From Treponemataceae bacterium (GTDB taxonomy: Bacteria > Spirochaetota > Spirochaetia > Treponematales > Rectinemataceae): DNA of 64,000 nucleotides. Shown here one piece after another: positions 1-64,000 of the stretch. The notes under the pieces were generated by a model, which saw nothing but the letters and a program-made list of their open reading frames with translations, searched no databases and was not told the DNA's origin. The DNA lies in NCBI GenBank assembly GCA_963677895.2, contig CAXXGJ010000006.1, positions 256,001-320,000 of the forward strand. Direction: 5' to 3'. The translations under genes were made by a program, and so were the position numbers. Position 1 is the first letter of the stretch; every line of letters begins with the position of its first letter.

Positions 1-393
1 GCAGAGATAGACCCTACCATACTTTCGCAATGTGGGACGATTGTTGCCATGCGGTTAGCGAATTCAACTGATCGATCACACATTACTAGCACTGTAAGCG
101 ATAACCTTGAAGGTCTTTTTAGTATGCTACCTACTTTGCGTACGGGGGAAGCAATCATTGTTGGAGAAGCAGTACATCTGCCATTGCGAGTGCTTATAGA
201 CGCTCCTAGTAAAAGCCATCGGCCAGACAGCCACGATCCGATAATTTATGACCCTAAAGCCAGGAAAGGATGGAATAAATCCATTGAATCTGAAGACTAC
301 GCAACATTGCTTGAGAATTGGCGAAGCGAAAAAACTCATCTTAAAATTGATCAGGAGGTGAATAATGAATCTAATTCCGGTCAGCTCTTCTAA
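1..393 (+). CDS. C-terminal part of a HerA/FtsK-like (DUF87-type) ATPase, 5'-truncated by the window edge
   Basis: Frame is open from base 1: AEIDPTILSQCGTIVAMRLANSTDR...LPTLRTGEAIIVGEAV, the typical HerA segment after the QRP motif. Confidence 0.8.
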   Translation, partial: AEIDPTILSQCGTIVAMRLANSTDRSHITSTVSDNLEGLFSMLPTLRTGEAIIVGEAVHLPLRVLIDAPSKSHRPDSHDPIIYDPKARKGWNKSIESEDYATLLENWRSEKTHLKIDQEVNNESNSGQLF

Positions 394-574
394 CATTGCT
401 GCTATTGGCTATGAAGAAGGATCAATGACTTTAACAGTTCAATTTCTTAGCGGAACCCTCTATCAGTATTTTGACGTTCCGTCACAGGTTCATCAAGAAT
501 TAATGGTTGCAGGATCTGTTGGTACCTATTTTAGCCAGAATATTAGGAACAACTATCGATATACTAAACTCTAG
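365..574 (+). CDS. KTSC domain protein
   Basis: 69 aa: VSSSNIAAIGYE..LTVQF..G.LYQYFDVP...L..A.SVGTYF...IR..Y. Overlaps the HerA stop; GGAGG RBS upstream. Confidence 0.9.
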   Translation: MNLIPVSSSNIAAIGYEEGSMTLTVQFLSGTLYQYFDVPSQVHQELMVAGSVGTYFSQNIRNNYRYTKL

Positions 575-662
575 TAAGCTAATTTTAGATGTTCACTAAG
601 GTCTAGCAAGGTGTATAGTAAACAAAAACAGAAAATGTAATGCTGAGCGAACAGAGGCATAT

Positions 663-1994
663 ATGACTATTGGTATATTGATTTGCTTAGGGCTATTAGT
701 TGTTCTTGTGGCAATTTTACTCATTCTTTTTCTTCGGTCAAAGCCAGCTTGTTACGATGAACGATTCGCTCAAATAGAGAGCGGCCAAGATAAAATTGAT
801 CAAAGCGTTCGAAATGAAATCTCTCGAAACCGAGAAGAATCTGGTAAATTGCAGACTCAAAACCGAGAGGAACTCATCAAGACGCTTGAAACCTTCCGTT
901 CAGGAATCCTTACGTCTATGGGACAAATTGCAGAGATGCAAAAAGCGCAACTCCAAACTTTTCAAGAACAACTAAGTACCTTAACGACAGGGAATGAGCA
1001 GCGTCTTGATAAGCTGAGAGAAACTGTTGACGAAAAACTTCGCCAAGTTCAGGCAGATAGTGCGGAGAAACTAGAAAAGATACGGGCTACTGTAGATGAG
1101 AAGCTTCACCAAACACTTGAAACACGCCTTGGGGAGTCTTTTAAGCTTGTTAGTGAACGACTTGAACTGGTACAAAAAGGTTTAGGAGAAATGCAGGGGT
1201 TGGCTACAGGAGTTGGAGATCTTAAGCGTGTCCTTACTAATGTTAAGACTCGAGGAACTTGGGGAGAAGTCGCGCTTAAATCAATTATCGATGATATCCT
1301 TACGCCTGCCCAGTATGAAGAAAATGCAATAACAAAAAAGGGTAGTCAGGAAAGAGTTGAGATAGCAATCAAGCTGCCCGGACGGGGAGAAGATGGAATT
1401 GAGAAAGTTCTTTTGCCGATTGACGCAAAGTTTCCTAAGGAAGATTACGAACGGCTGCTTACTGCTCAAGAAGCCGGCGATCTGGTTGGAAGCGATGAAG
1501 CATTAAAAGCCCTTGCTGCAAGGCTTAAGGGCTGTGCAAAAGATATCAGAGATAAGTATCTTAATCCTCCTGCAACCACAGACTTTGCAATTATGTTCCT
1601 GCCTTCTGAAAGTCTTTATGCTGAAAGTCTACGACGTCCAGGTTTGGTTGAATCGCTCCAGAAAGAATTTCGTATTATCGTAACAGGCCCAACAACCCTT
1701 GCCGCAATTGTGAATAGTCTCCAAATGGGTTTCAGAACTCTAGCTATTGAAAAACGCTCCAGCGAAGTCTGGCAAATTCTTGGGGCTGTAAAGACTGAAT
1801 TTGTTAAGTTTGGTGAAATTCTGGAGAAGACAAAGAAAAAGATACAAGAAGCAGGAGATACTATCGAGACAGCTTCAACTAAATCGAGAAAAATACAATC
1901 AAAGCTAAGAAGTGTAGAAGCTATGCCAGATATACCGATTGCCGGGCTTTTACCGACTGAAGCAAGCGATTTTCAAGATGATGCACAAGCCTAA
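663..1994 (+). CDS. rmuC: DNA recombination protein RmuC family
   Basis: N-terminal TM helix, long coiled coil, then NVKTRGTWGE, LPIDAKFP, TTDFAIMFLPSE and SLQMGFRTLAIEKRSSEVW motifs. Confidence 0.92.
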   Translation: MTIGILICLGLLVVLVAILLILFLRSKPACYDERFAQIESGQDKIDQSVRNEISRNREESGKLQTQNREELIKTLETFRSGILTSMGQIAEMQKAQLQTFQEQLSTLTTGNEQRLDKLRETVDEKLRQVQADSAEKLEKIRATVDEKLHQTLETRLGESFKLVSERLELVQKGLGEMQGLATGVGDLKRVLTNVKTRGTWGEVALKSIIDDILTPAQYEENAITKKGSQERVEIAIKLPGRGEDGIEKVLLPIDAKFPKEDYERLLTAQEAGDLVGSDEALKALAARLKGCAKDIRDKYLNPPATTDFAIMFLPSESLYAESLRRPGLVESLQKEFRIIVTGPTTLAAIVNSLQMGFRTLAIEKRSSEVWQILGAVKTEFVKFGEILEKTKKKIQEAGDTIETASTKSRKIQSKLRSVEAMPDIPIAGLLPTEASDFQDDAQA

Positions 1995-2042
1995 GGTAAT
2001 GCTATTATTCATAGAAGATTCTTGTTGATGGATTGAATATTT

Positions 2043-2065
2043 CCCGATAATCTGGTATTATCGGG
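2043..2065. promoter_or_regulatory. Inverted repeat CCCGATAAT-CTGGT-ATTATCGGG; candidate recombinase core/binding site
   Basis: Perfect 9-bp arms ending 3 bp before the recombinase ATG; ATAA-N7-TTAT core resembles Xer/dif-type sites. Confidence 0.6.
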
Positions 2066-2068
2066 TAT

Positions 2069-3028
2069 ATGGAATCTGACCAGATTTCCCCTAGCAAAGA
2101 GCCCTCCTTCGACGTCGAGAGGGTCGTCCAGAAACTCCTCAGAGAGGCTCCCTCTCTCAAGGACCTCTCTCCTGATCAGCTCGACACCATCGCCAAGGCG
2201 GTCGTCCTCGAAGACCTGAAGGATGACCTCAAACATCGCCGAGACTTGGCCAGGGTCGATCTGACCAAACTCCAGGAAACCTTCCTTACACGGCAGAAGA
2301 GCGCCCATACAAAACGCGCATACGAAAGCGCACTTACCCTCCTTACGACCTGGGCACAGCGTGCCGGAGTCCATATTCTTGAGATGAAACCTCGTCATGC
2401 CGATGCCTTCATTGCGTCACTCGAAGGCTCTGCGTCCTCGATCCGGCTCAAGGTAGCGGTCGCCTCTTCGTTCTTTGCCTTCCTTACGAGGGAGACCGAG
2501 AATCGGGTCACGAATCCCTTCAGAGGAACGCGCGCCCGGCCAAAACGACAAACCTCCGCCCCGCTCGTCCCGACCGGCGAAGATGTGAAAAGCCTCCTTA
2601 CGGCTTCAGAAGGGAGCCTGCATGCCGCAATCCTCTGCATGGTCGAGCATGGTTTCAGAATTGGCGCACTTCCTACGCTCGAGATCTGGGGGGCGAGGTA
2701 TAAAGCGTACTCAAAAGGGAAGCAACTTGCAGGTGAACTCTCGAGCGACACCATAGAAGCTATAAAGACGGCCGGGCTCGATCCTCGTCATCCTTGGGCG
2801 GAGACGAATCCTGAAGCGATTCGGGATGCATTCCGGTACCTCGCTCGGACGCTGCACAAGAAGGGGCTCACCAAGGCTCCCTACTCGGTCCATGACCTCC
2901 GGCACTATTACGCGATCAAGCAGTACCAGCAGGATCATGATATCTATCGGCTCAAAGAGCTTCTTGGCCACAGCTCAATCCAGGTTACAGAAGTGTACTT
3001 ATTTGGATTACACAGCTATTTTATATAG
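2069..3028 (+). CDS. Tyrosine recombinase/integrase (Xer-like)
   Basis: Catalytic residues present: GFRIG (R), SKGK (K), HDLRH (HxxR), LLGHSS (H), TEVY (Y). Visibly more GC-rich than its neighbours. Confidence 0.92.
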   Translation: MESDQISPSKEPSFDVERVVQKLLREAPSLKDLSPDQLDTIAKAVVLEDLKDDLKHRRDLARVDLTKLQETFLTRQKSAHTKRAYESALTLLTTWAQRAGVHILEMKPRHADAFIASLEGSASSIRLKVAVASSFFAFLTRETENRVTNPFRGTRARPKRQTSAPLVPTGEDVKSLLTASEGSLHAAILCMVEHGFRIGALPTLEIWGARYKAYSKGKQLAGELSSDTIEAIKTAGLDPRHPWAETNPEAIRDAFRYLARTLHKKGLTKAPYSVHDLRHYYAIKQYQQDHDIYRLKELLGHSSIQVTEVYLFGLHSYFI

Positions 3029-3295
3029 AACTATTAGCATATAATAGATTATCTAAAAATAGAACGTATCCCTATCTCTAAGGAGACATCAACCCAGGAA
3101 TAGCGAGATGAATCTCATCATCTCTTAACCTTATATTTGGTATGTACTTATTTATCCCGATGATAGTACTCTAGTGCCCTAATTATTATAACCTACTTGC
3201 GCAACTTCAGAACACTAGCAGGAATGACGATAATAGATAATTAACGTGACCTAGAAGGATATTGGGTCTATACTGGGGTATAAAGGGAGGAATAC

Positions 3296-4210
3296 ATGTC
3301 ATCGCGCGCAATTGCAGGGGAGTATAACACTAACCAAGTAATTGCTATGACTTGGCTGTTTTCTTCTAAAGTAATAAAGGAATTGGCCCAAAAGGGGGAA
3401 TCCTCGACTTTTAGTCGACTTATAAAAGCAGCAGATCTTTGGCCAAGGCTTCCTAATTGCGAGAAGCTGAGAATTCGTGATGCCTATGATATCGTCTATA
3501 ATATCCTTAAAAATGGCGACAATCGAAGTGCATACATTTACAAAAATGTTCTCACTCGTAAGCGCTTTCTTGGAATTCACAGCCTTAAAACAGCATCATT
3601 ACTTACGGAATTTCGGGTGGGAAATTCAAAGGCTGATGTAGTAATCTTAAATGGTACCTCCACTGCTTATGAGATTAAATCTGAACGAGATACTTTCCTT
3701 CGGCTTGGTAGTCAAATTAGTTCTTACCTCAATGTCTTTGACAATGTCTATGTTATCTCAAGCGAAGATAACTGCGAGCGACTTATGTCTCTTCTTCCCC
3801 CTCAAGTTGGAATTATGGCATTAAATAAAAGACAGTGCATAAGTACTATCCGTGACGCTCTCTCAAATAAACGCAATATCTCGCCAAGTATTTTTTTTGA
3901 TTCCCTCACCAGAAAAGAAGCTGAAGAAGTATTGAAACTATATAGCATTACCATCCCCAAAGTCCCAAATACCAAGATTCGAAACGAACTCAAATCCCTA
4001 TTCATTGAACTCGGAGCTTCCCGTGTGCACGATGGTGCAGTAACTGTATTAAAGAAGAGCCGGAGCCTTAGCCCTCTGAGTGATTTTCTTTTCCTTCTTC
4101 CTGATTCATTGAAAGCAGCAGGCTTAAGCATATCAATGCCCCTTACCGCCAGAGAGCAGTTAATCGACACGCTTGACCTAAGCCTTAATACAGCATACAG
4201 ATGGAGTTAA
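3296..4210 (+). CDS. sce7726-family protein with PD-(D/E)XK-like motif
   Basis: EFRVGNSKADVVILNGTSTAYEIKSERD (E..D..ExK); directly upstream of an sce7725-like gene. Confidence 0.8.
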   Translation: MSSRAIAGEYNTNQVIAMTWLFSSKVIKELAQKGESSTFSRLIKAADLWPRLPNCEKLRIRDAYDIVYNILKNGDNRSAYIYKNVLTRKRFLGIHSLKTASLLTEFRVGNSKADVVILNGTSTAYEIKSERDTFLRLGSQISSYLNVFDNVYVISSEDNCERLMSLLPPQVGIMALNKRQCISTIRDALSNKRNISPSIFFDSLTRKEAEEVLKLYSITIPKVPNTKIRNELKSLFIELGASRVHDGAVTVLKKSRSLSPLSDFLFLLPDSLKAAGLSISMPLTAREQLIDTLDLSLNTAYRWS

Positions 4211-4236
4211 CAAAGAATTAAATAAAAGAGGTTAAA

Positions 4237-5175
4237 ATGTATTACCCATATTTTCGAGGTAAACAATACGAGCTTGTGGCGATACGGGAGAATGCTCAAC
4301 TTATTGCAAATTCAAGCTTTATTCCGATTATTGAACCTGTAAAAGAAGCTTTCGGCCCTCTAGAACGTGCCTTGATGGAGCTCCACCAAAATAATGGGAG
4401 TGCCATCCTGATCATGAATCCACGACATGGGCAACTTGTTGAGGACCAATCAAGCTTAGAAGAATTATTAGCTCAAAAACTTCAGGCTTTTAGCACCCTA
4501 TCTATCGGGCTGATATTGTCACAAAACACAACACTTGCCGAAATCAGACGATTAATCTCGAAGTATTCATCGCATCCAATTACTCTTATTCATTATGGTT
4601 TCCCTGATGCAAAAAGCTTACTCTCCGCAACAACTGATCAACCGGCAGTAAAACAACATGTTTTTATTGAGGATAAATGTACAGATCTATATCCCCGTCA
4701 TTTTAAAAATTTAAAGAGAATTACTGTTCGCGACGGTTTTGAGCGAATGTCAAATAAAAATTACCCACCATTCGGAGCCTTCTCCGATCGCCATATCAAC
4801 TTCAACGAGAGAGGCTTTGATGGCTTTGGCGACTTTCTAATAGTTGGCGATGATTACTCAGAGACTGGTGGACCAGCATATGCGGTCGCAATACATCTCA
4901 CATATATCGACCCTGATCAAGATGATTCCATGTTTGTATTTCATTTTGTTTCTAAATCACAAGATACGCCGGCCGACCCGGCAGGAAAGTTTATAGAAGC
5001 GCTTGATAAACTATATTCAGAAGCAAAGCGTGCCAAGACTCCACTGTTACAGACAAAGGCTGTCAAGGAATTTCTCCATCTTCGAGAAATTGGACATTTC
5101 CCCGGACTTGGATATGTTAAAAAGCTTTCGATGCAACATCATCTCGAACTTATGGCTAACTTCTTCGCACGGTAG
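4237..5175 (+). CDS. sce7725-family protein
   Basis: Characteristic start MYYPYFRGKQYEL, PIIEPV, GFGDFLIVGDDYSETGGPAYAVAIHLTY, and C-terminal GLGYVKKLSMQHH. Confidence 0.85.
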   Translation: MYYPYFRGKQYELVAIRENAQLIANSSFIPIIEPVKEAFGPLERALMELHQNNGSAILIMNPRHGQLVEDQSSLEELLAQKLQAFSTLSIGLILSQNTTLAEIRRLISKYSSHPITLIHYGFPDAKSLLSATTDQPAVKQHVFIEDKCTDLYPRHFKNLKRITVRDGFERMSNKNYPPFGAFSDRHINFNERGFDGFGDFLIVGDDYSETGGPAYAVAIHLTYIDPDQDDSMFVFHFVSKSQDTPADPAGKFIEALDKLYSEAKRAKTPLLQTKAVKEFLHLREIGHFPGLGYVKKLSMQHHLELMANFFAR

Positions 5176-6209
5176 TGAGCATAATGGGTTGTTGCCCTAA
5201 CTGTTTTGATGATGACTATCTCAAAGATGAGGTTTTCCCTCGATATTCCACTAACCGTGGAGTATGTGCTTATTGCGGAGCAACTGATCAGGCTTTGATT
5301 GATCCACTTTTTTTTCGAGATAGCTTTGAAATACTACTAGGTATTTATTCACAACGCGAAGATGGTATCCGACTGATCGATCACCTTCGTCATGATTGGA
5401 ATCTGTTCCCTCAAGGGAACATTTCAGATCAAGCCACTGAAGAATTGCTTAACCGAATCTTTGACGACAACTCAATTTCAACGATGCGCTATCGACTTAA
5501 TGCTAATCCTACAACAAATTCACTCGATTCATGGCAGGACTTTAAGGAAGAGCTTTGTCACCGCAATCGATTCTTTCTGAAATCAGACCTAAACCTTGAT
5601 AGAATCAAGATTTTATTAGGGTTTCTTGAATGCAAACCATCGAGTATACCTGCACAGTTGTTTCGTGCAAGAATTCAAGAGGGAGACAGTCCGATCCCAT
5701 TAACACAGATGGGACCACCGCCACCCCGACTCGCCTCTCATGGACGCGCAAATCCTCCGGGAATCCCATATCTATATATGGCAAGTGATCCAAAAACAGC
5801 CATCTCCGAGCTTCGCCCGTACACAAGTGATATTACTACTGTCGCAGCACTTTCCCTAATTCCAGGTCTACTGTTTGTTGACCTCCGATTTCCCCGAAAG
5901 ACAGCCTCACCGTTCAAGTTTGGTGATGAAGACCAACTAATGTTATTACAGCAAGACCTTACATTTTTGGATCAGTTGGGAAATGAATTGACTCGACCTA
6001 TCAATCCTCGATCTGCCCATATAGAATACCTGCCAAGCCAGTATCTTTGCGAGTTTATAAAACACTGTGGATATGACGGGGTTATTTATCGTAGCTCTGT
6101 CGCTGCTGGTATAAACTACGCTTTATTCTATCCAGCAAATGCTTCACTTACAGAAATCACTACATATTCGGTGGATAGAGTATCTGTAGATATTTCTAAA
6201 GCTTCTTAA
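5175..6209 (+). CDS. RES-domain protein (predicted NAD+-consuming toxin) with Cys-rich N-terminal domain
   Basis: CCPNC..CAYC at the N-terminus; LFRAR, GRANPPGIPYLY, AISELRP, YLPSQY..EFIK..GYDGVIYRSS. GTG start overlaps the upstream TAG. Confidence 0.9.
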   Translation: MSIMGCCPNCFDDDYLKDEVFPRYSTNRGVCAYCGATDQALIDPLFFRDSFEILLGIYSQREDGIRLIDHLRHDWNLFPQGNISDQATEELLNRIFDDNSISTMRYRLNANPTTNSLDSWQDFKEELCHRNRFFLKSDLNLDRIKILLGFLECKPSSIPAQLFRARIQEGDSPIPLTQMGPPPPRLASHGRANPPGIPYLYMASDPKTAISELRPYTSDITTVAALSLIPGLLFVDLRFPRKTASPFKFGDEDQLMLLQQDLTFLDQLGNELTRPINPRSAHIEYLPSQYLCEFIKHCGYDGVIYRSSVAAGINYALFYPANASLTEITTYSVDRVSVDISKAS

Positions 6210-6242
6210 TTTGAGATCGGTTGAACTGGCGTAAAATCACAA

Positions 6243-6516
6243 TATCGGGCATATAGAATCCTACTAGAGTGCCCTTCGCGAAAAGCTCTCCGACGTCAAG
6301 CGGGTGGCCCAGAAGCCTTTCAGGGGAACCTTCTCTGAAGGATCTCTCTACCGATCAGATCGAGGATCTGATGCTCGGTTTACGATAAGCAACACTACTT
6401 CGCAAACAAGTAGTACGAGCCAGATAATGAATTTATATCGCATTAAAGAACTTCTAGGGCATTGCAGCATTCAAGTTACAGAAACCTATCTTCGGGGAAT
6501 TGAAAGCTACCTTTAG
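6243..6516 (+). pseudogene. Internally deleted, decayed paralog of the 2069-3028 recombinase
   Basis: 5' part (tatcgggcatatag...cgacgtcaagcgggtggcccagaagcc...aaggatctctctaccgatcagatcga) matches about 2059-2184. 3' part encodes LYRIKELLGHCSIQVTETYL versus IYRLKELLGHSSIQVTEVYL. Confidence 0.85.
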
Positions 6517-6525
6517 TATAACCTC

Positions 6526-7671
6526 TTAAAATGAGAGACTTATTTTTGCAGGCTTCATCGAAAGCAATTTCAAGTAAGGAAGAGCACCATCATACTGCTG
6601 ATCATCAGCAGGCGTGACGATCACATCAAATCCTAATTCTAGTGATGCGCCGAAAGGGGAAGTGATTGTCGACGTTGAGAAAGATTTTCGTAAATTGCTT
6701 TCTTCAATAAAGAGAACAAAGAGGCTGCTTTCTCCCCGGTTTCCCAATAACGATAGATCGACAGAATGGCACACTACTCGATCTCGGGAAAGCCATTTTA
6801 TTGGAATTACATTACTAAAATAGTATCCTTCCTGTTCTTCAAAGCTGTTAGGATTAGTTAGGAGGTCAAAATTCCTATTCACTTCTTCTTTACCATGATA
6901 TCGCTTCAGGGTTTCAGTACCCTTCAGGAATGATGCGTTTTCTTTCTCTTCTTGAGTTTTATAGTATTGTGCCTTTTCTCTGTCCGCTTGGATTTTCGCA
7001 TACTGTGCTTCAGCATCTGAAAAAGCTTTTGCTAGTTCAGTCTTACCTTGATCTTCCAAGTACATCGCGGGAGTGAATGAGTAGAGTAGCTCTGAAGAAG
7101 TCGAATAGATCAAATATGGGATGGTTGGATCTAGACCCTTGTCAACAAGCCAGGGTAAAAGCTTCACTAGCCCACTTTTTTGGGAAAATGAAATAATGAG
7201 CGCTGAATCAGTTAATTGGAATTTTTCATTGTTCGGCAATGTCTTCTCTAGTTTTTTATTAAAATCATACCCATAATTCAATAGAGTCTGAAGATAACTT
7301 TTTATCTTGTCACTATCATCTATCGAATCCACTAAAGTGACGAATAAATCCCTATCGACCTGTTCATCATTCAGTTGATAAACAGCGTTTGGATCTGCGT
7401 TTGCTTCCAATATTGGATTTATGCAGCTAGCTGCATAAAAAGCGAGCGCTACTGCAATTAACGGAGCTCCATTATCAAATTCTCCATTTACTTTTTTAGG
7501 ATTCTTTCGAAGCCATTCACGACATGATACAAAATCATTGTAAATAAAGAATTTGCGTAGATCTGCCTGCTCAGTACTAGAAAGCTTTACTCTTGCTTCT
7601 TGCGCAGAGAGACTATTCACTGCAGCCAAAGTAATAAGCAGTACTAGCCCGAATAGCTTTGTCTTGCGCAT
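6526..7671 (-). CDS. Exported protein with ankyrin-like repeats
   Basis: Likely start MRKTKLFGLVLLITLAAVNSLSAQ (signal peptide, AGAGGA RBS); ILEANADPN, LLNYGYDFN, LVDKGLDPT repeats. Confidence 0.65.
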   Translation of the reverse strand: MRKTKLFGLVLLITLAAVNSLSAQEARVKLSSTEQADLRKFFIYNDFVSCREWLRKNPKKVNGEFDNGAPLIAVALAFYAASCINPILEANADPNAVYQLNDEQVDRDLFVTLVDSIDDSDKIKSYLQTLLNYGYDFNKKLEKTLPNNEKFQLTDSALIISFSQKSGLVKLLPWLVDKGLDPTIPYLIYSTSSELLYSFTPAMYLEDQGKTELAKAFSDAEAQYAKIQADREKAQYYKTQEEKENASFLKGTETLKRYHGKEEVNRNFDLLTNPNSFEEQEGYYFSNVIPIKWLSRDRVVCHSVDLSLLGNRGESSLFVLFIEESNLRKSFSTSTITSPFGASLELGFDVIVTPADDQQYDGALPYLKLLSMKPAKISLSF

Positions 7672-7805
7672 GTTTATATCTCCTCTATCGATGCTTCCTT
7701 TGAAAAGGCGCTGATATAAAGCTCCGTCAACCAATCAGTTTTTATAAGATAGATATTTAATAACGCAGCACATTCTTCTGTGGTTGTTTCTCTAGGCGAG
7801 AAATA

Positions 7806-7860
7806 ACTCTCTATAGAGAGTCGATCAACAATAAGAATAGCCATACTCTCCAGAGAGAGT
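7806..7860. promoter_or_regulatory. Two operator-like palindromes ACTCTC-N4-GAGAGT
   Basis: ACTCTCTATAGAGAGT (7806-7821, perfect) and ACTCTCCAGAGAGAGT (7845-7860), each followed by C(G/A)ATCAA; the second ends 6 bp before the HTH ATG. Confidence 0.75.
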
Positions 7861-7866
7861 CAATCA

Positions 7867-8073
7867 ATGAATAAACAAATCCAGGAGGTCTGCGAGAAGA
7901 TACGTCTCTTACGAAATCAGAAAGGTTTGACCATTCTAGAATTGGCGGAGAGAGCAGGTATTGCGCATAGCGCTGTTTATTACATTGAAAGCAAGAAGAA
8001 GGAACCGACTCTTTCAACATTGTTCAAACTCGCGGAAGCATTAGAGATTTCGATTGTTGAATTCTTCAGATAA
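7867..8073 (+). CDS. XRE-family HTH regulator (controller/C-protein-like)
   Basis: 68 aa: IRLLRNQKGLTILELAERAGI...IESKKKEPTLSTLFKLAEALEISIVEFF. Confidence 0.9.
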   Translation: MNKQIQEVCEKIRLLRNQKGLTILELAERAGIAHSAVYYIESKKKEPTLSTLFKLAEALEISIVEFFR

Positions 8074-8385
8074 CTCTTCATTATAAACTGGTTGGAAGTT
8101 AGACTCTTTCGCCAGCAACCGTTCTCGCTTAGCTTAGCAAAAAATCTGATACTCCTTACGACCTAATACTTAGCCTAATAAAGCATTCAGGAAAGCACAT
8201 CATGGAGCTTATCTATATATGTCATGGTATTGACAGTTCTTAAAAAATTCCCATAATGTCGCCTGTTGAAAAATTACTTCCTGTAAATTACCTTACCCGA
8301 CTCCTGGCACGACAGATACCTCAATCCTGACTACAAGATAAGTGTATCTGCTGGCAAATCTTGTCTCACAAGAAAAGGAGTCAAT

Positions 8386-8898
8386 ATGTGCGACATATCT
8401 AATCCAAAGAACGAAGAAATCTGCATCGAAGCTGGTGCTGATATCAACACCAGAGATTGTGACGGAAGAACCCCTCTCCACTACGCTGCACGCAATCCTT
8501 ACAAAGAGGCGGCGGAGTCCCTTCTCTCAAACGGCGCTGATATAAACGCACGGGATAATATTGGTTGCACTCCGCTCATGATGGCAGCCGCTTTCAATTC
8601 CAACGCTGCGATAGCCGAGCTACTGCTCGAAAAGGGTGCGGATCTCTACGCGCAGGACAATCAGGGATGGAACGCGCTTGACTATGCCAGGCTGCTGAAT
8701 CGTAACCCGCTCATCCAGGACATTCTGATCGGAAGAGGGCTTTCCCATGCATTAAACCAGGAAATCTTCGACGTCTTCCCTGGCACACACTCGATTCCTT
8801 TCGAGCAGCCCTCTGATGCGGATCAAGCCGCACTAGATGCAATGATAGATTCTTTAGCAGAGGAATCCTGGGACTGGGAGGTAGAACAATGCAAATAG
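8386..8898 (+). CDS. Ankyrin repeat protein with acidic tail
   Basis: GADINTRDCDGRTPLHYAA, GADINARDNIGCTPLMMAA, GADLYAQDNQGWNALDYA; AGGAG RBS. Confidence 0.9.
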   Translation: MCDISNPKNEEICIEAGADINTRDCDGRTPLHYAARNPYKEAAESLLSNGADINARDNIGCTPLMMAAAFNSNAAIAELLLEKGADLYAQDNQGWNALDYARLLNRNPLIQDILIGRGLSHALNQEIFDVFPGTHSIPFEQPSDADQAALDAMIDSLAEESWDWEVEQCK

Positions 8899-9647
8899 AC
8901 CTTGGTTCGCCACCTTCCGATGGGAAGTGGCTGGAGGGACTCGCCGTAGAGTCCCTCCTTACGATGGAATTCCCGATACAGGCGATCCTGAAGGATTCTC
9001 TCTACTATCCTGCTTCAGGTTTCGACGGAGATCCTATAAAGCATCTACTCGGTACCTTCCTTTCTTTCATCTATGTCGATTACGCCCGATCGCATGAACT
9101 ACTCATGCTCGAGATCCAAGGGAGGGGGTTCAAAGGGTATCGGATGCTCGGTTGGAGAGCTGTAACGAAGCAAGAGCTCGTCCCACATGGCTGGACTCCT
9201 CGATATCCTACACGGAAGGATGGAGATCCTCGATCTGGATACCGGTGGGCGAAACCGCCTTTCTGTGACTGGTGTGTCTTTGAGCGATTACCGGAGATGC
9301 CCGAAGGGTACGGTCCTTACCGTTTCAGTCTGCTGTTCCTAGGCGGTGATGGCGTCGCCACGTTTCAAGCACTTTACCTGGGGAACCATGCCTTTCCCCG
9401 AGGAGTGGCGATCATCCAGGATGGATATGGCTTCGGGTTCGGTTGGACTCCATTCCGCGACAGGAACCGAATCTTCGCCAGATCCGTGATGGAGAATCCT
9501 TATGGGCAGCCAGAAGTACTCTTGAACGGTGGTTGGGGAAAAATAGGGGGTTATCAAGATCCTATATGGCCTGAATATGCAGAGGAATTGGGTTGCTTCA
9601 AGAAGACTATCGCTGGGTCATTCATAGCCTGGGGACTGTCAATGTAG
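8889..9647 (+). CDS. Hypothetical protein, possibly Rossmann/SAM-binding-like
   Basis: 252-aa ORF overlapping the ankyrin gene stop; LYYPASGFDG followed by FIYVDY. Confidence 0.6.
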   Translation: MQIDLGSPPSDGKWLEGLAVESLLTMEFPIQAILKDSLYYPASGFDGDPIKHLLGTFLSFIYVDYARSHELLMLEIQGRGFKGYRMLGWRAVTKQELVPHGWTPRYPTRKDGDPRSGYRWAKPPFCDWCVFERLPEMPEGYGPYRFSLLFLGGDGVATFQALYLGNHAFPRGVAIIQDGYGFGFGWTPFRDRNRIFARSVMENPYGQPEVLLNGGWGKIGGYQDPIWPEYAEELGCFKKTIAGSFIAWGLSM

Positions 9648-9903
9648 ACTGGCTATTATGCCTATCGCTATACGAATAAAGATGATTCCTTTTGACCTAT
9701 ATTCACAGGTATTGTAAAATGCTACTCAGATATATAATAGAAGAGTTGCGGTATCGATTAGGGGAGGTACTTGGTCGTTAACACGCAATTTTCTCTGCTA
9801 TGTGGTCTAGGAATGTTAATCTCGTTACTAATATATATTTAATAGTATATATTTATACTGACTTAAAACAAGGATTATTTGATATGGGGTCGAAAAATCT
9901 ATC

Positions 9904-11010
9904 ATGATTGGATATTTTCCAAATTACAGGAACACCAAGAAGAGCAAGTGCAATAATAAAAAAATATACGCAATTGACTTATTCTGTGGTGCAGGAGGAT
10001 TAACCAAAGGTCTTGAAACTGCAGGGATTGATGTTCGGCTAGGTATAGATATTGATCCAGAATGTGAATACCCGTATTCCCGAAACACTTCCTCCAGCTT
10101 TATGAAGGCCTCCATTGATTCAGTTAGTGGCAAAGACCTTATGCAATACTATCGGGGCAATAGCGTTCGTCTTCTCGCAGGCTGTGCACCATGCCAGACT
10201 TTTTCTTCTTATAATAAAAAAGCCGATAAAGAGGACGGACGCTGGTGGCTACTATCAGAGTTTGCTCGTTTGGTTAAAGAAATGGAGCCAGAGATCGTTA
10301 CGATGGAGAATGTTCCTGGTCTTGCTGGGCAGGACGTATTCTCATCCTTTATTGGGGTATTGCGTCGGAATAGATACCATTTTTCCTATTCTATTGTGGA
10401 TTGTGTCCTTTATGGTATTCCCCAGAAGAGAAAACGACTTGTCCTTCTAGCTTCTAAGCTAGGACGTATTTCTTTACTCTCCCCAGAACAAATCAACGCA
10501 CAATCTAAAACCGTCAGGACAGCAATTAGCCATCTCCCTGAACTTGAGGCAGGGCAGGTGGATTTGAATGATCCATTACATCAATGTTCTGTACTTTCTT
10601 CTTTAAACACCAAGAGAATAAAAGCGTCCTTAGCTGGTGGCTCATGGAAAGATTGGAATAAATCATTGATTGCTGACTGCCATCTCAAGGAATCAGGCGA
10701 ATCCTATCCAAGTGTGTATGGTCGAATGGTGTGGGATGAACCTTCGCCTACGATTACCACACAATTTTATGGATTTGGTAATGGTCGTTTTGGGCATCCT
10801 CAACAAAATCGTGCGATATCCCTTAGGGAAGGTGCAATTCTACAGACTTTTCCAGATGACTACGAATTTGTTGCACCAGGAGAGCGTATCAAAAAAACCA
10901 CTATTGGGCGACTTATTGGGAATGCGGTTCCTGTACGTCTCGGTGAGGTAATCGGAGAAACAATACTAAAACATGTAAGATCGCACGATTGCAGTAAGGA
11001 AGAAAAATGA
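9904..11010 (+). CDS. C5 DNA cytosine methyltransferase, M.HgiDII-like
   Basis: DLFCGAGG (motif I), GCAPCQTFS (IV), ENVPG (VI), PQKRKR (VIII), GNAVP (X). TRD region CHLKESGESYPSVYGRM..PTITTQ..G.GNGRFGHP resembles M.HgiDII as I recall it. Confidence 0.93.
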   Translation: MIGYFPNYRNTKKSKCNNKKIYAIDLFCGAGGLTKGLETAGIDVRLGIDIDPECEYPYSRNTSSSFMKASIDSVSGKDLMQYYRGNSVRLLAGCAPCQTFSSYNKKADKEDGRWWLLSEFARLVKEMEPEIVTMENVPGLAGQDVFSSFIGVLRRNRYHFSYSIVDCVLYGIPQKRKRLVLLASKLGRISLLSPEQINAQSKTVRTAISHLPELEAGQVDLNDPLHQCSVLSSLNTKRIKASLAGGSWKDWNKSLIADCHLKESGESYPSVYGRMVWDEPSPTITTQFYGFGNGRFGHPQQNRAISLREGAILQTFPDDYEFVAPGERIKKTTIGRLIGNAVPVRLGEVIGETILKHVRSHDCSKEEK

Positions 11011-12887
11011 AAGAGTACCTTTTAACAGTTGATGTACGTATTCTTGAACTACTCGGACCCAATCTCTATACGAATATCTACTATGTTTTAGCAGAGTTAA
11101 TCGCAAATGCTTATGACGCAGATGCGAAAAATGTCTACATCATCTCTAATAAAGATGATATCCGCGTCGAAGATGATGGACATGGGATGTCCTATGAAGC
11201 AGGAGATATAAAAAAGTACTTAAATGTTGCAGCTGTTTCGAGATCCACTGAAGATGAATCGTTAACAAAATCAGGTACACGTCGCAAAATGGGACGCAAA
11301 GGAGTAGGCAAACTAGCTGCGCTTTCCGTTTCTGAAAACGTTGATGTCTTAACTATCGCTCAAGGGGAGAAATCCGGATTCGTACTATCCCGCCACCCGG
11401 CGGCTGATAACAAACTAATAGAAATCGAAGACGATAAAATAGTGTTTGAACGAATTGCAGATCATGGCTCTGCAATAATCATGAGAAATCCCCAGTACCG
11501 ACTCCATAAGAGCATGATCAGTATTCAGCGTAATCTTCTCAAGATATTTCCTTTGATCAATTCAGATTTTCGTATACATGTCATTCGTGGTGACGAGAGT
11601 GTGACAATTGACAGTTTCGATCGGAGTATCATGGGTGACTTATGTGCCCTGATAACACTTGGCGAGAAATTTGCTCCGCTATGTGATCTTGTAGATAATA
11701 GTGTACCAAGTAGACGATCTGATTTAGTTGTGGCAAAAGAAAAAATGAATATACCAATTTCCATGAAAGCAAATGATGGTGTGCAGCATGAATACAACCT
11801 TGAAATACTAGGCTGGATCGGTACATACAAATCAACACGTGGACGAAAAGCAGAGATGACAGATTTCCCTGATAACTTTATATCATTATTTGCAAATGAT
11901 AAGCTCGGTGAGTTCAATATCTTGCCCTTTGTTGGTCAAAATAAATTAAACGAAGTCTATGTTGTTGGACAACTACACATTGATCTTTTTGAATTAACGG
12001 AATTGCCAGATATGGCATTGAGCAACCGACAGGGATACAAATCAGATGATCCGCGCTATGTAGCTATGTTGGAGTATGTGAGAAAGGATTTATTAGCCGA
12101 AATTTTACGAAAACGCGAAGTCTTCACGGATCTTGCCAATGCAGAAAGAAAGAAACAAAAAGAAGCGATGCAAAAGAATGATGAAGCCAACCTAAAAGTC
12201 GCTGTAGACACTTTTCGTAAAAATGCCAGCTCAGATGCGGCTAATACATTGGCGGGACTTGATTTGAAAGTCTCTCGTGAAGCGATTGAGTCGGTTATCT
12301 CAAAATCCATTAATGCTCATAGCCCAGACCTTGGTCTGAAGGTTAAGGTTGATTCTCAGAAAAAAAAGATCCTCATTAGCCAAACAAGTGCTGATAAGGC
12401 TCTTGCAGACATCATTTACCAGATGTTGGTATTTAATAACGTTCTGTCCGATGACATTTTATATACAAACTGTGATGACGAGGTTTGTAGGGTACCTGAA
12501 AATCGAGCCGTTTACGAATATCTCCGCGAATTTTTTGTAGAAAGTTATTCGGCTAAAAAGATCTATGTGCTTTTTGTAACAAGCCAAAACACGAAGGTCT
12601 CATGGGGGGCAATCACAGAGGTTGGAGCAGCTTGGATCACGAAAATTGATCATAAGATTTTTAACGTACCCCCCTTTCGTCCAGAGCATCCTCTAGATGT
12701 TGAAATGCAATGGCAAAACACATATCGTACTGAACCAACGAAAGGAGATCTCTGGATGACCAGGCTAAACGCAGACATTTTTTGCCAAAAATTAGAATCA
12801 GTCTGTGATGCACTGGTTTACAAGAAAAAAACACGTGTTCAAAACATGGATTATTTGGGCACACTTGTTTCTATAAGAAGTACATGA
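11007..12887 (+). CDS. GHKL (MORC/MutL-type) ATPase fused to a C-terminal TIR-like domain
   Basis: ELIANAYDA, EDDGHGM, GRKGVGK; coiled-coil linker; C-terminal KILISQTSADKALADII...VLFVTSQNTKVSWGAITEVGAAW. ATGA overlap with the MTase stop. Confidence 0.8.
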   Translation: MKEYLLTVDVRILELLGPNLYTNIYYVLAELIANAYDADAKNVYIISNKDDIRVEDDGHGMSYEAGDIKKYLNVAAVSRSTEDESLTKSGTRRKMGRKGVGKLAALSVSENVDVLTIAQGEKSGFVLSRHPAADNKLIEIEDDKIVFERIADHGSAIIMRNPQYRLHKSMISIQRNLLKIFPLINSDFRIHVIRGDESVTIDSFDRSIMGDLCALITLGEKFAPLCDLVDNSVPSRRSDLVVAKEKMNIPISMKANDGVQHEYNLEILGWIGTYKSTRGRKAEMTDFPDNFISLFANDKLGEFNILPFVGQNKLNEVYVVGQLHIDLFELTELPDMALSNRQGYKSDDPRYVAMLEYVRKDLLAEILRKREVFTDLANAERKKQKEAMQKNDEANLKVAVDTFRKNASSDAANTLAGLDLKVSREAIESVISKSINAHSPDLGLKVKVDSQKKKILISQTSADKALADIIYQMLVFNNVLSDDILYTNCDDEVCRVPENRAVYEYLREFFVESYSAKKIYVLFVTSQNTKVSWGAITEVGAAWITKIDHKIFNVPPFRPEHPLDVEMQWQNTYRTEPTKGDLWMTRLNADIFCQKLESVCDALVYKKKTRVQNMDYLGTLVSIRST

Positions 12888-13079
12888 AAAGGGGTCAATT
12901 TTTTTGTGTAGTATGTTTGAGGAGGGAGAACGAGATTTTAATTATGAGATGGAATTGTGAGATAAATCGTAACTAATCCTTACAATAGGCAACCATGCCA
13001 TACAACTAATTCGTTGACACTTATTAAAATACGCCAGATAATGTCCAAGCGTTACAACGCATGGATAAGGATTTTTCGT

Positions 13080-13122
13080 ACTCATAATCCGTTGGTCCCT
13101 GGTTCAAGTCCAGGTGGGCCCA
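13080..13122 (+). repeat. 3' half of tRNA-Ile2/Met (anticodon CAT); putative attR, not an intact tRNA
   Basis: ACTCATAATCCG-TTGGTC-CCTGGTTCAAGTCCAGG-TGGGCCCA gives anticodon loop, T-arm and acceptor 3' strand; no D-arm or 5' acceptor strand upstream. Confidence 0.88.
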
Positions 13123-13181
13123 AATTTAGTTAGTCATTCTGAAAAATTCCTCAGTAAACACTCTATACGTACAGCGCGTGT

Positions 13182-14456
13182 CTACTTCATTAAGCGAGAT
13201 TCCGGACGCGCCGGCGAGATATCCCTTCCAAAAATTGCGAACAGCACGGTACCCAGGGCGCCACAGGCCGCGGCGGCAACGAAATTGGCGGCGGGAGCGA
13301 TATTCCACAGCCAAGCGCTCGATAGCGCCGCGATCGACACGATGATATCCCTGATCAGGTAGTAGGCTCCAAAAGTCCTGGCCTTCGCGTCCTCCGGCGC
13401 CAGGTCCATAATGAGGGCTTTGCGTGTCGGTTCCCCGAATTCCTTGAGTCCCCTGATGATGAAGGCCGCGACAAATGTCGCGAAAGAATGCGAGAAAAAC
13501 AGGACGAGGGGAAAAAGGGTGAAGAACACGAAAGTCATCAGCACGAAGGGCTTTTTCCCGTACCGATCCGCCATCCACGCGACGGGGATGTAGACGAGCA
13601 TCGCGGTGACCATCTCGATCGTCGTGAGAATCCCGAACTGCAGAGGCGTGAGGTGGTTGTTTTCCACGGCCCAGATGACGACGAAGGCGTAGGGGATCTG
13701 TTCGGCGAAGCGGATGAGGATGTCGCTCGCCAGGAGGCTCTTGAGCGCCGGGCTGAAGAGGTCGCGAAAGTTTTTGCTGTTCTTTTCGCCGGATTTTTGT
13801 TCGCCACGGTCTTCGGCCATGAATCGATGCAGCAGCGCCAGCGCGACGAGGCCCATGAGAAATGCCGCGCCGAATGCCACCCTGACGCCCTGGATGCGGC
13901 CGTATGCTCCGATGAGAATGCCGCCAACGATGGGGCCGAGGGCCATCGGAATGCGGCGTACGAAGGAGTGGAGCGATACGCCGAAGCTTCGCCGCTCCTT
14001 GGGTACGGTTTTGGAAACGAGGCTCATGATCGCCGGAAGCGAGATGGCCGTCCATGAGATGAAAAAGACCGACCCGACGAGCACCATCTGCCAGGCGGGA
14101 AAGAGGATCACCAGGAGGTAGCCGAAGAGGGCGACGATGGTGAAAAGCTCGAGGGACCGTTTATGGCCGATGCGGTCAGCGAGCCAACCACCCGGAAAGG
14201 AGTAGAGGGCCGAGAGCAGGTTGTCCATCGAGTTGAGGAATCCGACCGACCAGGTGCTGCCGCCGAGCGCCAGCAAATACAGGGGAAGAAAGCGTTCCGC
14301 CATTTTCTCGCCCATGCCGACGAAGATGACGAGAAGCAGCATCGTGGTCATGCTCGCGTTTTTCGAGAGCATTCGCTTGAAATCGGATTTGCGTCGCACG
14401 TGTATCTCCGTATTCGTTTTCGGTTCTATCTGCGTTTCGCGGTTTCGAGCCTGCAC
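13182..14456 (-). CDS. MFS transporter (true start may be 14372)
   Basis: 12-TM hydrophobic pattern; GWLADRIGHKR and WMADRYGKK motif A. Confidence 0.9.
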   Translation of the reverse strand: MQARNRETQIEPKTNTEIHVRRKSDFKRMLSKNASMTTMLLLVIFVGMGEKMAERFLPLYLLALGGSTWSVGFLNSMDNLLSALYSFPGGWLADRIGHKRSLELFTIVALFGYLLVILFPAWQMVLVGSVFFISWTAISLPAIMSLVSKTVPKERRSFGVSLHSFVRRIPMALGPIVGGILIGAYGRIQGVRVAFGAAFLMGLVALALLHRFMAEDRGEQKSGEKNSKNFRDLFSPALKSLLASDILIRFAEQIPYAFVVIWAVENNHLTPLQFGILTTIEMVTAMLVYIPVAWMADRYGKKPFVLMTFVFFTLFPLVLFFSHSFATFVAAFIIRGLKEFGEPTRKALIMDLAPEDAKARTFGAYYLIRDIIVSIAALSSAWLWNIAPAANFVAAAACGALGTVLFAIFGRDISPARPESRLMK

Positions 14457-14860
14457 CAGGCGTAGAGCGAATCATATACCTCAAACTGATGCTCGAGGTT
14501 TTCCGAATCGTTGGGGAAGCGCAGCGAATAGCCCGTGGCGATAGCCTCGAGTCCCGCCGCGACGGGGTGATCGGCAAGCCTGTCCGTGTCCGCGCAGCCG
14601 ACGATTTCGGCCAAGAGGAGGAGGGCGGGGTCTTTGAGGCCATAGGTCTTTATGATGGTCTGGAAGGAGCAATTCCCGTCATGGTGCCCGAGCGCGACTC
14701 CGGGCGCGTCGAAGGGTATCGCGGCGGTTTCTTTTACAGTCTTCTCGATCTGGCTGGCGGGAACGAAGAGGAATTCTGCATCGCTGTCTATGAACCTTGA
14801 AATGAGCCAAGGACAGGCGATCCTGTCGACGTGTACGTGCGAACGCGTAAGCCATTTCAT
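14426..14860 (-). CDS. Chromate-resistance ChrB C-terminal-domain protein
   Basis: MKWLTR..VHVDRIACPWLISRFID..AEFLFV, PFDAPGV..GHH...CSF, YDSLYAWC. Confidence 0.88.
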   Translation of the reverse strand: MKWLTRSHVHVDRIACPWLISRFIDSDAEFLFVPASQIEKTVKETAAIPFDAPGVALGHHDGNCSFQTIIKTYGLKDPALLLLAEIVGCADTDRLADHPVAAGLEAIATGYSLRFPNDSENLEHQFEVYDSLYAWCRLETAKRR

Positions 14861-14950
14861 ACTTTGCCTCCAACACCTCTAGCATTATGCAGTATTACCT
14901 AGAAAAACAATGACCGATATGTGTGATATTTAGAAGACAGATGATTACAG

Positions 14951-14992
14951 ACTGATAATCCGTTGGTCCTGGATCAAGTCCAACTGGGGCGA
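14951..14992 (+). repeat. Degenerate second copy of the tRNA(CAT) att sequence
   Basis: ACTGATAATCCGTTGGTCC-TGGATCAAGTCCAACTGGGGCGA; 36/43 positions match 13080-13122 by hand alignment. Confidence 0.8.
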
Positions 14993-15113
14993 CCTTTACG
15001 ATTGAATTATTCCCAGAGCTTGGCCTTCTATGCATTTTTTCGCATATTAGTGAGTAGCCTCGCTATGAGGCAGCTCACTAAAGGAATTGCCTTGAATGAA
15101 GGAGTATCCAATC

Positions 15114-16035
15114 ATGACAAATCTGAAAAACATAGAGCCGACTCCGCTGGTGATAGTGGCTTTTACTTGACCCTGTGTGTACATGGTGCTGGGGCAGCGA
15201 ACCCGTGCTTCGCAAGCTCGAAAGCTGGTATGGGCCCCACCTGAGGATCGACTATGTCATGGGAGGGCTTGTCAAAGACATACGAGATTTCCGTGACGGC
15301 CGCAATGGCATTGGCGGCGATCCCGAGGAATCCAACGCCCAGATCGCCCGTCACTACATTGAAGCTTCGGAACGCCATGGCATGCCGGTCGAGGTAGAGA
15401 ACTTCCGCCTTTTTTCGGAAGGTTCTTACTCCACCTATCCCCAGAACATCGCCTATAAGGCGGCGCAAATAAGCAATCCGGAGTTGGCTGCACGATATCT
15501 CCGGAAAATGCGGGAAGCTAACGCCACCGAAGGCAGGGAGACGGGCTTACGGGAGGTTCTCGTCGAGCTGGCCAGCGATGTTGGGCTCGACCTCGAAGGT
15601 TTTCTGAAAGCCTTGGAAGATGGAAGCGCGGAGAAGGCTTTCCGAGAAGATCTGGCGATCACCGCCCGATACGGGGTCAGGGGTTTCCCAACCTTTCTCT
15701 TGAGATTTTAGGGCAAGGAAGCCCTCATTCGTGGCTACCAGAGCTTTGCTTCGATCCGCGCCGTGATCGCATCGTTAAGCAAGGGGGCCCTGGTCGATCG
15801 GGCTCCGGAAAAAACCAGCAAGGCAATAATGGACTATTTAAATCGTTACGGGCGTGCCGCTATCGTGGAGCTTGCGACGAATTTCGAGTTCTCGGGGGAG
15901 GATTTGGAGGCGCTGCTCAAGGAACTGGAGGATTCTGGCCAGATCCTGAGGGTGCCCGTGGGCAAGGGATATTTTATCGAAGCATTCGCAGCAAGCAGGA
16001 GCTGCGATCCTGTTACGGGTATCTGCAGGGTATAG
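15114..16035 (+). pseudogene. DsbA/FrnE-family thiol oxidoreductase pseudogene
   Basis: AAGGAG RBS and ATG at 15114. An extra T near 15167 breaks FT-DPVCTWCWG. In-frame TAG at 15709-15711 after GVRGFPTFLLRF; the same frame continues to 16035. Confidence 0.8.
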
Positions 16036-16123
16036 TTTAAAACCCGCATAGCTGTGGAGTTCAAGGGCGGCCTGAGTGTAGCCGCCCTTGCCAAGACATC
16101 AATGAAATCGTCGGCAACTGGTT

Positions 16124-16774
16124 TTACTCTGTATACCCCAATTGCTGAATGAAAAGAGGTACTTCGTCTTTTCCAAGCTTGAGGGCTTCGCTGGCGTCCG
16201 CCGCTTTAAGCGTGTACTGGACGATGGAGGCCAGTTTCAAGGAAGAAGCGGTCAGTGAAATATTCTGGGCGGAAAAACCGGCTGTCGCATGCGCCATCTG
16301 CAGGAATAGCGCCGGGTTGGTTTTTAGGAACGAGGGAGTGAGCGCGTTGTCCACCGTATAAAGGATGAGCGCCGAGGCCGTCTGGGAGGCCGCGGAAGAA
16401 ACTTTGGATCGAACGTCCGTTCCGTTTATGAACTGCAGGCTGTTCTTGTCGGCCAGGTATTTCCAGCTTCCCTTATCAGTCAGGACATAGATATTGATAT
16501 ACGCGTTGTCGCCCGAGAACGAGATGTTCCGTCCCGCCTTGGTGGCGCTCGTGACGGCATCGACTTTTCGCGGCCCGAGCCCCGCCCACAATATAGTGGA
16601 AAGATCAGCGGTCGGGATGTCTTTCTTAATGAAGGTTTTGGAAACCTTGCGGTTGGTTATGGCGCCGAGAAGATCGACGCCGCTTTTGCCGGCAGGCGGA
16701 GGAAGTGCGATGTCCTGTGCCCATAGCGTCGCCGCCGAAACCGCGATCAAAAGAATAAAAAGCGCTTTTTTCAT
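16124..16774 (-). CDS. Nitroreductase-family protein with signal peptide
   Basis: IALPPP...LLGAITNRKVSKTF...LSTILWA, AGFSAQNISLTASSLKL. Confidence 0.75.
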   Translation of the reverse strand: MKKALFILLIAVSAATLWAQDIALPPPAGKSGVDLLGAITNRKVSKTFIKKDIPTADLSTILWAGLGPRKVDAVTSATKAGRNISFSGDNAYINIYVLTDKGSWKYLADKNSLQFINGTDVRSKVSSAASQTASALILYTVDNALTPSFLKTNPALFLQMAHATAGFSAQNISLTASSLKLASIVQYTLKAADASEALKLGKDEVPLFIQQLGYTE

Positions 16775-17034
16775 GCATTACTCCTTGGGAAAATCTGAAG
16801 CCTGGTGATGGACATAATTCCCCATCAGTCCGCTCAAGCTTAAATATAGTTACAAACAATGAATATTTTATGAATGGCAGGTGGAATTAGCGTGATTGCC
16901 TCAAGAAATCCGCTTCGCGCCGGTATCCTGCCTGCCGGAATGCATACAAAGAACGCATTGAATTCATAGACCATTCATATCCATGGCGTATGCTCGGATC
17001 ATACGAGCTATCTACCCAGGAAGGCGCCAAGAGC

Positions 17035-18381
17035 ATGAAAAAAACCACGATATTCATAGTCGACATGACCTGTTCTTCCTGCGAGGCTCGGATCGCGAGG
17101 ACGCTCGCGGCTATCGATGGCGTGATCTCCGCGCGGGTCAGCCTCAAGGGAGGCCGCGCCGATATCGAATATGACGACAGCCGGACGACGATCGAAGCGA
17201 TGAAGGCCGCGATTGGAAAAGCCGGGTATACCGTCGGCGCGGGCGGCGGCGCAAGCACGACGATCGCCGTGGGTATAGGCCTCATTCTCGCGGCGCTCTA
17301 TATGGTCGCGAGCGCGGCGGGGCTTTTCAACGGCCTTCCGACGATAAACGCCTCCCTTGGCTATGGAATGCTTTTTGTGGTCGGGATGCTGACCTCGGTT
17401 CACTGCGTAGCCATGTGCGGCGGGATCGCCCTGTCGCAAAGCGTCGGCGCCGGAATCGCGGGAGCCGGCGTCGCGGGAGCCGGCGGAAATCGCAAAAAGC
17501 TTATGCCCGGCCTTCTGTACAACGGGGGAAGGGTCGTTTCCTATACTATCGTAGGCGGCATCGTCGGCGCTCTCGGCGCCGCGTTCAGCTTTTCGCCCGT
17601 TATGAAAGGAGTCATCGCCGCGGCGGCCGGTCTTTTCATGATCCTTTTTGGCCTCAAGATGCTCGGCCTGCTCTCCGGGTTGCCGAGGATGTCCCGAATA
17701 ATTCCCTCTCCGCTCAGGCGCGCCGTCGGCCGTTTCTCGTCGGCTCTCGGAAAGCGGGGACCTTTCGCCGTCGGTATCCTCAACGGCCTCATGCCCTGCG
17801 GCCCGCTTCAGACAATGCAGTTGTATGCCCTCGGGACGGGCAGCTTTTTTGCCGGCGCGCTGTCCATGTTCATCTTCTCGCTCGGCACCGTGCCGCTCAT
17901 GCTCGCTTTCAGCCTCGCGGCGGCCTTCATCCCCAAAAGACTCGTTCCCGCGATGGTCAAGGCCAGCGCCGTTCTCGTCATGTTCCTGGGTCTGATGACG
18001 CTCGGCAGAGCCGCGGCTCTCTCCGGAATCGCGATTCCCGAGACCCCCTCGCTCGGTATCGCGGGCGGTTTCGCCAAGGCGACAGTCCTGGACGGCGCCC
18101 AGACCGTGCTCACGGATTTCGGTACATCCGGATATTACATGCCCTTCGCCGTCCAGGCGGGCATTCCCATAAAGTGGACAATCAGAGTCACAGCCGAGGG
18201 ACTCAATGGCTGCAATAACCCCATCACCCTTCCCTCGTATGGAATCCGGAAAACACTCGTGCCGGGGGACAACCTCATCGAATTCACGCCGAATAATGAA
18301 GGCGTTATCGCGTACACGTGCTGGATGGGCATGATATCGAGCCGCATCAAGGTGGTGAAAGACCTCGCCAGCGAAAGGTAA
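17035..18381 (+). CDS. Heavy-metal transport/detoxification protein (HMA + DsbD_2/TauE-like + cupredoxin)
   Basis: MTCSSC, SVHCVAMCGG, GLMPCGPLQ, LNGCNN, YTCWMGMI. Confidence 0.88.
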   Translation: MKKTTIFIVDMTCSSCEARIARTLAAIDGVISARVSLKGGRADIEYDDSRTTIEAMKAAIGKAGYTVGAGGGASTTIAVGIGLILAALYMVASAAGLFNGLPTINASLGYGMLFVVGMLTSVHCVAMCGGIALSQSVGAGIAGAGVAGAGGNRKKLMPGLLYNGGRVVSYTIVGGIVGALGAAFSFSPVMKGVIAAAAGLFMILFGLKMLGLLSGLPRMSRIIPSPLRRAVGRFSSALGKRGPFAVGILNGLMPCGPLQTMQLYALGTGSFFAGALSMFIFSLGTVPLMLAFSLAAAFIPKRLVPAMVKASAVLVMFLGLMTLGRAAALSGIAIPETPSLGIAGGFAKATVLDGAQTVLTDFGTSGYYMPFAVQAGIPIKWTIRVTAEGLNGCNNPITLPSYGIRKTLVPGDNLIEFTPNNEGVIAYTCWMGMISSRIKVVKDLASER

Positions 18382-18471
18382 TCGCGAATCCGCGGGAAAA
18401 ACACCGAGCGTTCATACGCCGTTCACAAAGCGGCGATATCATCGTACTCAATCGATGACGAAGGAGATGGA

Positions 18472-18696
18472 GTGATGAGAAAACTGCTGACGATAGAAGG
18501 AATGAGCTGCGGACATTGCACGATGCATGTTCAGTCCGCGCTCGAAGATATTCCGGGAGTGACGAAGGTCGATGTCGACCTGCTCAAGAAGAGCGCGATG
18601 GTCGAAGGCGATGGCGACAACTTCAACGATGTGGCCTTCAAGCTTGCCGTCGCCGAGGCTGGTTACCGCGTCACCGCTATCCTCGGCGGGCGCTAA
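18472..18696 (+). CDS. CopZ-like HMA metallochaperone
   Basis: IEGMSCGHC...AVAEAGY. Confidence 0.9.
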   Translation: MMRKLLTIEGMSCGHCTMHVQSALEDIPGVTKVDVDLLKKSAMVEGDGDNFNDVAFKLAVAEAGYRVTAILGGR

Positions 18697-18725
18697 TCAG
18701 TGTCTTCGGACACTAAGGAGTCGAG

Positions 18726-19460
18726 ATGAAAAATTTTAAATATCATGGCGCAGTGTTTGGGGCGACTGTCCTTGCGATTACCCTCGCCCTCGCGTTGAGC
18801 GGCTGCGCGAGCACCGACGTGGTCGGGAAAGTGGCGAAGACTTCGTTCAAGGCTGTCCTGGACGCTTCGAAAGACAATGTCTCGTTCTCGAGCGAAGACG
18901 AGTCCTGGGTGCTCAAGTCCTCCGCGGGCGATGAAGTCTTGTTCTCCTCAAACTTCGCCCGCAACGCGGCGAGCGCGGGCGGCATGGCCGACATGGACAA
19001 GCCCGACGTGGAATTCACCTTCGACGCGGCTCCCTTCCTCGCCGCGGGTCTCGACCTCGCCAAGCTTCCGATGATCGACGGAATAAAATACGAAATCGAA
19101 GATGGCCGCTTCATGCTCCATTTCGAGCTCGGGAACGACGCTTTCTCGGCCGACGCGGCAAAATCCTTCGAAGCCACATTCTCTGAGGTCGTTCGCACCC
19201 AACGCTCGAGGATCGGCTATCACGAAAAGCTCGATCACTATGGAATCGGTCTCGGCGACGGCAACATGTTCGAATGGGCCAAGGACATGTCCAAGAACGA
19301 CAAGGATATCGTCTGGGTTCTCAATCCCGCGCCTTTCATCGCCGCCGGCGTCAATCCCGCCACAATCGAGGGCTGGATCTTCGCGAAAGTCGAGACCAAG
19401 GATGACAAGGGCAAAGCGGTTTTTACGGACAAGCTGCTCAAGCCATTCAATCTGGAATAA
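18726..19460 (+). CDS. Lipoprotein of unknown function
   Basis: Lipobox LSGC; AAGGAG RBS; internal repeat AAPFLAAGLD / PAPFIAAGVN. Confidence 0.75.
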   Translation: MKNFKYHGAVFGATVLAITLALALSGCASTDVVGKVAKTSFKAVLDASKDNVSFSSEDESWVLKSSAGDEVLFSSNFARNAASAGGMADMDKPDVEFTFDAAPFLAAGLDLAKLPMIDGIKYEIEDGRFMLHFELGNDAFSADAAKSFEATFSEVVRTQRSRIGYHEKLDHYGIGLGDGNMFEWAKDMSKNDKDIVWVLNPAPFIAAGVNPATIEGWIFAKVETKDDKGKAVFTDKLLKPFNLE

Positions 19461-19487
19461 ACCTCGCACCCGCGGGTTGTCCATCGG

Positions 19488-19522
19488 AGCGCGGCTTCTC
19501 TTCGGAGGAAGCCGCGCTTTTC
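19488..19522 (+). terminator. Intrinsic terminator
   Basis: AGCGCGGCTTC...GAAGCCGCGCT followed by a T run. Confidence 0.75.
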
Positions 19523-19588
19523 TTATTTTCTGGATAGGCGCAAGATTTATGGCTATACTAGCCTTAGTGACAGCGAGGGAGGCCAAGC

Positions 19589-20293
19589 GTGCCGGTCAAA
19601 ATTCTTGTCGCCGACGATGAAGAGAAAATAGCCGCGATGGTGGGGAGCTATCTCGAAGCTAACGGCTTTCAGCCGCTCATCGCGCATGATGGGACGCGCG
19701 CGCTTGCCCTCTTCAGGGAACAAGCTCCCGCCTGCCTCATCCTCGACATCAATATGCCCGGCTTGAACGGGCTCGATGTGGCCCGCGAAGCGAGGAAGAC
19801 CTCGTCGGTGCCGATCATCTTCCTGACGGCAAGGGCCGAAGAAACCGATAAAATAATAGGCCTTGAGCTCGGCGCCGACGACTATATTTCCAAGCCCTTC
19901 AGCCCTCGGGAACTCGTCGCGCGGATCCGCGCGGTACTGCGTCGCACAACGTCGCCTCCCTTGGCGGACGAGCGCGAAGGGCCAATCCGCCGCGGCGGGA
20001 TCGAGATCGATTTCCGGAAAAGATCGGTGAAAGTCGCGGGGCAGCTTAAAAACCTGACGACCGTACAGCTCGATATTCTCGGCCTCCTCATGCGCGAACC
20101 GGAAAGGGTGTTCAGCCGTCTGGAAATCCTGGAGCGCTGCATGGGCACCAGCTACGACGGCTACGAAAGGACGATAGACGCCCATATCAAGAATATCCGC
20201 AAGGCCTTGGGCGACGACAGCGAAAACCCGAGGTTCATAAGCACGGTGCGGGGAGCCGGCTATAAATTCCTGGAGCAGTCCAGTGAAGCTTAG
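19589..20293 (+). CDS. OmpR-family response regulator
   Basis: ILVADDE, ILDINMPGLNG, GADDYISKPFSPREL, RTIDAHIKNIR, TVRGAGYKF. Confidence 0.95.
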   Translation: MPVKILVADDEEKIAAMVGSYLEANGFQPLIAHDGTRALALFREQAPACLILDINMPGLNGLDVAREARKTSSVPIIFLTARAEETDKIIGLELGADDYISKPFSPRELVARIRAVLRRTTSPPLADEREGPIRRGGIEIDFRKRSVKVAGQLKNLTTVQLDILGLLMREPERVFSRLEILERCMGTSYDGYERTIDAHIKNIRKALGDDSENPRFISTVRGAGYKFLEQSSEA

Positions 20294-21725
20294 ATCGCGA
20301 CTGGCGATATATTTTTTCCTGGTCATCGCCGTGGTGGCGGGCACGACGCTTTTTTTCGTTCGGCGATCGACTGAAAGCAATTTCCGCTCCTTCATCTTCG
20401 CCGGGGATTCGGGCAAAGCCAGAGTCTACGCCACGATCCTCGCCGAATACTACAGTGAACACAAAGACTGGATAGACCTTCAGTCCTTCCTTTCGGAGAT
20501 GCCACAGCTCGCTTTTTTCGGGCTCGACCAACGCATCCATGGGGAACGCGGCGGCACGCCTCTATCACCCTATCCTTCCGAGACTATCAGCGCGCTGCTC
20601 TCGGACCGGATCGCGGTGGCCGACATTAACGGAATAATCGTGGCCGATACTTCCGGCGAGCTTCTTCGTACCGTTCATCCCCCGAAACACCTGGCGCACG
20701 GCGTTCCTATCATGGTGAATTCCGAACAGAAGGGGACGGTGTTGGTGGGATCGATGGTGGATTCTTCCCTCACGGGGATGAGCGAGCGTTTTCTCGGCTC
20801 GATCACCGAGGCGCTCATCTGGGCGGTCGCGTTGTCGGCGGGGCTCGCGCTCGTCCTCGGCATGATACTTTCGGCGCAGGTGACGCGGCCCGTCACCATG
20901 CTCACCCGCGCGGCGCGAAGCGTGGCCGCGGGGAACTTGTCGACGGTGGTTGAAACAACCGGGAAAAAAGACGCAAAGGACGAGATATCGGAACTGGCGC
21001 AATCGTTCAACGCGATGACCGAAGAGCTCAACCGCCTCGAGGAGGCGAAAAAACAGATCATCGCCGATTCCGCCCACGAACTCAGGACGCCTTTGACGCT
21101 TATACAGGGCACCATCGAGGCGATGATCGACGGGGTCTATCCCCTCGACATCCCGACGCTGGAATCGGTCCATGAGGAAACCGTGAGACTTTCCCATCTC
21201 GTCGATATGCTGCGGGAACTGGATATCATCCAATCGGGCAGGCTTTCGCTTCATCTGGAATCGATCGACGGCATGGAGCTTTTGCGCAAGACGGCGACGC
21301 TCTTCGCCGCCTCGGCCAAGGGAAAAAACATCAGTCTGACGGTCGAAGAGCCTTCCTCTTCGCCTTCGCCTTCGATAAACGCTGATTATCTCCGTATCGG
21401 GGAAGTCGTCTACAATCTCGTCTCGAACGCCATCAAGTACACGCCGGCGGAAGGAAAGGTCAGGCTGCGCGTTGAAGACGACAGGAAGCTGGGCCTGGTT
21501 CATTTCTATGTCGACGATTCAGGGCCGGGCATCCCGGCCGACGAGAGGGGGCGAATATTCGAACGCTTCTACCGGATCGACAAATCCCGCGCCGCGGATA
21601 GAGGCGGCCGGGGATTGGGGCTCGCCATCGCGAGCGAGATCGCCAAAGCCCACGGAGGAAGCATCGTCGTGGGAGATTCCGACTTGGGCGGCGCCTCGTT
21701 CGTCCTCACGCTCAGGTCGGCATGA
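20283..21725 (+). CDS. HAMP sensor histidine kinase (BaeS-like)
   Basis: Two TM segments, HAMP, AHELRTPL, NLVSNAIKYT, DSGPGI, GRGLGLAI. Confidence 0.95.
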   Translation: MKLRSRLAIYFFLVIAVVAGTTLFFVRRSTESNFRSFIFAGDSGKARVYATILAEYYSEHKDWIDLQSFLSEMPQLAFFGLDQRIHGERGGTPLSPYPSETISALLSDRIAVADINGIIVADTSGELLRTVHPPKHLAHGVPIMVNSEQKGTVLVGSMVDSSLTGMSERFLGSITEALIWAVALSAGLALVLGMILSAQVTRPVTMLTRAARSVAAGNLSTVVETTGKKDAKDEISELAQSFNAMTEELNRLEEAKKQIIADSAHELRTPLTLIQGTIEAMIDGVYPLDIPTLESVHEETVRLSHLVDMLRELDIIQSGRLSLHLESIDGMELLRKTATLFAASAKGKNISLTVEEPSSSPSPSINADYLRIGEVVYNLVSNAIKYTPAEGKVRLRVEDDRKLGLVHFYVDDSGPGIPADERGRIFERFYRIDKSRAADRGGRGLGLAIASEIAKAHGGSIVVGDSDLGGASFVLTLRSA

Positions 21726-21727
21726 TT

Positions 21728-22210
21728 TCAATTCCTTTTCCAGTTGGCGAAGTAGGGCGCGACGCTCGCCAGATACTGCCGGGAAATCCCGATGGAATCC
21801 CCGAGGTCGGTCTTTTCCTTTCCGAGGATGGGGATGGGATTGCATCCGCCCTTAATTTTTTCGATCTGATCCAGACTGAATCGATTCCCGCAGTTCTGGC
21901 AAACGAAGAAGGCACCTTCCTGTTTGTAATAGCCGCGCCCTGATGAATAACATATCTGACATGTGTTGAGCGCCGTCCGGATCGTTCCGTCCGAGGCCTT
22001 GACGGCGAAGATCTCCATATTTTTGCCGTCGACAACGTAGGGGTAGAATTTTGCCCTGACCGTTATGTCCTTCTTTTTTATGACGATCCCCCAGTCGGCT
22101 GATGCCTTGGTTCCGCCCTCCTGCGAAAACGCGAAAGGAAGGGTAAACATTGCGAGAGCAATACTGATCGCTGCCGCGCGGACAATCCTGCCTGAAATCT
22201 TTCTATTCAT
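21728..22210 (-). CDS. DUF2318-type exported Cys-rich (Fe-S) protein
   Basis: ALNTCQIC...GYYKQEG..VCQNCGNRF...GGCNPIP; signal peptide; GGAGG RBS. Confidence 0.85.
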   Translation of the reverse strand: MNRKISGRIVRAAAISIALAMFTLPFAFSQEGGTKASADWGIVIKKKDITVRAKFYPYVVDGKNMEIFAVKASDGTIRTALNTCQICYSSGRGYYKQEGAFFVCQNCGNRFSLDQIEKIKGGCNPIPILGKEKTDLGDSIGISRQYLASVAPYFANWKRN

Positions 22211-22391
22211 GTACGTCCTCCGGGTCGATGCTTTCGGCATTGTATTCTTCCTGTGTGAACAGGGCGTGAATCCCGGATAGTGTTGGCGTGAATTTTCGCT
22301 GCGCTTTCCGTCGCCCGCTCGTCGTTCTTGATCTGTGGGAGTCGATCCATACGTCAGAAACAGGTTTCGCATCGTGAATGAAAAACCGCTA

Positions 22392-22444
22392 TTGACAAAT
22401 TAAATATGCATGCTATTCTGGCCAATATCCCCCAGGGGGGGATT
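22392..22444 (+). promoter_or_regulatory. Sigma70 promoter with CsoR/RcnR-type operator
   Basis: TTGACA (22392), TGcTATTCT extended -10, then the C/G-tract pseudo-palindrome ATCCCCCAGGGGGGGAT. Confidence 0.7.
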
Positions 22445-22456
22445 AAGGAGATAAGC

Positions 22457-22642
22457 ATGCACGAAGGAAAACATGGGATTTTAGACGGCGTGGACGATAT
22501 CGACGATGTCTTTGGAACCAAAGACGAGCATGAAAACGATTTGGAACATAATGCCGACCACAGCCATGATCACGATCATGACAAGAAAGGAAAGAAGGAA
22601 GAACAGAAACCACACACACACGGTAAAGGCTGTAACTGCTGA
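22457..22642 (+). CDS. Small His/Asp/Cys-rich putative metal-binding protein (61 aa)
   Basis: AAGGAG RBS; MHEGKHG...HNADHSHDHDHDKK...PHTHGKGCNC. Confidence 0.75.
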   Translation: MHEGKHGILDGVDDIDDVFGTKDEHENDLEHNADHSHDHDHDKKGKKEEQKPHTHGKGCNC

Positions 22643-22657
22643 AAGGAGATAAGGTCG

Positions 22658-24583
22658 ATGGAAAGCGCCAAGGTTTCTGCTGTCAAGGATGGAGCGTCGG
22701 GGAAAAATCCGATGCTGAAGTATAAGTTATTCATATTCCCTGGAGCGATCGCCGTATTATTGATCCTCGCGGCGCTATTTGAGTACGTCTGGAAAGACGC
22801 GCTTCCCTTCAGCTTCGCGTTGATACCATTGGTTATTGCCGGTGGGTTTGTCGTGAAGTCGACGGTAGAAGCGATCTTCACGCTCAAGAAAGTGACAGCG
22901 GGTACTTTGGTCGTGTTGGCCTTGATCGGGACCACCTACGTGGGGGAGTATTTAGCCGGAGCCGTAGTCTCTTTCATGATGATCTTCGGTGAATTTCTCG
23001 AAGAACTCACGATGGAAAAGACGAAAAACGCGGTCCGGGAACTGATTCGGCTCGTACCCCTTACGTGCAGGAAAAAAATCGACGGCGAGTACGTGCTCGT
23101 CTCGATCAAGCAGATTCGTGTCGGCGATTATGTGCAGGTTATCCCCGGGGATAGGATACCTATCGATGGCGTGATTGTCGCGGGCCATGCGGCGGTGAAC
23201 GAATCCTCCATTACCGGTGAGTCGATGCCGGTGGACAAGGCTCCGGGCGACAAAGTCTTCGTTGGATCGCTGAATGAAAACGGCGTGATGGAAATTCTCA
23301 CGGAGAAGATTGGGTCGGACACGGTTCTTGGGCGGATCATCAAAACGGTGCATCAGGCGCAGAACAATAAGGGCAAAGCGCAAAAGACCGCCGACCAGTT
23401 CGCGAAATATTTTCTCCCGATAATTATTACGGTGTGCGTCATCGTGTATTTCCTGACCTTCGATCTCATGAGGGTCATGACTATTCTTGTGATCGCTTGT
23501 CCCTGCGCCCTCGTGTTGGCGACGCCCACAGCCGTCGTCGCCGCTGTCGGGAACGCGGCCAAGAAAGGCGTGTTGATCAAGGGCGGCATCGCGCTTGAAA
23601 CCTGCGCCAAAGTGACTACGGTCTGTTTCGACAAGACGGGAACCATCACGTTAGGCGAACCTAATGTAGTGGCATTCGAAGGCTTTAATGGACATTCGCG
23701 CGAAGAGTTGAACGATATCGTCGCCATCGTGGAAAAGAACTCGCAGCATCCTATAGGGAAGGCATTGATGCGGTTCTTGGCCGAACAGGGCGTCGATACA
23801 AAAAAAATACCCGACGGGGCTTTCGAGATGCTTTTTGGACGGGGCATCCGCGTCGTTGTGGGTGAAGATATCTATGAAGTCTCAAACCAGCGATCATTGG
23901 ATGGAAAAGAAAATGTGCCGCGTGAAATTCTGGAGTTCTTCACCGGTCAGGAGTCGCTGGGGCGAACGGCTCTTGTCGCGCTCAAGAACGCGGTGCCTGT
24001 GGGCGGCATTGCCGTCGCCGACAAGATCAGGGCTTCGGTGCGGCAGACGGTCCGCGAGCTCATGGATATCGGAGTGAAGCGGGTTGTGGTTCTCACGGGA
24101 GACAATCCAATAACGGCGAAGGCAATCTGCGATGAAGCGGGGATTCCGGAATTCGAAGCGTCGCTTTTGCCCGAAGACAAGCTGGCTCGAATCGAAACGA
24201 TGAAACAGCATGGGGAAGTCGTGGCCATGGTCGGCGATGGCGTCAACGATGCTCCCGCGCTGGTGCTTTCCGATGTCGGGATCGCGATGGGCGCCGCCGG
24301 CACCGATGTGGCGATGGAAGCGTCAAGCATCGCGTTAATGTCCGACAAGATTGAAATGCTGCCCGCGACCTTCGCCCTAAGCCGGCGAACATACAAGATC
24401 ATACAGCAAAACATTTGGGTTTTCGCGGTATTCGTCAACATCGTTGGCGTCATTGTTTCCGGTTTGGGTTGGCTTAATCCAATAATGGCTTCGGTCGTAC
24501 ACAATGCGTCGTCCGTGTTCGTCGTATTGAATTCGTCGCGACTGCTCGGTTTTAAGTACGAGGCCGGCTCTGCGAAAAAGTGA
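22658..24583 (+). CDS. P1B-type heavy-metal-translocating ATPase lacking an N-terminal HMA domain
   Basis: TGES, CPC, DKTGT, HP, GDGVNDAP. Confidence 0.95.
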   Translation: MESAKVSAVKDGASGKNPMLKYKLFIFPGAIAVLLILAALFEYVWKDALPFSFALIPLVIAGGFVVKSTVEAIFTLKKVTAGTLVVLALIGTTYVGEYLAGAVVSFMMIFGEFLEELTMEKTKNAVRELIRLVPLTCRKKIDGEYVLVSIKQIRVGDYVQVIPGDRIPIDGVIVAGHAAVNESSITGESMPVDKAPGDKVFVGSLNENGVMEILTEKIGSDTVLGRIIKTVHQAQNNKGKAQKTADQFAKYFLPIIITVCVIVYFLTFDLMRVMTILVIACPCALVLATPTAVVAAVGNAAKKGVLIKGGIALETCAKVTTVCFDKTGTITLGEPNVVAFEGFNGHSREELNDIVAIVEKNSQHPIGKALMRFLAEQGVDTKKIPDGAFEMLFGRGIRVVVGEDIYEVSNQRSLDGKENVPREILEFFTGQESLGRTALVALKNAVPVGGIAVADKIRASVRQTVRELMDIGVKRVVVLTGDNPITAKAICDEAGIPEFEASLLPEDKLARIETMKQHGEVVAMVGDGVNDAPALVLSDVGIAMGAAGTDVAMEASSIALMSDKIEMLPATFALSRRTYKIIQQNIWVFAVFVNIVGVIVSGLGWLNPIMASVVHNASSVFVVLNSSRLLGFKYEAGSAKK

Positions 24584-24611
24584 GTCGATAGAACAAATCC
24601 TCCAAGCTCTT

Positions 24612-25703
24612 GTGAGGATACGATCGGATGTCGGTTCCGATATGGAGCCTGTGATGGAGCGTGCCGCGGGCATCCTCATGGATATGGGATTAACCGTCGC
24701 GCGTTATGCGTTTTCGCCAGATTCTCCATGCATCGTGGCAAGGTATTCAGCGCATTCCGGAAAGTCATCGGGGATCGGATCGATCGTTCTTTATTGTCAT
24801 CTCGATACAGCGACATATGAAACGGGGAAATGGAGAGTGGATCCCCTTTCGGCGACGGAAACAAAGGGAAGGATTTACGGCCGGGGAACGATCGATTGCA
24901 AAGGTTTGGCGGCTGTGTGGTTGTCGCTTCTTCGGAAGATCTCCGCCCGCGAGGAGAATTTGCCCTTCGATCTTGTGTTTGTCGCCGTAAGCGATGAAGA
25001 GAAGACCGAAAGCGAAGCCATGGAAAAGCTTCTGGAGACAACAACGGAATTCGAAGGGACAATCCTGGTTTTAGGAGAAGGTGGAGGAATTCCGCTGCGC
25101 TCCGGGAGCTTAACATACTATACGCTCCAGACCGGTGAAATGGAACGCTGGACATTCAAAACAGCCCCAACCATCAAACCGCGGCGATTCAGGCTGGGAG
25201 CTTTGCTTGAGGGATTCTGGCGCAGGGCCTACACAAGAGAAACCCTGGGATTCGTGGTACGCGGCATTCTTGGATTCCGCGATCCCGACCGATCTCTGGA
25301 ATCGAATCCTTTGGAGCAGGAAGGGGCCGAAGGACTTATCTGGTATCGGACAGCTTTTGGAAAATGTCCTCTGCCTTTCAGCTCCAGTAACAATGTGGTT
25401 ACGAATATCGTCGCGACAGGGGTACCGAGAGCGTCGAACATTGGCATAAGGACCGCAAGGAGAGTATTGCGGCGGATCGACAGGAAGTTTCGAGTGTTGC
25501 CCCTGGTTACGCGAGGATACAGCGACAATAGATGCTTTAGGATACGCGGGATACCAACCTTAGGCTTTTTCCCATTATTGACGGGAAACTCCCTGGCCGG
25601 ATGTCACCGCGAAAATGAGTATATATCGATAAAGAGTCTGCATTTTGCGGAAGAAGTGCTGGAGTCGATGCTGATGGAATTTAAGGAGGCGATCGGTGGG
25701 TAA
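24612..25703 (+). CDS. M20-family metallo-hydrolase (divergent; start uncertain)
   Basis: HLDT, YGRGTIDCKG, DEE, GEGG, GYSD, H..NEYI. Confidence 0.75.
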   Translation: MRIRSDVGSDMEPVMERAAGILMDMGLTVARYAFSPDSPCIVARYSAHSGKSSGIGSIVLYCHLDTATYETGKWRVDPLSATETKGRIYGRGTIDCKGLAAVWLSLLRKISAREENLPFDLVFVAVSDEEKTESEAMEKLLETTTEFEGTILVLGEGGGIPLRSGSLTYYTLQTGEMERWTFKTAPTIKPRRFRLGALLEGFWRRAYTRETLGFVVRGILGFRDPDRSLESNPLEQEGAEGLIWYRTAFGKCPLPFSSSNNVVTNIVATGVPRASNIGIRTARRVLRRIDRKFRVLPLVTRGYSDNRCFRIRGIPTLGFFPLLTGNSLAGCHRENEYISIKSLHFAEEVLESMLMEFKEAIGG

Positions 25704-26439
25704 GAGAATCCTATTGCTTGGCGTGTACGGTATGGAAATGGTGGAATGCGGTGGAGCCTTGGCGGTGAACGCGCGTTCCGGCGGAGAATCGTTCGCCTCT
25801 ATCATGCTTGCCGGAAATCAGATGAAGGCAAATTGCCTGAAGGCCGCGGATATCCTGGGCGTAAAAAAAGTATACTTCAACGGCTTTGAAAGGGGAGAGG
25901 TGGATCTTCGCCACGATTACAAGGTCGAACTGATAAAAGTCATTCGGGAGACAAAACCTGACATCGTGATCACCCAAGATCCCGAGCATGTGCTGCAGGA
26001 TCTCGATCCGGACAGGCGGCCCGCGATGACGCTTATCCTGGAGTCGCTTGCCTTAGCCTCGAGGGATTATGTGATGGATGCCACCCCCGGCCTCGAACCG
26101 CATCCGATACCCAAGATCTATTACATGAGTCCGGTAAATCCGAACTGCACGATCAACGTCGCCGATGTCTGGGATCTCAAGGAAAAAGGGATGGATGTGC
26201 TGGTGTCCCAGATGGAATTCAGCGGTAAACATTTCGAGACGAACTTGAGCGCGAAGGAGCTGGATATTCTCGCTCCTGGTTTTGCGGGCCTGAAAACGTA
26301 CTACGAAAAGGGCAGAACGGTGCACTCGGCGATAGATAAAGCCATCCACATGTTCTACGGCGTAGGTGGCCACGGGAGTTTCGCTCTCGCGGAACCATAC
26401 CGTTTCGAAGGGAAGTTCGAGTTCACGGAACTGTATTGA
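25696..26439 (+). CDS. PIG-L/LmbE-like protein with altered metal-binding motifs
   Basis: CGGALA, AADILGV, IRETKPDIVIT, SQ, AEPY. Canonical HPDD and HPDH replaced by YGME and DPDR. Confidence 0.7.
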   Translation: MGKRILLLGVYGMEMVECGGALAVNARSGGESFASIMLAGNQMKANCLKAADILGVKKVYFNGFERGEVDLRHDYKVELIKVIRETKPDIVITQDPEHVLQDLDPDRRPAMTLILESLALASRDYVMDATPGLEPHPIPKIYYMSPVNPNCTINVADVWDLKEKGMDVLVSQMEFSGKHFETNLSAKELDILAPGFAGLKTYYEKGRTVHSAIDKAIHMFYGVGGHGSFALAEPYRFEGKFEFTELY

Positions 26440-26470
26440 GCTTTTTATTGAGACCTATAGGAGGTATGAC

Positions 26471-28057
26471 ATGAAAAGACAACTCAGGAGCGCGTTGATC
26501 GTGGCGGCGATAATTACCGTTGTTCTTCAGGCGACCGGAGCTGCCGGCATGCTGAAGATCGGACTTTCCTCGGAGGAAGGAACTCTGAATCCTTACACTT
26601 ATAAAACGGAAACAGGCATAGATCTGGTACGTCTGGTGAGCGATCCACTGTTCCAGATTGATAAGGATCTCATAGCAAAGCCCTGGCTCGTTGAATCCTA
26701 CAGCCTCAGCGCGGACAAGCTTCTTTTGACGATGAAGTTGCACGATAACGTGAAATGGCACGACGGTAAGCCGCTCACCTCAGCGGACGTAAAATTCACC
26801 TACGAGTACATCCAGAAATATCCGAAATCGCGCTTTACCAATCCGGCTAAGAATATCATCGCGATTGAGGCTCCGGATTCGCTCACCGTAACCATGAAAT
26901 TCAAGAAATACTTGCCGGACATGTTCTATCGGCCGCTCGCGGACATGCCGATACTGCCCAAACATATCTGGGAAAAGATTGACAATCCGGACGCGTCGAC
27001 GGTGATGGTCGGTTCGGGCGCTTTCATCCTCACCGATGTGAAACCAGGCGAAATGTACCGCATGAAGGCCAATAAGGCTTTCTTCATGGGAGCGCCGGAT
27101 GTAGATGAAATTGTCATCCCTCTCATAAAGGATACGACCGCCCTCTTCACCGCGTTGAAAGCCGGATCCCTGGACATCACCACAAGAAATCTCGCGCCTG
27201 AATTGATCAAGGATTTCGCCGCGGACAAGAATCTGAAAATACTGAAGGGATCGGGATTCTCGACGACGATGATCTATTTCAACAACGAACGTCCTCCCTT
27301 CGACAAGAAGGAGTTTCGGCAGGCATTGGCCTACGCGATCAATCGCAAGGAAATCCTCGATGTCGTCATCTTGGGCGTCGGAACCGTCGGAAGCATGGGA
27401 TTCGTGCATCCCGATCTGATGAATTATAATCCTTCGATCAATCAATATGCCTATGATCTGGAAAAATCGAAAAAGCTCCTCGACTCCATCGGCTTTATCG
27501 ACAAAAACGGAGACGGACTCCGCGAATCGGATCAGGGTAAACCGCTTGATTTTAAAATCCTTGTCTATGCGAACAATGCCTTGCGAATCAGGGCGGCCGA
27601 ACTCATGAAAGAGTCTTTCGCGAAAATCGGAGTGAAGGTTACCATTTCCGCCCTCGATATGGCGGTCGTGGATGACCTCGCGTGGCCGGATTTCGACGCC
27701 AAGAACGGCCGCAACTACGATATGACGATGTGGGGCTGGGGAGCGTCCAGCATGAACGCTATCAACCGCTATGTCGAGATGTTGAATTCCGATTTCGCCA
27801 AGGGGCCATCGAACCATGGAGCCTTCAAGAGCGCGGCGGCGGACGCGGTATTGAACGAGATGGCGACCGAGGTCGATTTCGCGAAGCGAGACCTGCTCGT
27901 GAAAAAAATGCAAACGATAGTCGCGGAGGAAGTACCTTTCGTGACGCTTTACTACGCCGACCAGGATTTCGCCTACAATTTTAGGGCAAAAGACACATGG
28001 GTATTCCAGAAGGGCAAGGGACCGGTCACGGTTCTTTCCTTCGTGAAAGGATTCTAA
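26471..28057 (+). CDS. Peptide/nickel ABC transporter substrate-binding protein
   Basis: Signal peptide; VKWHDGKPLTSADVKFT family-5 signature; RQALAYAINR. Confidence 0.93.
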   Translation: MKRQLRSALIVAAIITVVLQATGAAGMLKIGLSSEEGTLNPYTYKTETGIDLVRLVSDPLFQIDKDLIAKPWLVESYSLSADKLLLTMKLHDNVKWHDGKPLTSADVKFTYEYIQKYPKSRFTNPAKNIIAIEAPDSLTVTMKFKKYLPDMFYRPLADMPILPKHIWEKIDNPDASTVMVGSGAFILTDVKPGEMYRMKANKAFFMGAPDVDEIVIPLIKDTTALFTALKAGSLDITTRNLAPELIKDFAADKNLKILKGSGFSTTMIYFNNERPPFDKKEFRQALAYAINRKEILDVVILGVGTVGSMGFVHPDLMNYNPSINQYAYDLEKSKKLLDSIGFIDKNGDGLRESDQGKPLDFKILVYANNALRIRAAELMKESFAKIGVKVTISALDMAVVDDLAWPDFDAKNGRNYDMTMWGWGASSMNAINRYVEMLNSDFAKGPSNHGAFKSAAADAVLNEMATEVDFAKRDLLVKKMQTIVAEEVPFVTLYYADQDFAYNFRAKDTWVFQKGKGPVTVLSFVKGF

Positions 28058-28135
28058 TGTATTCGCAGAGAGGGGAGGACTCTTAGTCTCCTCCTCTCTA
28101 TCGCTGATAGACGATGGCAAGGGGAGCGATAGCGG

Positions 28136-29101
28136 ATGTTTCGGTTTTATACGAGCAAGCTGATTCAGTACTCAATACTGCTTTTTCTCGCGGCTTCCCT
28201 CAATTTCGCCCTTCCGAGACTCATGCCTGGGGACCCCCTTCGATACGTAGTCGGCGAGGATATCACCATGATGAGCGCCGCGGAGAAGGAAGCGATGCGC
28301 GCGAAGATGGGGCTTAATGAGCCAATGGTGATGCAGTATCTCGAATACTTCGGGGAGTTGCTGCAAGGCAATCTCGGTTATTCTTTCAGGGAGAATAAGA
28401 CAGTTTCCGCCGTAATTGCCACTCGACTCCCCTGGACTCTGCTATTGGCAGCCCTCAATATAGTCATTTCCACGCTATTAGGCGCCGCGGCCGGCGCCTT
28501 GGCCGCGTGGCGGCGCGGTTCGAAGCTCGATCTGGGAATGGGCACATTTTTCATCTTCTTGCGTTCCATGCCCTCATTCTGGATCGGCATGATACTTGTC
28601 GCGATTTTCGGATCCACGCTCAAGTGGCTGCCAGTGTACGGGGCCTATACGATGTGGAGCTACTACAAGGGACTGGCGCAGGTATTGGACATCCTGAAAC
28701 ATCTGGTGCTCCCATTGACCACTATGGTGATTCTTTCCGTCACGTCCATCTACATCACGATGCGGTATTCGATGATAAACACGCTCGGCGAGGACTACAT
28801 CACGATGGCGGAACTCAAGGGAATTCCGGAGAAGAAGATAAAATATCGTCATGCCATGAGAAACGCCCTCATACCGGTGGTGACGGTCGTGATGATGAAC
28901 ATCGGCTATATGGTCGGCGGCGCCACGGTGGTCGAGACGGTCTTCGCCTATCCCGGGACGGGTCGACTGCTTTTCGAAGCCGTGAGCAATCGAGATTACC
29001 CATTGATACAAGGCTGTTTCTTCGTGATCACGTTGTGCGTCATAGTGGCGAATATCATCGCCGATCTCCTGTATCCCCTGCTTGACCCCAAGGTGGCTTA
29101 A
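28136..29101 (+). CDS. Peptide/nickel ABC permease (OppB/DppB-like)
   Basis: LMPGDP, GNLGYS, EDYITMAELKG, RDYPLIQG, LDPK. Confidence 0.95.
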   Translation: MFRFYTSKLIQYSILLFLAASLNFALPRLMPGDPLRYVVGEDITMMSAAEKEAMRAKMGLNEPMVMQYLEYFGELLQGNLGYSFRENKTVSAVIATRLPWTLLLAALNIVISTLLGAAAGALAAWRRGSKLDLGMGTFFIFLRSMPSFWIGMILVAIFGSTLKWLPVYGAYTMWSYYKGLAQVLDILKHLVLPLTTMVILSVTSIYITMRYSMINTLGEDYITMAELKGIPEKKIKYRHAMRNALIPVVTVVMMNIGYMVGGATVVETVFAYPGTGRLLFEAVSNRDYPLIQGCFFVITLCVIVANIIADLLYPLLDPKVA

Positions 29102-29102
29102 G

Positions 29103-29960
29103 ATGTCAAGACAGATGGATACGGTGAAGCTGTTTCTCAAGAATAAAACCGGCGTTGTTGGACTCATCATCCTCGCCTGCTTTGTCTTTGTCGCGATTTT
29201 CGCGCCTCTGATTTCCCCTTACGATCCCTATGAGCGTATAGGGAAGCCCTTCGAGCATCCGTCCTTCAAACATCTTCTCGGGACGAACGATATCGGTCAG
29301 GATATCTTGAGCGAAGTGCTGTTCGGCACGAGGATTTCGCTGCTGATCGGCGTTCTTTCGGCGGCGGTTTCCCTGGTGATCGGTACGATGGTCGGATTGA
29401 CCGCCGGCTATATCGGCGGCAGAACCGACGCGATCTTGATGAGGGCGGTGGACTTGAATCTTGTCATTCCGATGCTGCCTTTGATGATTTTGCTGGCCGC
29501 GTTTTTCGGGCCGAGTTTCTGGAATATTATCCTGGTCATCGGCGTCCTTTCCTGGGCAAGCCCGGCGAGGGTTATCCGATCACAGGTTCTGACGGTCAAA
29601 AATAAAGGCTATGTAGAGTCCGTCCAGGTATTGGGGGCAAGACCCTGGTATACGATTCGCAAGCATATCCTTCCGCCGACGATGTCGATCATCATCTCGC
29701 AGCTCATTCTGATGTCGTCGCGCGCGATCCTTACCGAAGCCTCGCTCAGCTTTTTAGGGCTTGGGGATCCCACGCAGAAAAGTTGGGGAATCATCCTTTT
29801 TTATGCCCAATCAAGAAGCGCATTTCTGACAAACGCGTGGATTTGGTGGATCCTTCCGCCGGGAATTCTCATCACGCTGCTGGTCATTTCCTTTTCATAC
29901 ATCGGGAATGCCCTTGAGGAAATCGTGAATCCACGGCTCCGCAGGAAGGTGAAAGGATGA
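29103..29960 (+). CDS. Peptide/nickel ABC permease (OppC/DppC-like)
   Basis: HLLGTNDIGQDI, EASLSFLGLG, SWG. Confidence 0.95.
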   Translation: MSRQMDTVKLFLKNKTGVVGLIILACFVFVAIFAPLISPYDPYERIGKPFEHPSFKHLLGTNDIGQDILSEVLFGTRISLLIGVLSAAVSLVIGTMVGLTAGYIGGRTDAILMRAVDLNLVIPMLPLMILLAAFFGPSFWNIILVIGVLSWASPARVIRSQVLTVKNKGYVESVQVLGARPWYTIRKHILPPTMSIIISQLILMSSRAILTEASLSFLGLGDPTQKSWGIILFYAQSRSAFLTNAWIWWILPPGILITLLVISFSYIGNALEEIVNPRLRRKVKG

Positions 29961-30000
29961 AGAATTCACGGATTGCCTTCTATAGCGGCTGGAGGACCGG

Positions 30001-30984
30001 ATGCCAGTCCTGAGCGTACGGGATATAACGACCGTTTACCGCACTCCCGACGGCAATGCGCTTGCGCTGGATGCCTTCAGTATCGATCTCGAGAAGGGAG
30101 AGATGCTTGGCTTGATCGGGGAATCGGGCTGCGGAAAGACGACGGCTGGTTATTCGATTCTCAGGGCGGTAAAGTATCCGGGCTTGATGATGGGGGGATC
30201 GGTGCTGCTCGACGGCGTGGATCTGGCGTCCTTGGGGCCGGAAGCATTGCGGCGTCACCTATGGAAAGACATCGCCATGATTCCGCAATGCGCGATGAAC
30301 GCGCTGAATCCTTCGTACCGCATCGGGGCGCAGATCGCGGAAGCTATCACCACACATGAGCCTCTCGTGCCGAAAGCTGAAGTCGCTGCCCGCGTAAAAA
30401 TTCTCCTCGACTCGGTGGGGCTCAATTCCGGATGGGTAAATTCCTTTCCCCACAAACTGAGCGGGGGAATGAAACAGCGTGTCGTGATCGCGATGGCGCT
30501 TGCTTGTAGCCCAAAGGTGATCATAGCGGATGAATCGACTACGGGTCTGGACGTGCTCGTTCAGGCGCAAATCATGGCACTCTTGAAAAAAATCCAGACG
30601 GAGAGGAACCTCGGGATCATTCTGATATCGCACGATTTGCCGATGGTCGCCGACGTATGTGATCGCATCGGCATCATGTATGCGGGCTCTCTCGTCGAGA
30701 CGGGAGCGACGGAAGAAATCATGCGGCATCCTCAACATCCCTACACGAAGGCTTTATTGGCTTCTCAGATAAGGTTAGACGACCTGCATTCGGTCGTGCG
30801 CCCCATCGAAGGTTGTGTTCCTAATCTGGTGGAAAAGGATCCGGGTTGCAGATTTCGTGGAAGATGCAGGTTTTCTATCGAGATATGCGCCGGCGAAAAA
30901 CCCTCTTTGTCAAAAATCGGAAACAGCCATCGCTGCGCATGCCACCATATGAAAGCCTTGTCGAGGGAGAATGCCTATGCGTGA
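30001..30984 (+). CDS. ABC ATPase (OppD-like)
   Basis: GESGCGKT, LSGGMKQR, HPYT, C-terminal Cys cluster. Confidence 0.95.
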   Translation: MPVLSVRDITTVYRTPDGNALALDAFSIDLEKGEMLGLIGESGCGKTTAGYSILRAVKYPGLMMGGSVLLDGVDLASLGPEALRRHLWKDIAMIPQCAMNALNPSYRIGAQIAEAITTHEPLVPKAEVAARVKILLDSVGLNSGWVNSFPHKLSGGMKQRVVIAMALACSPKVIIADESTTGLDVLVQAQIMALLKKIQTERNLGIILISHDLPMVADVCDRIGIMYAGSLVETGATEEIMRHPQHPYTKALLASQIRLDDLHSVVRPIEGCVPNLVEKDPGCRFRGRCRFSIEICAGEKPSLSKIGNSHRCACHHMKALSRENAYA

Positions 30985-31993
30985 CATTCCGATACTGGAA
31001 GTCGAAGGACTTAAAAAGACATTCGGCCAGAAAGCGCATTTTACGCATTTTAGCCGAAGGAACCATAAAGCCTCTAGAAGCGACGTGTACGCGCTTGACG
31101 ATGTTTCGTTCTCTCTGATGAAAGGAGAAACTTTAGGTATCATTGGCGAGTCCGGCTGCGGAAAGAGCACAACCGCCAGAATTCTCGTCGGTCTCGTGAA
31201 ACCGGACTCAGGCGCCTTGCGTTTCGAAGGTGAGAATATCCTGAAGATGGGCCCAGCTGGCATGCAGGCATATAGGAAACAGGTGCAAATTGTTTTTCAG
31301 GATCCCTACGAGTACTTGAATCCAAGGATGACGTTGAGGGATATAGTCTGTGAACCGCTCGTCATCAACCATATGGTTGGGAGCGAGGGGGAAAAGGAAA
31401 AGGTAGCTGAAAAATACCTGGAACAGGTTGGCCTCGCCCCCGCCAAGGACTTCTCAAAACGTTATACGCACGAGCTGAGCGGCGGACAGAGACAACGTGT
31501 GGCGGTTGCCCGCGCGCTTGTGCTACACCCTAAGCTGCTGATCGCGGACGAACCTACCTCCATGCTCGACGTCTCAGTGCGCGCCGGAATCTTGAATCTC
31601 CTGAAAAGCCTCATTCTGGAGTACAGGATGTCCATGGTATTCATAACCCACGACATCGCGACCTCCGGCTATATGTGCGACAAGCTTGCCGTAATGTACA
31701 AAGGGCGAATCGTCGAAATAGGAGACCGAGACGCCATCATACGAGCGCCGCAACACCCCTATACCAAAGCCTTGGTGCAAGTCTGCACGGACCTGCAGGG
31801 TTTCATCAAGGAGCGAAAAACGTTTATCAAGGAAGGAGAAGTTGATGCCTTCGAGCGTGGTGGGCACTGTTGTTTCGAGGCGCGCTGCGTGTGCCGGGAC
31901 TCTGAATGCGGCTGTGGCTGCGAGGGAAAACAGGAAATGGTAGAGGTCGGGGTAGGCCATTTCGTCGCATGCGCGCATTGTAATTGCGGATAA
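30971..31993 (+). CDS. ABC ATPase (OppF-like) with Cys-rich tail
   Basis: GESGCGKS, LSGGQRQR, DEPTSMLD, tail CCFEARCVCRDSECGCGC...CAHCNCG. Confidence 0.95.
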   Translation: MPMRDIPILEVEGLKKTFGQKAHFTHFSRRNHKASRSDVYALDDVSFSLMKGETLGIIGESGCGKSTTARILVGLVKPDSGALRFEGENILKMGPAGMQAYRKQVQIVFQDPYEYLNPRMTLRDIVCEPLVINHMVGSEGEKEKVAEKYLEQVGLAPAKDFSKRYTHELSGGQRQRVAVARALVLHPKLLIADEPTSMLDVSVRAGILNLLKSLILEYRMSMVFITHDIATSGYMCDKLAVMYKGRIVEIGDRDAIIRAPQHPYTKALVQVCTDLQGFIKERKTFIKEGEVDAFERGGHCCFEARCVCRDSECGCGCEGKQEMVEVGVGHFVACAHCNCG

Positions 31994-32011
31994 AAGTCTC
32001 TCGTTCGACTG

Positions 32012-32293
32012 CTATCGCACAAACTTATCGACCGCGTCCTTGAGAGAGTTAAGGAGTTCATCCTTATCCGGCGAATCCGAATCAAACGCATCGCGGATGC
32101 AATGATCCACATGATCGTTGAGAAGTATCTTCCCAACATTATTCAAAGCCGACCTGACCGCGGCTATTTGGATCAAGACTTCCGAACAGTCGCGGTTTTC
32201 GTCGATCATGGTCTTTATGGATTCAGCGTGCCCAATGATCCTCGACATCCTGACTTTGAGAGCATGTTTAGATTCATGGTCATGTACATGCAT
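32012..32293 (-). CDS. CsoR/RcnR-family metal-sensing repressor
   Basis: MHVHDH..., RMSRIIGH, DCSEVLIQIAAVRSAL, HVDHC. Confidence 0.92.
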   Translation of the reverse strand: MHVHDHESKHALKVRMSRIIGHAESIKTMIDENRDCSEVLIQIAAVRSALNNVGKILLNDHVDHCIRDAFDSDSPDKDELLNSLKDAVDKFVR

Positions 32294-32376
32294 AATTACC
32301 CCGCCATCGAACGGTGATTGTCGTAATCTTCCTTGGGGAATTTTACAGAATAATATAGCATATTTTATGGTTTTAC

Positions 32377-32433
32377 ACAACGTAGATAAGGGCGTATCGT
32401 ACGCATGACTCGTGAACCGCTGGTTCCGGTTCA
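32377..32433 (+). repeat. Strongly decayed third copy of the att region
   Basis: ACTCGTGAACCGCTGGTTCC-GGTTCA matches 21/27 to 13080-13106, preceded by ACAACG..GATAAGG..TCGTAC as at 13054-13081. Confidence 0.55.
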
Positions 32434-32461
32434 GCGGACGATTCGCCTAATGTTGCGCGCT

Positions 32462-33160
32462 TCAGCCCTTCGGTCGGTCCGTGATGCCGGCTGTCGCCTT
32501 CGTTTTTATGAGAACGGCGCCAAGCCATGCGAACCACGCGATCAGCATCAGCCCGAACGCGATGGAGGCGTCGCGCAAGGGCGGGAAGACCGAGGCGAGG
32601 CCGGCCGCCCCGACGACGACGCCGAACCAGCCGAGGAGTTTCGGCAGCGCGCCGCTTCGCAGAGCCACGACGCTCACCAGAAGTATCCACAAGCCGCCGA
32701 GGATCTCGCCGCCGGCGCCGCCAAGCGCCTGCGCGACGGACTCGATCGCCAGCCACGACATTTGAGCCTGTGTCGGGTCCGCTGCGGTCAATCCCGCGAT
32801 CGTCGTCATGCCGTAGTTGAAAATCATGCCGCTCGCGACGAGCGCGAACGACCACAGCAGGCCGATGGCGGTGGCGGCGCGCATCGTGGCGGGCGCGCGA
32901 GCCTTCATTCTGTCGTACAGCGCGAAGGCCAGCACGCCGAGCGCGATTCCGTAGAATACATACGTGACGAGGTACATAGCGTACATGCTCGCGTAGTTGG
33001 CGACGATGAGCGCGACCTTTTCCGCGGCGGTCCGCGCGCCCATGTAGTCGACCACGAGCAGGAAGTACGGCATCGCCGCGAGCAGGGCGAGCGCGATATA
33101 GATCGCCGCCGCGCCTCCGGCCATCTGTCGCTTGGCTTCATCGCGGGTCAGTGTGTTCAT
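32462..33160 (-). CDS. DUF4386-like membrane protein
   Basis: Multi-TM protein divergent from TetR; LGGAGGEILGGLW, LPKLLGWFG. Confidence 0.75.
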   Translation of the reverse strand: MNTLTRDEAKRQMAGGAAAIYIALALLAAMPYFLLVVDYMGARTAAEKVALIVANYASMYAMYLVTYVFYGIALGVLAFALYDRMKARAPATMRAATAIGLLWSFALVASGMIFNYGMTTIAGLTAADPTQAQMSWLAIESVAQALGGAGGEILGGLWILLVSVVALRSGALPKLLGWFGVVVGAAGLASVFPPLRDASIAFGLMLIAWFAWLGAVLIKTKATAGITDRPKG

Positions 33161-33205
33161 GATAATCTCCCTTTGGCAGGCCGCGGCGCTTGCGTGCCAC
33201 GGCTG

Positions 33206-33266
33206 TTGACGATATACTTACTAAGTAAGCAACGGAAGTGTTGCACTTACTTAGTAAGTGTGTCAA
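33206..33266. promoter_or_regulatory. Divergent promoters with two TetR operators CTTAC-N3-GTAAG
   Basis: CTTACTAAGTAAG (33217-33229) and CTTACTTAGTAAG (33246-33258), flanked by TTGAC and GTCAA. Confidence 0.8.
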
Positions 33267-33281
33267 GCCATTGGAGTGAAA

Positions 33282-33962
33282 ATGGTCGAGAAGATTCGCG
33301 GGGGTAGAAAGACGACCGCGCCGCGTTTACCATTGAGTCGAAATCAAGTCCTCGCCGCGGCGGCGGAGATCGCCGACGAACGCGGGATCGGCGCGGTAAC
33401 CATGCGCGAGGTGGCGTCGAGGCTAGGCGTGGAAGCGATGTCGCTCTACAACCATGTCGCGAACAAGGACGATATTCTCGATGGCATGGTCGACCTCGTG
33501 ATCGAGCATGTCGAGCTCCCCTCCGACGTCATTGGCTGGCGCGAGGCGATGCGACGCCGGGCGGTCTCCGCTCACGAGGTTTTCGGCCGGCACCCATGGG
33601 TGCCGCAGCTTCTCGACTCGCGCGAGACAAGCGGTCCGTCAAGAATGCTCTACCTCGACTGGGTGCTTGGGACGCTGGTGACGGCGGGGTTTCCGCTGGA
33701 AGACGCGGCTCGCGCCTTCTCCCTGCTCGACAGTTATATCTACGGCTTCGGCATCCAGCAATTCAACATGTCGGCCGACACCGATGCCTCGCCCGAGAAG
33801 ATGGCCCAAGCGATTCTGGCGTCGATACCCGTCGAGAAGTACCCCTACCTGTATCGGATGGCTTCGCACGCGATGCAATCGGGCTACGACGCCGAAGCCG
33901 ACTTCAACTTCGGGCTGGAGCTCATCCTCGACGGGCTGGAACGGATCCCCCGTCGAGCCTAG
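33282..33962 (+). CDS. TetR/AcrR-family regulator
   Basis: TMREVASRLGVEAMSLYNHVANKDDIL; C-terminal FNFGLELILDGL. Confidence 0.93.
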   Translation: MVEKIRGGRKTTAPRLPLSRNQVLAAAAEIADERGIGAVTMREVASRLGVEAMSLYNHVANKDDILDGMVDLVIEHVELPSDVIGWREAMRRRAVSAHEVFGRHPWVPQLLDSRETSGPSRMLYLDWVLGTLVTAGFPLEDAARAFSLLDSYIYGFGIQQFNMSADTDASPEKMAQAILASIPVEKYPYLYRMASHAMQSGYDAEADFNFGLELILDGLERIPRRA

Positions 33963-34111
33963 AACGCCCCGTTAGCCTTCTGGATCAGCGCGATTATAAC
34001 GACGCCAACCACGAATACGATAGCGACAATCGCCGTGATGATTTTTTCGCGCTTCGAAGGTCCTTTGGGCTGCGTGTTTGGATTCTGCGCGTTAGTTTTC
34101 TTTTCTTCCAT
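33959..34111 (-). CDS. 50-aa single-pass membrane protein (absent from the ORF track)
   Basis: GGAGG RBS; MEEKKTNAQNPNTQPKGPSKREKIITAIVAIVFVVGVVIIALIQKANGAF*. Confidence 0.65.
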   Translation of the reverse strand: MEEKKTNAQNPNTQPKGPSKREKIITAIVAIVFVVGVVIIALIQKANGAF

Positions 34112-34282
34112 AATCTTTCATTCCTCCATGATTTAATGAATCGCTCGAACTCAACCGACCTTGCCCGGATTCGCCCGGACAAACCGATTTGATCTGTTGA
34201 GTAAATTGAAAAAGCCTTTGTTAAAATGCTCGTACAGGAATGTTAAGATGTGCTTGGCCGCCAGCGGGCTCCTTCTAGCGGC

Positions 34283-34398
34283 AAAATAAAAAGCCGCCAT
34301 TCAACTTTGAAGTTGAATGGCGGCCCGACCATTCTAAAACCTCCAGCCATGGATGGCTGAACCCTTTTAGGCGGCGAAATCGGTTCTCGCCGCTCAGT
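34283..34398 (-). ncRNA. Candidate cis-regulatory RNA (nhaA-I/DUF1646-like cation riboswitch) with overlapping terminator
   Basis: CUAAAA-GGGUU-CAGCCA(UCCA)UGGCUG-GAGG-UUUUAG-AAUGGUCGGGCCGCCA, then hairpin GCCGCCAUUCAAC/GUUGAAUGGCGGC and a U tract; TTGATT-17-TAAAAT promoter upstream. Confidence 0.55.
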
Positions 34399-34499
34399 TA
34401 TTACATTTTACCACCTCTATCCTGAGTAATCAAGAAGAAATTTGAAGACGATTAATCGAGGTATTGCATATAACTGTTCTGTCCCGATGCTTAACCGGC

Positions 34500-34997
34500 T
34501 CAGATCTTGAATAGGACCCCTATATACGAAGCCCTGAGGCCTGATTCGAGGTTGATGGCGACGTTATTGGATAGATAGTAGCTCAAGCCGCCGATGGTGT
34601 CGAAACCGACTCCGGGGAATACCGTGAGTCCCAAGCCCAAGTATGAATCGAAGTTTCCGATCCAGGAAAGTTCTCTGGGGAAATTCAGGGCGCCCCAGCT
34701 GAAATGGAGCGTGCCGAAAGCGCCGACTGACAGGGCTACGCTGCTTGCCAAGTCGAGTCCGACGCGGCCCGCGATTCCGTAGGTGAAGGGCAGCTTTTCC
34801 GCGATGACGAATTTTCCTATGGCGTATTCCACGCCTCCGCCGAGTCCGAAACCGCTGCCATAGTGCAGGCCAAGGCCTATGTTCGCGTTGAGCGAACCGG
34901 GGGCGACAAGCATGCCGTTTTTCGCGTATGAATCCCCGAACGCGAATCCGGAAAATATGACGAGCGCTGCCAGAAGAAATGCGATTCTCTTATTCAT
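34500..34997 (-). CDS. Small outer-membrane beta-barrel protein
   Basis: Signal peptide; Gly/aromatic alternating strands; C-terminal YIGVLFKI; GGAGG RBS. Confidence 0.7.
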   Translation of the reverse strand: MNKRIAFLLAALVIFSGFAFGDSYAKNGMLVAPGSLNANIGLGLHYGSGFGLGGGVEYAIGKFVIAEKLPFTYGIAGRVGLDLASSVALSVGAFGTLHFSWGALNFPRELSWIGNFDSYLGLGLTVFPGVGFDTIGGLSYYLSNNVAINLESGLRASYIGVLFKI

Positions 34998-35162
34998 AAA
35001 AACCTCCCAAGGTTTATTCGGCGAAGAGCGTCCTTTAATAGTACGTGGCCGGCATGTCTTGGTCTGTGCGGCACCACACATAGCGGCCTGAAACCACATA
35101 TCATATTATTCAACTGGAACGAGGTTGGTTGCGCGCGGTAGCGCAGAAAGCTTCGAACGGGT

Positions 35163-36332
35163 ATGATTGCCACCATGCCCGCCAAAGACAGGATACGCTA
35201 CTCGGAGATTGGGGTTCTGACCGTCTCGCACATGCTCAACGATCTCTATAGCAATTATCTTCCACAAATGCTGCCTTTTCTCATGGCTTCCCTGCAGGGG
35301 TTCACGGTGACGAAGGCGGCTATCCTGACCGCTTCCTTCTCGATCACTTCATCGATCGTGCAGCCTGTGTTCGGCTATTTTGTCGATAATCTGGGCAGGA
35401 GATGGCTTGTTCATGTGGGAACCCTCTGGATGGCGGTGATGTTGAGCCTTACTGGTATCGTGGACAGCTACTGGATGCTCGTGGCGCTCTCTTCGCTCGC
35501 CGGGCTGGGAACGGCCGCTTTCCACCCCCAGGCGGCGTCCATGATGAATGTGCTCGGCGGCAAGCACAAGGCCGTGCTTTTTTCCATTTTTGTCGCTTTC
35601 GGCAATATCGGCTTCGCGTTCGGGCCTTTGCTCCTCGTTCCCCTCTTTCAGGCTCTTGGCCTTAGGGCGACCTTGTTCACGGTGGCGCCTGGCATCGTCG
35701 TGGCTCTTCTCCTTTTCTTTTTCGCGCCTCAGATTCAGGTCTCCGCCAAAGCCATTCCCTCGCTCCGGAATGTGCTGACATCGATTCGGGCTTCATCGAG
35801 ACAGCTTATCCCCCTCGTAGCCGTCATAGCGGTGCGTTCGCTGGCCTATACGGGCATGCTGACGCTTTTGCCCCTGTACTTCGCGGAAAAGCAGCTGAGC
35901 AAGATCGCGGCCAGTCACCTCGTGACTATAATGCTTTTTTCCGGAGCCATCGGCGGAATACTCGAAGGCTTCATTTCGGATCGCTTCGGTCGAAAGCCTC
36001 TTATCGTCGCGTCGCTCATGATTTCGACACCCTTCTTTTTCGCTTTTCTCGCCACGCAGGGCATCTGGTCCGTCATATTCCTGGCGCTGGCCGGGGCGAG
36101 CCTCCTCTCCAGTTTTTCGGTGACGGTAGTGGCCGCGCAGGAAGCCATTCCCGAAAACAAGGCTCTCGCGGCCGGCATATCGATGGGACTCGCGGGCGGG
36201 CTTGGGAGCATGGCGGTGATCTTCATAGGAAGGCTCGGCGACGTGTGGGGATTGACTCAGGCGGTATTCGTTCTCTTTTCCCTGCCGGTCGTAGCCGGCC
36301 TCATAGGGTTGTCGATGCGCAAGCAACCATGA
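35163..36332 (+). CDS. MFS transporter (fosmidomycin-resistance Fsr-like)
   Basis: SHMLNDLY, QPVFGY, GLGTAAFHPQA, SDRFGRK. Confidence 0.88.
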   Translation: MIATMPAKDRIRYSEIGVLTVSHMLNDLYSNYLPQMLPFLMASLQGFTVTKAAILTASFSITSSIVQPVFGYFVDNLGRRWLVHVGTLWMAVMLSLTGIVDSYWMLVALSSLAGLGTAAFHPQAASMMNVLGGKHKAVLFSIFVAFGNIGFAFGPLLLVPLFQALGLRATLFTVAPGIVVALLLFFFAPQIQVSAKAIPSLRNVLTSIRASSRQLIPLVAVIAVRSLAYTGMLTLLPLYFAEKQLSKIAASHLVTIMLFSGAIGGILEGFISDRFGRKPLIVASLMISTPFFFAFLATQGIWSVIFLALAGASLLSSFSVTVVAAQEAIPENKALAAGISMGLAGGLGSMAVIFIGRLGDVWGLTQAVFVLFSLPVVAGLIGLSMRKQP

Positions 36333-36488
36333 AAGCTGAACAAAGCTTACCTATGTCGCGATGGGTGGCGTGACTCGCCGAAAAATCTGGGGGTGGTTCA
36401 TTTTTCATCTTGAAATCTTATAGTCTGGGTATAGAATGCTCCCGTCATTTATTTGAAAAACAATTCATACTCGCTAGTGAGGCAAACG

Positions 36489-37505
36489 ATGAAGATAAAA
36501 ATAGCGGTCGGCTTTCTTTGCTGCTTTGCGCTCTTATTGTTTGGATGCGGGAATCCTGTCATCACCTATTCGATTACCTATGACAGCAATGGCAGCACTT
36601 CAGGCACCGTGCCCCTCGATGCGAACCTGTACGCGAACGGACAGACGGCCACCGTTTTGGGCAATACCGGCGGCCTTGTCAAAAGTACCTACAAATTTTC
36701 CGGATGGAATACCGAACCGGACGGAAGCGGAACGAGGAAGCTTTCCGGCGCGGCCCTCAGGATGGGCTCGTCCAACGTCATTCTTTATGCTCAGTGGACG
36801 ACCCAAACAACTTACTCGGTGATATACGACGGGAACGGACAGACGGGCGGCTCGGCGCCAGAGGATTCGAACGACTATCTGTCCGGCGCCGCGGTGACAG
36901 TGTTGGGGAATACGGGAACTCTCGTCAGGACGGGGTATGTTTTTGCCGGATGGAATACCCGGGTCGACGGAACGGGATCCACCCGTGTCGCGGGAACCAG
37001 CTTTGCGATTCTTCCGGAAAATGTCGTGCTCTATGCCCAATGGCGTCCCTATATGGTTGGCGACGTCGGACCGGCGGGCGGCCTCGTTTTTTACGATAAA
37101 GGCTCCTATTCCGATGGATGGCGTTATCTTGAGGCTGCACCTTCGGATCAAAGCATGGGGGCAGACGGGGGAAGGTCCGAAGGCGGGGTTACTGGCAGCG
37201 CTATCGGATTGGGCAAAGTGAATACATATTATCTTCTATCCTTGCGGATCGTTCCGGAAGGCGCGAGCCTGTGTTCACGCCTGGCTTCAGGCGGGTTTGA
37301 CGATTGGTTCCTGCCTTCGCTGGACGAGCTGAATTTGATGTTCAGAAATTTGCATCTCAATGGTCTCGGCAATTTTGGATTATACTGGTATTGGAGTTCG
37401 ACCGAACCCAATATCAGCCCGCTTTACGCCATCAACTTCAAGTCCGGAGAGCAAGCATCATATCAGGGGATCACGTGTCACGTGCGGGCGGCCAGGTCTT
37501 TTTAG
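36489..37505 (+). CDS. Lipoprotein with two InlB B-repeats and a C-terminal DUF1566/CLec-like domain
   Basis: Lipobox LFGC; two copies of Y..NG..G..P.D...VLGNTG.L...F.GWNT..DG.G...LYAQW; GPAGGLVFYDKG..WRYLEAAP, DWFLPSLDEL, YWSSTE, VRAARSF. Confidence 0.8.
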   Translation: MKIKIAVGFLCCFALLLFGCGNPVITYSITYDSNGSTSGTVPLDANLYANGQTATVLGNTGGLVKSTYKFSGWNTEPDGSGTRKLSGAALRMGSSNVILYAQWTTQTTYSVIYDGNGQTGGSAPEDSNDYLSGAAVTVLGNTGTLVRTGYVFAGWNTRVDGTGSTRVAGTSFAILPENVVLYAQWRPYMVGDVGPAGGLVFYDKGSYSDGWRYLEAAPSDQSMGADGGRSEGGVTGSAIGLGKVNTYYLLSLRIVPEGASLCSRLASGGFDDWFLPSLDELNLMFRNLHLNGLGNFGLYWYWSSTEPNISPLYAINFKSGEQASYQGITCHVRAARSF

Positions 37506-37620
37506 CGGCGAAAGAACCTCAGGGACTCCCTCCTGTATGCATAGGTTTGGCCCCTAATACTCTCGAAGATCTTTTCTTCTGATCGATTCGAAAAAAAATT
37601 GAAAAAATTCTCGACAGCTA

Positions 37621-37651
37621 TTGACCTGGAGTTAACTCCAGAGTGTAGCTT
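37621..37651 (+). promoter_or_regulatory. MerR-type promoter/operator
   Basis: TTGACC, 19-bp spacer, TAGCTT, with perfect palindrome CTGGAGTTAACTCCAG (37626-37641). Confidence 0.85.
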
Positions 37652-37670
37652 CTCTCATGCGAGGTGAAAA

Positions 37671-38949
<1,279 letters not shown>

Positions 38950-39030
38950 CCGGTTTCTTCATAAGGGCGCAGATCGGCATCGTACTATTGGTCGTGGCCC
39001 GACGATACCCGGGCAAGACGGAGAAAGCAT

Positions 39031-39552
39031 ATGAAAAGTTTGATAGCGTACTATTCGCGCGCAGGCAACAATTATGTCGGCGGCGACATCGTGAATCTGC
39101 CTGTAGGGAATACCGAAGTGGCGGCGACGATGATACGGCAGTTGGCGGGCGGCGACATTTTTCGCATCGATACCGTGAAAAAATATCCCGCGGATTATAC
39201 GGAGACGACGAAGATCGCCTGGCAGGAGCTGCGCCAAGATGCGCGACCCGAGCTAACGGACCATGCAGGCGAAATGGATGATTACGATGTGATCTATCTT
39301 GGCTATCCCAACTGGTGGGGCACGATGCCGATGGCGGTATTCACGTTTCTGGAAGAGTACGATTTCTCCGGCAAGACCATCCTTCCATTCTGCACGAATG
39401 AGGGAAGCGGGATGGGACAGAGCGAAGCCGATATCAGGAAGCTCTGCCCCGGTGCCACGGTAAAGAAGGGGCTTCCGATCATTGGAGGAAACGTGAAGAG
39501 GGCGGGAAAGGATATCAAGGCGTGGATCGATGTTAATCGACAGCTTTTATAG
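39031..39552 (+). CDS. Flavodoxin
   Basis: YYSRAG..GNTE, GYPNWWG, PFCTNEGSG. Confidence 0.92.
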   Translation: MKSLIAYYSRAGNNYVGGDIVNLPVGNTEVAATMIRQLAGGDIFRIDTVKKYPADYTETTKIAWQELRQDARPELTDHAGEMDDYDVIYLGYPNWWGTMPMAVFTFLEEYDFSGKTILPFCTNEGSGMGQSEADIRKLCPGATVKKGLPIIGGNVKRAGKDIKAWIDVNRQLL

Positions 39553-39600
39553 TGGAAAAGCGCCGATCGGGCGCCGCCGCAATCCGGCAAAGGAACGGGA

Positions 39601-40467
39601 ATGTCGAAAGTATATATGACGAAGAATATAAGCCCCACGGGCTTGGACAGGATGTATAAGGCCATGGGGCGCGATCTGCCCGGCAAGGTGGCGGTGAAGC
39701 TCAGCACGGGCGAACCCGGTGGTCACCACTTCCTCTCACCGGCGCTTATCAAGGACCTGGTTCAGACGTTGCGCGGCACCATTGTTGAGTGCAATACGGC
39801 TTATGGCGGCCAACGCGCCGAAACGGCCATGCACAGACAGGTGGCGAAAGATCACGGATTCGCCGCCATCGCGCCCGTGGACATAATGGACGAGGAGGGG
39901 GCGATGAGCCTTCCCTTCCCCGACGGAAAAAATATAAAAGAGGATCTTGTCGGTTCGCATTTCGCGAACTATGACTCCTTTCTAGTTCTTTCCCATTTCA
40001 AGGGACATGCGATGGGCGGTTTCGGCGGCGCCGTCAAGAACATATCGATCGGTATCGCCTCGGCCAACGGCAAGAGCTGGATCCACAGCGCCGGCGCGAC
40101 AAAAAGTGGATTCATCGCCGGTCCGCAGGACGCTTTCTTGGAATCCATGGCGGAGGCCGCTGGAGCGGTGATGAACAGGCTGGGCGAGAACATCGCGTAC
40201 ATCAACGTGATGAACCATCTTTCGATCGACTGCGATTGCGATAGCAATCCCGCTCCGCCCGAGATGGACGATATCGGTATTCTCGCTTCCCTTGATCCCG
40301 TCGCACTGGACAGGGCCTGCGTCGATCGGGTATACGCGTCGGATACGAAACGCAGCGCTTCCCTGCGGGAGCGGATCGAGTCCCGGAATGGCATGCACAC
40401 CCTAGATCACGCCGAAGCCCTCGGCTTGGGCAGCCAGAAATACGAACTGGTGATGGTCGATGGTTGA
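39601..40467 (+). CDS. DUF362 Fe-S protein
   Basis: VAVKLSTGEPG, ECNTAY, SHFKGH.MGGFGGAVKN, DCDC, DPVALD. Confidence 0.88.
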   Translation: MSKVYMTKNISPTGLDRMYKAMGRDLPGKVAVKLSTGEPGGHHFLSPALIKDLVQTLRGTIVECNTAYGGQRAETAMHRQVAKDHGFAAIAPVDIMDEEGAMSLPFPDGKNIKEDLVGSHFANYDSFLVLSHFKGHAMGGFGGAVKNISIGIASANGKSWIHSAGATKSGFIAGPQDAFLESMAEAAGAVMNRLGENIAYINVMNHLSIDCDCDSNPAPPEMDDIGILASLDPVALDRACVDRVYASDTKRSASLRERIESRNGMHTLDHAEALGLGSQKYELVMVDG

Positions 40468-40578
40468 GGCAGCCGGCCGGTAACTCAGAAAACACGGTCG
40501 CTTAGGCTGAAACAATTGTTCGCCGACCGATGCGGAATGGTTTTTTCCCAAGCCGCGTACGGTCGGGGTTCTTCCTGT

Positions 40579-40821
40579 TTACTGCCTTGTGAGGGTGCGC
40601 GAAAGTCCGCCGAAGGTCGCGACGAGGGTCATCGTTGAGTTGTCGGAATTGAAGGTATAAAGATCGCTTTCCGTGGAAAAATCGGACCAGGTGGTGACAA
40701 GAATCGAATCCGAGGTAGTCCAGGTTCCGATCACTGGGTTGATGATAGATCCAAACAGATTGCATCCGGCAAGGACAAGAAGCGCGAGGGTTGCGGCGAC
40801 AAGTAATTTTATCTTATTCTA
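40579..40821 (-). pseudogene. Short lipoprotein gene remnant lacking a start codon
   Basis: TAG where ATG is expected, then NKIKLLVAATLALLVLAGC-NLFGSIINPVIGTW...RTLTRQ*. Confidence 0.55.
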
Positions 40822-41017
40822 ATTATATATAAGATAATAAATTAAATAATAATTGTATATAGAAGCTCCGTTTTATATTTTTCCGTGAAACAACCCCGAG
40901 GATTGGATTATGCCCTGTCCTGTCATGGGCGAGGCGTTCTTCCGCGGTCAAGGAAAATCAATGCCATGGCCCGAATAGCGTGATAGAAAGATCCGCAAAC
41001 TGCCGATAAGCAATCAC

Positions 41018-41917
41018 ATGAAGTCATCGATCTCTGTCTTATATTCCGACTCGCTGCTTCTTCTCACCGCGGCGATATGGGGTTTCGCTTTTGTCGCCCA
41101 AAGGGTGGGCATGGACGATCTGGGGCCTTTCGCGTTCAACGCGGTACGCTACGCGATAGGCGCCCTTGTCCTTCTTCCCCTCATCCGGCACAGGAGAAAA
41201 GCAAGGATTAGCGCAGCTCGGTTTTCGTCTGGATCGAGTTCCCGCGGGTTTCTCCCCTTCATCCTCGCCGGCGGCGCCATGTTCATCGGAGCGAGCTTCC
41301 AGCAGGTCGGGCTGGTCACCACGACGGCCGGCAACGCCGCTTTCGTGACGAGTCTTTATGTCGTCATCATTCCCCTCATCGGCTCGCTCTTCGGAAGAAA
41401 AGCGAGGCTCAGGGACTATCTCGCGGCGATCGTGTCGGTGATGGGTCTCTATATCATCACGATCGGCGGCGGCTTCGCCATGGCGCCGGGCGATCTGCTC
41501 GTGCTGGCCGGATCCTTTTTCTGGGCGCTTCACATTCTTGTAATAGGCCGATTCGCCGCCTCGGTCGATCCTGTCGAGCTATCGGCTGGCCAGTTCGCCG
41601 TCTGCGGTCTCTTAAGTTTCGTCGCTTCCCTGATCTTCGAGCCGAACCCTTACGAAGGCGTGTTTTCGGCGGCGATTCCTATTCTCTATGGCGGTCTCTT
41701 GTCCTGCGGCGTGGCATTTACCCTTCAGATAATCGCCCAGCGGACTTCTCCTCCCGCGCATGCGTCCATTATCCTGGCCATGGAAGGTCTCTTCGGCGCG
41801 ATCGGCGGCGTTCTTCTTCTGGGTGAGCCGGCTTCCCTTCGATTTTTCATGGGCGGAGCCCTCATGCTGGCCGCCGCGGTCTTCTCGCAATTACCGATCG
41901 GCAAACCGGGCAAGTGA
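41018..41917 (+). CDS. EamA/DMT family transporter
   Basis: IWGFAFVAQ, FQQVGLVTTTAGNAAF, two EamA repeats. Confidence 0.93.
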   Translation: MKSSISVLYSDSLLLLTAAIWGFAFVAQRVGMDDLGPFAFNAVRYAIGALVLLPLIRHRRKARISAARFSSGSSSRGFLPFILAGGAMFIGASFQQVGLVTTTAGNAAFVTSLYVVIIPLIGSLFGRKARLRDYLAAIVSVMGLYIITIGGGFAMAPGDLLVLAGSFFWALHILVIGRFAASVDPVELSAGQFAVCGLLSFVASLIFEPNPYEGVFSAAIPILYGGLLSCGVAFTLQIIAQRTSPPAHASIILAMEGLFGAIGGVLLLGEPASLRFFMGGALMLAAAVFSQLPIGKPGK

Positions 41918-43114
41918 GTTCTCGACCTTGCGTTCCAGGTCGTCGATGCCGCAGTCGACGATATTCATCGCGTGGCGATTCACGACATCCATATCCTTCA
42001 TGCCCGAACCGGTGAGCAGGACCACGACGCGATCCTGGCTTTTTATTGCGCCGACGGCCCTCAGCGAACGCAGGGCGGCCAGGGTGGTCGCGCTTCCCGG
42101 TTCGACGAAGAACCCCGACCTCGCGTAGAGCAGCTGCGATTCGAGAATCTCCGCTTCGGAAGCCACTCCGGCGAGCCAGTCGAATTCCTTGGCTTTGGCG
42201 AGGATTTCCTCGCCGCCCGGAGGATTTCCCGAGGAGAGGGCTTCGGCGATCGTCGTGAAGTTCCGGAAGGGCGTTATTTTGCCGCTTCGCGCTTGTATCG
42301 CGCTCGCTATTGGGCTGTTGACCGCGGCCTGGACAACCACCATGCGAGGCAGGCGCGATATCAATCCCGCCGCGAAAAGCTCTCGGAATCCCTTGAATAT
42401 CCCCCTGATATGGCCGCAGGCCGAAGTAGGGACGACGATGAAATCGGGGACTTCTCCCCGTAGCGCTTCGAAAAGCTCGAAAGCTTCCATCTTGTAGCCT
42501 TCGACCCGTATAGGCCCGTTGCCCGATACGATGCGGAGCCCGAAACGGGAGGCCAGCTCGAGCGCCCGCAGTTTCATGTCCGCGTAATCGGCGCCGCGCA
42601 CTTTGATGATCTTCGCTCCATGAACGGCCATGGCGAGGGTTTTTTCGCGCGGCACGAACTCGGGTAAAAAGATAAGGACATCCAGACCGGCTCGCGCGCC
42701 GTAGGCGGCCATGGACTGCCCCATATTGCCGGTGGAAATGGTGGCCGTCATCGATTCGCCCTGTTCCTTCGCCATTATCGAGCAGGCGATCGATCCTCTA
42801 TCCTTGAAACTCCAGGTGGGGTTCGCCGTCTCGTTTTTGAGAAGCAGGTTCTCGACGCCGGTATAGGTTTTCAGGAGCGGACTAGCCTCTATCAGCGGCG
42901 TCGAGCCTTCGCCCAGAGACAATTCGGGATGCGTCTCCGCGAAGGGCATGAATTCGGCGAAACGCTCCCATACGCGGTTTCCCTGCCTGATGCGCGCTTT
43001 CTCGATGCCGGGCATGGCTACCTCGAGCGATTCGCGGTTTTCCGCGAACTCCTCGAGCCGGGCGAAGGGGTATTCGGTTCCTGAAATCGTCGACCGCAGA
43101 TGAATGTTTTTCAT
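41891..43114 (-). CDS. thrC: Threonine synthase-like PLP enzyme
   Basis: SLGEGSTPL, KNETANPTWSFKDRG, STGN, VLLTGSGMKD. Confidence 0.8.
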   Translation of the reverse strand: MKNIHLRSTISGTEYPFARLEEFAENRESLEVAMPGIEKARIRQGNRVWERFAEFMPFAETHPELSLGEGSTPLIEASPLLKTYTGVENLLLKNETANPTWSFKDRGSIACSIMAKEQGESMTATISTGNMGQSMAAYGARAGLDVLIFLPEFVPREKTLAMAVHGAKIIKVRGADYADMKLRALELASRFGLRIVSGNGPIRVEGYKMEAFELFEALRGEVPDFIVVPTSACGHIRGIFKGFRELFAAGLISRLPRMVVVQAAVNSPIASAIQARSGKITPFRNFTTIAEALSSGNPPGGEEILAKAKEFDWLAGVASEAEILESQLLYARSGFFVEPGSATTLAALRSLRAVGAIKSQDRVVVLLTGSGMKDMDVVNRHAMNIVDCGIDDLERKVENSLARFADR

Positions 43115-43169
43115 TGTATCGCACTCCTGATATCGCACTCCTGGGCGTCGGTTACCTGGATGTCGGCTA

Positions 43170-43940
43170 TCAGTCCCGCCCGATGAGCTTCCGCACGACC
43201 TTCGAAGCGATGATGAGTCCGGCCACCGAGGGAACGAAGGAGACTGAGCCTGGGATGCTTCGCCTTCCGATACAGGTGCGGTCCTTTTTCGGACAGACGC
43301 AGTCCGTGCGGCAGGAATTCTTCGTTTCATCCACTTTTATGGGAATTTCCCTGGAATAGACCACGTCGAGCGCCGCGAGGCCCCGCTTCCGCAGTTCGTA
43401 GCGCATGACGCGAGCGAGGGGACAGACGGAGGTGTCATAGATATCGGCGATTTCCAGCCTGGTCGGATCGAGCTTATTGCCGGCGCCCAGGCAGCTTATG
43501 ATGGGAATGCCCATTTTCGTGGCATGCATGATGAGCTCGATCTTGGATGAGACGGTGTCGATCGCGTCCACGACATACGAAAGGCTTGGGCCGTCGGAAG
43601 CGCTCTGTCCAAGAAGGCGGGGTATGTTCTGGACATCGCAGTATTCCTGGAAGACTTCCACCTTGGCCTGAGGATTGATGTCCAGTATTCGAGCCTTCAT
43701 CACCTCGACCTTCGGTTTTCCGATCGTGGATCTGAGGGCGATGATCTGGCGGTTGATGTTGGTAAGGCAGACGCAGTCGTCGTCTACCAGGATGAAAGAG
43801 CCAACTCCCGAACGCGCGAGTCCTTCAACCGCATAGGCGCCGACCCCGCCTATGCCGAAAACCGCCACTTTTGAGGCGGCCAGTGTTTTCATCGCTTCGG
43901 CGCCTAGCAGGAGTTCGGTTCGGGAAAACGCATCGAGCAT
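43170..43940 (-). CDS. tcdA: tRNA threonylcarbamoyladenosine dehydratase (ThiF family)
   Basis: FSRTELLLG, GIGGVG, TNINRQ, GAGNKLDPT, CPLARVMR, PGSVSFVP. Confidence 0.9.
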   Translation of the reverse strand: MLDAFSRTELLLGAEAMKTLAASKVAVFGIGGVGAYAVEGLARSGVGSFILVDDDCVCLTNINRQIIALRSTIGKPKVEVMKARILDINPQAKVEVFQEYCDVQNIPRLLGQSASDGPSLSYVVDAIDTVSSKIELIMHATKMGIPIISCLGAGNKLDPTRLEIADIYDTSVCPLARVMRYELRKRGLAALDVVYSREIPIKVDETKNSCRTDCVCPKKDRTCIGRRSIPGSVSFVPSVAGLIIASKVVRKLIGRD

Positions 43941-44132
43941 AGAGTCGATCCTATAGAGGTGGCGAGCGACGGGTCAAGTATCCCCTGTCCGCTTGCCCGT
44001 TCCTGCCTAGGAAGCGCCAATGCATAAAAATTCGCGAATACCTCGATTCTTTGTTGATTTGCCCTTTTCTAGGCAGTCCCGTTCAGGTAGTATGAATAAA
44101 TTTTTGTCCAAATAAACTGGAGGGGAGATACA

Positions 44133-45452
44133 ATGGCAAAGTCAGCGGAGAAAGTGATTGGCTACTTACCGGACGAGACCCCATCGACGGGAAAACTGCT
44201 TCTGTTCGCGTTTCAGCAGCTGCTCGTAATGTTTCCGGCCACGGTGACCGTCGCGCTTCTGACGGGATTCCACATCTCGACCACGATTTTCGCGAGCGGA
44301 TTCGCGACGCTTTCGTTCCTGTTCGTGACGAAGGGAAAGATTCCTCTCTATTACGGATCGAGCTTTTCCTACATCGCGGCGATCATCAGCATCACGGGCG
44401 TAACGTCCGGTCTCGCTCCCGACAACCTGATCTCCGCCGCCCAGTTCGGCATCATCATGTCGGGCCTCGTATCCATAGCGGTCGGCCTCATCGTCAGCCG
44501 CTTCGGGATGGACATCATCGAAAAGGTTCTTCCCGCCACGGTAACCGGGGCCATCGCTATGGTCATCGGCATTTCGCTCGCGGGAATCGCCATCACGAGC
44601 GCCGCCGGTTATTCAGGTGGAGCGGCGAACGACAAGGCATGGATCGCGGCTCTGGTCACTCTCTTCGCCACGATCGGTTTTTCCGTATACCTGAAAGGCG
44701 TATGGGGCCAACTGCCCATCCTGTTCGGCATCCTGGTCGGATATATCGTCAGCATCCCGCTCGGAATTATTGATTTCGGCGCGATCTGGACAGGCACGGT
44801 CATCGAAATGCCGCACTTCACCCTTCCCGTCGCGAACTGGGCGGCTGTTGCCGCGATCATGCCCATCGCGATCGCGACTATCCCTGAATCCACCGCTCAC
44901 TTGTTCCAGCTCGATATCTACGTAAACGACCTGGCGAAGAAGAAGGGCAAGGGCGTGTACAAGATAGCGGAGAAGCTGGGACTCAACCTGATCGGCGACG
45001 GCATCGGCGATATCGTGGCTTCCCTGTTCGGCGGACCGGCCGGCACGAATTACGGCGAAAACATCTCCACCATGGCGATCACGAAAAACTTTTCCGTGAA
45101 AGTTCTTGGCGGGGCAGCGATCATGGCTATCGTGCTTTCGTTCTTCCAGCCGCTCTCCAACGCGATCAGATCGATCCCGGGCCCCGTCATCAACGGCGCC
45201 TGCGTCTACCTCTTCGGCGTCATCGGGGCGCAGGGCGTGGCGATCATGATCAACAAGAAGGTCGATCTTTTCGACGCGAGAAACCTCGCCGTCATAGCCG
45301 TCATCCTCGTGGTGGGGCTCGGCGGAAATTACGGTTTCCCGAACGGAATGATCCCGATCTTCGGAATGCAGCTTCCCGCCATCGCCACCGCGGCGACGGT
45401 CGGCATCGTACTGAACCTGGCGCTGTCCATCGGCCGCAGGAAGAACGCGTAA
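44133..45452 (+). CDS. Uracil/xanthine (NCS2) permease
   Basis: GKIPLYYGSSFSYI, GGPAGTNYGENI. Confidence 0.92.
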   Translation: MAKSAEKVIGYLPDETPSTGKLLLFAFQQLLVMFPATVTVALLTGFHISTTIFASGFATLSFLFVTKGKIPLYYGSSFSYIAAIISITGVTSGLAPDNLISAAQFGIIMSGLVSIAVGLIVSRFGMDIIEKVLPATVTGAIAMVIGISLAGIAITSAAGYSGGAANDKAWIAALVTLFATIGFSVYLKGVWGQLPILFGILVGYIVSIPLGIIDFGAIWTGTVIEMPHFTLPVANWAAVAAIMPIAIATIPESTAHLFQLDIYVNDLAKKKGKGVYKIAEKLGLNLIGDGIGDIVASLFGGPAGTNYGENISTMAITKNFSVKVLGGAAIMAIVLSFFQPLSNAIRSIPGPVINGACVYLFGVIGAQGVAIMINKKVDLFDARNLAVIAVILVVGLGGNYGFPNGMIPIFGMQLPAIATAATVGIVLNLALSIGRRKNA

Positions 45453-45523
45453 ACGACGATAGGGGGAAGATTAGGAGTCCGATTTCAGCGTAGTGCGGTT
45501 CATTGAAAAATGAGGAGTAAAAC

Positions 45524-47104
45524 GTGAAAGTATACGAAGGTTCCATTGTCACCTGTGATTCCGCGGGCAGCGTCGCTCGATTCCTGGTGGAGGATGGGGG
45601 AAAGATAGCCTTCGTGGGCAACGATCTTCCCAGCAAGTATGCCGGGGCGCCGAAGGAGCGGCTCCTTGAAAGAGCCCTCCTTCCCGCTTTTGGCGACACG
45701 CATATCCATTTCATGTCCTACGCTCTTTTCTTGGCGGGGCTCGATGTCCGCCACCTGAAAACCATCGCCGATACCCGCGACGCCATCGCCGATTTCGCGC
45801 GTAAGCGTTCGCCATCCATCGTCTTTGGTTTTGGCGCTTCGGCTTACGGCGTCAAGGAAAGACGCCTCCTTACGAGGGAAGATATAGACGCCGCCTGTCC
45901 CGACCGACCGGTTTTCATCGTGAAATACGACGGCCACGCTGGCATAGCCAATTCTGCGCTCATCGCCCAGGTGAGGGAGAAGCTCGGCGCATTGCGAGGC
46001 TTCAACGCGGACTCGGGGCTGATGACGCAGGATGCCTTCTTCCGGCTTACCGATACGGTTACCGGCAAGGTGTCCCTGCCAGCGACCCTCGGCAACATGC
46101 TCGCCGGCATCGATACCCTGGCCGGTTACGGCGTCGGTCTGGTGCATTCGGTGACCGGCATAGGCTTTCCCGCCGATATGGATGTAACCCTCGAAAGCCT
46201 ATTTGCCCGGGGCCTCGCCAATCCGCTCGCCTATCGCATCTTCTTCCAGACTATGAATGTGAGCAAAGTCCTCAAGCGAAGGCTTCCGCGCATCGGCGGC
46301 TGTTTCGCGACGGCGCTCGACGGATGTTACGGCTCCGTGGACGCCGCGATGCTCAAGCCCTACGAGGCGGCCGCGGGCCTGCTTCCCGAGCAGGCCAAGG
46401 GCATTCTCTACTATTCCGATGAGCGAGCGGCTGCCTTCTGCCGTGAAGCGAACCGCGCTGGCCTCCAGATAGAGATGCACGCCATCGGCGACGCCGCTTT
46501 TGAGCAGGCTGTGTCGGCCATCGCGGCCGCTCTCGCCGATTTTCCACGCGAGGACCACCGACATACCATTATCCACGCCTGCCTGCCCACGATTAGCGGC
46601 CTTGAAACCTGCGCTAAACTCGGCATCCGCCTTTCGATTCAGCCCGGTTTTCTCTATTGGGAACAGGAGCCTCTCGAGTATATCGAGTCGATCATGGGCC
46701 GAAGGGCTTTCGACATATCGCCGCTCAGGACGATGGTCGATATGGGCATTGAGCTTTCGGGCGGATCGGACGCGCCCTGCACGGTGCCGGATCCGATCGA
46801 GGGCATTTGGGCGGCCTGCAATCACTATGTACCGGGACAATCCCTTACCATTCAAGAATCGCTCAATCTCTATACGCGCAACGCCGCGCGGGGCTCTTTC
46901 GACGAAAGCGAACGGGGAAGCCTCGAGACGGGGAAGTTGGCCGATATGGTCGTGCTGAATCGCGATCCGCTTTCCATGGCGCCGGCCGATCTGCGCTCGC
47001 TCAAGGTCGAGCAACTTCTCCTCGAAGGGAAACCCTATATTCCAGGCCAGGGCAAGGCAAGCCTCATCGCGCGCGGACTCATGAATGGAGGCGGAGGCAT
47101 TTAG
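45524..47104 (+). CDS. Amidohydrolase_3 (YtcJ-like) metal-dependent hydrolase
   Basis: DTHIH, DGH, MHAIGD, IIHA, GGSDAP, GSLETGKLADMVVL. Confidence 0.9.
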   Translation: MKVYEGSIVTCDSAGSVARFLVEDGGKIAFVGNDLPSKYAGAPKERLLERALLPAFGDTHIHFMSYALFLAGLDVRHLKTIADTRDAIADFARKRSPSIVFGFGASAYGVKERRLLTREDIDAACPDRPVFIVKYDGHAGIANSALIAQVREKLGALRGFNADSGLMTQDAFFRLTDTVTGKVSLPATLGNMLAGIDTLAGYGVGLVHSVTGIGFPADMDVTLESLFARGLANPLAYRIFFQTMNVSKVLKRRLPRIGGCFATALDGCYGSVDAAMLKPYEAAAGLLPEQAKGILYYSDERAAAFCREANRAGLQIEMHAIGDAAFEQAVSAIAAALADFPREDHRHTIIHACLPTISGLETCAKLGIRLSIQPGFLYWEQEPLEYIESIMGRRAFDISPLRTMVDMGIELSGGSDAPCTVPDPIEGIWAACNHYVPGQSLTIQESLNLYTRNAARGSFDESERGSLETGKLADMVVLNRDPLSMAPADLRSLKVEQLLLEGKPYIPGQGKASLIARGLMNGGGGI

Positions 47105-47135
47105 CGTAAATTGTCAGCCTTAAAGGGCGGAAGAG

Positions 47136-47172
47136 AATGAGGGCTGTCCGGATATCCCGGGCAGCCCTCATT
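47136..47172. terminator. Hairpin between convergent genes
   Basis: AATGAGGGCTG...CAGCCCTCATT. Confidence 0.7.
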
Positions 47173-47258
47173 TCATTGCCGCGGCAGGTAAGTCATTGCC
47201 GTAGCGGGCTCGGCATTGCCACGACAAGCAAGAACGGGCGAGCGTCGCCGCTCGATCG

Positions 47259-48581
47259 CTACTTCCCCGCGTAAAGGTTCGGCAGCCAAACGGCGATTTG
47301 CGGGAAAATCATGATGAGCGCCAGGCCGATTACCATCAGGAAAACGAAGGGCACCACCGATCGATAGATGTCGCTCAACGAGATTTCCTTGGGCGCCATC
47401 GCCTTCATCAGGAATAGGTTGTAGCCGAAGGGAGGCGTCAGGTAGGCGATCTGACAGGTGACGGTGTAGAGAACGCCGTACCAGATCGGATCGAATCCCA
47501 GTTTGATGATGAGTGGAATATAGAGCGGAGCCACGATGATGAGCATCGCGGTGTCGTCCAGGAACATGCCCATCAGGATAAAGGATAGCTGCATCATTAT
47601 GATGACGCCCCAGCGCCCGAAGCCGTTGGAGAGAAAGAGATCCTTGATGGCGTTGACCGCTCCGAGCCCGTCGAAGATGGCGCCGAAGGCAAGGGCGGCG
47701 AGAATGACCCACATGAACATGCAGCTCACGCTCAGGGTATCGGTCAGGACTTCCAGCATGACTTTCTTGGTCAAGCGCTTCTTCAGGAGTCCGGCTATCG
47801 TGGTGACGACAGCGCCGACGGCGGAGCTTTCGACCAGATTCGTGATGCCCATGAAGAAGAGTCCGGACATCATGAAGATGATGAAGATGGGCAGGATGCC
47901 CGCTTTCAGCAGTTTCAGCTTTTGGGCCAGCGGCATCTGCCGTTCTTCCTTCGGAAGGACGGGGCCGAGCTTGGGGTTGATGATGCAGCGCACCAGTATG
48001 TAAATGATGAAGATCGCGGCGAGCATGAGGCCGGGGAAGACGCCGGCCAGCCACAACTTGCTGACGGGCTGCCGCGCGATCATGCCGTAGAGGACGAGGA
48101 CGACGCTCGGAGGAATCATGATGCCCAGCGAGCTGCCGGCTTGTATCACGCCGGTCACCATTTTCTTGTCGTATTTTCTCTTGAGCATCTCCGGGAGCGC
48201 GATGCTGGATCCCACAGCCATGCCTGCCACGCTCAAACCGTTGATCGCCGATATGATCGACATGAGAATGACCGTTCCGATGGCCAATCCGCCGGGTACG
48301 GGACCCATCCAGACATGGATCAAGTCATAGAGATCGTCCGCGATGCCCGATTTGGCGAACATGTACCCTATGTAGATGAATATGGGAAGCGTGAGCAAAG
48401 GGTACCAGACGAGGAGCTGAAAGCTCGCCTGGAAGGACATGCCTATGCCGCCTTTCCCCCAGAGGAGGACGGCGAAAATCGCGCCGACCCCGCCTATGAC
48501 CGCGAAAATATGTCGGCCGGTGAGAAGGAGAACTATCATCGACGAAAACATCAGTATCGCCATCAATCCATAGCCGGTCAT
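47259..48581 (-). CDS. dctM: TRAP transporter large permease
   Basis: GPVPGGLAIG, LGIMIPPSVVLVLYG, YLTPPFG. Confidence 0.93.
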   Translation of the reverse strand: MTGYGLMAILMFSSMIVLLLTGRHIFAVIGGVGAIFAVLLWGKGGIGMSFQASFQLLVWYPLLTLPIFIYIGYMFAKSGIADDLYDLIHVWMGPVPGGLAIGTVILMSIISAINGLSVAGMAVGSSIALPEMLKRKYDKKMVTGVIQAGSSLGIMIPPSVVLVLYGMIARQPVSKLWLAGVFPGLMLAAIFIIYILVRCIINPKLGPVLPKEERQMPLAQKLKLLKAGILPIFIIFMMSGLFFMGITNLVESSAVGAVVTTIAGLLKKRLTKKVMLEVLTDTLSVSCMFMWVILAALAFGAIFDGLGAVNAIKDLFLSNGFGRWGVIIMMQLSFILMGMFLDDTAMLIIVAPLYIPLIIKLGFDPIWYGVLYTVTCQIAYLTPPFGYNLFLMKAMAPKEISLSDIYRSVVPFVFLMVIGLALIMIFPQIAVWLPNLYAGK

Positions 48582-49120
48582 TTTTTACCCTCTTCTTTGG
48601 GTTTCTCTCCCCTGAGATCCTCGCCCCTGAGCGTCGCGATATCCTTGATGAACTCGGATATCACCTGGAGGAGCATGAGGATGATGCCCGCGACCATGAA
48701 TATCTTCACGGGGAGCACTTTCGGCGCCCATGAGGAATAGGTGACCTGGCCGTATCGGGCGGCGTACTGGATGCCCTGTATGCCGCCGATGATGAGGACG
48801 ACGACATAGAAGAGGATGATGGGAAACGTTATCACGTCGGAGAGCGCCTTTCTTTTCGGGGACCACTTGTCGTAGAAGACATCCATGCGGACATGGCCTC
48901 CCAGAAGCAGCGCGGACGCGCCTCCGAGAAGGTAATAGGGCGCCATGAAAAACTGGGTCAATTCCACGGCCCAGACATTGGGCTTGTTGAAGATAGTCCG
49001 CGTGATCGTATCGTAGAGCAGAATTCCCATCATTACGAATATCAGATACATCACGATCTTGCCGACCCACTTGCTCGTCGCGTCGACATATTTTACATAG
49101 GTTTTTGCCGCCTTGATCAT
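48578..49120 (-). CDS. dctQ: TRAP transporter small permease
   Basis: Four TM segments; HVRMDVFY. Confidence 0.9.
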   Translation of the reverse strand: MIKAAKTYVKYVDATSKWVGKIVMYLIFVMMGILLYDTITRTIFNKPNVWAVELTQFFMAPYYLLGGASALLLGGHVRMDVFYDKWSPKRKALSDVITFPIILFYVVVLIIGGIQGIQYAARYGQVTYSSWAPKVLPVKIFMVAGIILMLLQVISEFIKDIATLRGEDLRGEKPKEEGKK

Positions 49121-49231
49121 CGAAACCTCCTGATGATGGATCCGAGGTGTCAAATAACCCCTATCCGGCGGGAAGAAAAGCCGGATAGGGGAATCAGTAG
49201 TCCGGGATGAAGTACTTGCATCATGCCTGCA

Positions 49232-50323
49232 TCAGTACCTGTAGGGAGCTCCCGCTTTTTTCATGGTCGCGTCGTATTTTTTCAGTATTTCGACGACCCT
49301 TGCGTTTCTGGGGCTCTTCTTCGCGGCCTCGTCCCAGAATTTCAGCGCCGCATCCTCAACGACTTTCCATTCCTTGTCGGGAATGGTCGTAAGTTCGAGC
49401 TTTCCGCCGTTCACGCGGTAGTTGGCTTCGCCGTACCAGTACCAATGGAGCCTATAGTAGTGCGACTTGTCGATGGCCAGCCTGACCAGCTGCTGCAGAT
49501 GGGGAGGGATCTTGTTCCAGGCGTCGGTATTGACGAACCAGCCGCCGGACCAGGCGCCCGAGATCGGGTTCGTCAGATAATACTTCGTGACATCGGCCCA
49601 GCCGACCGTGTAGTCTTCGGTGATACCCGACCAGGCGACGCCGTCGAGCATGCCGGTCTGCAGCGCCATCTCCACGTCCTCATAAGGCATGACGACGGGT
49701 ACGACGCCGAACTGCTGCATGAACTGTCCGCCTGTGGGGAACATGTACATCCTCAAGCCCTTGAAGTCCTTGATCGATCGGATGGGTTTCGTCGTGGCGA
49801 AGTTGCATGGATCCCAGCTTCCCTGGCTGAGCCAGGTGACGCCTTTCACTTCGTCGTAGGCTTCCTTCCATATTTCATTCAAACCATACCAGTTCCATAG
49901 GACGTTGACGTCGAGGCCGTACCTGGCCGCCAGCGGGAAGTAGGCGCCGAAAATCCGCACATCGACGGGCGACGCCATTGAGTCGTCGTCGCTGACGGCC
50001 ATATCGACCGTGCCTTCCTGCAAGGCCCTGAAGAGCTCGCCGTGCGGAACGAGCTGATCAGCGGTATACACATCGATGATCATCTCCCCGTTCGCGGCGA
50101 TATTGAACTCGTCGATGGCGTTTTTGACCACATGGTCATTCAAGGCAGGTCCGGCATATGACTGGAGCCTCCACCTGATGACATCCTTTTTGGCTTCTCC
50201 CTGGGCTGGGCCTTCAGCTACTTTTTCCTTCGCGCCGCAGGCGCCCAGGATTAAAGCGAATCCTACCGCAATTGCCATGAGGATCAGGAATTTCGTATGC
50301 TTTCCCTTGACTCCGGATTTCAT
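49232..50323 (-). CDS. dctP: TRAP substrate-binding lipoprotein
   Basis: Lipobox LGAC; WRLQS, KGLRM, ALQTGMLDG. Confidence 0.9.
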   Translation of the reverse strand: MKSGVKGKHTKFLILMAIAVGFALILGACGAKEKVAEGPAQGEAKKDVIRWRLQSYAGPALNDHVVKNAIDEFNIAANGEMIIDVYTADQLVPHGELFRALQEGTVDMAVSDDDSMASPVDVRIFGAYFPLAARYGLDVNVLWNWYGLNEIWKEAYDEVKGVTWLSQGSWDPCNFATTKPIRSIKDFKGLRMYMFPTGGQFMQQFGVVPVVMPYEDVEMALQTGMLDGVAWSGITEDYTVGWADVTKYYLTNPISGAWSGGWFVNTDAWNKIPPHLQQLVRLAIDKSHYYRLHWYWYGEANYRVNGGKLELTTIPDKEWKVVEDAALKFWDEAAKKSPRNARVVEILKKYDATMKKAGAPYRY

Positions 50324-50682
50324 AGCGCCCCCTTATGAGGTGAACCAGACTTGTATACAGGAAAACCTGTAACAGCTAACTCTTAGCCGATATTTTGCGT
50401 TCGTCAAGGATGTTTTTTTAAATTCGTCAAAAAAAATTGCAATATTTATTCAAGTGGAACAAATTTTGCGCGTTATCCGCCGTGGCGCTGAGGCCGGTTG
50501 TTTGATATCAAATTTTTACAAAATAAATATTTGTTGACAACGGCGTATATGTCGGCATATTCTTGAACATCATTATCATGTATGCCTGCAGTGTGTTTTT
50601 CGCATGCACATGGCATCAGCCGCATATGACGTCTCGATAGCGAAAGCACGCCGTTGGCCGACATCGATAGGGAAGGAAGGCC

Positions 50683-51252
50683 ATGCCAAGCAAGAAAGAA
50701 GAAGTCATGAGTGGTGTGTCGGGACCGGATGGCAAGACAGCGGCGCAATGCCGCGAAATACGTATCCGCGTCAATGGCTCGTGGCGAAGCTTCAAACTTG
50801 AAGGCGACCTCGACAATGCCACGACGCTCTCCTACCTGTTGCGGGAAAAGCTGGGATATACAGGACTCAAGGTCTCCTGCGATGAGGGTGCCTGCGGCGC
50901 CTGTACCGTCATCATGGGCGGCACAGCCGTGCTCTCGTGCATGGTGTTGGCCATCGAGGCCGACGGCAAGGAAGTCCTCACCATCGAAGGCCTGCCCAAG
51001 GACGATCCCGTCGTCGAAGCCTTCGCCGAACAGTCCGAACCGGGCTACGGCACCGCCATGCAGTGCGGCTACTGCACTCCCGGCTTCGTCATGACATCGA
51101 GAGCCCTCCTCAACGCCAACCCCACCCCGACGCTCGCCGAGGTGAAGGATGCCCTGGCGGGCAATATCTGCCGCTGCGGCTGCTACGCCGGAATCGCGCA
51201 GGCAGTGATGCGCGCCTCCGAGAAGATCGCGGCCAGAAGGAGCGTCAAATGA
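50683..51252 (+). CDS. (2Fe-2S) subunit of a xanthine-oxidase-family molybdoenzyme (CoxS-like)
   Basis: CDEGACGACTV, QCGYCTPG, GNICRCG. Confidence 0.93.
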   Translation: MPSKKEEVMSGVSGPDGKTAAQCREIRIRVNGSWRSFKLEGDLDNATTLSYLLREKLGYTGLKVSCDEGACGACTVIMGGTAVLSCMVLAIEADGKEVLTIEGLPKDDPVVEAFAEQSEPGYGTAMQCGYCTPGFVMTSRALLNANPTPTLAEVKDALAGNICRCGCYAGIAQAVMRASEKIAARRSVK

Positions 51253-54200
51253 TCGAACGATACAAGCCGCGCGTTCCCCGCAAGTTCGTGGGAGGCTACA
51301 GGCCCAAGCTCGATGGCCCGGACAAGGCCTCGGGCCGCGCCCAGTACGCCGATGACATGACGCTGAAGTCCCGTTTTCCCGATATGCTGTACGCGAAGAT
51401 ACTCCGCAGCCCTTACCCGAGCGCCCGAATCAAGAAATTCGACAAGAGCAAGGCCGAAGCCCTGCCCGGCGTCGTCGCGGTGATGACCTACAAGGATCCG
51501 GAGTTCACGTCCCTGAAGCTGACCAATGCCGGCTGGACGGACTGCGTGGATACCGTCACCTGGGACCGGATGATGTTCCCCTTCCGCGACAGGCGCGTCC
51601 TGGGCGAATACGCCTCCTGGGTGGGCGACGAAATGGGCATCGCCGTCGCCGCCGAATCGGAGGAGATAGCCGAAGAAGCCCTGAAGCTCATCGACATCGA
51701 GTGGGAAACCAGGCCCTTCGTCCTCGACCCCATCGAGGCTATGGGCAAGAACGCTCCCCTCGTCCATCCCGACCTCACCGACTCCAACGTCCTCAAGCCC
51801 GACCCGACGGGCGGCCCCGACGTCTTCGAGGACAGAGGCGATGTCGAGGCGGCCTTCAAGGACGCCGACTTCGTCGTAGAGGGCAGTTCGACCTTCCACA
51901 ACGCCACGCAAGGGTCCATGGACAACTGGTGTTGCCTCATGCAGTGGAAGGAAGGCCAGCTCACGGCCTGGTCCAATTCCTACGCCGCCGACCAGCTCCG
52001 CATGCATATAAGCGAGATGCTCGGCCTGCCGCTCCACAAGATACGGGCCATAGCCTCCTACGTCGGCGGCCAATTCGGCCGCGGCGATACGGGCGATCAG
52101 CCCTTCTTCCTCGTCACCAGCCTCCTCGCCATGAAGACGGGAAGGCCGGTCAAATACAGGCACACGAGACATCAGAGTTTCCTCAACACCAGGCAGCCCG
52201 CCATCTATGATTTTAAGGCCGGCCTGAAAAAGGATGGGACACTTACCGCCCTTTACACGAAGGCGATCGGCAACGTCGGCGCTTACGCCGACCTCTCCAT
52301 GTTCGCCCTCAAGTTCGTGCCAAAGGAATTGGCCGAAGTTTTCATGGCCCACGTCCCCAACCTCAGGATGGAGGCCTACGGGGTGTACGCCAACAACATC
52401 CCCGGCTGCATGATGCGCGGCGTCGGCAACTCCCAGTACAACCTCATCTTCGCTCACCTAATGGATGCCTGCGCCGAAAAGCTCGGCATGGATCCGATGG
52501 ATTTCTGCGTCAAGAACTTCGCCACCGAGTGGGAGAAGCTCCCTTCCGACAGCCTCATCGAGGTGCTGAAGGCGGGCGCGAGCCGACTGGGCTGGAAGGA
52601 AAAACGCCACGCCCCCGGCTTGGGACCCTTCATCGACGGCGTGAAGAAGAGGGGAGTGGGATTCTCCATTCACCCGTCCTGGCATGCCGAATGGCAGGAA
52701 AAGCGCCGCGGCAAGGTCCAGGTCAACCTCACCCTCAATCCGGACTGCACCATACTCCTCAACGCCGCCACCATCGAAGTGGGCGGCGGCTCCAATACCT
52801 GCAATGTCCTCGGCTGCGCCGAGGCCCTGAGCTTCCTCGGCATAGGCGTCGAGGACATCTACTGGTCGCCGATCGTGGACACCAAGGATGGCATCAAGGA
52901 CTGCGTGCAGACGGACAGCGCTGTGTCCTTCCTTCAGTCCGAAGTCATGGTGGATTCAGCGAAGGAACTCAAGGAAAAGCTCAGGGTAGCCGGCGCCGAA
53001 ATACTGAAGGTTCCGGCAGCCGATCTGGATTTCGTCGACGGCAAGGTCATCGTCGCGTCCAAACCTTCCCTGAAAATGACGATCAAGGAGATGCTGCGCA
53101 AGGGCGACAACGCACCCATCACCGTGGCCAAGAGCCGTTCGCCGGACGTCAAGCTCACGGGCGTCCCCTTCTTCGGCAACTTCGCCGAGGTCGAGGTGGA
53201 CACAAGCACGGGCAAGGTCGACGTGCAAAAACTGGTCGTCGTCAACGACTGCGGCACCGTCATGTACGCCTCGGGCGCCGAATCGCAGCAGATCGGCGGC
53301 CAGTGCATGGGCATGGGCGAGGCTCTCACCGAGGAAATCATCTACGACAAAGCCACAGGCATACCGCTCAATTTCAACTGGGTGGATTACACCATCCCGA
53401 CCATGGCCGACATGCCGGAAATTGAGCCGGTGCTCCTCGAGGTATGGAAGGGCGTGGGCGAATACGGCGCCTGCGGAATAGGAGAGGGTACGGTTTCCTG
53501 CACGCCGGGAGCCATCGCGAACGCGATCTACAACGCCATTGGGGTCAGGGTGAACGACATTCCGATCAAACCGGAAAAGATCCTGAAAGCCTTGGAAAGG
53601 ACTGAGGGGATAGCCATGGGAATGCACAAATTCGATCATATCGCGGCGAAATCGCTCGATGATGCGGTGACGCAGATCGGCAAGTATCGCAAGACCGCGG
53701 TCGTAGTGGCAGGCGGGACTGATATCCTCGGAATACTGAAGGACGAAGTCCATCCTGTATATCCCAAAGTCCTCGTGGACATAAAAACCATCGATGGGCT
53801 TTCGTACATCCGCGAGGAAACGGGCGGCTTGAAGATCGGGGCGCTCACCACCCTCTCCGAGATAACGAAAAACGGGACGGTCAGGAAGAAGTACCCCCTG
53901 CTAGCCGAGGCGGCGCACGCGGTCGCTTCTCCCCAGCTGAGGAACATGGGCACCATAGGCGGCAATCTCTGCCAGGAGCCGCGCTGCTGGTACTATCGCG
54001 GACTCGACAACAGCTTCCATTGCCTCAGGAAGGGCGGGGATCATTGTCCGGCCTTGACCGGCGAAAACCGCTACCATTCCATATTCGGCTCCATGCGGGT
54101 AGGCAGGCCGGGCTGCTCCTCGGAGTGCCCGGACAATATCGACATACCCCGCTACATGGAAAGGATACGCGCCGGCGAGATAGCCGAAGCGGGGCGCATC

Positions 54201-56012
54201 ATCCTGGAGAACAACCCGATGCCGGCCGTCACAGGCCGCGTCTGCCCGCATTTCTGCGAGCAGGGCTGCAACCGCGGCGAACAGGACAGCGCCGTTTCGA
54301 TCAGGGCGGTGGAACGCCGCGTGGGCGATTACATCCTCGAGAACAAGAAGAAGTACCAGAAGGCTCCCGCCAAGGAAAAAGGCAAGAAGATCGCGATCAT
54401 CGGGGGCGGACCGGCCGGCCTCGCCTGCGCCTATTTCCTGCGGCTCAAGGGTTTCGGCGTCGTGATCTACGACAAACAGCCCAAGCTCGGCGGAATGCTG
54501 CGCTACGGCATCCCCGACTTCAGGCTTTCCCCGGGCGTGCTGGACAGCGAGATCGATTTCATCCTCTCGCATGGCATCGTCGCGAAGACCGGCACGCAGC
54601 TCGGCAAGGATTTCACGCTCGACAGCCTCAGAAAGGAAGGCTTCAACGCCGTCTTCCTCGCGATGGGTTCCTGGCGCGCAAAAGGCATGGGTGTCGAGAA
54701 CGAAAAGCATCCGAACATCCTCCCCGGCATTTCCTTCCTGGAAGGCGTCAAGTGGAACGGACCGCCCGCGATGAACGGCATCGTCGCCGTCGTCGGCGGC
54801 GGCAACACGGCCATCGACGCCGCGAGGACAGCGCTCCGCTGCGGGGCGAAGAAGGTCGTCCTCCTCTATCGCAGGACGCGAGCAGAGATGCCCGCCGAAG
54901 ACGAAGAAATCGAGGACGCGATCAAGGAAGGCATCGAGCTGCAGTTCCTCGTCGCCCCGAAGAAAGTCCTGCTGGGAGGCGCGAAACTTGAGGGCCTCGA
55001 ATGCTGCAAGATGAGGCTCGGCGAGCCTGACGCATCCGGGCGGCCGCGTCCCGTCGAGATAAAGGGAAGCGACTTCCTCTTCAAGGCCGACTGGGTGGTT
55101 TCGGCCATCGGCCAGGACCAGAACCTGTTGGGTCTCGACAATACGTCCTATGGCGCCATCGCGCTGACCAAAGGCAACGGCATCGATGCCGACCCCGAAA
55201 CCTATCAGACGAGCGCGGCCGGAGTATTCGCCGGCGGCGATGTAGCGACCGGACCGGCCACGGTGGTGGAAGCCCTCGCGGCGGGAAGGAAAACGGCTGA
55301 CTCGATCGAGGAATACCTCGCCGGCGGCGCGCTGAAGAAGGCCGCGGAGGGTCCCGGAAGGGCGGGAAAACTCAGGCCGATCAACGACAAGGCGCTCAAG
55401 CCTTCGGAGCGGGCAAGCGTCAAGGAGCTGGACCCCTGCGAGCGTTGCATGGACAAGGAAGACTATGCGACGCTCGAGGACGGCAAGGTGAGCATGGAAG
55501 CCCATCGCTGCCTCGACTGCAGCTGCGTGGCCGTCAACGCTTCCGACGTCGCGCCGGCGCTGATCGCGCTGGGGGCGACGATCAAGACGACCAAAAGGGA
55601 CATCGCGGCCGAGGACTTCTATACGGTGGATCTGATGACGACCACTGTGCTTGCCGTCGATGAACTCGTGACCGAAATCTCCATACCGGCGCCCAAGGCC
55701 GGGACAAAATTCAGCTTCCAGAAATTCAGGGTGCGCAATTCCATAGATTTCCCGATCGTGAGCGTCGCCTCCGCCCTGGACTTCGAGAAAGGAAAAATCA
55801 ACGGCGCCAGGATAGTGTTCGGCGCGGTCGCGCCCATTCCGCTAAGGGCCGTGAATGTCGAGGAAATCCTCATCGGAAAGACGGCGAGCGAGGAGACGGC
55901 CGAGATCGCGGGCGAGACAGCGGCCAAGCAGATGTTCCCGCTGGAGAGAAACCGGTACAAAGTGCAGATACTGAAGGGACTTTTGCGCAAAGCCATAGTG
56001 GCGGGCAAATAG
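51249..56012 (+). CDS. Molybdopterin-binding subunit in frame with an FAD-binding subunit that contains an inserted GltD-like oxidoreductase module
   Basis: ATGA-coupled start at 51249; VGGQFG, MRGVG, GIGE; then AGGTD, RNMGTIGGNLCQ; CxxxCP..GRVCPHFCEQGC, GGGPAG, GGGNTAID, GGDV; then ASDVAPAL...GAVAPIP. Confidence 0.88.
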   Translation: MIERYKPRVPRKFVGGYRPKLDGPDKASGRAQYADDMTLKSRFPDMLYAKILRSPYPSARIKKFDKSKAEALPGVVAVMTYKDPEFTSLKLTNAGWTDCVDTVTWDRMMFPFRDRRVLGEYASWVGDEMGIAVAAESEEIAEEALKLIDIEWETRPFVLDPIEAMGKNAPLVHPDLTDSNVLKPDPTGGPDVFEDRGDVEAAFKDADFVVEGSSTFHNATQGSMDNWCCLMQWKEGQLTAWSNSYAADQLRMHISEMLGLPLHKIRAIASYVGGQFGRGDTGDQPFFLVTSLLAMKTGRPVKYRHTRHQSFLNTRQPAIYDFKAGLKKDGTLTALYTKAIGNVGAYADLSMFALKFVPKELAEVFMAHVPNLRMEAYGVYANNIPGCMMRGVGNSQYNLIFAHLMDACAEKLGMDPMDFCVKNFATEWEKLPSDSLIEVLKAGASRLGWKEKRHAPGLGPFIDGVKKRGVGFSIHPSWHAEWQEKRRGKVQVNLTLNPDCTILLNAATIEVGGGSNTCNVLGCAEALSFLGIGVEDIYWSPIVDTKDGIKDCVQTDSAVSFLQSEVMVDSAKELKEKLRVAGAEILKVPAADLDFVDGKVIVASKPSLKMTIKEMLRKGDNAPITVAKSRSPDVKLTGVPFFGNFAEVEVDTSTGKVDVQKLVVVNDCGTVMYASGAESQQIGGQCMGMGEALTEEIIYDKATGIPLNFNWVDYTIPTMADMPEIEPVLLEVWKGVGEYGACGIGEGTVSCTPGAIANAIYNAIGVRVNDIPIKPEKILKALERTEGIAMGMHKFDHIAAKSLDDAVTQIGKYRKTAVVVAGGTDILGILKDEVHPVYPKVLVDIKTIDGLSYIREETGGLKIGALTTLSEITKNGTVRKKYPLLAEAAHAVASPQLRNMGTIGGNLCQEPRCWYYRGLDNSFHCLRKGGDHCPALTGENRYHSIFGSMRVGRPGCSSECPDNIDIPRYMERIRAGEIAEAGRIILENNPMPAVTGRVCPHFCEQGCNRGEQDSAVSIRAVERRVGDYILENKKKYQKAPAKEKGKKIAIIGGGPAGLACAYFLRLKGFGVVIYDKQPKLGGMLRYGIPDFRLSPGVLDSEIDFILSHGIVAKTGTQLGKDFTLDSLRKEGFNAVFLAMGSWRAKGMGVENEKHPNILPGISFLEGVKWNGPPAMNGIVAVVGGGNTAIDAARTALRCGAKKVVLLYRRTRAEMPAEDEEIEDAIKEGIELQFLVAPKKVLLGGAKLEGLECCKMRLGEPDASGRPRPVEIKGSDFLFKADWVVSAIGQDQNLLGLDNTSYGAIALTKGNGIDADPETYQTSAAGVFAGGDVATGPATVVEALAAGRKTADSIEEYLAGGALKKAAEGPGRAGKLRPINDKALKPSERASVKELDPCERCMDKEDYATLEDGKVSMEAHRCLDCSCVAVNASDVAPALIALGATIKTTKRDIAAEDFYTVDLMTTTVLAVDELVTEISIPAPKAGTKFSFQKFRVRNSIDFPIVSVASALDFEKGKINGARIVFGAVAPIPLRAVNVEEILIGKTASEETAEIAGETAAKQMFPLERNRYKVQILKGLLRKAIVAGK

Positions 56013-56097
56013 GCGGCGCGGGAAAGCGCCCGCCTGCCATCGTCGATGGCGGGCGGGCGCCGAAGCCGCTCCTTATCGTTTTCCGGGCCGTATCGGC

Positions 56098-58812
56098 CTA
56101 ATTCCGTATTTTCCGCGAATCCAGCCAGTTCCGAAGCGGCGGCAGCGTCTCCGCCACCAGCCCGACCAGGTCGGTTCCCATATCCTCGTCGTATCGCGAA
56201 AGAATGAAACCGGTTAGTTCCTCGTCGAGCATAGGCCGGTCCAGGGCGCCCAGAAGATCGCCGAGAGGGCGCGCCGGCGCCGTGCCTTTGCTGTTTCGCG
56301 GCGCCGCGCTTTTGCCGCTCCACAGCGTCGAAACGGGAGAGCTCGACAGCTCGAACAGCGAAATGAGCGAATTCCTGGTGCGCGGTTCTTCGCGGTAGAG
56401 GTAGAGGAGATCGAGAATGGCTATGTATTTCTCCTCTCCCTCGTTTTCTATGATCCTCGGTATGATCTCCTCGATATTGTGCCTGCGCAGTCTCAGAACG
56501 GCCATGTATTTCCCGCCGCCTTCGATGAATCCGGCGACGAAGTCCGACCAGATCTTCGTCTGGACGATGCTGGGAATTTTCAGCATATTGCCGAGCGGGG
56601 CGAAAACGGCCGCGAAGGGCCACGCGATCACGCTGCGGAAGAAGTTCGCGCGCACAACCTTCTTGTCGAAACCGCGCAACGTGTTGTGCGCGGCGAGGTA
56701 TAGTCCGTTCGCGAAAGAGATGACGAAAAACTTGGCCAGGTTGAAAAACATGCCATCCTGCGCCCATGGCCAGACGATATCGAAATTCGACTTGACGAAT
56801 CCGAGGATGGGCACCGAAAAGCCCGTCCAGAACAAGGATTGGGCGACATTGTCGAAACTGATGCTTTTCAGTTTCCATTCGCTGAGCCGGCCGCCGCGGT
56901 TTGATACGAGGTCGGCGACGCTGTTCCTGAAGCCGGTGATGCCCAGCCACAGCAGCGCGTAGGACCAGCCTATGAAATGATTGGCCACGATGAAACCGAT
57001 GAAGGTGTAAAGATAATTCTTCAAGGATGGGTTGAGATAACGCCATACCTTCCGGGGCGGTATGAAAGCGTTTTCGGCCGACGAACCTTCTCCCGCGCCG
57101 CCCCACTCCGAAAGCTTGCCCAGGCAGACAATGGGCGATACCGAATTTGCGTCGGATTCCCGGACTGGCTTTCCTTCCGCGTCGATCATGGCCGAGATGA
57201 AAGGCGAAAGCGCTATGTGCCGGGAAAGGAAATTCCCTTTTCGCGAGCCGAGGATCCTGTCTTCCCGGGTAAACCCCATGCCGGGTATTTTCGGATGCCG
57301 GCCGGTGGAATCGCTTCCGCATACGGGAATATAGGGAGCCTTGCCTTCCTTGAGCGCGCGCTCATTGAGCGCGTTGACGCGGACGGCGAAGCCTTGTATT
57401 TCTCCAGGATCGCGCCCAACGCAGTCCTGGATATTGTAAAGTTCGACGAGATCGATGACGCCGCGGTATTCCGTCAATACTTCGACCGCTTTCTCCACGC
57501 CGTGCTCAAGTGGATGGAGCATTTTGAGTCCGCATCCCGCCGTCGAAAGCATCGATTTTACCGCCGCTATATCGTCGAAGGCTGACTGGTAGTCGATCAG
57601 GGCGGGGCCGTCGAAGTACTGCTTGAGGAGGCTGTCAGGCGACATGCCCTTGAAGGTCTTCTTCAGGTTTGCGTATGTTTCGTCGATGGCGCGGTGTTCG
57701 GCTTCCGTGCCGCGCTTGCGTTTCCATTCGTCTTGGGCCTTGCTTTTCCGCACTTTAAGCAGAAGTAGCCTGTTGAACATGACCGGCCTAAGCGTGCTGT
57801 AGAGGAATTCAGCCAGATGGATGCGATTGATGCTCATCGTGGGAATGAAAGCGTTCAACGCTTCAAACGTCAGTTCCGGTACCGTGTAGAGCGGTTCGTC
57901 CGGGAACCCCCTGTTCAGGGCTTCGAGCGAGGCGACGTTGAACTCCTGCAGCACCCCGCGCACCGCCTCTATCCGATGGTTCTGGTTCTTCTCGAGGTCG
58001 GCGAAAAAATCCCGGAGGGCATCGGCATTCGTCTGGAAAAAAGCCCTGGCGTCGGCCGGCGTCCTCATTCGAGGCAGGATCGCCATGAAATGGAAACGGC
58101 GGCCCTGGACGGCCATGCTGAACTCGAAGCCGATGTTGATCCTGATGCCGATGATCCGTCCCGCCTCCAGGACTTCTTCCATCATTTCGATGTCGGAGGG
58201 AGAGCCGTAGGCCACCGTAAGCTCGGAAATGCCTTTTATGAACGCGTCGATAATGAGCTGGGTGGGATTTTTCCGGCCCGAGGTGGCCGTGTCGTGGACA
58301 TGGTCGTCCCAGCCGTAGTCGAAATCCTCGAGCCTTGTCCCGTTTTCCGGGAGGAGAACGATATTGAGTTCATCGCAGAGCCGCTGGATGACCTGTTTCT
58401 GGCCATGCGTGGATATGGAAAAATCGTGAAGTAGTTCCAGCTGCCGTCTTTTGTTCTGCCTGTTCTTCACCGCTTCCTTCATGAGCGCCATCTGGACGCG
58501 GGCGGTGTTGAGGGGCAGGTCGAGGCTTTTCGAGTTGAAGGACGCGTCGACGAGGACGCGAAGCGCTTCGAGCCTCGAGCGGGAATGCCTCGAATCGAGG
58601 TTGGAAACGACCATAAGGTAGGATTCCGCGATCGAAATCCTCCGGTGCGAAAACCAGCGATTTACGCCGCGAACGCTGGAGGAGGGGGCGGCGATACTGT
58701 CAGGGCTGTCTATTTTGGCGTTCAGCTCGCGCCGCATCTTGCGCAGCTCGGCGGAAAAGCTGAGAGAACCGATGGCCGATTTATAGACTCTCTGGACGGC
58801 TGACTTTTTCAT
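56098..58812 (-). CDS. 904-aa protein with a PHP-like metallo-domain and C-terminal membrane segments
   Basis: DDHVHD..TSGRKNP, GFEF, HP, GSDSTG; hydrophobic segments after about residue 600. Confidence 0.65.
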   Translation of the reverse strand: MKKSAVQRVYKSAIGSLSFSAELRKMRRELNAKIDSPDSIAAPSSSVRGVNRWFSHRRISIAESYLMVVSNLDSRHSRSRLEALRVLVDASFNSKSLDLPLNTARVQMALMKEAVKNRQNKRRQLELLHDFSISTHGQKQVIQRLCDELNIVLLPENGTRLEDFDYGWDDHVHDTATSGRKNPTQLIIDAFIKGISELTVAYGSPSDIEMMEEVLEAGRIIGIRINIGFEFSMAVQGRRFHFMAILPRMRTPADARAFFQTNADALRDFFADLEKNQNHRIEAVRGVLQEFNVASLEALNRGFPDEPLYTVPELTFEALNAFIPTMSINRIHLAEFLYSTLRPVMFNRLLLLKVRKSKAQDEWKRKRGTEAEHRAIDETYANLKKTFKGMSPDSLLKQYFDGPALIDYQSAFDDIAAVKSMLSTAGCGLKMLHPLEHGVEKAVEVLTEYRGVIDLVELYNIQDCVGRDPGEIQGFAVRVNALNERALKEGKAPYIPVCGSDSTGRHPKIPGMGFTREDRILGSRKGNFLSRHIALSPFISAMIDAEGKPVRESDANSVSPIVCLGKLSEWGGAGEGSSAENAFIPPRKVWRYLNPSLKNYLYTFIGFIVANHFIGWSYALLWLGITGFRNSVADLVSNRGGRLSEWKLKSISFDNVAQSLFWTGFSVPILGFVKSNFDIVWPWAQDGMFFNLAKFFVISFANGLYLAAHNTLRGFDKKVVRANFFRSVIAWPFAAVFAPLGNMLKIPSIVQTKIWSDFVAGFIEGGGKYMAVLRLRRHNIEEIIPRIIENEGEEKYIAILDLLYLYREEPRTRNSLISLFELSSSPVSTLWSGKSAAPRNSKGTAPARPLGDLLGALDRPMLDEELTGFILSRYDEDMGTDLVGLVAETLPPLRNWLDSRKIRN

Positions 58813-59013
58813 CTGCTCCTATCCTCATCATGTTAAGCGAACAAGTAGTGTAGAATCTGCGCGGCTGATGGTCAACCGGATTTTTGTTCAACGATGGATT
58901 TAAAATCGGCTCCTAGGAGACAGACCATGAGCCTGAGGGGGTTCCGCATAGTGACAGCGGGCACAGAACGCTTTATGGTAAAGAATGCATATTTGACGGG
59001 GAGGAAGATCAGC

Positions 59014-59298
59014 ATGTTCATCATAATGTCGACGTATCTGAAACCGATGGACCAGGTGGATGCCTTTTTGAAGGCCCATAGGGCATTTTTGGATGCTCAA
59101 TACGCGAAGGGCGTCTTTCTGGCCTCGGGGCCCAAGGTTCCGAGGACAGGCGGGGTAATCCTGGCCAAGGCTTCCTCGAGGGACGAGCTGGAAGCGATCA
59201 TGAAGGAAGACCCGTTTTCCCAAAACGGAATCTCCAAATACGAATTCATCGAGTTTGCGCCGGGGAAAGTGGCGCCCGGGCTGGAAAAGCTGCTATAA
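59014..59298 (+). CDS. YciI-family protein
   Basis: HRAFLD, ASGPKVPRTGGVIL, EDPF. Confidence 0.9.
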   Translation: MFIIMSTYLKPMDQVDAFLKAHRAFLDAQYAKGVFLASGPKVPRTGGVILAKASSRDELEAIMKEDPFSQNGISKYEFIEFAPGKVAPGLEKLL

Positions 59299-59319
59299 AG
59301 CATCGCGGGAGGACGCGGC

Positions 59320-60255
59320 ATGAAAAATATCGCGGTAATAGGCATAGGCGGAATCGGCGGGTATTTCGGAGGGAAGCTCACCCAGCTTCTTGGGCGGGAC
59401 TCGCAGGTCAATGTATATTTCATAGCGCGGGGCAGGCAGCTGGAGGCGATACAGTCGGGCGGCCTCGTCCTGGACGCCGAGGAAGGGCGGATGGCCTGCG
59501 TTCCCACGAAAGCGATGGAACGCATCGCGGACCTGCCTCCGCTGGATTATTGCCTGATCTGCGTCAAGGGTTATGACTTGGCGGAGGTGCTTCGGCAGCT
59601 GAAAGATAAGATCTCCGACTCCACCGTGATCCTGCCCCTGCTCAATGGCGTCGACATATTCGAGCGTGTGCGCGCCGTCATCAAGAATGGCTATCTACAT
59701 CCCGCCTGTGTCTACATCAGCAGCTTCGTGGAAAAACCGGGCGTCGTGATTCAGCGCGGGCCCTCGAGCACGATACTTCTCGGCCCCGATCCCGGGCGGA
59801 ATCCGGAGGACAGGTCAATTCTCGCGCCGCTCGAGGCGGCGGGGATAAAGCATGGCTGGAAGGAAGAGCCTTTCGTCGAAATATGGAACAAGTACCTTTT
59901 CATCGCTCCCTTCGGCCTCGTCACCGCGAATACGGGCAAAACCATCGGCGAAGCGCTGCGGTCGGAAGAAGACTTAAGCACCGTGAAGTCGATCATGGGC
60001 GAAATCGTGGCGCTCGCCCGCGCGAAAGGGATTGGGCTGTCCGCCGGCATCGTCGAGGAAACGCTGGCGAAGACGGCCAAGTTTCCGGCCGAAACCAGGA
60101 CTTCTTTCCAGAGGGATGTCAGCGTTGCGGAGAAGCCGGACGAAAGGGATCTGTTCGCCGGTTCGATAATCAGGATGGGCAAGTGTTTCGCCATACCCAC
60201 CCCTGTCACTGAGGCGGTTTTCGCTTCGATCGAGCGAAAGAAGCCGGGGCGTTAG
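59320..60255 (+). CDS. panE: 2-dehydropantoate 2-reductase family
   Basis: GIGGIGG, CVKGYD, LLNG, WNKY, TSFQRD. Confidence 0.85.
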   Translation: MKNIAVIGIGGIGGYFGGKLTQLLGRDSQVNVYFIARGRQLEAIQSGGLVLDAEEGRMACVPTKAMERIADLPPLDYCLICVKGYDLAEVLRQLKDKISDSTVILPLLNGVDIFERVRAVIKNGYLHPACVYISSFVEKPGVVIQRGPSSTILLGPDPGRNPEDRSILAPLEAAGIKHGWKEEPFVEIWNKYLFIAPFGLVTANTGKTIGEALRSEEDLSTVKSIMGEIVALARAKGIGLSAGIVEETLAKTAKFPAETRTSFQRDVSVAEKPDERDLFAGSIIRMGKCFAIPTPVTEAVFASIERKKPGR

Positions 60256-60258
60256 CGA

Positions 60259-60687
60259 ATGCTGAACGAAGAAACCGTCAGGGCGCTCTGGTCGAAAACC
60301 TACAACACGCAGGGCAAACCCGACTGGTCCCATATCTACCCCTATTACCATCCCGATATCGTCTTCCAGGACTCGATACAGAAAATCGAGGGAATCGAGG
60401 AATTCAAGGCGCTCTGCGGGCGGCTGACGGAACGCTGCCGGGAACTCAGGATGGATATCCATGCCGTGGCACGCGACGGGAATGTCATATTCCTGCAGTG
60501 GACCATGACGATGATGTTCAAGAAATTCCCGAGCACGCCCGTCTATGGCTCGACGGTGCTCACCCTCCACGAGGACGGCAGGATCATAGGACAGCGCGAT
60601 TATTACGATTTGTGGGGCGATATTTTCAATGGCATTCCCTGGTTCCGGGCGCGATACCGGAAGTTCATGCGCAAGCGTTTTGGTTGA
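60259..60687 (+). CDS. SnoaL/NTF2-like protein
   Basis: YHPDIVFQDS, WTM, GRIIGQRDYYD. Confidence 0.88.
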   Translation: MLNEETVRALWSKTYNTQGKPDWSHIYPYYHPDIVFQDSIQKIEGIEEFKALCGRLTERCRELRMDIHAVARDGNVIFLQWTMTMMFKKFPSTPVYGSTVLTLHEDGRIIGQRDYYDLWGDIFNGIPWFRARYRKFMRKRFG

Positions 60688-60700
60688 GTCCGGAGAAATA

Positions 60701-61636
60701 ATGAAACGAGAACTGCCCGAGCAGCTGCGGTTCCTGGCGAGCAGGAAGGCGGTACAGAAAACCTGTGTGGAATCGATGAGGGGAAAGCGCTGCGTCATCA
60801 CCGGCTCCACTTCGGGCGTGGGCCTTCAGGCGCTGCGGCGCCTCGCCCAGGCTGGCGCCGATATCGTCATGGTCTGCCGCGACAAGGCGAAAGCGGAGGC
60901 GATCGCCGCTGAAGTCGCCGCCGCTTCCGCGGCGACCCTTCACCGGGTGCGCGTCGACATAGTGATCGCGGATTTCAGCGACTTGAGCCAGGTGAGGAAG
61001 GCAGCGGCCGAGATCCTCGAGCGCTGTCCGCGCATCGACGTCCTCATCAATTCGGCGGGGCTCCATTCGACGACGCGCAAGCTCACGCGCGAAGGTTTCG
61101 AGCTGGTGTTCTGCGTCAATCACCTCGCCTCCTTTCTCCTCACGAGCCTTCTCCTTGACCGGCTCAAGGAGAGCGCTCCTTCGCGCATTATTCAGGTGAA
61201 TTCCGAGGGGCACCGCTTCGGCGGCCTGGACCTGGACGATCTCGACTGGAGCAAGCGACGTTATGCGGGATTGAAAGGCTACGGCTCTTCAAAAATCGCG
61301 CAACTTCTCACCGTCTGGGAATTCGACGATCGGCTTCGGGGCAGCGGCGTCACCATCAACGCGGTTCATCCCGGGGATGTGCGCACCAATATCGGCAACA
61401 ACAACGGCCCGCTCTACAGGCTTTTCAAGAACACGGTCATATGGCTGATGCTCAAGGATCCCGTCATTTCGGGGGAAGCCCTGTACTGGCTCGCGGCGTC
61501 CGGGGAAGCGGGAAAAGTCAGCGGGAAATTCTTCCATCTGACGGTGGAGGAAAAACCCACCGAGACGGCGCTGAACCGCGATCTGGGCAAAAGAGTCTGG
61601 GAGATTAGCAGAACCTTGACCAGTCTGGACGTTTAG
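60701..61636 (+). CDS. SDR oxidoreductase (retinol-dehydrogenase-like)
   Basis: TGSTSGVG, INSAG, VNHLASFLL, YGSSK, HPG. Confidence 0.92.
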   Translation: MKRELPEQLRFLASRKAVQKTCVESMRGKRCVITGSTSGVGLQALRRLAQAGADIVMVCRDKAKAEAIAAEVAAASAATLHRVRVDIVIADFSDLSQVRKAAAEILERCPRIDVLINSAGLHSTTRKLTREGFELVFCVNHLASFLLTSLLLDRLKESAPSRIIQVNSEGHRFGGLDLDDLDWSKRRYAGLKGYGSSKIAQLLTVWEFDDRLRGSGVTINAVHPGDVRTNIGNNNGPLYRLFKNTVIWLMLKDPVISGEALYWLAASGEAGKVSGKFFHLTVEEKPTETALNRDLGKRVWEISRTLTSLDV

Positions 61637-61644
61637 GCTGGCGG

Positions 61645-63276
61645 CTACTTCCGCAGGTCCTTTATGATCCTGTCTGAAGCCAGCTTGCCCGTCAGGATGG
61701 AGATGGGCAGTCCCGAAGGGCTGAACGACCACTGGCCGGCCTGGTAGACGCCGGGAATGGGAGTCAGGACCGAGCGGGCGACCGATGGGAGGCTGTGCAC
61801 GGCTGGCATGCTATCATTGGTGAATGCCCAGCCGGTGATGGCCCCGTCGGTATTCCCCGTGATCGCCTCGATGGTCAGCGGCGTCGAGGTGAAGCTGTCG
61901 AGCACGGCGGCCTTCAGTCCGGGGAAGATCGCCGTTTCCAGCACCTCCACGATGCGGGCCGCGCAGAAATCCTTGAATTCATCGTACCAACCCAGATCCC
62001 TGAAATGTCTGACCAAGGAATAATCCATGAGCGAACTGATGATGAGCCCCGTCTTTCCCTCAGGCGCCAGGCTTGGATCCCTCAGGGCAGGGCAGGATAT
62101 CTCGTAGGTGGTGCGGTCCAGGTAGCGCCCGAGCCAGTCGAAGAGCTTCTGCCTGTCTCCCGTCAGGGAGGGCTGGCTTGCGGAGACCGCTTCGCCGGGG
62201 ACCTCGAGCTCCGCCCAGAGGACCGTTGAGAGGCCTTTCGTAAGGGGCGTGTAGAAGAAATGGGCGCTGGCGATCCGCGAAAAATAGTCGGGCGGGAGAT
62301 CCAGGGCTAAATTGAGCGTGAAGATTGAATCGCCTCCGCGCTTGTTCGCCACTTCGATGGCTTTGTCCTCGATGCTTTTTTTCGCCTTGGCGGGGAGGCC
62401 GCTTTCTCCGATCTTTTTCAGATCGAGACAGCGGTAGAGCGCCCTGCAGTCGGCCGCCCAGACCAGCCTCCCGTACGAATGCTCGATGCCTCTGGAATCC
62501 CGGATCTTGCCCGCGACGGGATCGAGGCCAGTCACTTCGGTCTCTTTCATGATCTCCCCGCCATGGGCGAGAATGTATTCCTCAAGCTTCGCGGGCAGGG
62601 CGCCCGTCCCTCCCCTGGGATATTTATAATCCAGGTAGAGGCTAAAATAGCTCAAGGCGAAGAAGGTGGGCGTCTTCCTGAAGAAGTGCTGGCCGAACAT
62701 ATCGATGAGAGGCTGGCTGGAAGTGAATCCCGCGAGGTATTCGTCCACGGGCATGGCGAGCCGGCCGACCTTGGGCATGGTTCGGATATACTTGATCATC
62801 CAGGGCAGAATAGTCTTGAAGACGTATTGGGGGTCACTCTTGAGGTCGAGGAAGAGCGGATTGTCGATGCCGTACAGCACGTCCATGTACTCCATCACCC
62901 TGGCGATTTCGCCTATGATGGCCTTCACGTCGGCTTGATTGTCCGGAAACTTGCGGCAGAGAAGGTCGCTGTAGTCCTTCAGGCTTTCGTCGGACGACAG
63001 CTTGACGATCTCGTCGCCAAAACCAATCGACACGGCGCTCGGGAGAAAGTCGAGGTCTATCCCGAGCCGCTTCAGCATCGGGAGGACAATGCCGGAATTT
63101 TCTATGGCGCGGATCCCGCCGTCGAAGGTGAAGCCGCCGCGGTTAAAGGAAGTGACGAGGCCGCCGATGTTCTTTTCTTTTTCAAGGAGGATCGTTCCGA
63201 GGCCGGCCTTGCACAGGAAGGCCGCGGCGGTGAGGCCCGCCATCCCGCCGCCCACGATCACTACGTCATGCCGCAT
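61645..63276 (-). CDS. Phytoene-dehydrogenase-like FAD oxidoreductase
   Basis: VGGGMAGL, GFTFDGG, YPRGG, TPLT...GAITGW, YQAGQW. Confidence 0.88.
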   Translation of the reverse strand: MRHDVVIVGGGMAGLTAAAFLCKAGLGTILLEKEKNIGGLVTSFNRGGFTFDGGIRAIENSGIVLPMLKRLGIDLDFLPSAVSIGFGDEIVKLSSDESLKDYSDLLCRKFPDNQADVKAIIGEIARVMEYMDVLYGIDNPLFLDLKSDPQYVFKTILPWMIKYIRTMPKVGRLAMPVDEYLAGFTSSQPLIDMFGQHFFRKTPTFFALSYFSLYLDYKYPRGGTGALPAKLEEYILAHGGEIMKETEVTGLDPVAGKIRDSRGIEHSYGRLVWAADCRALYRCLDLKKIGESGLPAKAKKSIEDKAIEVANKRGGDSIFTLNLALDLPPDYFSRIASAHFFYTPLTKGLSTVLWAELEVPGEAVSASQPSLTGDRQKLFDWLGRYLDRTTYEISCPALRDPSLAPEGKTGLIISSLMDYSLVRHFRDLGWYDEFKDFCAARIVEVLETAIFPGLKAAVLDSFTSTPLTIEAITGNTDGAITGWAFTNDSMPAVHSLPSVARSVLTPIPGVYQAGQWSFSPSGLPISILTGKLASDRIIKDLRK

Positions 63277-63449
63277 GCTGCCCCCGATCGCTTACAGATA
63301 TTGCTGTAAATGCATGATACAATATATAGAAGCAAAGTCAACCGAAGCCTTTTCTCGAAAAGGCTTGCCTTGAATGCCCGCGGATTTGGGCATACGCTGC
63401 TGGCGCGGGTTTCATGCCCGCCGCGCATCCGATCGGCAGAAGGATAACC

Positions 63450-64000
63450 ATGAGAAAAGCGAATATCGTTGTAGTGCTTTTGGCGACGCTCGCCGTCGCG
63501 AGCGGATGCGCGTCAGGAGAAAAGAGCGGAACCGCTGATGTCGTTTCGAGCCCGAGCGCGTCCGGAAAGGAAATGCCCGCGATAACGGATTCGCTCAAGC
63601 CGGTTGGCGACGGCGCGCGGACGCTCGTCGTCTACTTTTCTCAAGGGGCGGCGACCAGAAGCGTGGCCGAGGACTTCGGCATTCTTTTGGGCGCCGATAT
63701 GGAGCCTATCGTCGAGAAAAAGACCAGATCGACGGGGCTGTTCAACTTCATGCGCTCCGGATATCAGGCAACGTTTAAAATCGCGAGTCCCATCGTTTCT
63801 CCCGTTCGGGACCCCTCCTCCTATGACAGAGTGATCGTTCTAACGCCGGTATGGTCGTGGAACCTCTGTCCGCCGGTGCGCTCCTGGCTCAGGCTCATGA
63901 AAGGAAAGCTCCCCGCCGCCGCCTTCGTGACGGTTTCGGGCGATACCGACCCCGACAAGATCGTCGCGGCCATGGCAAAAGAATCGGGAACCGAACCCCG
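63450..64000 (+). CDS. Flavodoxin-like lipoprotein, 3'-truncated by the window edge
   Basis: Own translation: MRKANIVVVLLATLAVASGC...TLVVYFSQGAATRSVA...YDRVIVLTPVWSWNLCPPVRSWL. Confidence 0.8.
   Translation, partial: MRKANIVVVLLATLAVASGCASGEKSGTADVVSSPSASGKEMPAITDSLKPVGDGARTLVVYFSQGAATRSVAEDFGILLGADMEPIVEKKTRSTGLFNFMRSGYQATFKIASPIVSPVRDPSSYDRVIVLTPVWSWNLCPPVRSWLRLMKGKLPAAAFVTVSGDTDPDKIVAAMAKESGTEP

Follow-up and report, generated by a model that had tools for sequence, protein, structure and literature searches.

A cytosine methylase paired with a GHKL ATPase-TIR protein: a possible restriction system turned suicide sensor

The window, meaning the whole 64,000-nucleotide stretch of Treponemataceae DNA that was analysed, carries two coupled genes on its forward strand. 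The upstream gene (9904..11010) encodes a C5 cytosine methyltransferase of 368 aa, which matches PF00145 (E 7e-53) and TIGR00675 and whose best PADLOC model is DrmMII (E 8e-94); all C5 motifs are present, as the original prediction held, and are invariant across 43 homologs. The downstream gene (11007..12887) encodes a paraMORC4-type protein of 626 aa, composed of a GHKL ATPase, a putative S5/transducer domain, a coiled coil and a TIR domain. The two reading frames share an ATGA at 11007-11010, in keeping with the translational coupling proposed for them. Single contigs from the runs of two studies, one of which is possibly the source sample, span both genes without differences, and a scan for promoters and terminators gave chance level only.

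The methylase/ATPase-TIR pair forms the right end of a 31-kb island of ~43% GC, against a background of ~58%, that is flanked by a 46-bp tRNA(CAT) repeat. The left copy of the repeat lies within an intact tRNA (G000:C6:237634-237679), and the right, attR-like copy of the tRNA 3' part lies at 13077..13122 on the forward strand (blastn 97.8% over 46 bp), where GC content steps. Repeat bounds and low GC together confirm that the pair sits at an island end. Other genes of the island encode an integrase, a UvrD-nuclease, AbiL, SIR2-HerA, RmuC and sce7726/sce7725/RES, and a type III-like restriction-modification (RM) pair, distinct from the coupled genes, is found in the island beyond the window. 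The claim that there is no separate restriction endonuclease (REase) gene thus stands insofar as no type II enzyme adjoins the pair, but falls for the island at large, given the type III-like pair elsewhere in it. None of the 40 host-genome relatives searched carries the ATPase-TIR gene.

The N-terminal module of the ATPase protein (residues ~1-348; 11007..12050, forward strand), comprising the GHKL ATPase and an S5-like part, matches HATPase_c_3 (PF13589). Its GHKL boxes are intact, as predicted: E30, N34, D56, G58, G60, G96, K98, G99 and G101 are invariant in all 181 distinct close homologs and in all 33 members of a distant set, made up of the window protein and 32 distant representatives. 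In the AF2 model an alpha/beta second domain follows the GHKL domain, and the full-length model in which it lies gives Foldseek matches to HSP90, GyrB and ParE. The expected coiled-coil linker (residues 349-437; 12051..12317, forward strand) is modelled as long helices at 349-416 and 424-437.

This N-terminal module is homologous to that of the BbrUII/HgiDII REases, and hhalign to that group returned a probability of 100% at 26% identity, with homology stopping near residue 417. The corresponding family model, NF050001, matches residues 4-418 only, at 214 bits against a curated cutoff of 550, and a full-length match above that cutoff was not reached by the window protein. According to the available text of PMC2441816, HgiDII is of type IIP and has a GHKL domain at its N-terminus. 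The proposed relation to HgiDII-type enzymes is upheld by the shared N-module and by partner methylases of the same subfamily, and the two kinds of protein also occupy the same operon slot; they differ in the C-terminus, which bears nuclease motifs in BbrUII/HgiDII and a TIR domain in the window protein.

Profile, sequence and fold matches all place an SpbK-like TIR domain at residues ~452-626 (12360..12884, forward strand). The tail matches PADLOC spbK (E 1.7e-18, the HMM match being limited to residues 449-560) and the SpbK structure PDB 9phb (E 6.5e-8). When the tail is modelled by itself (pLDDT 82.8), SpbK is the top Foldseek match (E 1.2e-6), and VIA-align of the same model ranks SpbK first (Z 12.3, rmsd 4.0, 142 aligned), ahead of eight further TIR domains; identity to SpbK is ~20-22% across the structural alignment. 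An Atlas feature search of the tail returned TIR_2 clusters, and the Pfam TIR models left the window protein unmatched and matched some relatives below cutoff only. The fold comparison suggested in the original prediction therefore yielded a TIR fold, nearest to SpbK by HMM, sequence and fold, and not a restriction-endonuclease fold. The reported absence of a PD-(D/E)XK motif from the tail agrees with this fold and with the end of BbrUII/HgiDII profile homology near residue 417.

The Glu expected at the NADase catalytic position is also in place: Glu538 (codon 12618..12620, forward strand) aligns to the SpbK catalytic Glu192, a numbering that combines the window-SpbK alignment with the residue list in the available text of PMC12847820 (offset 24), and it is invariant in 181/181 close and 33/33 distant homologs. 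In SpbK, the E192Q substitution abolished both NAD+ loss and defence, according to the accessible part of PMC11984713. G540 and W543, equally invariant in both sets, align to SpbK G194 and W197, which the portion of PMC12847820 at hand reports as required for assembly and NADase activity. The residues at the catalytic positions of the ATPase and TIR domains are under purifying selection, and TIR dN/dS is 0.026-0.048 in 7 of 14 pairs, those with measurable, unsaturated dS. Window residue Q459 stands at the His of the SpbK/paraMORC4 motif, with Gln fixed in 174 of the 181 close homologs and His kept in 28 of the 33 distant rows, and SpbK Tyr188 corresponds to a Gly. Short TIR-only forms, beginning near residue 442, may be split forms or fragments. 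An A8 tract where the TIR domain begins was considered as a phase-variable site and dropped, as runs of 8 occur in just 2 of 68 homologs.

A survey of homologs, as the original prediction had proposed, revealed a swap of effectors. With the N-module as query, 150 representatives were listed; among the 76 full-length ones, 32 end in a TIR domain and 44 in another common domain, with the consensus E..R.DI..ELK..Q..Y and a weak NucS_C match, which we read from its sequence as PD-(D/E)XK-like. Nine of 12 scanned non-TIR proteins score above the BbrUII/HgiDII cutoff. In one DISARM operon (G071) the nuclease form occupies the slot between drmMI and drmA, where TIR-bearing operons hold the TIR form. 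Compared with a TIR-bearing operon (L046), its methylase is 92% identical, and identity in the flanking DNA is 88-96%; the proteins in the slot are different, and that of G071 is 28% identical to the window protein. This comparison shows that nuclease and TIR forms exchange like alleles; their N-modules are only 26-28% identical, despite near-identical partner methylases. A Deinococcus plasmid carries DISARM, then vsr, the methylase and the nuclease form.

The window methylase belongs to the subfamily of the drmMII genes that head class 1 DISARM operons and of the methylases adjoining BbrUII/HgiDII. Identity is 54% to an E. coli prophage example of the subfamily and up to 92% between methylases of TIR-bearing and nuclease-bearing operons, and in the variable region window-type and nuclease-linked methylases have the C-terminal part in common. 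The methylase has no need of a GHKL partner, since it also occurs without one. Matches in E. coli genomes were to the methylase only (27/5426), and in an E. coli prophage the same methylase type is paired with DUF262/HEPN genes. A metagenome scan using the methylase as query gave few close relatives.

A genome scan confirmed 314 relatives of the ATPase-TIR protein, and neighbourhoods were taken from the best 73 of these 314 loci, which span many phyla. The methylase neighbour is kept, as anticipated: a member of the subfamily lies within 14 kb of the ATPase-TIR gene in 64 of the 73. Thirty-six loci stand alone with the methylase inside their 6-kb flanks, and in 29 of them it lies within 150 bp, upstream or downstream, a tight coupling that spans many phyla and several gene orders. 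Another 36 sit among class 1 DISARM genes (drmD, drmMI, drmA, drmB, drmC), usually in the order drmMII-vsr-drmD-drmMI-[GHKL-TIR]-drmA-drmB-drmC; these neighbours were grouped into clusters whose representatives were then named, and one such locus encodes a DrmA that matches the solved DrmA 7s9v at 2404 bits. The remaining locus (L018) begins at the gene itself and lay outside the genome-wide methylase search. That search found the methylase in 31 of the 36 DISARM-embedded loci: 28 have it no more than 14 kb away on one contig with the ATPase-TIR gene, one has it 46 kb off in an interrupted operon (G012), and two have it on other contigs, near ends and beside pieces of DISARM genes. In the five without a match, contigs end within ~8 kb upstream. 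Among loci with ample flanks, only G012 and G033, whose methylase is on another contig by a contig-end drmC fragment, have no methylase nearby.

Stand-alone and DISARM-embedded forms are interleaved on a quick, midpoint-rooted ML tree of 68 full-length proteins: the label switches 12 times (at least 9 of them forced), the stand-alone tips keep both genes, and the deep branches are stand-alone pairs. One locus (L038) keeps methylase, vsr and GHKL-TIR next to drmD and drmC-like remnants. The simplest reading, with the direction presumed, is that the DISARM core was lost repeatedly while both genes were kept. A supported clade of 14 DISARM-embedded and 6 stand-alone members includes the window protein. 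Its own island holds none of drmA, drmB, drmC, drmD and drmMI, its genome (93% complete) gave no match to a DrmB query that matches elsewhere, and the one vsr match in that genome lies on a different contig. Viral contigs yielded 5 loci of the GHKL-TIR family and 0 for DrmB.

As a control, DISARM loci chosen by DrmB alone in two samples of ~400 genomes gave six new loci, whose retrieved DNA holds the methylase in four, the nuclease form in one (G071) and the TIR form in none. Elsewhere the drmMI-drmA slot holds nothing, or unrelated PifA-like, AspBHI-like, reverse-transcriptase or extra-helicase cassettes. Because this slot is a hotspot and the methylase occurs without a GHKL partner, linkage inside DISARM is weak evidence, and the argument is carried by the stand-alone pairs. 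Co-divergence of the two proteins is moderate: their distances are correlated (Mantel rho 0.39, p 0.001, 60 pairs among which kin are not independent), the nearest neighbour is the same for both in 16 of 60 pairs, and the methylases are more divergent (median 52%) than the ATPase-TIR proteins (68%). A possible decay of the ATPase-TIR gene (4 of 73 frameshifted, against 0 broken methylases found) was set aside, the cases being too few and possibly assembly errors.

HgiDII and BbrUII target GTCGAC. The same motif had been predicted for the window pair and is unsupported: genes of the family show no depletion of GTCGAC (0.92 in codon-shuffle tests), and in the genome the motif ranks 14th of 64 palindromes (O/E 0.85), with 4 occurrences in the island. 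Codon-shuffle ratios were 0.59 and 0.64 for MTCGAK in two sets of pairs, 0.90 for MTCGAK in DISARM core genes and 0.35 for CTCGAG. Depletion leans weakly to MTCGAK/CTCGAG, within background, and no motif is called, since many unrelated palindromes are equally low. Serratia DrmMII, likely an ortholog of the window methylase judging from operon similarity, leaves MTCGAK incompletely methylated, with 34-67% of called sites modified in the data seen in 10.1101/2021.12.28.474362. For Klebsiella KcmA, under half of the sites are methylated. A Listeria homolog, 50% identical and with a methylase of its own, lies between thiE and a phospho-beta-glucosidase gene, an interval which, from gene numbers, we take to be lmo0318-lmo0319. 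The available text of PMC10059834 puts a type II system described as 'SalI-like GTCGAC' at lmo0318-lmo0319, an assignment made by annotation tools only, and the Listeria GHKL-TIR homolog appears to have entered the literature under the label of an ordinary SalI-like restriction system.

The description of the pair as a candidate new system has to be withdrawn: proteins combining GHKL, S5 and TIR domains in RM operons were already predicted, as paraMORC4, by Iyer, Abhiman and Aravind in 2008 (PMC2292703). That work predates TIR NADases, and its accessible text proposes a nuclease or ligand-binding/allosteric role for the TIR domain and offers no experiment. The window protein fits paraMORC4, matched on described features rather than on a member list: alongside a putative S5 domain, it shares the GHKL domain, the C-terminal TIR and an RM-type neighbourhood, which in the passages on the family comprises cytosine methylases, Vsr and SF2 helicases. 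The same passages note that the TIR is sometimes split off as its own gene and give two motifs, Hx[ST]xD following strand 1 and Sx[ND] following strand 3, where the window protein has Q-T-S-A-D and S-Q-N.

SpbK of Bacillus subtilis ICEBs1 has the closest TIR, with the aligned, invariant catalytic Glu, Gly194 and Trp197. As far as the available text of PMC12847820 and PMC11984713 describes it, SpbK has a small N-terminal phage-portal sensor and neither an ATPase nor a methylase partner, whereas the N-terminus here is a GHKL ATPase. Class 1 DISARM with drmMII resembles our system in that 36 of the best 73 of 314 homologs lie in such operons, mostly with the methylase and often vsr at the head; the characterised six-gene Serratia DISARM differs, having no GHKL-TIR and, in the portion of 10.1101/2021.12.28.474362 at hand, no autoimmunity without its methylases. 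A literature search, with subscription journals and preprint supplements out of reach, found no experimental study of the GHKL-TIR/methylase pair, and the main-text passages seen of the Tiamat preprint, the modularity preprint and the E. coli TIR survey PMC11350192 describe no such system. The pair is a real, conserved module of a previously predicted kind.

We favour, at not quite an even chance, an RM-derived two-gene module in which the BbrUII/HgiDII nuclease has been replaced by an SpbK-like TIR, so that foreign unmethylated DNA would lead to NAD+ destruction and to cell death or arrest. Its basis is the fold, the invariant residues under purifying selection, the nuclease swap and a linkage to a single C5 methylase subfamily that has persisted; the place of the pair in a tRNA-integrated defence island adds support. 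The methylase would mark a short host palindrome, probably with a TCGA core; a GHKL-S5 dimer, on binding ATP, would close on unmethylated sites; and clustered loaded dimers may align their TIR domains head-to-tail, forming a composite active site like that of SpbK filaments. For the roughly half of the loci that lie within class 1 DISARM, the module would serve there as an abortive back-up. The fuller picture, of a restriction enzyme turned suicide sensor whose GHKL clamp reads unmethylated sites and assembles an SpbK-type NADase, interchangeable with the nuclease as an allele and acting as the kill switch in some class 1 DISARM systems, is one we offer tentatively. PD-(D/E)XK enzymes usually recognise their site in the nuclease domain, and if BbrUII/HgiDII do so, the TIR form would be without its reader. 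Partial methylation by DrmMII and KcmA would make a trigger consisting of any unmethylated site autoimmune, if these enzymes are orthologs. Gln459 in place of the motif His, the Gly at SpbK Tyr188, the moderate co-divergence and the methylases found without a partner also count against it.

The absence of the likely DNA-cutting domain also suits a guard, in which the ATPase-TIR protein would monitor the methylase or the DISARM machinery and not a DNA site, and destroy NAD+ once restriction is subverted. Its trigger might be a phage anti-restriction protein, a DNA mimic, or nicked or unwound DNA from Vsr or DrmAB. Near-universal methylase linkage (64 of the best 73 of 314 loci) alongside only moderate co-divergence, frequent nesting in DISARM with vsr and the partial methylation reported for DrmMII are all consistent with guarding, and SpbK is itself activated by a phage protein, according to the accessible text of PMC12847820 and PMC11984713. 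We rate a guard as a strong rival, though the less likely of the two. Against it, the N-module has its ancestry in site-specific REases and alternates with such an enzyme at the same slot, and in the window's genome, without a DrmB match and with its sole vsr match on another contig, what could be guarded is limited to the methylase or to other systems of the island.

The ATPase-TIR gene might instead be an independent anti-phage cassette whose sensing is unrelated to methylation and which merely accompanies the methylase through defence hotspots. The varied cassettes of the drmMI-drmA slot, and the occurrence of the same methylase alone or with DUF262/HEPN in an E. coli prophage, argue for this, but the 29 of 36 stand-alone loci in which the two genes are tightly coupled, which span many phyla and several gene orders, and the mere two amply flanked loci without a methylase nearby make it improbable. 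We likewise see little prospect for a TIR output other than bulk NAD+ depletion, be it a cADPR-type signal for another effector or a nuclease or allosteric nucleotide site. SpbK yields N1-cADPR besides ADPR (PMC12847820, available text), the accessible part of PMC2292703 proposed a nuclease or ligand-binding role, and the first-loop His has become Gln in 174 of 181 close homologs; against these, neither the NADase-type Glu nor the residues of the assembly helix vary, and stand-alone loci have no conserved third gene to receive a signal.

Restriction-modification is seen as a non-suicidal first line of defence, whereas TIR NADases are regarded as suicidal effectors that respond to phage proteins, signalling nucleotides or guide-bound DNA. 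A TIR gated by methylation, if true, would link the two. The pair of nuclease and TIR alleles, accompanied by a 92%-identical methylase, makes the role of the GHKL module in HgiDII-type enzymes, and the seat of their specificity, testable. GHKL-TIR may partly explain the second methylase of some class 1 DISARM operons. GHKL-TIR genes are likely mis-annotated as ordinary type II REases, and if the methylation-gated reading is true, some annotated type II systems would cut no DNA, the SalI-like cassette of Listeria CC2 among them.

The gene pair lies in a 31-kb defence island integrated at tRNA(CAT) (contig CAXXGJ010000006.1, 237606-269122; locus L074 plus window 1-13122), whose mobility genes encode an integrase, an IS481-like transposase and a second tyrosine recombinase. 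The island also carries a UvrD-PD(D/E)XK fusion, AbiLi/AbiLii, type III-like mod/res, SIR2-HerA, RmuC, a sce7726/sce7725/RES trio and an ankyrin gene. A degenerate second tRNA(CAT) att copy (87% over 39 bp; window 14951-14988, contig 270951-270988), 1.9 kb to the right of attR, may mark where an earlier insertion ended.

Among the homologous loci, a Listeria monocytogenes methylase and GHKL-TIR pair (L190:4922-7917) probably corresponds to the type II RM system that has been published under the label 'SalI-like'. On a viral-collection contig (L204:4920-9553), where a Z1-domain gene and vsr lie upstream, methylase and GHKL-TIR stand in tandem with a second, BbrUII-like GHKL gene (547 aa) that matches over the N-module only. 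In a P2-like prophage hotspot of E. coli (L189:8257-11153), a methylase of the same subfamily has DUF262 and HEPN-like genes as its partners, and similar gene pairs were seen close to two GHKL-TIR loci (L072, L028). TIR-only proteins of 187 aa recur (P0298, P0306, P0307, P0308 and P0313), beginning at the equivalent of residue 442 and retaining the catalytic-position Glu; these may be split forms or pieces of broken genes.

At one locus, DrmA and DrmB are fused in a single 1917-aa ORF (L035:1779-7532) immediately after the GHKL-TIR gene. In four DISARM operons (L076, L091, L096, L100), which also encode a C5 methylase, an AspBHI-like methyl-directed REase adjoins GHKL-TIR. Five others (L077, L086, L087, L088, L192) have an extra SNF2 helicase (DrmD-like, ~1048 aa) inserted upstream of drmA, accompanied by an unannotated 541-571-aa protein with no match in PADLOC, NCBIfam or Pfam. 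The drmMI-drmA junction, where GHKL-TIR is typically placed, is also occupied by a reverse-transcriptase protein (1060 aa; L194:7640-10822), an ATPase and O-methyltransferase pair (L207:7590-10004) and a PifA-like gene (L105:12881-15022); the junction is an insertion hotspot.
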